A stretch of 32,000 nt of DNA from Microcystis aeruginosa NIES-843 (lineage in GTDB: Bacteria > Cyanobacteriota > Cyanobacteriia > Cyanobacteriales > Microcystaceae). How positions within the stretch are numbered: the first letter of the stretch is position 1; each line of letters starts with the position of its first letter. Below the pieces are notes generated by a model that saw only the letters and a list, made by a program, of their open reading frames with translations, had not been told where the DNA came from and did not search any database. The stretch spans positions 300,001 to 332,000 of the forward strand of contig NC_010296.1 in the NCBI RefSeq assembly GCF_000010625.1. Direction: 5' to 3'. This document shows, piece after piece, positions 1 to 32,000 of this stretch. The position numbers and the translations under genes are program-made.

Positions 1-1
1 T

Positions 2-460
2 ATCACCAATTGTTCCTGTCCCGATTGGGAAAATCCCTGTAAACATATTGCTGGAGTTTATTATCTGGTTGCCTCCCAATTAGATCAGGATCCTTTCCTC
101 TTATTTGAATTACGGGGTATCTCTCGTCAAAAATTACTGCAAGAGTTAGCAAAAACTCCCCTCGGTAAGCTGCTTTCCTCCTCCATCCAAGAGGAAAAAA
201 TTCCTCTTAACCCCGTTACCTCCTATCACACTAAACCCGAAACCATACTGGCAGCAGAAACAATTGATCTCAAAGAATTTTGGCACTCTCATCACCGTTT
301 ACCCGAAAATCCTCAGTTAGTTAAATCCGCAACTATTCCCGCAATTGTCATTAAAAAAGCTGGTGATTATCCTGCATTTTGGGATAAGGATACTTCCTTT
401 ATCGAGGTAATGGAAGAAATGTATCAACGGGTACGCAATAAAAATGCAGGTATGTTATAA
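2..460 (+). CDS. 3' part of a SWIM zinc-finger domain protein (5' end outside the window)
   Basis: The frame is open from the window edge to TAA at 458-460. The translation starts ITNCSCPDWENPCKHIAGVYY, which is the CxCx(n)CxH SWIM signature. It is absent from the ORF track because it has no start codon in the window. Confidence 0.6.
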   Translation: MTNCSCPDWENPCKHIAGVYYLVASQLDQDPFLLFELRGISRQKLLQELAKTPLGKLLSSSIQEEKIPLNPVTSYHTKPETILAAETIDLKEFWHSHHRLPENPQLVKSATIPAIVIKKAGDYPAFWDKDTSFIEVMEEMYQRVRNKNAGML

Positions 461-481
461 TTTTTAAGACAAGCAGAATCT

Positions 482-2506
482 ATGAACCAAGAATCTCTCA
501 GCTTTGTCCATGGTAATGTCAAGTCAGCCGATCGCTTTTTAGTTTGTGGATTGGGTAGTCTCGGACAACACTGCGTCAAGTCTTTAAAAGAGTTTGGGGT
601 TAGCGTCGTCGGTATCGAACTAATACAGCCTCCCAGTTGGGAAATTAATGATTTTCCCGATTTATTAGAGGAAATAATTATCGGTGATTGTCGTCAAAAA
701 AACATTTTAGCAAGAGCGGGAATCGATCGCTGTCGGGCCGCTTTAATTGTCACCAGTGATGAGCGAATTAATGCCACCACTGCCCTAATTATTCGGCAAT
801 TAAATCCCCTTACCCGCTTAGTGGTGCGTTCTTCTAAAGATAATCTCAATCAGCTACTCAAGGAACGTTTAGGCAATTTTATCGCCTATGAACCCACCCA
901 ACTACCCGCCAATGCCTTTGCTTTAGCCACATTAGGCACAGAAACCCTCGGTTTTTTGCATCTCGACGGTCAGAAATTGCGGATTATCCAGAGACAAATT
1001 AGCCCCGAAGATGGTTTACTCGATCGCTTTTTAGGTGATTTAAATACTCCCACCCGTCGTCTGTTAGCACACACAGCCCCCGATGAACCTTTAAGGGCCG
1101 GATTTTATCAATGGTCTCCCACCACCACTATCAGGGCTGGTGATACCATTACCACTATAGAGACTACCTATCAAAACATCGATTCTACCCGCCAGAAACC
1201 GTCAAATTCTCCCCAGAAGTTGCGGGATTTTTGGCAGAAATTCCTCAAAGAAATCCAACAATTCTGGCAATTGAGTTTTCAGCAGCAAATTCATCGGGTG
1301 GCTTTCCTGTCAGTATTTATCATTATCCTCCTAGTAATTATCGGGACTTTTCTTTTCCATCTCTACGCCCCGAGAGCTTCCTTTATTTCCTCTCTTTCAG
1401 GAACAGCGATCCTTTTATTAGGTGGTTACGGCGATGTTTTCGGTGGCTCTAACCCCGAAGATTTAAATGCGGTTCCCTGGTGGATGCAGCTATTTAGTCT
1501 CTTTTTAACCTTAGCTGGAACCGCTTTTATCGGGGTTCTCTATGCCATTTTGACAGAAACTTTATTATCATCAAGATTTCAATTTATCCCTAACCGTCCC
1601 CCAGTTCCCCAACAGAATCATATCGTTATTGTTGGCTTAGGTCGAGTCGGCAGAGAAGTGGCTAATTTATTACTAGAAATGCAACAGGCGATCGTCGGGG
1701 TGAGCTTAAATAGGGATTTTGATGGGACTATGCTGCCAAAAATGCCCCTGATGACGGGAAATATCGAAGAATCTTTAAAAAATGTCAATTTAGATAGGGC
1801 CAAAAGTATAGCCATCGTTACCGATGACGAAATCCTCAATTTAGAAGTGGCCCTAACCACCCGCAAACTCAACCCCCAAAGCTACTTAGTCATCCGCACC
1901 ACCGACGACAACCTTAGTCAACAATTAAGTCAAATTCTGCCCCGATCTCACATTTTAGGAACCAACACCGTAGCGGCAGAAGCCTTTACGGGAGCGGCTT
2001 TCGGAGAAAATATTATCTATCTGTTCCGTTGGGCGCAAAAAACGATTCTGGTGACAGAATACGAGATCGAAGCCGGAGATACTCTCAATGGTAGCTCGAT
2101 CGGGGATATTGCCTACGGTTATCGAGTCGTGCCGATCCTACACCAACGAGAACGGCAAGCCCCGAAATTAATGCCCGAAGATTATCTCAATTTACGCATC
2201 GGCGATCGCATTGTGGTGCTGGCCACCATCAACGGACTGCGACGGGTGGAGCAGGGTCGTCGCACTCCCAAAACTTGGCGCGTGCGGGTGGAAAAAGCCT
2301 TTAACCGCAATATTGCCGCGGAAGCACCCACCGTGATCAGTCGTTTTTCTAATTGTCCCCTGAAAACCGCCAGCGATCTCATGGAAAATTTGCCAGCGAC
2401 TCTCGGCGCCCCCCTCTACGAACAGCAGGCGATTCGATTAGTTTCCGAGTTAAAAAAAATTCAAGTTCAAGCCTTGGCTATTCCCATTAACCCGAAATCG
2501 GGGTAA
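482..2506 (+). CDS. 2-TM K+ channel-like protein with RCK/TrkA-N domains on both sides of the pore, a TrkA-C-like domain and an L7/L12-CTD-like tail
   Basis: 674-aa ORF. Rossmann motifs GLGSLGQH and GLGRVGRE are present. Two hydrophobic helices flank LLLGGYGDV (the GYGD filter at nt 1421-1435). HIP1-rich, core-like composition. Confidence 0.8.
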   Translation: MNQESLSFVHGNVKSADRFLVCGLGSLGQHCVKSLKEFGVSVVGIELIQPPSWEINDFPDLLEEIIIGDCRQKNILARAGIDRCRAALIVTSDERINATTALIIRQLNPLTRLVVRSSKDNLNQLLKERLGNFIAYEPTQLPANAFALATLGTETLGFLHLDGQKLRIIQRQISPEDGLLDRFLGDLNTPTRRLLAHTAPDEPLRAGFYQWSPTTTIRAGDTITTIETTYQNIDSTRQKPSNSPQKLRDFWQKFLKEIQQFWQLSFQQQIHRVAFLSVFIIILLVIIGTFLFHLYAPRASFISSLSGTAILLLGGYGDVFGGSNPEDLNAVPWWMQLFSLFLTLAGTAFIGVLYAILTETLLSSRFQFIPNRPPVPQQNHIVIVGLGRVGREVANLLLEMQQAIVGVSLNRDFDGTMLPKMPLMTGNIEESLKNVNLDRAKSIAIVTDDEILNLEVALTTRKLNPQSYLVIRTTDDNLSQQLSQILPRSHILGTNTVAAEAFTGAAFGENIIYLFRWAQKTILVTEYEIEAGDTLNGSSIGDIAYGYRVVPILHQRERQAPKLMPEDYLNLRIGDRIVVLATINGLRRVEQGRRTPKTWRVRVEKAFNRNIAAEAPTVISRFSNCPLKTASDLMENLPATLGAPLYEQQAIRLVSELKKIQVQALAIPINPKSG

Positions 2507-2556
2507 ATGGGAGTTATACTTTTTTTGTCAAACTAGAAGGCTCTCTCGGTCTTTTT

Positions 2557-4335
2557 TTATGCAGTTAAAGTGACCGTAGCCTTGGCAGTTTGTCCAGAAT
2601 CAGAAGTGGCAGTAATAGTAATTGTATCCCCAGCATTTCCTTGTGGGGGTGCAGTGTAGGTAAATTTGGCATCAGTGGTATTTTTATCAATTTTACCGCT
2701 TTCTGGCGGTGAGATTGTGATGGTGTAGTTACCAACGGGATTAATGCTAAATTCCTGGATTCCATTTAATGCTAAAGCTGCGCTAGACGGAGCGATCAAA
2801 ATCGTTGGAGGTAGTCCCTGTCCAGTGGAACTAGCCTCTACAGTTACTTTTTTCTCTACTTGATTAATTAAATCGGGAATAAGACGTTCGCTAAATCCAG
2901 CCACAAAAGCCATTGTCAAAAGTCCATATAAATAGGTGTCATTCCCCTTATTTCCATTGTCAGTCCGAATTTGTAAGGGAGAAATGCTAGAGTTAAGAAT
3001 TAGCAGAATAAAGAAAGCGAAACTTCCCCCTAAAATGGGTTTGGTTAAACCAATTGACAATGGCAAGAAGTCATCGTCATATTTTTGATTTTTGGGATTA
3101 TCAAAGTCTTGCAAACGAGTTAGAAGACTAACTGCTCCCCCTAAAGTCCCTGTCATCAATATCAATATCAAGAGTCTAAAATTTTCATCTTTGTCCTCAG
3201 TATTTTGGTTACTAGAATTTGAGATTGGAGGTAAGGGCATAAGCAAATTCTTCACTGGAGGGGAGTTCATAATACCCCAATTCAAAGGGAGAGCTAACAC
3301 TAATCCAATTAAAACTTTTGTAGGTATTTTGATAGAATGGAAAAGATTACCTCTGAATTCGGCTAGACCATTCCAAAAACCCATCTGGGTTTTTCTTAAT
3401 CCTGTTTCGGCAGCATAGCGTAATTTTTGTGCCAAAATAATATTAGGTTGACCTGTTAAAGATTTAATCGCAATTTCTCCAGCATCTACCACCGACTTTA
3501 CTTGCATGATATCCCAAGCTTTGGAACTGTTGATGAGTTCCACCTGCGCTATCCCTAGTATTATAATTAATTTGGCTAATTCTCCCTGTACTTCCCGGTC
3601 TAATTCTGGAGGGAATCCCGCTACTTGTTCTTTAGTTTTTCCCAGCAAAGTATCAATTCTTTGATTTAGTTTAATCACCTCATCTCTAGCTTTAATTTCA
3701 TTGATTAAATCGTCTAAAGTTTGAAATAAAACACTTGCTTCTTGTACTTGTAGTTGTGCAGAATTATCTTTAAATTCCTTGACTAACTTTTCAAAGGGTT
3801 CATCTACTTCAGGAATTGAACTATATTTGTCTAATTTATCCTTCAGTTCAGCAATCAAAGACTCATTTTTCTGTTGTAATTCCACAGTCGTGGAAAATTT
3901 AACCAAAGTATCTTTAACTTTTGTTTGCCAAGCAGTTAGCTTTTCCTTAAGTTTTGGCAAGTTTGCATCGTTAGCATTAGCATCAAATACAATCGTAATT
4001 GTTGCGACCAAACTATCAATTTCTTGGCTTAAAGTATCAAGAGGAATTTCTGAAATTTTACCCGTAGATAAAAGGTTGATTGTCTCCACAAGCTGATCTA
4101 TATGAGCTATTATTTGTTTTTCTAATTCTTCTCTGCTAGGTAAAGGGTCTGAAAAAGTTAATTCACCTAGTTTTTGAATAAGTTCATCTCTTAAATTATT
4201 AGTCTCTTGAGTGATTGTTTTGGCTTCTGTTTGGTAACTAGCAAGGGTAGCTGATTTATCCTGACTAAATTTATTTTGGGTTTCTAGAATAAATTGATTA
4301 ATTTTTTGTTCGATAGCAGGATTTGGATTAATCAT
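2557..4335 (-). CDS. Hypothetical membrane protein: ~330-aa helical/coiled-coil N-domain, about four TM helices, C-terminal Ig-like beta domain
   Basis: 592-aa uninterrupted ORF. Hydrophobic segments include VLIGLVLALPL, LLILILMTGTLGGAVSLL, ILGGSFAFFILLIL and LYGLLTMAFVAGF. The tail YTITISPP...DTITITATSDSGQTAKATVTLTA is Ig-like. I recognise no family. Confidence 0.6.
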   Translation of the reverse strand: MINPNPAIEQKINQFILETQNKFSQDKSATLASYQTEAKTITQETNNLRDELIQKLGELTFSDPLPSREELEKQIIAHIDQLVETINLLSTGKISEIPLDTLSQEIDSLVATITIVFDANANDANLPKLKEKLTAWQTKVKDTLVKFSTTVELQQKNESLIAELKDKLDKYSSIPEVDEPFEKLVKEFKDNSAQLQVQEASVLFQTLDDLINEIKARDEVIKLNQRIDTLLGKTKEQVAGFPPELDREVQGELAKLIIILGIAQVELINSSKAWDIMQVKSVVDAGEIAIKSLTGQPNIILAQKLRYAAETGLRKTQMGFWNGLAEFRGNLFHSIKIPTKVLIGLVLALPLNWGIMNSPPVKNLLMPLPPISNSSNQNTEDKDENFRLLILILMTGTLGGAVSLLTRLQDFDNPKNQKYDDDFLPLSIGLTKPILGGSFAFFILLILNSSISPLQIRTDNGNKGNDTYLYGLLTMAFVAGFSERLIPDLINQVEKKVTVEASSTGQGLPPTILIAPSSAALALNGIQEFSINPVGNYTITISPPESGKIDKNTTDAKFTYTAPPQGNAGDTITITATSDSGQTAKATVTLTA

Positions 4336-4520
4336 GGTTGTCTTCTCCTAAAAAAAAGGCGAAAATGGGCTAAAATTCGATTATCTCCCCAATGCTACAA
4401 TAGTTATCATTGATTTTCTGCAATTATTCATAAATCTTGATAAATTTTTATTTTTTTAACTCAATTCAGTCTGCCGTGGGGAGATAACACCCTGATCTCC
4501 TCAATAACCGCACACCGGGA

Positions 4521-4547
4521 TTAGCACTCAAGCCCTAAGAGTGCTAA
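4521..4547 (+). promoter_or_regulatory. CIRCE operator (HrcA binding site) of groEL
   Basis: TTAGCACTC-N9-GAGTGCTAA, a perfect inverted repeat about 36 nt upstream of the groEL ATG. Confidence 0.9.
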
Positions 4548-6257
<1,710 letters not shown>

Positions 6258-6307
6258 TTCCTGATGCCGTCTGGCCCCTGAAAATAATCTCATTCCATTG
6301 AGCCAAT

Positions 6308-6353
6308 CTGTCCCTTTTCTCGTTATCGTCGGCATTAGGGACAGGTTTTTTTT
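6308..6353 (+). terminator. Rho-independent terminator of groEL
   Basis: CTGTCCCT (6308-6315) pairs with AGGGACAG (6337-6344), followed by a T8 run (6346-6353). Confidence 0.7.
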
Positions 6354-6447
6354 CATCGGGAAAAACTTTTTCAGCAGAACCTGCTTAATCTATCCTTTGC
6401 ATTAGTCCAGACACTACACTAGAAAAGAAGGATTATTCCCAGAAATC

Positions 6448-8337
6448 ATGACACTGCTGACGGTTCGATCGCTCAAAAAAGACTTCGGTATCAAGGAAAT
6501 TCTCAAAGATGCGAGTTTTAGTCTCGATGATCGCGATAAAGTCGGCCTGATCGGTACGAATGGATCGGGAAAATCGACCCTATTGAAAATGATCGCCGGA
6601 TTAGAAGCGATCGATGGTGGCGAAATTCAAATCAATTCGGGGATGAAAATCGTCTATTTACCCCAGCAACCCGATCTAGACGACGATAAAACGGTTTTAG
6701 AGCAGGTTTTCGCCGATAGTGGCGAAAGTATGACTTTAATTAAGGAATACGAGGAATTGTCCGATCGCCTTGTCCATGAGCCAGAAAATCTGGATACTAT
6801 TATGGAACGTTTGTCAAGGGTTTCGCAACAAATTGATAAACTTGCCGCCTGGGATTTAGAAACCAATGCTAAAGTTATTTTAAGTAAACTGGGTATCGAT
6901 AATTTTAATGCTCGCGTGGGAGATTTATCGGGGGGATATCGCAAAAGAATCGCCATCGCTACCGCACTTTTAGCCGATCCTGACTGTTTATTGATGGATG
7001 AACCCACAAACCATTTAGACGCGCTTTCCGTGGAGTGGTTACAGAGTTATTTGTCCCGTTTTCGGGGAGGATTATTATTAATTACTCACGATCGCTATTT
7101 TCTCGATCGAGTGACTAATCGCATCATTGAAATCGATCGGGGAGATTTATCTACTTATTCTGGTAATTATGCCTATTATCTAGAAAAAAAAGCTTTAGCG
7201 GAAGAATCGATCGCCAGTAGTCAACGCAAACACGCGGGAGTTTTACGACGGGAATTAGAATGGTTATCCCGGGGACCAAAAGCGCGCAGTACCAAACAAA
7301 AAGCGCGGATCGATCGCATTCAGGCAATGGGGACTAAGGAATTTAAACAGGTGGAGGGAAAAGTCGATATTGCCACCGCAGGAAGACGCATCGGCAAAAA
7401 AGTTATCGAAGTAGAAAAGATCTCGAAAGCTTACGGCGATCATACTTTAATTAAAGATTTTACCTATATTTTTACCCCCGAAGATCGCATCGGTATTATT
7501 GGCAGTAACGGGGTAGGAAAATCTACTCTCATGGATATTATTACCGGGAAAACTCTCCCCGATTCAGGCACGGTTGACATCGGTTCCACTATTCATATTG
7601 GTTACTTCGATCAACAATCCGATGATCTCAATATCAACGAAAATCAAAGAGTGATCGAATATCTGAAAAGTGTGGCCGAATTAGTCAAAACCCTAGACGG
7701 CAGCGTGATCACCGCTTCCCAGATGTTAGAAAAATTTCTCTTTCCTCCCGATCAACAGTATGCACCAATTTATAAACTTTCTGGAGGAGAAAGACGACGC
7801 TTATTTTTACTACGAGTTTTGATGAGTGCGCCTAATGTTTTAATCTTAGATGAACCCACCAATGATCTCGATGTGCAGACTTTAGCAATTTTAGAAGAAT
7901 ATTTAGAGGACTTTAACGGTTGTGTGATTGTCGTTTCCCATGATCGCTATTTTCTCGATCGAGTAGTTGATACTATTTTTTCCTTTGAAACCGGGGGTAA
8001 TATCCGTCAATATCCGGGTAATTATTCCCTTTATCTCGATCAGAAAAAAGAGGAGGAGGAACCAAAAGAAAAAAAAGTCACCCCAAAAACTGTTAAAGCT
8101 TCTCCGTCACCCGTCAATAAGAAAATCTCTTTTAAAGAGAAAAAAGAATACGAAGATATCGAAAAACAAATACCAATTTTAGAAGCAAAAAAAGCTGAAA
8201 TTGAACAGGTACTTTATGGAGAACCCCTAGAAGATTTTACTAAAATAACCGCTCTGACCGAAGAATTAGCTCAATTGAGTCAAAAAATTGATAATTTAAC
8301 CGATCGCTGGTTAGAATTAGCGGAAAAATTAGGCTAG
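6448..8337 (+). CDS. ABC-F family ATPase (Uup-like, two ABC cassettes, no membrane domain)
   Basis: First cassette: GTNGSGKST / LSGGYRKR / LLMDEPTNHLD. Second cassette: GSNGVGKST / LSGGERRR / LILDEPTNDLD. The tail is Lys/Glu-rich and coiled-coil. Confidence 0.9.
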   Translation: MTLLTVRSLKKDFGIKEILKDASFSLDDRDKVGLIGTNGSGKSTLLKMIAGLEAIDGGEIQINSGMKIVYLPQQPDLDDDKTVLEQVFADSGESMTLIKEYEELSDRLVHEPENLDTIMERLSRVSQQIDKLAAWDLETNAKVILSKLGIDNFNARVGDLSGGYRKRIAIATALLADPDCLLMDEPTNHLDALSVEWLQSYLSRFRGGLLLITHDRYFLDRVTNRIIEIDRGDLSTYSGNYAYYLEKKALAEESIASSQRKHAGVLRRELEWLSRGPKARSTKQKARIDRIQAMGTKEFKQVEGKVDIATAGRRIGKKVIEVEKISKAYGDHTLIKDFTYIFTPEDRIGIIGSNGVGKSTLMDIITGKTLPDSGTVDIGSTIHIGYFDQQSDDLNINENQRVIEYLKSVAELVKTLDGSVITASQMLEKFLFPPDQQYAPIYKLSGGERRRLFLLRVLMSAPNVLILDEPTNDLDVQTLAILEEYLEDFNGCVIVVSHDRYFLDRVVDTIFSFETGGNIRQYPGNYSLYLDQKKEEEEPKEKKVTPKTVKASPSPVNKKISFKEKKEYEDIEKQIPILEAKKAEIEQVLYGEPLEDFTKITALTEELAQLSQKIDNLTDRWLELAEKLG

Positions 8338-8366
8338 GATAATCCCTATTTTCCCGATCAATTTAG

Positions 8367-8837
8367 TCAAAACTGAGTGATAATTTCTGGTGAATCATCC
8401 TCATCCATGACCAGATCTACCGACTCCACCCGCAAGAGGGCCAAATTATCGTTAACCACCCCTTGAAGATAGATTTCCCCCATCCCTTCACCCCCCAGAT
8501 CGATCGAGCCGAAAACTTGACCGGTTTTGGTATTAAAATTAAACTGAAAATAATTAGCCGAGGAAATTCCCTCGCTGACATTATCGTATTTAGCGATCTC
8601 TTGACCACCATTGTCATAAAAAGATACCTGAAAATTTTCTAAAACTCGCATTTTTCCCGAACCTTTTTCCGAAAAGATAGTCGGGGCCGTTTTTTCATCA
8701 TAACTAAAAGAACCTTTAGCTGTATAGCCTTGATTTCCCAACCATTGAAAATCGAGCGTCACTGCTAAAACCCCTTGGCTATTCATGTTAGCAACTAAAA
8801 GCCAAGCTAATAGTAAAGTCAATATTATCTTTTTCAT
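8367..8837 (-). CDS. Small secreted hypothetical protein
   Basis: 156-aa ORF with a signal-peptide-like N-terminus (MKKIILTLLLAWLLVANMNSQG). No family recognised. Confidence 0.5.
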   Translation of the reverse strand: MKKIILTLLLAWLLVANMNSQGVLAVTLDFQWLGNQGYTAKGSFSYDEKTAPTIFSEKGSGKMRVLENFQVSFYDNGGQEIAKYDNVSEGISSANYFQFNFNTKTGQVFGSIDLGGEGMGEIYLQGVVNDNLALLRVESVDLVMDEDDSPEIITQF

Positions 8838-9107
8838 TAGTCGGTTATTTCATTTACAGCAGTTATCCTAATGGTGAGGTAGGAACAAAATCGGTAAAAC
8901 CCCACACCCCACACCCTGCCACCAGGAAAAACCTTTTCAGCAGACCCTATTATAGCAAAGGGATTGCTACTTGCTTCCAATTAAGTAGGGAGGCACAATT
9001 ATTTGTAGGATGGGTTAGCGGTAGCGTAACATAATCGGGAGTTGGGTTTCATGCTTCAACCCAACCTACGTTCATCTTATATTTAATTCCACCCACCTAC
9101 TTAGTCA

Positions 9108-9128
9108 CTGATAACTGATAACTGAATA
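9108..9128. repeat. Heptamer array (ACTGATA)x3
   Basis: Tandem 7-mers at the break of the decayed Rpn copy. Confidence 0.8.
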
Positions 9129-9165
9129 GAGTTTGTCAGCGAAACGTTTTTTTGTCTTAAAGTCC

Positions 9166-9198
9166 AGAAAACGGGTTTCTCCGAGAAACCCGTTTTCT
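9166..9198. repeat. 33-bp palindrome family, copy 1 (15-bp arms, loop CCG)
   Basis: AGAAAACGGGTTTCT-CCG-AGAAACCCGTTTTCT, inserted in the decayed Rpn N-fragment. Confidence 0.9.
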
Positions 9199-9388
9199 AG
9201 GTTAACTTCAGGAAAAAAGAAGTATAAAAACGCTTCAAAATACTCGGTTAATGCTTCTTTCCAGGGTTCATCATAATTGGCGGTTGTTTGGTTCATCAAT
9301 TAGGGTGATAGTTTTAATTGTTCTCCGCTTCTGGCTAAGAGTTTTAAGGTGAATGGGTGGACAATGCCTACCCTACGGCAAGATTTTC

Positions 9389-9739
9389 TTATTGGATTCT
9401 TGCCAAAGACTGCTTAAATTCTGCGAGAGAATTAGCAGTAGCTGCTAATTTTAGTAGCTCTTCTAAGATAGTAGGGTTAGTGATTTTGCCGATTATCTCT
9501 TCAATTTCTGAAGAAATCTGTCCAAACCGCACAGTTAAAACTGTTTTTATGGCATCACGGCTTTTTTGTAACGCTCCAATTTCCTTACCAATTTCCTTGC
9601 CTATTTCTTTACCAATTTCCTTACCGCGTTCTATTCCTCGTAACTCCATATTACTTACTAAAGGCATGGTTCTTTCCTCCTCAAATTGTTTGATTTTACT
9701 CTCTAAGCTTGACTGTAATTCAGGGGATAAAGTCATCAT
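9389..9739 (-). pseudogene. Isolated C-terminal (DUF4351-type) fragment of an Rpn-family gene
   Basis: 116 aa, near-identical to the C-terminal part of the 14494-15030 copy (MMTLSPELQSSLESKIKQFEEERTMPL...AEFKQSLARIQ). It lacks the nuclease core. Confidence 0.7.
9576..9623 (-). repeat. 12-bp coding tandem repeat x4 (GKEI tetrapeptide)
   Basis: CCAATTTCCTTA units. The minus strand encodes GKEIGKEIGKEIGKEI. Confidence 0.85.
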
Positions 9740-9789
9740 ATTGTCGATGATTTCAAACAGTTTACTAAGTAAGGTAGGTATTACCCACC

Positions 9790-10848
9790 CTACTTATTTA
9801 TGATGATACTAAAAGACTTCCTACACTCCTCAAAAGAATTTACTATAAGTGCGGCTTTTAACATCTCTTCTAAAACCGAAATAACTGAAGCATCATTGAG
9901 ACATTGTCCAATATCTCCAGGGATATCGCCTAGTCGGTTTTCCAAAACTTTTTTCACAAAATCACGAGCATTTTCTAACGCTCCAATTTCTTTACCAATT
10001 TCCTTACCAATTTCCTTACCAATTTCCTTACCGATTTCCTTACCGCGTTCTATCCCTCGTAACTCCCCAATTTCCTCACCAATTTCTTTACCGCGTTCGA
10101 TTCCTCGTAACTCCATATTACTCATTAAAGGCATGGTTCTTTCCTCCTCAAATTGTTTGATTTTACTCTCTAAACTTGACTGCAATTCAGGGGATAAAGT
10201 CATCATATTGTCGATGATTTCAAACAGTTTAATTATCTGTTCTCTCTCGAACTCCTTTTCATATAATCCCCTGATTAACTTCCACTTCCACTGTTCCCGT
10301 TGTGGCAGCTTCCCAGTAGTCGCTTTTGTTTTCAGGTGTGCCATTACTATTATAGCAAAAGGATTGCTGCTTGCTTCTAGTTCTGACCATCTTTCCTCAT
10401 AGTCCAGTAATTTAACCGTTGGGAATTTGAGGCTGACTTCACAACCAGCGATAGTATAATTATAGGAATCTGGTCGCCAATTTACTCGTTCATCTCCTAA
10501 TATAGCGAGACTGATAACTGGTTTCTGATACAAATCAAAGGCCCGATAGTTATAAATATACATCCTCTGAGGAAAATTTTCTTCGTACTGGCTTTGAATT
10601 TCAATATGAATCAAAATCCAGACTTCTTCACCCCTGAGTAACCAGACTTTATAGAGTTTGTCAGCGAAACGTTTTTTTGTCTTTGCTGAAGCGGTAATCC
10701 GTTTGAGTTCTTTTTCTAGGGATTCGGGAATTTTTGTCCAATCAATCAATTGGTGAACTTCAGGAAAAAAGAAGTATAAAAACGCTTCAAAATACTCGGT
10801 TAATGCTTCTTTCCAGGGTTCATCATAATTGGCGGTTGTTTGGTTCAT
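9790..10848 (-). CDS. Rpn-family recombination-promoting nuclease / putative transposase (YhgA-like PD-(D/E)XK core with DUF4351-type tail), intact copy
   Basis: 352-aa ORF. It has the core FADKLY...WILIHIEIQS typical of the family and a C-terminal GKEI repeat region. Three truncated paralogues lie nearby. Confidence 0.75.
   Translation of the reverse strand: MNQTTANYDEPWKEALTEYFEAFLYFFFPEVHQLIDWTKIPESLEKELKRITASAKTKKRFADKLYKVWLLRGEEVWILIHIEIQSQYEENFPQRMYIYNYRAFDLYQKPVISLAILGDERVNWRPDSYNYTIAGCEVSLKFPTVKLLDYEERWSELEASSNPFAIIVMAHLKTKATTGKLPQREQWKWKLIRGLYEKEFEREQIIKLFEIIDNMMTLSPELQSSLESKIKQFEEERTMPLMSNMELRGIERGKEIGEEIGELRGIERGKEIGKEIGKEIGKEIGKEIGALENARDFVKKVLENRLGDIPGDIGQCLNDASVISVLEEMLKAALIVNSFEECRKSFSIIINK
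9983..10112 (-). repeat. 12-bp GKEI repeat x5 plus a duplicated higher-order ELRGIERGKEIG unit
   Basis: Five CC(A/G)ATTTC(C/T)TTA units at 9983-10042, then a repeated block CCGCGTTC.AT.CCTCGTAACTC. Confidence 0.8.
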
Positions 10849-10888
10849 TTGAGTTGTCCGCTTACTCTTAGGGGTGAAGCGCGATAGC

Positions 10889-10925
10889 GTAACGCACCGA
10901 TTTAATAATAGAGGTGGTGCGTTAC
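10889..10925. repeat. Hairpin GTAACGCACC-N17-GGTGCGTTAC just upstream of the intact Rpn gene
   Basis: Perfect 10-bp inverted repeat. The left arm recurs with one mismatch at 15214-15223 upstream of the deleted Rpn copy, where homology breaks at the position of the right arm. Confidence 0.55.
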
Positions 10926-10993
10926 GGCGGATTGTTGATGCGTGTTTTTTTGACCGAATTGTTAGCCACCTAACGCACCCTACGCCTACTTAA

Positions 10994-13504
10994 TTAAACA
11001 AAGAAATTACCCACTGGAATGTTCCCTAAAGCTGGCAAAGCACCAGTAAATCCGGTGATATTTATTAATAAATCATTGCTGGATTGGAAGCCAGCCGCGC
11101 TATCATTAATAACGAGGTAAGTTCCAGCTATTGCACCGGTTGTTACCTGCACTAAGGCGGCACTATTAACCCCTAATCCTTGATTACCTGTAGTGGCTCC
11201 ATTGGCATCAGTAAATACCTGATTGATTAAATTCTGTAAAGTGGTGACAGTGCTATTAGCAGCACGACTGAAATTGCTAGGCGCACTCGTGGCAGTTCCA
11301 CCTTGAGTTAATAAGTCGATTTTATCACTATTGATGGCAAAATCTGTGATACGATCCCTTGTTGATATGGTAGATTGACCAAATTGGAAGATAAAAGTAT
11401 CTGCACCTAAACCACCGGTTAAAGTATCAATTCCCGCACGTCCATTGATTTGATTAATGCCACTATTTCCAGTGATTTTATTGTTACCGGCGTTACCTGT
11501 ACCGTTAATATTATTACTGCCAATTAGTCTGAGATTTTCGACATTGTTGGGTAGGGTGCGAGTGAGAGTGCTTTGCCAAGTATCAGTAATGATAACTTCT
11601 CCTATTCCCCCTTCGGGATTGATGGTAGCATTAACGGGATTTGACAGGGTTACTGTAAAAGCTTCATCAGGTTCATTAAGGTTATCATTGAGGATGGGAA
11701 TGCTAATAGTAGCGGTGGCAGTATTAGCAGCAATGGTGATAGTTCCAGTTTTGCTAGTGTAATCTACATTAGCGGTAGCGTTAATGGGTGCAGTGGTATA
11801 GTTGAAGGTAATTGGTTGCGGGTTGGGGTTATCAACTGTGACGGTGAGGATGGCATGATTATCTTTACCTTCCACCACGGTGATGTCATTAATGGAGAGT
11901 TGCGAGGTGACACTGGTATCATCATCGGTAATTGTCCCCGTGGCTGCGTTAGGAGTACCTACTGTATAACCTGTCCCCGAAGCGAGGGTTAAAATAACAG
12001 TTTCGTTACTTTCTACTATTGTGTCAGCAGTGGGGTCAACGATTACGGTAACAGTCGCAGAATTAGCTGCAAAGATGACACCCGTGGGAATAGAAGCGTA
12101 ATCGGTTCCATTGGTTGCTGTCCCTCCAATACTGTAATTAACCGTTAAAGGATTGGTTGTGGAACCACTACGAGTGAAGGTATAAACAAGATTAGCTGTC
12201 CCATCTTCAGTAACACTACTGGGAGAGACAGCAAGAGTAATACTAGGGAAATCTTCCTCAGGAGCAATTGTTACAATTTGATCGGAAAATTGTAGTTTTT
12301 GAATACCGTATAAAGTGTCTATGCCATCCCGATTAGCTACTGAATCAGTTATCGTAAATACTCCTTGATTGCTAGTCCATGAATACTGAGACCGATTGCC
12401 AGTATAGACGGCAGTATCATCTCCTAAACCACCGTAGAGAGTATCACTTCCAGAACCCCCATCTAAACGGTCATCTCCCTGTTCTCCAAACAAAGTATCA
12501 TTACCCTTAAATCCTCTCAATGTATCATTGCCTAAACCACCAAATAGTTGATCATTATAAGTATAAAAGTCATCACCATCAATAGACTGATTGAGGTTAA
12601 TTGTATTAAAGATAAAATCACTTGCCTGTAAGAGAGTCGGATTAATGCCATTGAGTTTTAGCTGAGATTGAACACCGTCAAAAAAAGTAGTGATTAACGC
12701 ATTATTTTTGCCATCATTACTAATTAGTAATTGTAGGGTAGCCCAATCACTCAGGTTCAAGCTACTCACATCAATTTTGTCCTGTCCCTGGACAAAATCC
12801 ATCGCTACATCACTGGTGTTTGTGTTTAGAGGGTAGGCAAAGTTAAAGACATCATTACCTGTCCCACCGTAGAGAGTATTATTCCCAGAACCACCTTCTA
12901 AACGGTCATTTCCGGCTAGACCAGAAAGTGTATCATTGCCTCCCAACCCATAAATGTTATCATCCCCAGAAGTTCCAGTAATATTATCATTCCCATTAGT
13001 CCCCGTAAAATCCGCCTGTTCTACTTGAATAATTTCGCCATTTACTATAATTGTTGTCTGGTCATTCTCTGCTCGTAAAGCCTCCAAGGTTGCCACATCC
13101 AGACTATTTCCCTGCACCAACTCTGCAAAAATTGCCCCCTCATCTCCCGCACTATCCACCTGATTAACTTGAGCATCCACATAATGCCCAATTTCTTCTA
13201 AAATCACATTAATTATCGCTGCTGAAGAAGCTGTATTCAAAAAAGATGCTGATAGATAAATCTTATTCGTACTACTGGAATATGCACCATTCGCCGTCCC
13301 CAAAACTTCACCACTAAGTACCTCAATTGGGGGAAGTTGACTAAAATTTCGGCTTTTCCACTGCTGTCGTAATTCTGTCGCCTTAACCACATCATAACTT
13401 GCTCCAAAAGCGATGGCCAAATTCGCCCAAAAGCCATCAGATTGAGCGAAATTAAACAAAACATCGTCAACAGCAGGAAGAATCGGCAAAAGAGAAGAAG
13501 TCAT
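10994..13504 (-). CDS. Large secreted Ca-binding protein: RTX (GGxGxD) repeats, two Calx-beta-like domains, C-terminal type I secretion target-like domain
   Basis: 836 aa. RTX nonapeptides include GGSGNNTLYGGTGND and GGSGSDTLYGGLGDD. Calx-beta-like stretches include VTEDGTANLVYTFTRSG..NYSIGGTATNGTDY and VVEGKDNHAILTVTV..ANVDYTS. The tail is GGLGADTFIF..RITDFAINSDKIDL.... Confidence 0.85.
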   Translation of the reverse strand: MTSSLLPILPAVDDVLFNFAQSDGFWANLAIAFGASYDVVKATELRQQWKSRNFSQLPPIEVLSGEVLGTANGAYSSSTNKIYLSASFLNTASSAAIINVILEEIGHYVDAQVNQVDSAGDEGAIFAELVQGNSLDVATLEALRAENDQTTIIVNGEIIQVEQADFTGTNGNDNITGTSGDDNIYGLGGNDTLSGLAGNDRLEGGSGNNTLYGGTGNDVFNFAYPLNTNTSDVAMDFVQGQDKIDVSSLNLSDWATLQLLISNDGKNNALITTFFDGVQSQLKLNGINPTLLQASDFIFNTINLNQSIDGDDFYTYNDQLFGGLGNDTLRGFKGNDTLFGEQGDDRLDGGSGSDTLYGGLGDDTAVYTGNRSQYSWTSNQGVFTITDSVANRDGIDTLYGIQKLQFSDQIVTIAPEEDFPSITLAVSPSSVTEDGTANLVYTFTRSGSTTNPLTVNYSIGGTATNGTDYASIPTGVIFAANSATVTVIVDPTADTIVESNETVILTLASGTGYTVGTPNAATGTITDDDTSVTSQLSINDITVVEGKDNHAILTVTVDNPNPQPITFNYTTAPINATANVDYTSKTGTITIAANTATATISIPILNDNLNEPDEAFTVTLSNPVNATINPEGGIGEVIITDTWQSTLTRTLPNNVENLRLIGSNNINGTGNAGNNKITGNSGINQINGRAGIDTLTGGLGADTFIFQFGQSTISTRDRITDFAINSDKIDLLTQGGTATSAPSNFSRAANSTVTTLQNLINQVFTDANGATTGNQGLGVNSAALVQVTTGAIAGTYLVINDSAAGFQSSNDLLINITGFTGALPALGNIPVGNFFV

Positions 13505-13586
13505 GATATTAACTGTAAAGGTTTATTGCTAACATTTTTAGCTCAACAATCCCCAATCTTTCAAGGGGGATATAACAAAAATTTAC

Positions 13587-13619
13587 AGAAAACGGGTTTC
13601 TCAAAGAAACCCGTTTTCT
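13587..13619. repeat. 33-bp palindrome family, copy 2 (loop CAA)
   Basis: Same arms as copy 1. It lies 83 nt upstream of the RTX gene start (13504). Confidence 0.9.
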
Positions 13620-13759
13620 CAGTTATTGCGAAGATGCGATCGCTAACGTCAAAGCGAGGCAGTTATTTGCTTAATTTTAGAGGTTTGCTGGCCAATTAGC
13701 ATTTTTTGTGATAGATTGTAACCATAGTAACTTTTTATACTTAATTGTCAGTAATAATC

Positions 13760-14005
13760 ATGAATGCTACAGCAATACGTCAACAAATAATTGAATCATT
13801 AGCTAATCTTTCTGGCGAACAATTATTGCAAATTAGAGAGTTAATCGAGCAAAATTTTTTGCCTCAAATTAAACCTAAATCAGAAGAAGAAAGACAACAG
13901 TTGATTAAATCATTACAAGGTAAATATGCTCATGCACCCACCAGTAGTGAAGATTTTGCCCAACAAAAACAAGCAGAAATTGATTGGGAGGAGCGTAATA
14001 GATGA
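13760..14005 (+). CDS. Type II antitoxin (VapB-like partner of the following PIN gene)
   Basis: Small ORF. I prefer the ATG at 13760 to the TTG at 13745. Its stop overlaps the start of the PIN gene by 4 nt (ATGA). Confidence 0.7.
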   Translation: MNATAIRQQIIESLANLSGEQLLQIRELIEQNFLPQIKPKSEEERQQLIKSLQGKYAHAPTSSEDFAQQKQAEIDWEERNR

Positions 14006-14406
14006 ATATCATTTTAGATGCTTGTGCTGTAATTGCTTTTGTTCGTAATGAAACAGGAGCGGATCTTGTCAGAGAAACCATCACTAATCAAAATAATAAA
14101 AAAATGATTCATGTTGTTAATCTTTGCGAAGTTTACTATAATTTTTATTGCGACATAGGAGAATCAGAAACAGAAAAACTAATTCAAGAATTAAGTGATA
14201 TTAACATAAAAACTCGCTTTGATTTAAGTAGCAAGTTTTGGCGACAAGTAAGCCAATATAAGGCACTAATTAAGCGCATTTCTTTAGCTGATTGTTTTGC
14301 TTTAACTTTAGCCAATCAAGAAAAAGGAATTTTACTTACTTCTGACCGAAAAGAATTTGAACCGATTATTCCTCTTAATATTTGTCAGATTAATTTTATT
14401 CGTTAA
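14002..14406 (+). CDS. vapC: PIN-domain toxin (VapC family)
   Basis: 134 aa. N-terminal MNIILDACAVIAF carries the conserved Asp, and the downstream acidic residues and size are typical. The gene is translationally coupled to the upstream small ORF. Confidence 0.8.
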   Translation: MNIILDACAVIAFVRNETGADLVRETITNQNNKKMIHVVNLCEVYYNFYCDIGESETEKLIQELSDINIKTRFDLSSKFWRQVSQYKALIKRISLADCFALTLANQEKGILLTSDRKEFEPIIPLNICQINFIR

Positions 14407-14413
14407 TAAGTCC

Positions 14414-14479
14414 AGAAAACGGGTTTCTCGAAGAAACCCGTTTTCTCAGTTGAGAATCTCGGAGAAACCCGTTTTCTAG
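14414..14479. repeat. 33-bp palindrome family, copy 3 (loop CGA) plus an extra right half-copy
   Basis: The full palindrome is at 14414-14446, 8 nt after the vapC stop. An additional GAGAAACCCGTTTTCT lies at 14462-14479. Confidence 0.9.
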
Positions 14480-14680
14480 ATATTAGGATAAGATTATTGG
14501 ATTCTTGCCAAAGACTGCTTAAATTCTGCGAGAGAATTAGCGGTAGCTGCTAATTTTAGTAGCTCTTCTAAGATAGTAGGGTTAGTCATTTTGCCGATTA
14601 TCTCTTCAATTTCTGAAGAAATCTCTCCAAACCGCACAGTTAAAACTGTTTTTATGGCATCGCGGCTTTTTTCTAGCACC

Positions 14681-14765
14681 CCAATTTCCTTACCGCGTTC
14701 GATTCCTCGTAACTCCCCAATTTCCTTACCAATTTCTTTACCGCGTTCGATTCCTCGTAACTCCA
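14681..14765 (-). repeat. GKEI / ELRGIERGKEIG repeat region, third allele
   Basis: Same units as the other two loci but in different numbers: RGIERGKEIGKEIGELRGIERGKEIG. Confidence 0.8.
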
Positions 14766-15036
14766 TATTACTCATTAAAGGCATGGTTCTTTCCTCCTCA
14801 AATTGTTTGATTTTACTCTCTAAACTTGACTGCAATTCAGGGGATAAAGTCATCATATTGTCGATGATTTCAAACAGTTTAATTATCTGTTCCCTCTCGA
14901 ACTCCTTTTCATATAATCCCCTGATTAACTTCCACTTCCACTGTTCCCGTTGTGGCAGCTTCCCAATAGTCGCTTTTGTTTTCAGGTGTGCCATGACTAT
15001 TATAGCAAAGGGATTGCTACTTGTTTCCAATTAGTC

Positions 15037-15071
15037 ACTGATAACTGATAACTGATAACTGATAACTGATT
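15037..15071. repeat. Heptamer array (ACTGATA)x5
   Basis: Tandem 7-mers that replace the nuclease core of the Rpn copy. Confidence 0.85.
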
Positions 15072-15226
15072 AGTTGGTGAACTTCAGGAAAAAAGAAGTA
15101 TAAAAACGCTTCAAAATACTCGCTTAATGCTTCTTTCCAGGGTTCATCATAATTGGCGGTTGTTTGGTTCATTTGAGTTGTTTGCTTACTCGTAGGCTGT
15201 GAAGCGCGATAGCGTAATGCACCGAT

Positions 15227-15529
15227 TTAATAATAGGGGTGAATGGTGGTAATCTGGGGATTTTGTGGTAAAAAAGCGGATATTTGTTCGATTCCGTCTT
15301 GATTGGGAGAGAGAATAACCGTGGCGACTTCTGGAATTACCCCAGCTTGGAGACTTTGATAATCGGTAACACCAGCATCGAGGAAAACTACAGTATTTAA
15401 TTCGGGTGCGGTTAAACCCTGATTTCTCACACTATCCACCTGATTAGCTTGACTCAAGCCATCAGATTGAGCAAAATTGAACAAAACATCGTCAACAGCA
15501 GGAAGGCTCGGCAAAAGAGAAGAAGTGAT
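15227..15529 (-). pseudogene. Remnant of a second secreted-protein gene (shared leader plus DUF4347-like domain), start codon lost and 3' truncated
   Basis: It shares LPAVDDVLFNFAQSDG and the upstream region with the RTX gene at 13504. The position of the ATG reads ATC (15527-15529). VVFLDAGVTDYQSLQAGV...DGIEQI is DUF4347-like. Homology stops at ~15242, where Rpn-upstream sequence begins. Confidence 0.7.
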
Positions 15530-15618
15530 GATATTAACCTCAAGGGATGACTGCGACTATTTTGTGCAAACAATCGCCAATTTTTCAAGACCCCTGTAAC
15601 ATCAATTAACATTTATAC

Positions 15619-15651
15619 AGAAAACGGGTTTCTTCGAGAAACCCGTTTTCT
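15619..15651. repeat. 33-bp palindrome family, copy 4 (loop TCG)
   Basis: Same arms. It sits ~90 nt upstream of the lost start of the RTX-paralogue remnant and 26 nt upstream of the PD-(D/E)XK gene. Confidence 0.9.
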
Positions 15652-15676
15652 CGATAATATTCACGATAACCCTATT

Positions 15677-16441
15677 ATGCCTAAGATCTACCGTCTTGCC
15701 CAAGGTCATTTAAACCTATTGGAAACCTGTCCACCCAGATTTCAAAAAGTCTATCTAGAGGAACTTAACACACCGGCTGACCCTGAACAATTGCAGCGGC
15801 AAGAATGGGGCAGTCAGTTTCACCTATTATTACAGCAGCGGGAATTAGGACTGCCGATCGCATCTTTATTACGGGAAAATGAACAGTTAGAACATTGTTT
15901 AACGGCCCTATTAAAGGCTGCCCCGGCAATTGCCCAAAATCCGGGAGAAACCAATCGAGAAGCGGAACATTGTCGCAGTTTAACTGTGGGTAATTATTTA
16001 TTAACGGTTATCTATGATTTAATTTTATTAGAGAGCGATCGAGCGGTAATTTTTGACTGGAAAACCTACTTAAAACCTATCGATGCTGACCAACTAGCCA
16101 AAAATTGGCAGACGAGACTTTATCTGTATGTGTTGGCAGAAACTTCTGCTTATCCTCTTGATAGTTTATCGATGACCTATTGGTTTGTGCAGTTACCCCG
16201 CAGCCCCGAACAAATTACTTTTAACTATAATCGGAAACTACACCAACAGACAGGGCGAGATTTACGCCGTTTATTGAAGGATCTCGATCGCTATCTATCA
16301 GCATACCAAAATGATTTAGTTGATTTTCCCCATCGTCCCGATTGTCAGCTTCATTGTCCCTATTATCTTAGACAAGAGCGATCGGACCCAATAGACTTAC
16401 CCTCGATCGAGGATATCCCTGAAATCAATCCTTTTGTCTAA
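15677..16441 (+). CDS. PD-(D/E)XK nuclease superfamily protein (conserved cyanobacterial hypothetical)
   Basis: 254 aa. VIYDLILLE...AVIFDWKT fits a D...(D/E)xK core. The C-terminal Cys pair is DCQLHCPYY. Confidence 0.55.
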   Translation: MPKIYRLAQGHLNLLETCPPRFQKVYLEELNTPADPEQLQRQEWGSQFHLLLQQRELGLPIASLLRENEQLEHCLTALLKAAPAIAQNPGETNREAEHCRSLTVGNYLLTVIYDLILLESDRAVIFDWKTYLKPIDADQLAKNWQTRLYLYVLAETSAYPLDSLSMTYWFVQLPRSPEQITFNYNRKLHQQTGRDLRRLLKDLDRYLSAYQNDLVDFPHRPDCQLHCPYYLRQERSDPIDLPSIEDIPEINPFV

Positions 16442-16772
16442 ATCAGTTATCAGTTATCAGTTATCAGTGATCAGTGATCGGATCTAAGTAGCTGGTTATA
16501 ATTAAATTAAAAATGGATTTTGCCTTTAATCCCCCCTTGATAAGGGGGGTATCTGATAATTTTTAACGCCTACCTACTTAAGTTTTAAGTTAGTTAGTTA
16601 GTTAGTTATAGCACTTTTCACGTTACTGAGGTATCGACAAGTTTTGCCAACAAAGGGTTTAATATCCTTGCCCATACCTCATTCTGATGAAAACTGCTAT
16701 ATTTATCTTCATCTTTATCCCTGTTTACTGTTTACTGATAACTGATCACTGATCACTGATCACTGATTACTG
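16442..16772. mobile_element. 331-bp MITE-like element bounded by inverted heptamer arrays, carrying a nested small MITE
   Basis: (ATCAGTT/ATCAGTG)x5 at 16442-16476 and (TTTACTG/ATCACTG)x7 at 16724-16772 are reverse complements of each other. The interior is AT-rich and contains the CTAAGTAG-type repeat at 16484-16582 and a (TAGT)n run. Confidence 0.6.
16484..16582. mobile_element. Small MITE, CTAAGTAG-type ends (copy 1)
   Basis: CTAAGTAGCTGGTTATAATTAAATTAAAAATGGATTTT recurs at 30843. The right end CCTACCTACTTAAG is inverted relative to the left end. The internal hairpin is CCCCCCTTGATAAGGGGGG. Confidence 0.6.
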
Positions 16773-16841
16773 ACAATTCTCCTTCTCCGCCGCGTTAACC
16801 ATAGTCGATAATAATAAAAGACAGATCGATCGCTTGCGCTC

Positions 16842-17531
16842 ATGACCGGCAACCACTACCAAACCTTAGAAATCAGCCATAAATCGACCCCTGACGAGAT
16901 TAAACGGGCCTATCGGCGTTTAGCCAGACAATTCCATCCCGATAGTCAAAACGATAGTGCCAGTCACGATAAAATCGTCGCTATTAACGCCGCCTACGAG
17001 ATTTTAAGCGATCCGAGGCTAAGAAAGGACTATGATAACCAACTAATCGCCAATTTTCCCGAAAAACGCGGCCAACGCACTGCCACTGCCCAAGCAAATT
17101 ACCATCGTTACAAAGAGGCAGTCCAGGAAGACGAGGCCCTGGTGAAACAGTGGTATAACCAGACCTATAGCCCGATTAATCGTCTGATCGGTCAAATTAT
17201 CCGGCCTCTCAAAGGTCAGATCGATCACCTATCCGCCGATCCCTTCGATGATCAGTTAATGGCTGTTTTTCAAGACTATCTAGAAACCTGTCGCCAAAAT
17301 CTCGATCGAGCCAAAACCCTCTTTTGCCAACGGCCCAACCCTGCCAAAATGGCCAAAGTGGCCGCTTCTCTTTACTACTGTCTCAATCATCTCACTGATG
17401 GACTAGAAGAATTAGAAACCTTTACCCTTAACTACGATGATCGCTCTCTCCACACCGGTCAAGAAATGTTTCGCATGGCCCAGCGTTTACAGGTAGAAGC
17501 TAAACAGATAGCCAGTCAGTGCCAAAATTAA
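16842..17531 (+). CDS. J-domain (DnaJ-like) protein
   Basis: 229 aa. The N-terminal J domain is YQTLEISHKSTPDEIKRAYRRLARQFHPD with the HPD tripeptide. There is no Gly/Phe or zinc-finger region. Confidence 0.85.
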   Translation: MTGNHYQTLEISHKSTPDEIKRAYRRLARQFHPDSQNDSASHDKIVAINAAYEILSDPRLRKDYDNQLIANFPEKRGQRTATAQANYHRYKEAVQEDEALVKQWYNQTYSPINRLIGQIIRPLKGQIDHLSADPFDDQLMAVFQDYLETCRQNLDRAKTLFCQRPNPAKMAKVAASLYYCLNHLTDGLEELETFTLNYDDRSLHTGQEMFRMAQRLQVEAKQIASQCQN

Positions 17532-17541
17532 ATCTCTAGCC

Positions 17542-18216
17542 ATGGGCAAAAAAAAAGACGAAAATAGATCAAGACCAGATTTACCCAACCCTAGCTTAAC
17601 CCCGATGAGAGACAAACAATCAGAAATTACCAATATATCCACCCCTAGAGATTCTGATCTTTATTCCTTGCCTCCGGCCGTCCAACGGGCTGCTAATATC
17701 CTTTTACGTCAGGGAAGAATCGGTTTTTGGACGCAGATTGTCCTGGGCGTAATTTCAGGGGTTTTATTACTCATTGCTACCGCTAGTTTATTAGGGACGA
17801 GACAACGCACTTCTGGCATTGAAATCGGTGTTTTATGTGCCATTGGTGGGGCTGGTTTCTTGGTGGTCGCCATTTTCTTTTCCTCTCGTTACATGAAAAT
17901 TGCCCGTCAAATGTTGAGGGGTGATCAAGATAGTCGCCCGAAAAAATCCGATACTATTCAGTTAATCCGTCAGGGTTTAATCGCTAATATTATCGGGATG
18001 TTTTTAACGATTTTGGGAGCGCAAGCGTTAGCGGGAATCGTCTTAATTAAATCCCTCAATGTTCCCCAAGGTACTTTTAATGTTGCCTCTAACCCCAGTC
18101 AATTTGTTAATTCGGTTGATCTGTTAATTGTGCAGGCTAATACTAATACAATTCTCGCTCACTTTACTGGTATCGTTACTTCTTTGTGGCTTCTTAACCG
18201 TATTACTTCTAAATAA
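17542..18216 (+). CDS. Integral membrane protein (DUF3611-like)
   Basis: 224 aa with four hydrophobic helices. It starts 10 nt after the J-domain gene stop. The family call is from memory of cyanobacterial homologues. Confidence 0.5.
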   Translation: MGKKKDENRSRPDLPNPSLTPMRDKQSEITNISTPRDSDLYSLPPAVQRAANILLRQGRIGFWTQIVLGVISGVLLLIATASLLGTRQRTSGIEIGVLCAIGGAGFLVVAIFFSSRYMKIARQMLRGDQDSRPKKSDTIQLIRQGLIANIIGMFLTILGAQALAGIVLIKSLNVPQGTFNVASNPSQFVNSVDLLIVQANTNTILAHFTGIVTSLWLLNRITSK

Positions 18217-18218
18217 AT

Positions 18219-18560
18219 ATGGCCATGCAACGCACCCGTTTAAGTACGCTGGCTAATGTCACCAGCAGTCGATTTAATAGCTTTTTTGGTAATCCTTGGC
18301 GACGGATTTCCCTACAGATAATTTGTGTTTTATTTGGAATTTTTTCTGGTCAAGCAATTGTCACCACTGCTGGACAAACTGCTCAATGGGATGTCACCGC
18401 GGCCGGTTTATTAGTGCTGTTTACGGAGGCGATTAGCCGGATTGTTTACCGAAAAAGTTCTCAGGCTAAACCCGCACCGATTCTGCGAGAATCTTTCAAT
18501 TTACTCAAAATTGGTATCACCTATAGTTTATTTCTAGAAGCCTTTAAAATTGGCTCTTAA
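18219..18560 (+). CDS. Ycf20-like (DUF565) small membrane protein
   Basis: 113 aa with two or three TM helices. The N-terminus TRLSTL...FFGNPWRR resembles Ycf20-family proteins. It starts 2 nt after the upstream stop. Confidence 0.55.
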   Translation: MAMQRTRLSTLANVTSSRFNSFFGNPWRRISLQIICVLFGIFSGQAIVTTAGQTAQWDVTAAGLLVLFTEAISRIVYRKSSQAKPAPILRESFNLLKIGITYSLFLEAFKIGS

Positions 18561-19001
18561 ATAGGGTTGGCTGAAAATGTTTCTTGGTGGGGTGAGGATT
18601 CAGGAGCCAGTCGGGGAAAGTGGAAACCTTGCCCTTAAGTGCCGACCGGCAGCGAGCAATCGTAGCCAGCCTAGACAGAACAAGTGTATTAGTTAAGCTG
18701 CCCAACGATACCCTTACTCCATGGCGCTTCTCAGGAAAATAAGGATTTCAGACGTTCATTCTCATTAGTACATTAAAATTACCCAGCTTTAGCATAGGCT
18801 CTGTAAGACTTTTAGCCATGGCTAATATATTCATACGGGAGAAGTTCAGTTATAATTAAATTACCAAATTATATTTAGGGCAAATTTTTTTAATCATCAT
18901 GCCACAACAATCCTTAATCGCTAAAACCCTGACAGAGCAAGCCGTTACCCCCCCCCGCACAAAATCGTTTAAATGTCAAGCTTTTTAGAAAAATATTTTT
19001 A

Positions 19002-21350
19002 TTGTCTCCCCTGTTGTTTTGGGAATTATTGGGTTTAGAAGTTAGCTCAGTTAAAGCAGTAGAAAACCTACAATGTCCCGTTATTTCTAGGGAAGAAGTT
19101 GATACTAATGCTCTTAAAAGAGAAATTGCTAATTATTCAGCCACTCTGCGAGTCTATCCTAGCGATCTGGGTACGATTAAACTTTATCTTCAACGGGGAA
19201 TGGCCCGAGAAAAAATCAACGATCAAAACGGTGCGATCGATGATTTCAGTCAATACATTTGGTATAGTAATTATAATGCTCCCGCCTTCAAAGATCGACA
19301 GTTACTAGCTCAAGCCTATTATCAAAGAGGTGTGTTAAAGTTAGCCATGGTGATTGAGGGAGAAAAAACCCCTATAGCCGCCGAGGAAATCCCTGTTATT
19401 GAGGAAAAAACCCCTATAGTTGAGGAAATCCCTGTTATTGAGGAAGAAACACCCTTGATTGAGCGAGAAAGCCGAATCAAGGATCAGCATCAGCTAAAAT
19501 TATTAGAAGCTGCTCGCTCAGATTTTCAGCAAGCCTTTAAGTATAATCCCAATAAAAGCGAAGTTTACTTTAACCTAGCAATTATTGCGTCTTTGCTCAA
19601 TCATCAATCCTTGGCTTTAGATTATTACCAGCGTTTCATTGGTTATGAAACTGAAGATTATCGCGGCTATTATCATCGAGGACAGCTATACTCTCAGTGG
19701 GGAAATTATGCAGAGGCTATCAAAGATTATGATCTGGCTATTTTATACAAACCCGATCTAATTGAAGGCTATTATAATCGGGCTATAGCTTTAGAAAAGA
19801 TAGGGGGAAAACGAGAGGCTTTTAAGGATTATAAAATCGTTTTAAAATGCTCACCCAAACTATTTTTAGCCAAGAATGCTCCTAGCAGTTATCAAAACCG
19901 TGCCAGAGTACAAATTGAAATGGCTGACGAGGAAGTCGAATTAGCCAATTTATCTTCTAATTCCCCCCAAGGGTATCAAACAGCGATCGAGTATTATAAT
20001 GGAGCAATCAAAGATCTAGCACTTGTCATCCGTATTAATCCCAACTACGATAAAATTCCCCATTCTAGAGCATTTCTTAAACGGGGTTATGCTCACCTAA
20101 GACTCAACAATAATCAAGGGGCAATTCAAGATTATAACCAAGCAATTTATCTGCAACCCCAAGACGCAAAAGCCTATGTATATCGGGGGTTAATGCGAGC
20201 GAATAAATATCAAGAATACGCGGGAGCTTTAGAGGATTTTACTGCGGCAGTAGCACGAAATCGTCATGATGCAGCCGCTAACTATCATCGGGGGTTAGTG
20301 CTGTATAAATTGGGGCGTTATCAGGAGGCAGTAGATAATTATAATATTGCCTTAGCCCAAGATGATGGGATTAATACACCTAGTTTTACTTCTCGATCTG
20401 TCTGTAGCGAAAATATCCGAGAATCTGCCGAGAAAAATTATTTTTATGACTCCAGAGAAACTGATTTTCGTCCTAATTATAATGTCTCTTGTCATGCTCT
20501 GGCCCGGGGAGATGCTTATTTTGCTCTGAAAAATTTTGCTGCGGCCGAAAGAGATTATACTACTTATATAGTTGCCTATCCTAACGATCCAGAAGGCTAT
20601 CATAAACGGGCTAATGCGCGTTTTGAAAAAGGGGATAAACAGGGAGCGATCGAGGATTATAATGTATTCCTACAAAAAGTCCGTGATGCGAGAATTTTCT
20701 ATAGTCGTGGTAATAGTAGCGCTGACGTGGGAGATGATCAAGGAGCGATTACAGATTATCTGCAATCTTTGAGCATTAATCCTATCGATGTGACAGCGTA
20801 TAGTAATCGGGGAAATGCACGCACTGATACCGCTACTATTCCCGATAATGTACAAGTAACACCGAGAATATCGGAGAATCCGATCGCCTATAATAATCGT
20901 GGTATTATTCGACGACAAACTGGGGATAAGGAGGGTGCTTTAGAGGATTTAGATAAGGCAGTTAGCTTGAATTCCAATAATCCGATCGCCTATAATAACC
21001 GGGGAGTTATTCGCTTTGATTTGGGAGATAATGCCAGTGCTTTGGAGGATTTAAATATGGCTATTTCTCTCCAGTCTAACTATGCTGAAGCTTACTATAA
21101 TCGAGGTTTAGTTAAGGAAAAAATGGGCGATAAGAAGGCAGCGATCGCTGATTATCAATTAGCAATTACTTATCAGCCAAATTATGGCGAAGCTTATTAT
21201 AATTTGGCGCTTGCCACCTACGACGATAAAAATCCTAGTAGTCGAGTAGCGAGCCTTAACTATTTGCAAAAAGCCGCTAATGCTTTGATAAAAACTGGTA
21301 ATTTAGAACTGTATGAACGCGCGGTAGAATGGATGTTAAAAATGCAGTAA
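19002..21350 (+). CDS. TPR-repeat protein (start uncertain; see the C9-tract finding)
   Basis: 782 aa with many 34-aa TPR units (AEAYYNRGL..GDK.GAI.DY..AI...PN). There is an acidic tandem insert EEIPVIEEKTPIVEEIPVIEEETPLIE at ~19369-19460. The only in-frame start is a TTG. Confidence 0.8.
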   Translation: MSPLLFWELLGLEVSSVKAVENLQCPVISREEVDTNALKREIANYSATLRVYPSDLGTIKLYLQRGMAREKINDQNGAIDDFSQYIWYSNYNAPAFKDRQLLAQAYYQRGVLKLAMVIEGEKTPIAAEEIPVIEEKTPIVEEIPVIEEETPLIERESRIKDQHQLKLLEAARSDFQQAFKYNPNKSEVYFNLAIIASLLNHQSLALDYYQRFIGYETEDYRGYYHRGQLYSQWGNYAEAIKDYDLAILYKPDLIEGYYNRAIALEKIGGKREAFKDYKIVLKCSPKLFLAKNAPSSYQNRARVQIEMADEEVELANLSSNSPQGYQTAIEYYNGAIKDLALVIRINPNYDKIPHSRAFLKRGYAHLRLNNNQGAIQDYNQAIYLQPQDAKAYVYRGLMRANKYQEYAGALEDFTAAVARNRHDAAANYHRGLVLYKLGRYQEAVDNYNIALAQDDGINTPSFTSRSVCSENIRESAEKNYFYDSRETDFRPNYNVSCHALARGDAYFALKNFAAAERDYTTYIVAYPNDPEGYHKRANARFEKGDKQGAIEDYNVFLQKVRDARIFYSRGNSSADVGDDQGAITDYLQSLSINPIDVTAYSNRGNARTDTATIPDNVQVTPRISENPIAYNNRGIIRRQTGDKEGALEDLDKAVSLNSNNPIAYNNRGVIRFDLGDNASALEDLNMAISLQSNYAEAYYNRGLVKEKMGDKKAAIADYQLAITYQPNYGEAYYNLALATYDDKNPSSRVASLNYLQKAANALIKTGNLELYERAVEWMLKMQ

Positions 21351-21393
21351 TTTCTCGAAAAAATAAGCTCATTTTTGACAAAGACTTCAAGAC

Positions 21394-21765
21394 TTGGCTA
21401 TTTCAAGCCTTCAAAGAGCGGGGGAGTCTCTTATTGCCGATCAATTAGCCGCTAATCATCATGCTCTTGCTCAAGAGCTACAGCAAGTTTTAGGAAAGCA
21501 ACGGTTGAAACAGATTCCAGAGAATGGATTAAGATTACTTCCTAGATATCGTCACAGTGGCGAGGATTTAGTTATACTTGAAGAAAGCTCTATAGATTCA
21601 ACTCAAATTGTCTTTAATCAAGAAACTGAAGCTAAAATAGAGAGAGTCTTAGATGAACATCGTCAACGACAAAAATTAGCTAAGTATGGATACTTACCAA
21701 AGACCAAACTTCTTTTCTGGGGGCCTCCTGGGTGTGGTAATAAGATTAAGTGCTGTTATTTCTAG
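21394..21765 (+). pseudogene. Truncated AAA+ ATPase gene (breaks inside the Walker A motif)
   Basis: ...KLLFWGPPGCGNKIKCCYF*: the GPPGxGKT loop is interrupted and a MITE copy begins at 21766. The only available start is a TTG. Confidence 0.55.
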
Positions 21766-21883
21766 ACCCAAGGAAACCCAACAAAAAGATTCAGACGGAT
21801 TTAGGTGTTGGGTGTTGGGTTGCGCTTTTCCTGGGAATTGAGAGGTTTTCTTTAACATATTTATTCGCTCAAACCAACCTACG
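21766..21883. mobile_element. MITE (GTAGGTTGGGTTGAG-type ends), copy 1, left end truncated
   Basis: ACCCAAGGAAACCCAACAAAAAGATTCAGACGGATTTAGGTGTTGGGTGTTGGGTTGCGCTTTTCCTG...CGCTCAAACCAACCTACG is shared with four other copies. Confidence 0.8.
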
Positions 21884-21903
21884 GACTACGGACTACTGAT
21901 TAA

Positions 21904-22347
21904 CTAGAAATTTGGGAAAAGATTAATAAAGGGTTTTTTATTTTTCCAGCGATAGGTATTAAAATCTCGATTATCAATTGATAAGATACGTCCATTTCCT
22001 AACTCTTCTGCTAAGATAACTAGAGAGGCATCGGCTAAGTCCATTGGCAGACTTTGATATTGTTTCATAAGGTCTTGAATTCTTTCTAGATGAGTATTTT
22101 CAAGGTGGAATAATAGAAATTTTTGGGGATGTCTCTCAAATACGTTCATTAATTTTATTTGTTTTTCAACTCCTGTATAGAGATTTGGAGAACGTTGTAA
22201 AAGAAGATGACAACTTTCTGTTAAAACACACCAAGTTGTAATTAGTGGTTGAGAAGAATACTGTGCTAAGGTTTGCTGTGCTATTAGATGATATTGATCT
22301 TTATTGTTAAATAAAGCCACCCAGAATCCAGTATCAACGATGATCAT
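21904..22347 (-). CDS. vapC: PIN-domain toxin (VapC family)
   Basis: 147 aa. The N-terminus is MIIVDTGFWVALFNNKD. It overlaps the upstream antitoxin ORF by 14 nt. Confidence 0.8.
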   Translation of the reverse strand: MIIVDTGFWVALFNNKDQYHLIAQQTLAQYSSQPLITTWCVLTESCHLLLQRSPNLYTGVEKQIKLMNVFERHPQKFLLFHLENTHLERIQDLMKQYQSLPMDLADASLVILAEELGNGRILSIDNRDFNTYRWKNKKPFINLFPNF

Positions 22348-22606
22348 ATTTAGCTTTTAATCCTTCTTTGAGAACAGATTTATAATTAGTAGAAAGGTCG
22401 GATTCTGCACTAATACAACCGATTAATCCAGATTCTTTTAAAATGTCTAGGGTACTTTGAGCTTCAGGGTTTATTTTTGCTGCAATCTCTGGCTTTTTTG
22501 CCAAGGAATAGCGTTTTTTTAATAACTCAATAAAATCAATCAGTAAGTTTTGTGCTTCTTCAGGTAATTGGTTAATATCTTCTTGAATTTGTTCTAAGTT
22601 AATCAT
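22334..22606 (-). CDS. Type II antitoxin partner of the PIN gene
   Basis: 90-aa ORF with a LPEEAQNLLIDFIELLKKR-type N-terminus, common in cyanobacterial antitoxins. It overlaps the PIN gene. Confidence 0.7.
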   Translation of the reverse strand: MINLEQIQEDINQLPEEAQNLLIDFIELLKKRYSLAKKPEIAAKINPEAQSTLDILKESGLIGCISAESDLSTNYKSVLKEGLKAKYDHR

Positions 22607-22710
22607 TAATTTTCCTCCGTTAAGATTTTTAAATGGGCTGCTAATTTTTAAGCCACATAACGAATAATTTTAACTTCTGCTCCTTTATTAACAGGAATAG
22701 AATTATCGTC

Positions 22711-22838
22711 CGTTGGGTTGACCCAAGGAAACCCAACAAAAAGATTCAGACTGATTTAGGTGTTGGGTGTTGGGTTGCGCTTTTCCTGAGAATTGAGAGG
22801 TTTTCTTTAACATATTTATTCGCTCAACCCAACCTACG
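22711..22838. mobile_element. MITE copy 2
   Basis: Near-identical to copy 1, including the GGGTTGCGCTTTTCCTG variant. It ends in GCTCAACCCAACCTACG. Confidence 0.8.
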
Positions 22839-22851
22839 AACTCTAGCTAAA

Positions 22852-23025
22852 GTAGGTTGGGTTGAGGCACGAAACCCAACAATACACCCAAGGAAACCCA
22901 ACAATACACCCAAGGAAACCCAACAAAAAGATTCAGACGGATTTAGGTGTTGGGTGTTGGGTTTCGCTTTCCCTGAGAATTGAGAGGTTTTCTTTAACAT
23001 ATTTATTCGCTCAACCCAACCTACG
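22852..23025. mobile_element. MITE copy 3 (full left end, internal 22-bp unit x2.5)
   Basis: It runs GTAGGTTGGGTTGAGGCACG...CTCAACCCAACCTACG, with AAACCCAACAATACACCCAAGG repeated internally. It ends 4 nt from the stop codon of the 1179-aa gene. Confidence 0.8.
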
Positions 23026-23029
23026 AAAC

Positions 23030-26000
23030 TCACCCCCCTAATTGTTGTAAAATCTGCATCACCTTTTCATAAGCAGCCATATTATTCTGTTGGAGGAATA
23101 ATATAGCTGCTTGTTGTAGATCAATTTTTACTTTTTCGGGTTGTCCTAATATGGCATATAAAATACTACGACTGACGTAAGCACCAGCATCATTAGGATT
23201 AATGTCAATAGCTTTGCTGAAGTCAGAGAGGGCTAAATCGTATTTCTGCTGGTTATAGTAAAGAAGCCCCCGATTGTAGTAAGCATTAGCATAATTAGGA
23301 TTAATGTCAATAGCTTTGCTGTAGTCAGAGAGGGCTAATTCGTATTTCTGCAAGTCAGAGTAAAGATTCCCCCGATTGTTGTAAGCACCAGCATCATTAG
23401 GATTAATGTCAATAGCTTTGCTGAAGTCAGAGAGGGCTAAATCGTATTTCTGCTGGTTATAGTAAAGAAGCCCCCGATTGTAGTAAGCCTCAGCAAACTT
23501 AGGATTAATGTCAATAGCTTTGCTGTAGTCAGAGAGGGCTAATTCGTATTTCTGCAAGTTTTTGTAAAGATTCCCCCGATTGTAGTAAGCCTTAGCATAA
23601 TTAGGATTAATTTCAATAGCTTTGCTGTAGTCAGAGAGGGCTAAATCGTATTTCTGCTGGTTATAGTAAAGATTCCCCCGATTGTAGTAAACCTTAGCAT
23701 CATTAGGATTAATGTCAATGGCTTTGCTGTAGTCAGAGAGGGCTAATTCGTACTTCTGCAAGTTTTTGTAAAGATTCCCCCGATTGACGTAAGCCTCAGC
23801 ATAATTAGGATTAATGTCAATGGCTTTGCTGTAGTCAGAGAGGGCTAATTCGTACTTCTGCAAGTTTTTGTAAAGATTCCCCCGATTGACGTAAGCCTCA
23901 GCATAATTAGGATTAATGTCAATGGCTTTGCTGTAGTCAGAGAGGGCTAAATCGTACTTCTGCAAGTCAGAGTAAAGAACCCCCCGATTGACGTAAGCCT
24001 CAGCATAATTAGGATTAATGTCAATGGCTTTGGTGTAGTCAGAGAGGGCTAAATCGTACTTCTGCAAGTCAGAGTAAAGAACCCCCCGATTGTTGTAAGC
24101 CATAGCATAATTAGGATTAATGTCAATAGCTTTGCTGTAGTCAGAGAGGGCTAAATCGTATTTCTGCAAGTCAGAGTAAAGATTCCCCCGATTGTTGTAA
24201 GCCATAGCATAATTAGGATTAATGTCAATGGCTTTGGTGTAGTCAGAGAGGGCTAATTCGTACTTCTGCAAGTTTTTGTAAAGATTCCCCCGATTGACGT
24301 AAGCCTCAGCAAACTTAGGATTAATGTCAATAGCTTTGCTGTAGTCAGAGAGGGCTAATTCGTATTTCTGCAAGTTTTTGTAAAGATTCCCCCGATTGTT
24401 GTAAGCATCAGCAAAATTAGGATTAAGTTCAATGGCTTTGTTCCAGTCAGAGAGGGCTAATTCGTATTTCTGCAAGTCAATGTAAAGATTCCCCCGATTG
24501 GAATACCAAGCAGCACGGGGAGCGAGATCAATTGCCTGAGTAATTGCGGCTAATCCCTCATCATAGCGTTTTAATTTATCTAATACTGCCCATTTCTCGT
24601 TATAGTAATTGGGGTTATTGGGAAGCAGAGAAATCGCCTGATTAATCACCGTTAATGCTTGCTCATAATTTTCTCTGGCTTCTCTTTCTCTACCAGCACT
24701 TGTTGAGAAGTCACCTAAAGAGCGATAAACTCCACTTTGCCGTTGTAAAATACTACTGTGAAAGTTCTTTAAATCTTCCCCTTTAGGTAAGGTATTAATC
24801 GCTTGTTGCAAAGCTTCTATAGCTGGTTGATCTTTATCTAAAGCACCTAACGCTAATCCCTTCCCATACCAAGCTAAATAGACATTCTTGGGGTCATTTT
24901 GCTTAATCGCTTCATCAAAGGCTTTAATTGCTTCCTCATGCCTTGCTAACCGCCATAATTGTCCCCCCCTTTCTATCCAAATATCCGCTGTTGCATTCGT
25001 ATTAGGAACAATAATACTATCAATCGCTTGAATAATTTCTAGTTTTTGTTGCTGGCTAACTTGGGGTTGAGCAGTGGTTAATAATTGCGGTTTTACCTTC
25101 AATCTCTCTTGCAATCCCATAAAAGTGCTAATGGGAATCCCCAAACTAAACCCTAACTGAATTTTCCCCCCCCCTGCTCCTTCTGAACGTCCATGAATCC
25201 CTATTACTCTCCCCTGGGAGTCTAAGACTGCACCGCCACTCATGCCCCCAAATGTGATGCTGGTATAAACTAATTCATACCCTCCGGTTAAAGAAGCAAC
25301 ACTTTGTAATGTTCCACTTTGTTGCGTGCTTAAGTCACTTTGGCGGGTTTGTAGTAATCCCTGTTCTTTACCCCCAATTATACCTCCACTAAACAACCAT
25401 TTCGAGGGATTGTTGCCAATTTTGGGGAAGCCTGCCGCAAAAACAAAATCACCGCTATTTGGGTTATAATTCGCTATTTCCGCAACGGGATAATTGTCCT
25501 GGCTTTCAAACTGAAAAACTGCTAAATCTACCCCTTCCTGCCGGATGATGGTGCTTTTCTCGATGTTTCGAGTTTTGCCGTCCCTGGTGACGACGGTGTA
25601 GGTGAAATTGACACAGGTTTTCTCCTCGGCGATTTTTTCGCAGAGGACGTGAGCGGCGGTTAAAACTGTGTAAATATTCCCTTTTTTAGCGATAATTACG
25701 CCACTTCCATTGGCTTTACTGCTACTATCGATCCGGACGGTGAAACCCTTGGCTTTTGTTTCTAATTCGGCGATATAGCCAGTATAGGCGGTGGTTTCTA
25801 TATCGGGGTTCACCTGCGGTAGGGGCAGGTTATAGGCGCTGAGGATTTCGGGCCGGATGTAGGTTAATAGGGTATTGATGGGAATGCCCCAATTAACCGC
25901 TCTCATCTGTTGGATTTCTGCGTCTGTGGGTTTCGTACCGTCCTCGTAGATGTAGTTAGAGAGAATCGGATGGGCCGATCGCCCGTTAAGGCCGATTAAC

Positions 26001-26569
26001 TCATCCTCGAAAAAGATACCACCGCCACTCATTCCCTGCACGATATCGCCACTATAACCGACGCTGTAGCCCTCCCGGAGGGGTCGATCGCTTGTTTGTT
26101 CAATTTTCCCGTTATCGGTGGTGTACTGCCCCGTTTCTGCGGAATAACCGGTCACGGTGATATCTAGTCCCGCTTCAAGGGGAATGGCGCTAATTTTGGC
26201 GATCGGATAATTCCTAGTATCGCTAAACTCCACTAGGGCCAGATCCTTATCTTTTAAAAGGGAATTCGGCACGATCGAGGCTGTGCGGGTTTGGCCGTCG
26301 TGGGTTTGGATCTGTAGGGTTTTCGCGCCGCGGATAACGTGAGCGTTGGTCAAAACGAGATATATACTGCCTTTTTTCCCGATAATGATTCCCGATCCCC
26401 GATTTATCTCGCTAGTAATCTTAACAGTGACTTGACGGATCGATCGCTCGATCTGCGCGTTTGGGCTGTCTTCCGCCACGATCGCCGGAGCAGAGAAAGG
26501 GGATAGCGCTTTAACCGGTACGACGGGCAGAAGTAGGAGGCTTAGGAGTAGGGGAAAGGGTTTCAACAT
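23030..26569 (-). CDS. Secreted protein with two tandem trypsin-like (S1) serine protease domains fused to ~19 TPR repeats
   Basis: 1179 aa with signal peptide MLKPFPLLLSLLLLPVVPVKA. Triad 1 is TNAH77 / D109LALV / GMS181GG. Triad 2 is TAAH307 / D348LAV / GGMS444GG. TPRs run from residue ~530 to the end. Confidence 0.85.
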   Translation of the reverse strand: MLKPFPLLLSLLLLPVVPVKALSPFSAPAIVAEDSPNAQIERSIRQVTVKITSEINRGSGIIIGKKGSIYLVLTNAHVIRGAKTLQIQTHDGQTRTASIVPNSLLKDKDLALVEFSDTRNYPIAKISAIPLEAGLDITVTGYSAETGQYTTDNGKIEQTSDRPLREGYSVGYSGDIVQGMSGGGIFFEDELIGLNGRSAHPILSNYIYEDGTKPTDAEIQQMRAVNWGIPINTLLTYIRPEILSAYNLPLPQVNPDIETTAYTGYIAELETKAKGFTVRIDSSSKANGSGVIIAKKGNIYTVLTAAHVLCEKIAEEKTCVNFTYTVVTRDGKTRNIEKSTIIRQEGVDLAVFQFESQDNYPVAEIANYNPNSGDFVFAAGFPKIGNNPSKWLFSGGIIGGKEQGLLQTRQSDLSTQQSGTLQSVASLTGGYELVYTSITFGGMSGGAVLDSQGRVIGIHGRSEGAGGGKIQLGFSLGIPISTFMGLQERLKVKPQLLTTAQPQVSQQQKLEIIQAIDSIIVPNTNATADIWIERGGQLWRLARHEEAIKAFDEAIKQNDPKNVYLAWYGKGLALGALDKDQPAIEALQQAINTLPKGEDLKNFHSSILQRQSGVYRSLGDFSTSAGREREARENYEQALTVINQAISLLPNNPNYYNEKWAVLDKLKRYDEGLAAITQAIDLAPRAAWYSNRGNLYIDLQKYELALSDWNKAIELNPNFADAYNNRGNLYKNLQKYELALSDYSKAIDINPKFAEAYVNRGNLYKNLQKYELALSDYTKAIDINPNYAMAYNNRGNLYSDLQKYDLALSDYSKAIDINPNYAMAYNNRGVLYSDLQKYDLALSDYTKAIDINPNYAEAYVNRGVLYSDLQKYDLALSDYSKAIDINPNYAEAYVNRGNLYKNLQKYELALSDYSKAIDINPNYAEAYVNRGNLYKNLQKYELALSDYSKAIDINPNDAKVYYNRGNLYYNQQKYDLALSDYSKAIEINPNYAKAYYNRGNLYKNLQKYELALSDYSKAIDINPKFAEAYYNRGLLYYNQQKYDLALSDFSKAIDINPNDAGAYNNRGNLYSDLQKYELALSDYSKAIDINPNYANAYYNRGLLYYNQQKYDLALSDFSKAIDINPNDAGAYVSRSILYAILGQPEKVKIDLQQAAILFLQQNNMAAYEKVMQILQQLGG
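23186..24511 (-). repeat. 13 head-to-tail 102-bp coding repeats (near-identical TPR units)
   Basis: Exact 102-bp periodicity. For example, 23704-23805 and 23806-23907 read identical. Unit consensus: xAYxNRGxLYxxxQKYxLALSDYxKAIDINPxxA. Confidence 0.9.
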
Positions 26570-26608
26570 GGTTATTATGGGGAAATTCGGGGTAAAACAG
26601 CGAAAATT

Positions 26609-27217
26609 CTAGCGGGTGGGAACGCAATTATTTTGCGGGCCAGCAGATCTCGTACCACAGGGTGCGTCGCGATCGGCGAGTGGTGCTTTGGCGAAAAACT
26701 CCGTCATCGAGATATAGGTTTTATCTCCGGAATTCTGGAGGAGCATATCCGAGCTTTTCCCCTCTAGGATGTCCATGAGTTGTTGCAAGACTAAATCTGG
26801 ATTATCGTGGGGTTTAAGGGTAAAAAGTTGGCTATTACCATCGCAGGGATCGCCGGATCGTGAAACGCTGCAGATGATCGGGTATCCCTTCGCCCGGCCG
26901 GTGGTGAGATAGTTAAAACGCCCTTGATTATAGGCTTCCTGGAATTTTTTCGTGACTTCCTCGCAACGAACCGGGGAACGTTTGGAGAAATATTCCGATT
27001 TCCAGCCGATAATCCGCACATTGCCGCTCCTTTGGGGAATCCAAGCCAGGGTGGCGGGGATTTTTCCTCCCGATGCGCGATCGAACACCTCTTTACAGAA
27101 GAAGGTGACGCCATTCGGGGTGGTCGATTGGCTGAAACCGGGGGCGATACCACCGAGGAGGACAGTGGCGAGGAGGCCGACGCAAGCGAGACGGTGGGAA
27201 ATATGTCTAGAGTTCAT
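26609..27217 (-). CDS. COP23-family (circadian oscillating protein-like) secreted protein
   Basis: 202 aa with a signal peptide and 6 Cys. FFCKEV..GKIPATLAW..RGNVRIIGWKSEYF...RCEEVTKKFQEAY..GRFNYLTTGR.KGYPIIC...GDPC...LFTLKP matches my memory of the COP23 domain pattern. Not verified by a search. Confidence 0.65.
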   Translation of the reverse strand: MNSRHISHRLACVGLLATVLLGGIAPGFSQSTTPNGVTFFCKEVFDRASGGKIPATLAWIPQRSGNVRIIGWKSEYFSKRSPVRCEEVTKKFQEAYNQGRFNYLTTGRAKGYPIICSVSRSGDPCDGNSQLFTLKPHDNPDLVLQQLMDILEGKSSDMLLQNSGDKTYISMTEFFAKAPLADRDAPCGTRSAGPQNNCVPTR

Positions 27218-27276
27218 AGGGATAGTTCCTCAGAAAATAGGGATTAGAATCGTGATTAGGGTCAAAATGGGATTAT

Positions 27277-28377
27277 TTAAGGGTTAGCGGCGGCGTTGAG
27301 GGTGTAGCGACCCGATTCACCCCCTTCGCGAGAGGTGGCCACTAGGATATAAACTCCATCGGCAGGTAATTCGGTTACGAGTCGAGCGTTAAAATCCCCG
27401 GGGGCGCGATCGACGCGCTGGTTACTACGGGCGACCTGTGGGTATTTTGTCCCCTCGGAAGATTGGAGAACGCGATAGAGGACAAGATAGGGAGCGATCT
27501 CGTTGCTGTTCATATCCAGAACGATTTTCTGTCCGGCACGACCCTCGAACCCGTAATATTGCTCGTTTTGGTCTTTGGTCAAGTTGCCTTGAACGGTCTG
27601 ACCGTTAAGAGGGAGGGCGAGTAACTGTATCCGATCGTCCTGTCCTAATGTTGAGACGGTGGAGACATCGCCTGTTTTAACTGCGGTGAGGAAAGCTTGC
27701 AGGCGATCGAGGGAAACGGCGAAATTAATCCCGCTCTGGGTAAGGCCGATCGGGTTTCCCGCACCGTCGTAAACGTAACTCCCGATATCGCCTGCGACGT
27801 TAACCCCCACCACTTCCCCCCGTGAATTCAAAAGCGGCCCGCCGGAATTGCCTTTGTTGATATTAGCGTTGTGTTGTACGATGCCTTTTTCGGGGTCGAG
27901 ACGGCTGATAATGCCCTGGGTGAGGGTGTTTTGATAGTCCTCGTTTAAGGGTGTGCCGATGGCGAAAACGCTTTCGCCGACTTTGGCGGAGTTCGGACGG
28001 GCGAGGGGAAGATAGGGCAGGTTTTGGCGGTTATAAATCCGCAGGACGGCTAAATCCACGCCATTTTTAGCGAAGCCGATCACGTCTGCCGAGGCCTGCT
28101 GTCCGTTGGAAAATTTCACCGTCACCACCCGGGGGCCGTCCGCAACAACGTGGGCGTTGGTAATGATGATACCGTCGGGACTGACCAGAAAGCCGCTACC
28201 GTGGCCGCTGCCATTTTTGACGGTGACGACGGCGGGGCTGGCTTTCTGATAGACTCTAGAAGCGGTCTGCTCCTGGGCGAGGATGGGTGGAATGTTTTCC
28301 ATCAGGAAGCCTCCGGGTTGAACGAGTAGGCCAGTGGTGGCCAGTAGCACCGATAGGGTGAAAGTAATTGGTTTCAT
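27277..28377 (-). CDS. Secreted HtrA-like S1 serine protease with a PPC-like C-terminal beta domain in place of PDZ
   Basis: 366 aa with signal peptide MKPITFTLSVLLATTGLLV. The triad is TNAHV / VDLAVL / GNSGGPL. The C-terminal YYGFEGRAGQKIVLDM....GVYILVATS..GESGRYTLNA resembles pre-peptidase C-terminal domains. Confidence 0.8.
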   Translation of the reverse strand: MKPITFTLSVLLATTGLLVQPGGFLMENIPPILAQEQTASRVYQKASPAVVTVKNGSGHGSGFLVSPDGIIITNAHVVADGPRVVTVKFSNGQQASADVIGFAKNGVDLAVLRIYNRQNLPYLPLARPNSAKVGESVFAIGTPLNEDYQNTLTQGIISRLDPEKGIVQHNANINKGNSGGPLLNSRGEVVGVNVAGDIGSYVYDGAGNPIGLTQSGINFAVSLDRLQAFLTAVKTGDVSTVSTLGQDDRIQLLALPLNGQTVQGNLTKDQNEQYYGFEGRAGQKIVLDMNSNEIAPYLVLYRVLQSSEGTKYPQVARSNQRVDRAPGDFNARLVTELPADGVYILVATSREGGESGRYTLNAAANP

Positions 28378-28493
28378 CGGGTTGGCTCCTCTTTAGTCGG
28401 GGGATACTTGCAAGGATGTTATCGTTGGTTTTTTTCCAATTATGCGATTAAGTTTTAAGTCTTCAGGTTGCTTTTTTCACAAAAGTTTAGAGG

Positions 28494-28513
28494 GGGAGAG
28501 CGATCGCTCTCCC
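28494..28513 (-). terminator. Perfect 20-bp palindrome centred on a HIP1 site, 7 nt after the TPR gene stop (possible terminator)
   Basis: GGGAGAGCGATCGCTCTCCC. On the minus strand it is followed, after CCTCTAAAC, by a TTTT run. Confidence 0.4.
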
Positions 28514-28520
28514 TTGCAAC

Positions 28521-29015
28521 TTACGCACCTATCTGCCGTAGTGCTTCTATGGCGCTGTTGTACATTTCTGTGTTTCCCTGCTGGCGAAATAATTCGGCGG
28601 CCGTTGTTAGATCGGCGATCGCATTTTGTCTCTGGTTAAATGCGAGATGGACGTATCCGCGGAAATGGTAAGCGTAGGCAGCGCGGGGGTTTAGTCGGAT
28701 CGCGGTGTTCAGGTCTTGAAACGCCGGCCGCCATTGTTCGCGAATCGTGTAAATCATGCCCCGACCGAGGTAAGCTTCGGTATAGTCTGGATCGAGTTCG
28801 ATCGCTCTGGTGAATTGAGCGAGGGCGAGATCATATTTTTCCTGTTGGATGTAGTTAATTCCCCGGTTAAAGTGGGCGATCGCTTCTTTGTAGTTCGCTT
28901 GAGTGATCAGGGTTTCGGCTGGTTGTCGGCTTTCTAGGGCCATAACGGGGCGAACAGTGGCGAGGGTGGAGAGGCCGATTAGACTGACGGTGGTGAGAAG
29001 GGCAAAGGATTTCAT
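28521..29015 (-). CDS. Small secreted TPR protein
   Basis: 164 aa with signal peptide MKSFALLTTVSLIGLSTLATVRPVMA. It has three or four TPRs and the C-terminal cap AAELFRQQGNTEMYNSAIEALRQIGA. Confidence 0.8.
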   Translation of the reverse strand: MKSFALLTTVSLIGLSTLATVRPVMALESRQPAETLITQANYKEAIAHFNRGINYIQQEKYDLALAQFTRAIELDPDYTEAYLGRGMIYTIREQWRPAFQDLNTAIRLNPRAAYAYHFRGYVHLAFNQRQNAIADLTTAAELFRQQGNTEMYNSAIEALRQIGA

Positions 29016-29193
29016 GGGTAGTGCCTCGGTGAGGGTGATTTGAACTTCTACCTAATTCATCGGTTGCTTTTTTGAGAATATGCAGGATAGGGCGATCAAT
29101 TTTTTTTCCTTTCGGGTACAAAAGGAAAAAGCGCGGCAATCGGCATCGCTTTGTTATCATTTAGTGAAAAATACTTGTTTTTTTTGATGCAAT

Positions 29194-29751
29194 ATGGTAA
29201 GCAAATCCCCGACGATTACTGATGCGGAATTAATTCGCCTCAGTTGTCAGAACCCGGAATTAGGCTTTGAACGCAATGCAGATGGAACGTTAGTCACTAT
29301 GCCCCCGATCGGAAGTATTTCAGCGAATCGAGAACTGAAAGCCGGCGCTCGCCTGCTCTACTGGGTCGAACAGAACGGGTTAGGAGAGGTATTTAGTTCT
29401 AGCGGCGGTTTTAAACTGGCCAATAGCGCGGTACGCTCTCCCGATGTGGCTTTCGTGGCGAGAGAACGTTTACCGTCCGGTTGGCAGGAAAGGGAGGATG
29501 AATTTCTCGATCTCGCGCCGGATTTCGTGATCGAGATCCGTTCTAAAACCGATAGTTTATCCAAGTTAAAGCGGAAAATGGAGGAGTATCGGGAGAACGG
29601 GGTGAAGTTAGGATGGTTGATTGATCGCCACAATAAACAGGCTTTCGTCTACCGTCAGGACGGGACGATTACCTGTTATCCCGAGAACGCGATTTTAAGC
29701 GGGGAAGATGTGGTTCCGGGGTTCACCCTAGCGCTAGAAATCTTGCTGTAA
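29194..29751 (+). CDS. Uma2-family (DUF820) putative endonuclease
   Basis: 185 aa. ...ELGFERNADGTLVTMPP...SPDVAFV...APDFVIEIRSKTDS...KMEEYRENGVKLGWLID is the typical Uma2 pattern. Confidence 0.8.
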   Translation: MVSKSPTITDAELIRLSCQNPELGFERNADGTLVTMPPIGSISANRELKAGARLLYWVEQNGLGEVFSSSGGFKLANSAVRSPDVAFVARERLPSGWQEREDEFLDLAPDFVIEIRSKTDSLSKLKRKMEEYRENGVKLGWLIDRHNKQAFVYRQDGTITCYPENAILSGEDVVPGFTLALEILL

Positions 29752-29796
29752 GATCGATCGCTTTTTTCGGGGTGAGATTCAAAATCGATCGAGTAT

Positions 29797-29925
29797 CTAG
29801 ACCGCGCCTAATTGCCGTAGGAATTGCAGGGCTTTTTCGCGTGCTGGCGCGTTCCCTTGCTGGCGGAACAGTTCGGCGGCTTGTCGGAAATCCTCGATCG
29901 CTTTTTCCTTGTCTAGCCGATAGAC
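29797..29925 (-). pseudogene. C-terminal remnant of a TPR gene, truncated by a MITE
   Basis: YVYRLDKEKAIEDFRQAAELFRQQGNAPAREKALQFLRQLGAV* parallels the C-terminus of the 164-aa TPR protein. Upstream coding sequence is replaced by MITE copy 4. Confidence 0.65.
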
Positions 29926-30067
29926 GTAAGGAAACCCAACAATAGACCCAAGGAAACCCAACAATAGACCCAAGGAAACCCAACAATACACCCAAGGAAA
30001 CCCAACAAAAAGATTCAGACGGACTTAGGTGTTGGTTGTTGGGTTTCGTTCCGATGACCCAACCTAG
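29923..30067. mobile_element. MITE copy 4 (22-bp unit x3.5, internal deletion in the right half)
   Basis: GACGTAAGGAAACCCAACAATAGACCCAAGG... then ...TTAGGTGTTGGTTGTTGGGTTTCG, jumping to ACCCAACCTAGG. Confidence 0.7.
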
Positions 30068-30212
30068 GAAAGGATGCGATCGCTTTTCGTTCTCTAAAAC
30101 AGTGATCGCACCAAGATGACAAGCACTGTAGCATAACCCACCGAATATTATAAAATTGGTGGTGCGTTACATTTCATGCTTGGCGAAATCCGGCAAAATA
30201 AGCTTTAACCTC

Positions 30213-30449
30213 ATGCCAGAAATTTTCAGACTGGAAGGCTATGTTTTCTTTTTCTATGCCAATGAAGGCAATGAACCCATGCACGTTCACGTTCGACGGG
30301 GCGGCGGATATGCTAAATTTTGGCTAGAGCCGCTAGAATTGGATTATGCTAAAGGTCTAAAAACCAAAGAAATTGTTCGGGCTGAAGTTATCATTACAGA
30401 AAATATAGAAATAATACGGAGGAAATGGCACGATGTATTTGGTACATGA
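30213..30449 (+). CDS. DUF4160-family small protein
   Basis: MPEIFRLEGYVFFFYANEGNEPMHVHVRRGGGYAKFWLEP is the typical DUF4160 N-terminus. I prefer the ATG at 30213 to the upstream start in the track. Confidence 0.7.
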   Translation: MPEIFRLEGYVFFFYANEGNEPMHVHVRRGGGYAKFWLEPLELDYAKGLKTKEIVRAEVIITENIEIIRRKWHDVFGT

Positions 30450-30681
30450 AAGCATAGTAAAAGCTCAAAAAGTTTGGGTTGAAGATAAATGGATTTGTAT
30501 TCGTTTAGAAGACGATAGAGAAATTCGTTTTCCTGCTTATAAAAATAAACGCTTATCAAAAGCAACCTTTGAACAATTAGCAGAGGTTGAGTTAATTTGT
30601 GATGGCACGGGATTACATTGGGAAACCTTAGATGAGGATTTGTCCATCATTGGCATTTTAGAAGGAAGATTGGGTGCTTAA
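30433..30681 (+). CDS. DUF2442-family small protein (usual partner of DUF4160)
   Basis: 82 aa, overlapping the upstream gene by 17 nt. ...WICIRLEDDREIRFP...LHWETLDEDLSI is DUF2442-like. Confidence 0.65.
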   Translation: MYLVHESIVKAQKVWVEDKWICIRLEDDREIRFPAYKNKRLSKATFEQLAEVELICDGTGLHWETLDEDLSIIGILEGRLGA

Positions 30682-30740
30682 ATGTTAAATGCTTAAAAAA
30701 AATCGGCTCTACCGAACCTAGTAATCATAGCAATTACCGT

Positions 30741-30842
30741 CGGTTGGGTTGACGTAAAAAAACCCAACAAAAAGATTCAGACGGACTTAGGTGTTGGGTG
30801 TTGGGTTTCGCTTTCCCTGAGAATTGAGAGATTTTCTTTAAC
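30741..30842. mobile_element. MITE copy 5, right end cut by insertion of the CTAAGTAG-type MITE
   Basis: CGGTTGGGTTGACGTAAAAAAACCCAACAAAAAGATTCAGACGGACTTAGGTGTTGGGTGTTGGGTTTCGCTTTCCCTGAGAATTGAGAG...TTTAAC, followed directly by CTAAGTAGCTGG. Confidence 0.75.
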
Positions 30843-30945
30843 CTAAGTAGCTGGTTATAATTAAATTAAAAATGGATTTTAGGTTCGATCCCCCCTGCCC
30901 CCCTTGATAAGGGTAGGGCTGTTTCATTTAAATTAATTACAGCTG
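30843..30945. mobile_element. Small MITE, CTAAGTAG-type (copy 2)
   Basis: The first ~38 nt are identical to 16484-16521. The right end AATTAATTACAGCT is inverted relative to AGCTGGTTATAATTAAATT. Confidence 0.55.
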
Positions 30946-31149
30946 ATTTTGAGTCAATAAATTTGACCGAAGATTCTCAAGTTTATCTTTTTCTAATCAA
31001 AAGAGTTAGTCACAATAACTAATCTTTAATCTTCTGCCAATATTTATTATGAATAAATTGATAAAGCCTGTTCCCAAGCCACTAAAAGCCTATCTCTCTT
31101 GAAATTGTCTGAGAGTACATCCTGTTAATTTAGCTAATTTTTCTGCTTC

Positions 31150-32000
31150 TTACGTCGATAAAACTATCAATTTTTCCCAACGTTCAGCTAACCACCTCTG
31201 TCCCTCTGTTATTGAGAGAAAACCCAAACCTCTGAAAAGATTCAATCCTATAGTTGTGAGAATTGACCAATTGCTGGCCGCTTGAAAATCACTTATCTCG
31301 CTTTTATCTTCCTCAAAAATTACATCTTTTACCCAATGTAACTGATTTTCTATTTTCCAATGTCCTCGAATAATTTTAGCAAATACTTGAGCGGATTCGG
31401 TTAGGCTACTGATATAGTAAGCTGTTTCTTCATAGGTTTTATCCCCGCGACTACCCTTTCTTTCTACTTTAATAACTCTTCGCAGATTTTCAAACCCTTG
31501 TCTTTCATTTTTTCTCACTTTAAAAACTTCTATTTTTCTTGATATTTTTCGTCCATGACTATTATCTTGTTCAAGAAAGCAACTTTCTGGCTTTGAGGAA
31601 TTACTCAGGTCTTGTATTCGCTTATAAAGATTTTTCTGATTTCCTTTAACGGTGATAACATAATCATTTTTAGTCTTGGCTATTAAGCTGATTGTTTTTT
31701 TCTGACAGTGTAAAGCATCGCCAGTAAAAACTTTATTTTGGAGAGAGCAATCCTCAATTATAGCTTGCCCTTCGTCGATTTCAGACCCTTTTTTGTTTTC
31801 CATTCTTTTTAAGTGTAATACTAATCCACTTTCTTGACTAAACAATGAGACAAACATGATAAAATTTTGTTGTTCATTATTAGGATTCTTTAGGGTGTTT
31901 TTGAGACTTTTTCCATCCATACCTAGCCAATTTATATCATCTCTTTGTCCATATTCTTCTAATGCCCATTCATTAAACATTTTTAACAAACTCTGCCAGT
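31150..32000 (-). CDS. ISAs1-family (IS4-like DDE, H-repeat type) transposase; N-terminus beyond the window edge
   Basis: MDGKSLKNT, GDALHCQKKT, DYVITVKGNQKNLY, HGR, AYYISSL and IRGHWKIENQLHWVKDVIFEEDKS match ISAs1 hallmarks. The frame stays open upstream of the track's TTG to nt 32000. Confidence 0.85.
   Translation of the reverse strand, partial: WQSLLKMFNEWALEEYGQRDDINWLGMDGKSLKNTLKNPNNEQQNFIMFVSLFSQESGLVLHLKRMENKKGSEIDEGQAIIEDCSLQNKVFTGDALHCQKKTISLIAKTKNDYVITVKGNQKNLYKRIQDLSNSSKPESCFLEQDNSHGRKISRKIEVFKVRKNERQGFENLRRVIKVERKGSRGDKTYEETAYYISSLTESAQVFAKIIRGHWKIENQLHWVKDVIFEEDKSEISDFQAASNWSILTTIGLNLFRGLGFLSITEGQRWLAERWEKLIVLST

Follow-up and report, generated by a model that had tools for sequence, protein, structure and literature searches.

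The window, the whole 32,000-nucleotide stretch of Microcystis aeruginosa DNA analysed here, contains four consecutive open reading frames on the minus strand, all of them located where an earlier note on this DNA had placed them. The genes and associated features are as follows:

29931..30048, plus strand: second copy cluster of a repeat element, 97% identical to the copy at 22871-22966
28521..29015, minus strand: small TPR protein (TPR164), 164 aa; TPR_1 1.6e-17 and TPR_END_plus 2e-9 in profile search
28494..28513, minus strand: perfect palindrome GGGAGAGCGATCGCTCTCCC, 8-bp stem, HIP1 core, 8 nt past the TPR164 stop codon
27277..28377, minus strand: putative exported serine protease of HtrA type (S1C), 366 aa; Trypsin_2 3e-33
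26609..27217, minus strand: COP23-family protein, 202 aa; PF14218 7e-35, 120 bits against a cut-off of 27
23030..26569, minus strand: putative exported S1-S1-TPR protein, 1179 aa; two Trypsin_2 stretches and at least 13 TPRs (Pfam)
25820-26422, minus strand: protease domain S1a (aa ~50-250), H77/D109/S181
25124-25747, minus strand: protease domain S1b (aa ~275-482), H307/D348/S444
23087-24985, minus strand: TPR array of the 1179-aa protein (aa ~529-1161), TPR families
23177..24500, minus strand: 13 tandem 102-bp units, 91% identical (Tandem Repeats Finder score 1976)
22871..22966, plus strand: palindromic repeat element copy of ~96 nt, direct-repeat family D3, just 3' of the large gene

All four proteins start with a signal-peptide-like sequence, as had been claimed; these were assessed by eye alone from a basic n-region, a hydrophobic core, and cleavage sites VMA, ILA, GFS, and VKA. 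Read in this way, the signal peptide spans aa 1-26 of TPR164 (VMA before LE), aa 1-29 of COP23 (GFS before QS), and aa 1-21 of the 1179-aa protein, and the locus is predicted to encode four Sec-type precursors. The gaps within the last three genes, previously given as 60 and 40 bp, are 59 nt (S1-PPC to COP23) and 39 nt (COP23 to S1-S1-TPR); 143 nt separate TPR164 from the S1 gene. A promoter and terminator scan of the block gave no signal above chance that would delimit an operon. The block lacks a transporter, ATPase, or regulator, as the earlier note had it, and none is found in the flanks either, which hold a PIN toxin-antitoxin pair, Uma2, DUF4160/DUF2442, a transposase, and a 782-aa TPR protein.

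The catalytic residues of the 366-aa protease are H76, D108, and S178. This protein resembles HtrA/DegP/DegQ/HhoA (MEROPS S1C) in its S1C domain, predicted export, and intact triad, but lacks a PDZ domain and scores far under the equivalog cut-offs; degP_htrA_DO matches the protease part only (4e-37, 128 bits against a cut-off of 416), and HhoA_HhoB_HtrA matches at 2e-33. Where HtrA carries PDZ, a PPC beta domain occupies the C-terminus of the 366-aa protein (aa ~250-366, nt 27280-27630). The earlier proposal of this replacement is sub-threshold in the window protein taken singly (E 0.024, 15.9 bits against a cut-off of 25.9), but 42 of 51 orthologues match PF04151 (PPC) at E<=0.01, the best at 3e-8.

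S1a and S1b of the 1179-aa protein are only remotely HtrA-like in comparison with PDB sequences (E~1e-7), and in S1a an Asp lies six positions N-terminal to the catalytic Ser; in other loci, S1a-type and S1b(-TPR)-type units are encoded by separate adjoining genes. The His/Asp/Ser motifs described earlier for the three protease domains are present as quoted and invariant in 22-24 orthologues (24 for the triads of the 1179-aa protein), and GxSGG occurs in 43 of the 48 generic S1 neighbours of COP23 genes; judged by sequence, all three trypsin-fold domains keep intact, conserved triads. The 102-bp tandem units correspond to 13 near-identical TPRs, on which repeat family D1 and the per-repeat listing agree; with one capping and about four degenerate upstream units, the array comes to ~18 TPRs rather than the ~19 first counted. 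In Microcystis, differing TPR-array types are found on near-identical protease domains, and S1b falls into two allelic lineages.

The strong PF14218 match bears out the identification of the 202-aa protein as COP23, with the COP23 domain at aa 38-175. The count of six Cys residues is correct, but only four (C41, C85, C116, and C125) are invariant in the family alignment; the C-terminal tail holds the other two, which are subclade-specific. A flexible loop at aa ~152-163 (MLLQNSG) is conserved. The disordered tail (aa 183-202) carries a Cys-bracketed T-R-S-A-G-P-Q motif, which in the subclade takes the form [RK]-S-[AG]-G-[PT]-Q, is sometimes duplicated, and is absent in Nostocales orthologues; this motif may serve for docking or as a cleavage site. 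An AF2 model of COP23 has a pLDDT of 72 overall and ~90 in the core, and comparison with solved structures yielded no relative, whether through the fold (best E 0.22) or the sequence (best E 0.39). Across the COP23 family, members bear a signal peptide or a lipobox, and some have signal sequences of lipoprotein type.

In cyanobacteria that fix nitrogen, COP23 is known for its daily rhythm. The COP23 proteins of RF-1, UCYN-A, diatom spheroid bodies, and Anabaena (Alr2313) resemble the window protein at the level of the Pfam family (PF14218) and, like it, are small exported or membrane-associated proteins. COP23 of Synechococcus/Cyanothece RF-1 reportedly undergoes rhythmic, light- and Ca2+-dependent degradation (cited in bioRxiv 10.64898/2026.04.23.720389) and sits in the cell membrane (Chen et al., 1996, cited in PMC11131595). 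Alr2313, called a COP23 homologue (bioRxiv 10.64898/2026.04.23.720389), was found in the Anabaena exoproteome (PMC4390845) and is the gene most lowered in a sigG mutant (PMC4390870). COP23 has been stated to be known from N2-fixers only (PMC6315102), whereas the window COP23 comes from a non-diazotroph.

The order S1-PPC, COP23, S1-S1-TPR is shared by Chroococcales, Nostocales, and Pleurocapsales, where a conjugative plasmid carries it; it is found on one strand in Microcystis, Pannus, Scytonema, Dolichospermum, Stigonema, Cylindrospermum, Nostoc, Trichormus, Sphaerospermopsis, Tolypothrix, Rivularia, Calothrix (twice), and a Microcystaceae MAG. Copies of the module occur on conjugative plasmids, as in Stanieria, and a single protease set may come with two or three COP23 genes in tandem (three in Crocosphaera). 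TPR164, which consists of ~3 TPRs and an 'end-of-group' cap, is a loosely associated fourth component: its gene stands at the 5' end of the cassette only in Microcystis and Pannus, while small TPR genes lie elsewhere in Crocosphaera, some Nostocales, and an Acaryochloris plasmid. The palindrome past its stop codon lies in a segment, 28440-28530 on the minus strand, with a fold of -25.6 kcal/mol (z = -3.3); although not called by the consensus terminator scan, it may be a terminator or RNA-stability element that splits TPR164 from the other genes. The four-gene unit originally proposed gives way to a three-gene core and, at greater depth, to a COP23-S1 pair with COP23 first.

This pair extends to a distant COP23 subfamily, matched by the window COP23 at 1e-15 to 1e-27 as against 1e-40 to 1e-50 within the subfamily. 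Here a same-strand S1 gene starts <=500 bp downstream in 30 of 54 evaluable COP23 genes (~0.001 expected), often with gaps of -6 to 30 nt, and lies upstream in only 3 of 52; about 44% of the generic COP23 genes lack an S1 neighbour. Within 5 kb of a COP23 gene there are 104 S1 ORFs, compared with a background of one in the 198 kb beyond 5 kb. The enrichment of S1 peptidases predicted earlier is massive and holds even in the distant subfamily. The two proteins are also joined in cis: S1-PPC-COP23 fusions form three clusters with mutual divergence of at least 50%, COP23-S1a fusions occur at two loci (L085 and L090), and there are 2xCOP23-TPR-S1, COP23-CHAT, and fasciclin-COP23 proteins, the last followed by an S1 gene downstream. 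An AF2 model of a natural COP23 fusion has a pTM of 0.54, and the protease domain of a fusion homologue resembles HtrA1/HtrA2/HhoA/DegS (Foldseek, E~1e-17). These independent gene fusions are support that the earlier note had not had. Paralogous COP23-protease pairs also exist inside one locus (L041, L067, and L090).

Profile match, enrichment, triads, and fusions back the idea of a proteolytic module, exported and functionally linked, in which COP23 partners the proteases, and the genes very probably form such a coupled system. It is a more tentative proposal that COP23 is a regulated substrate as well as a partner. The cassette, conserved across cyanobacteria, would be exported to the periplasm or cell surface, where COP23 would be the cognate partner that binds the proteases on the outer side of the plasma membrane; the cassette proteases would also cleave COP23, so that its abundance would be set after translation. 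The TPR array and PPC domain may dock COP23 tails and loops or further envelope substrates, and the HtrA-type enzyme, S1a, and S1b may work jointly. This partner and substrate reading fits the rhythmic degradation reported for RF-1 COP23. No paper in the literature searched ties COP23 to proteases and no description of the module was found there; the protease linkage is the first concrete, testable lead to COP23 function.

Against the substrate role, genes so tightly linked and fused in cis more typically encode stoichiometric partners (inhibitor, adaptor, chaperone) than a bulk substrate. COP23 could instead, though this seems unlikely, act in the periplasm as a dedicated inhibitor or a latency factor, much as AprI/Inh, ecotin, or a trans-acting prodomain does; the proteases would be inactive until COP23 is removed, and its reported daily degradation would be the activation step. 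AprA-AprI, serralysin-Inh, and ecotin pair an exported protease with a small exported disulfide-containing protein co-encoded with it, a description that COP23 shares; its gene is directly upstream of the protease gene, often overlapping it or with a very short gap, and it stands N-terminal to the protease, prodomain-like, in COP23-S1, 2xCOP23-TPR-S1, and COP23-CHAT. The Cys-bracketed tail loop, with Arg/Lys and then Ser, resembles canonical reactive-site loops, and the S1a Asp ahead of the catalytic Ser is at an Asp189-like position. However, COP23 showed no fold or sequence likeness to any solved inhibitor, these three included, is encoded upstream rather than downstream of the protease, occurs in two or three tandem copies per single protease set, and has as fusion partners both fasciclin and two unrelated protease folds (trypsin-fold and caspase-like CHAT); the tail loop is limited to one subclade. 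Such varied effectors would suit a targeting module, as would the lipoprotein-type signal sequences, the membrane location described for RF-1 COP23, and the paralogous pairs within a locus. COP23 would then be a membrane- or envelope-anchoring adaptor that positions the proteases and presents other substrates without itself being the main target. In E. coli, NlpI-Prc and BepA each combine an exported protease with a TPR module, which serves in the envelope to dock partners or substrates and is in cis in BepA as in the 1179-aa protein; those proteases are S41 and M48 rather than S1, no COP23-like component is present, and the cassette has three protease domains and a far longer, near-identical TPR array. 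An NlpI-like role is doubtful, since profile, fold, and sequence searches of COP23 turned up no fold or motif known to bind membranes, glycans, or peptidoglycan, the Anabaena homologue was found in the medium, and anchoring alone leaves the reported rhythmic degradation unexplained.

Cytoplasmic trypsin/CHAT-TPR 'conflict' systems of multicellular bacteria have reportedly been described by Kaur, Burroughs, Iyer, and Aravind in 2020; they join trypsin-like or CHAT proteases with TPR arrays, a combination likewise seen in cyanobacteria, and CHAT-TPR genes adjoin some COP23 loci (L038 and L055). The cassette differs in that its components all bear predicted signal peptides and in having no NTPase or effector-associated domain. 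Conjugative-plasmid copies, surrounding toxin-antitoxin genes and mobile elements, bracketing repeats, the differing TPR arrays, and the two S1b lineages could suggest secreted polymorphic protease toxins with swappable TPR arrays and COP23 as periplasmic immunity protein. This is very improbable: there is no delivery or secretion-system domain or gene, the gene order is the reverse of the usual toxin-immunity arrangement, PADLOC matches are confined to generic trypsin and TPR domains, the module is conserved across orders and diverges slowly, and diazotroph COP23 homologues are under strong nitrogen-status and diel-cycle regulation. Hardly credible is simple inherited synteny of genes acting independently; most core-order loci do come from one COP23 subfamily, to which an ancestral arrangement could be common, but the pairing recurs in the distant subfamily at ~400 times the background rate, recurs on plasmids, and has been fixed as fusions of several independent architectures.

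The repeat element copies that bracket the four-gene block belong to a palindromic Microcystis repeat; its 13-mer has 10 matches in the whole window against 0.09 expected. The cluster at 29931..30048 is upstream of TPR164 and the Uma2 gene, and the element at 22871-22966 also borders the block in two further loci (L002 and L004).

COP23, a protein that Microcystis aeruginosa NIES-843 encodes, is conservedly linked to exported serine proteases by genomic position and, in other members of its family, by gene fusion. In the window its gene is one of four minus-strand genes, which lie exactly where the earlier note had placed them:

28521-29015, minus strand: TPR164, a 164-aa TPR protein (Pfam, NCBIfam)
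27277-28377, minus strand: S1-PPC, a 366-aa HtrA-type S1 protease (Trypsin_2, 3e-33)
26609-27217, minus strand: COP23, a 202-aa protein (PF14218, 7e-35)
23030-26569, minus strand: S1-S1-TPR (the large gene), a 1179-aa protein in which a long TPR array follows two Trypsin_2 domains

The last three genes are as closely spaced as had been claimed, by 59 and 39 nt rather than 60 and 40 bp; a GAGG-type ribosome-binding site precedes each gene, and the 143-nt gap after TPR164 contains a perfect hairpin (GGGAGAGCGATCGCTCTCCC). Consensus scans of the module for promoters and terminators gave nothing above chance, and no NtcA-type GTA-N8-TAC site lies near it. All four proteins had been said to begin like signal peptides, and by eye each has the basic n-region, hydrophobic core, and small-residue cleavage motif of such a start. 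The flanking genes (a PIN toxin-antitoxin pair, a Uma2 endonuclease, a DUF4160/DUF2442 pair, a transposase, and a 782-aa TPR protein) include no transporter, ATPase or regulator; the earlier note had reported none in the block.

The assignment of the 202-aa protein to the COP23 family is secure (PF14218, 120.2 bits versus a cut-off of 27, over 137 of 138 model positions), and a 100% identical ORF is present on contigs from strain NIES-4325 and from a Microcystis MAG. The protein does have the six cysteines noted previously, of which only C41, C85, C116, and C125 are family-invariant (18 homologues). Most of 149 family representatives carry signal or lipoprotein-type N-termini, as judged by eye. 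The AF2 model of COP23 reaches a pLDDT of 72 overall and about 90 in the core; a Foldseek search with this model finds no fold relative in the PDB (best E 0.22), and a profile search of PDB sequences is likewise negative (best E 0.39). Around aa 152-163 (MLLQNSG) lies a loop of conserved sequence that the model renders with low confidence. The tail (aa 183-202, window 26612-26671) contains the motif [RK]-S-[AG]-G-[PT]-Q, which is conserved in one COP23 subclade and absent from Nostocales orthologues; it often lies inside a Cys-Cys loop and is duplicated in two family representatives (P0020 and P0022).

The three protease domains of the module are, by their sequences, active-looking enzymes and not pseudo-proteases: the His/Asp/Ser triads, previously described as intact, are invariant in all three among 22-24 orthologues from two cyanobacterial orders. 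The triad of the 366-aa protein (H76, D108, S178) is that of the trypsin-fold HtrA/DegP proteases (S1C 'Do') and is invariant among its orthologues; degP_htrA_DO (TIGR02037) matches only the protease part (4e-37, but 128 bits versus a cut-off of 416), and the protease domain of a modelled homologue matches HtrA1, HtrA2, Synechocystis HhoA, and DegS (Foldseek E~1e-17). Pfam finds no PDZ domain of the HtrA/DegP kind in this protein. Its C-terminal ~120 residues fall short of the PPC cut-off on their own (PF04151, 15.9 bits versus 25.9, E 0.024); among its orthologues, 42 of 51 reach E<=0.01 against PF04151 (best 3e-8), and the equivalent region of the modelled homologue is an all-beta domain with a pLDDT of about 90. 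These orthologue matches and the model carry the earlier proposal that a PPC-like domain stands in for PDZ, and through them PPC membership of the window protease is supported. The modelled homologue is P0099, a natural S1-PPC-COP23 fusion; its predicted structure has confident domains at a pTM of 0.54, and its Foldseek matches are to HtrA only.

In the 1179-aa protein, the first protease domain (S1a) has an Asp six residues before the catalytic Ser. The second (S1b, window 25124-25747) exists within Microcystis as two allelic lineages when the window is compared with loci L002-L005 and L009, namely ELVYTS...GGAVLDSQGRV and DMVYTS...GGPVLNAAGQV, the latter lineage being common to Pannus; the sequences suggest recombination or transfer. 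The TPR array (23087-24985) matches TPR_1 in 13 stretches (1.3e-151) as tandem 34-residue repeats, with an exact 34-aa register from aa 686 to 1161. Its 13 near-identical 34-aa units correspond to 13 copies of a 102-bp repeat (91% identity); with a cap and about four degenerate units the total is about 18, so that the array is long as described but slightly short of the ~19 repeats counted before. In other Microcystis strains and Pannus (L002-L005, L009), near-identical protease domains are joined to a TPR array of another type with another C-terminal cap; the lengths of the large protein across Microcystis and Pannus are 1179, 1271, and 1305 aa, and the array is where several Microcystis contigs break off. 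The proposed docking portion of the large protein appears to be exchangeable.

A conservation scan of one genome per species, with a pattern specific to this COP23 subfamily, yielded 28 loci. The order S1-PPC, COP23, S1-S1-TPR on a single strand is found in Chroococcales (Microcystis, Pannus, and a Microcystaceae MAG), and the same order recurs in Nostocales (Scytonema, Dolichospermum, Stigonema, Cylindrospermum, Nostoc, Trichormus, Sphaerospermopsis, Tolypothrix, Rivularia, and Calothrix, the last with two copies). Crocosphaera watsonii has S1-PPC, three COP23 genes, a small TPR gene, and S1-S1; a homologue search that started from a Crocosphaera COP23 paralogue gave no protein from Cyanothece, Rippkaea or UCYN-A. 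Related arrangements also lie on plasmids: S1C, COP23, and a 1067-aa serine protease follow one another on a conjugative plasmid of Stanieria PCC 7437, and a TPR-protease, COP23, and TPR on an Acaryochloris plasmid; public annotation offers nothing beyond generic names. A contig labelled 'MAG: Rhizobium sp.' (JAPZUE010000031.1) contains the module at 97% identity to Microcystis, which is almost certainly binning contamination. Because a small TPR gene lies upstream of the cassette only in Microcystis and Pannus, the fixed unit consists of three genes and not the four of the earlier note; TPR164 is thereby ruled out as a fixed fourth component and is a loosely associated extra, small TPR genes recurring nearby in other arrangements.

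The pairing extends well beyond these close relatives. The COP23 family comprises 1612 representatives at 50% identity, only 73 of which score E<=1e-30 against a profile of the closest homologues of the window protein. Scanning metagenomes for a distant subfamily (1e-15 to 1e-27 between its ORFs and the window COP23, versus 1e-40 to 1e-50 within it) gave 64 loci. Downstream sequence sufficed for 54 of its distinct COP23 genes, and 30 of these 54 have an S1 gene starting <=500 bp downstream on the same strand, often overlapping COP23 or within 30 nt; an S1 gene lies immediately upstream in only 3 of 52. In raw counts before de-duplication, all fetched loci together contain 104 S1 ORFs <=5 kb from COP23 versus 1 in 198 kb farther away, which sets the chance expectation of adjacency at about 0.001; the enrichment of S1 peptidases beside COP23 on which the earlier proposal depended is thus evident (30/54 downstream), in statistics drawn from pattern-selected loci. 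The S1 neighbours in the distant subfamily retain GxSGG (43 of 48) and have hydrophobic N-termini. S1 neighbours are of two sister types, S1a and S1b(-TPR), which are separate adjacent genes elsewhere and are fused in the 1179-aa protein.

COP23 is also fused to proteases directly. The signal-S1-PPC-COP23 architecture occurs in three clusters that are >50% divergent from each other; other fusions are 2xCOP23-TPR-S1, COP23-S1a, COP23-CHAT (P0172, with a caspase-like protease), and fasciclin-COP23, whose gene is followed by an S1 gene. At two metagenome loci, large CHAT(-TPR) protease genes adjoin COP23-S1 pairs (L038 220-2880, L055 1094-4912). From its fusion to two unrelated protease folds we infer that COP23 works physically with proteases.

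With its exported precursors, conserved active sites, conserved COP23-S1 gene pair, and cis fusions, the cassette is very probably a functionally coupled exported COP23-protease module, and a complete lack of functional connection between COP23 and the proteases is scarcely credible beside that pairing. For COP23 itself we lean, at somewhat less than even chances, to a role as both partner and regulated substrate of these proteases: as their cognate partner it would sit on the outer side of the plasma membrane and undergo cleavage by them, docking being supplied by the TPR and PPC domains. A dedicated inhibitor or latency factor is unlikely. The tail loop, which we take to resemble canonical inhibitor loops, would suit such a role; fusion to two unrelated protease folds argues against a fold-specific active-site blocker, and COP23 matches no known inhibitor fold or family (best E 0.22 by Foldseek, 0.39 by PDB profile). 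An anchoring adaptor is an equally unlikely role. That COP23 is an immunity protein in a conflict system is highly improbable; PADLOC matches only the trypsin and TPR parts of the module at the domain level (RT-Protease_XI, LmuA, TPR) and neither COP23 nor TPR164. On these matches, membership of a known anti-phage defence system is rejected.

Earlier work on COP23 bears on both its location and its turnover. Circadian oscillation and membrane association gave the protein its name, and both are on record only for RF-1, the founding Synechococcus/Cyanothece strain, and the endosymbiont UCYN-A. As quoted in later papers, RF-1 COP23 is synthesized rhythmically and degraded in dependence on light and Ca2+ (cited in bioRxiv 10.64898/2026.04.23.720389) and is membrane-located (Chen et al., 1996, cited in PMC11131595); COP23 is the most strongly cycling UCYN-A transcript (PMC6315102). 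Anabaena Alr2313, called a COP23 homologue (bioRxiv 10.64898/2026.04.23.720389), is found in the exoproteome (PMC4390845), and of all genes it is the one whose level falls furthest in a sigG mutant (PMC4390870). The RF-1 and Alr2313 reports support an extracytoplasmic location, and the cited degradation makes COP23 a probable protease substrate in vivo. COP23 has been stated to occur only in nitrogen fixers (PMC6315102); the Microcystis gene does not fit this limit and shows that genes of the COP23 family also occur outside that group.

The enzymes belong to known families and folds (S1C, trypsin fold, PPC, TPR). The S1C protease shares the triad and trypsin fold of HtrA/DegP and differs in having PPC instead of PDZ. 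In overall logic the cassette is akin to periplasmic protease-plus-TPR systems such as NlpI-Prc and BepA, but the protease classes differ, and it likewise recalls the AprA-AprI protease-inhibitor operons, of which the cassette is no more a member, COP23 having neither the fold nor the sequence family of a known inhibitor such as those of ecotin/AprI/Inh-type pairs. The literature searched contains no paper linking COP23 to proteases; as the earlier note surmised, the cassette itself and this link appear to be undescribed. An exported protease cassette is widespread in cyanobacteria, bloom-forming Microcystis included. Since 1996 COP23 has been in the literature with no function assigned to it, and the protease link turns it into concrete experimental questions: whether it is bound by, cleaved by, or an inhibitor of these proteases, and whether its daily turnover is set thereby. 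More speculatively, and with considerable doubt on our part, COP23 might stand at the head of a cyanobacterial class of partner proteins with a new fold for exported S1 and CHAT proteases, the adjacent proteases might be the machinery of its daily light/Ca2+-dependent degradation, and the cassette might work post-translationally, as a timer or as a remodeller of the cell envelope; if so, it would serve diazotrophs, nitroplasts, diazoplasts, and bloom-forming Microcystis.

Several features of the surrounding DNA accompany the block. GC3 is 0.52-0.62 in TPR164, S1-PPC, COP23, and the protease half of the large gene (window 25070-29015) and 0.30-0.46 in the TPR half of the large gene and most neighbouring genes, the overall GC of the window being 0.42. 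A ~96-nt palindromic repeat (GGAAACCCAACAATACACCCAAG repeated, then AGGTGTTGGGTGTTGGGTTTCG; window 21772, 22684-22779, 22871-22966, and 29931-30048) brackets the four-gene block plus Uma2, and brackets the PIN toxin-antitoxin pair likewise; two further Microcystis strains (L002, L004) have the same repeat flanking the block that runs from TPR164 to the large gene. It may mark a cassette boundary or may simply be a common intergenic repeat. The C-terminus of a 64-aa ORF (window 29797-29991, minus strand), FRQAAELFRQQGNAPAREKALQFLRQLGAV, is similar to the cap that closes both TPR164 and the large protein, so the ORF appears to be what is left of another TPR gene. The 782-aa TPR-only protein (window 19002-21350, plus strand) is convergent to the large gene, with the PIN toxin-antitoxin pair between them; in Microcystis sp. 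T1-4 a 785-aa TPR-only counterpart directly follows the large gene (L004 8695-11052), and at three Nostocales loci the module is followed by convergent ~280-aa TPR genes.
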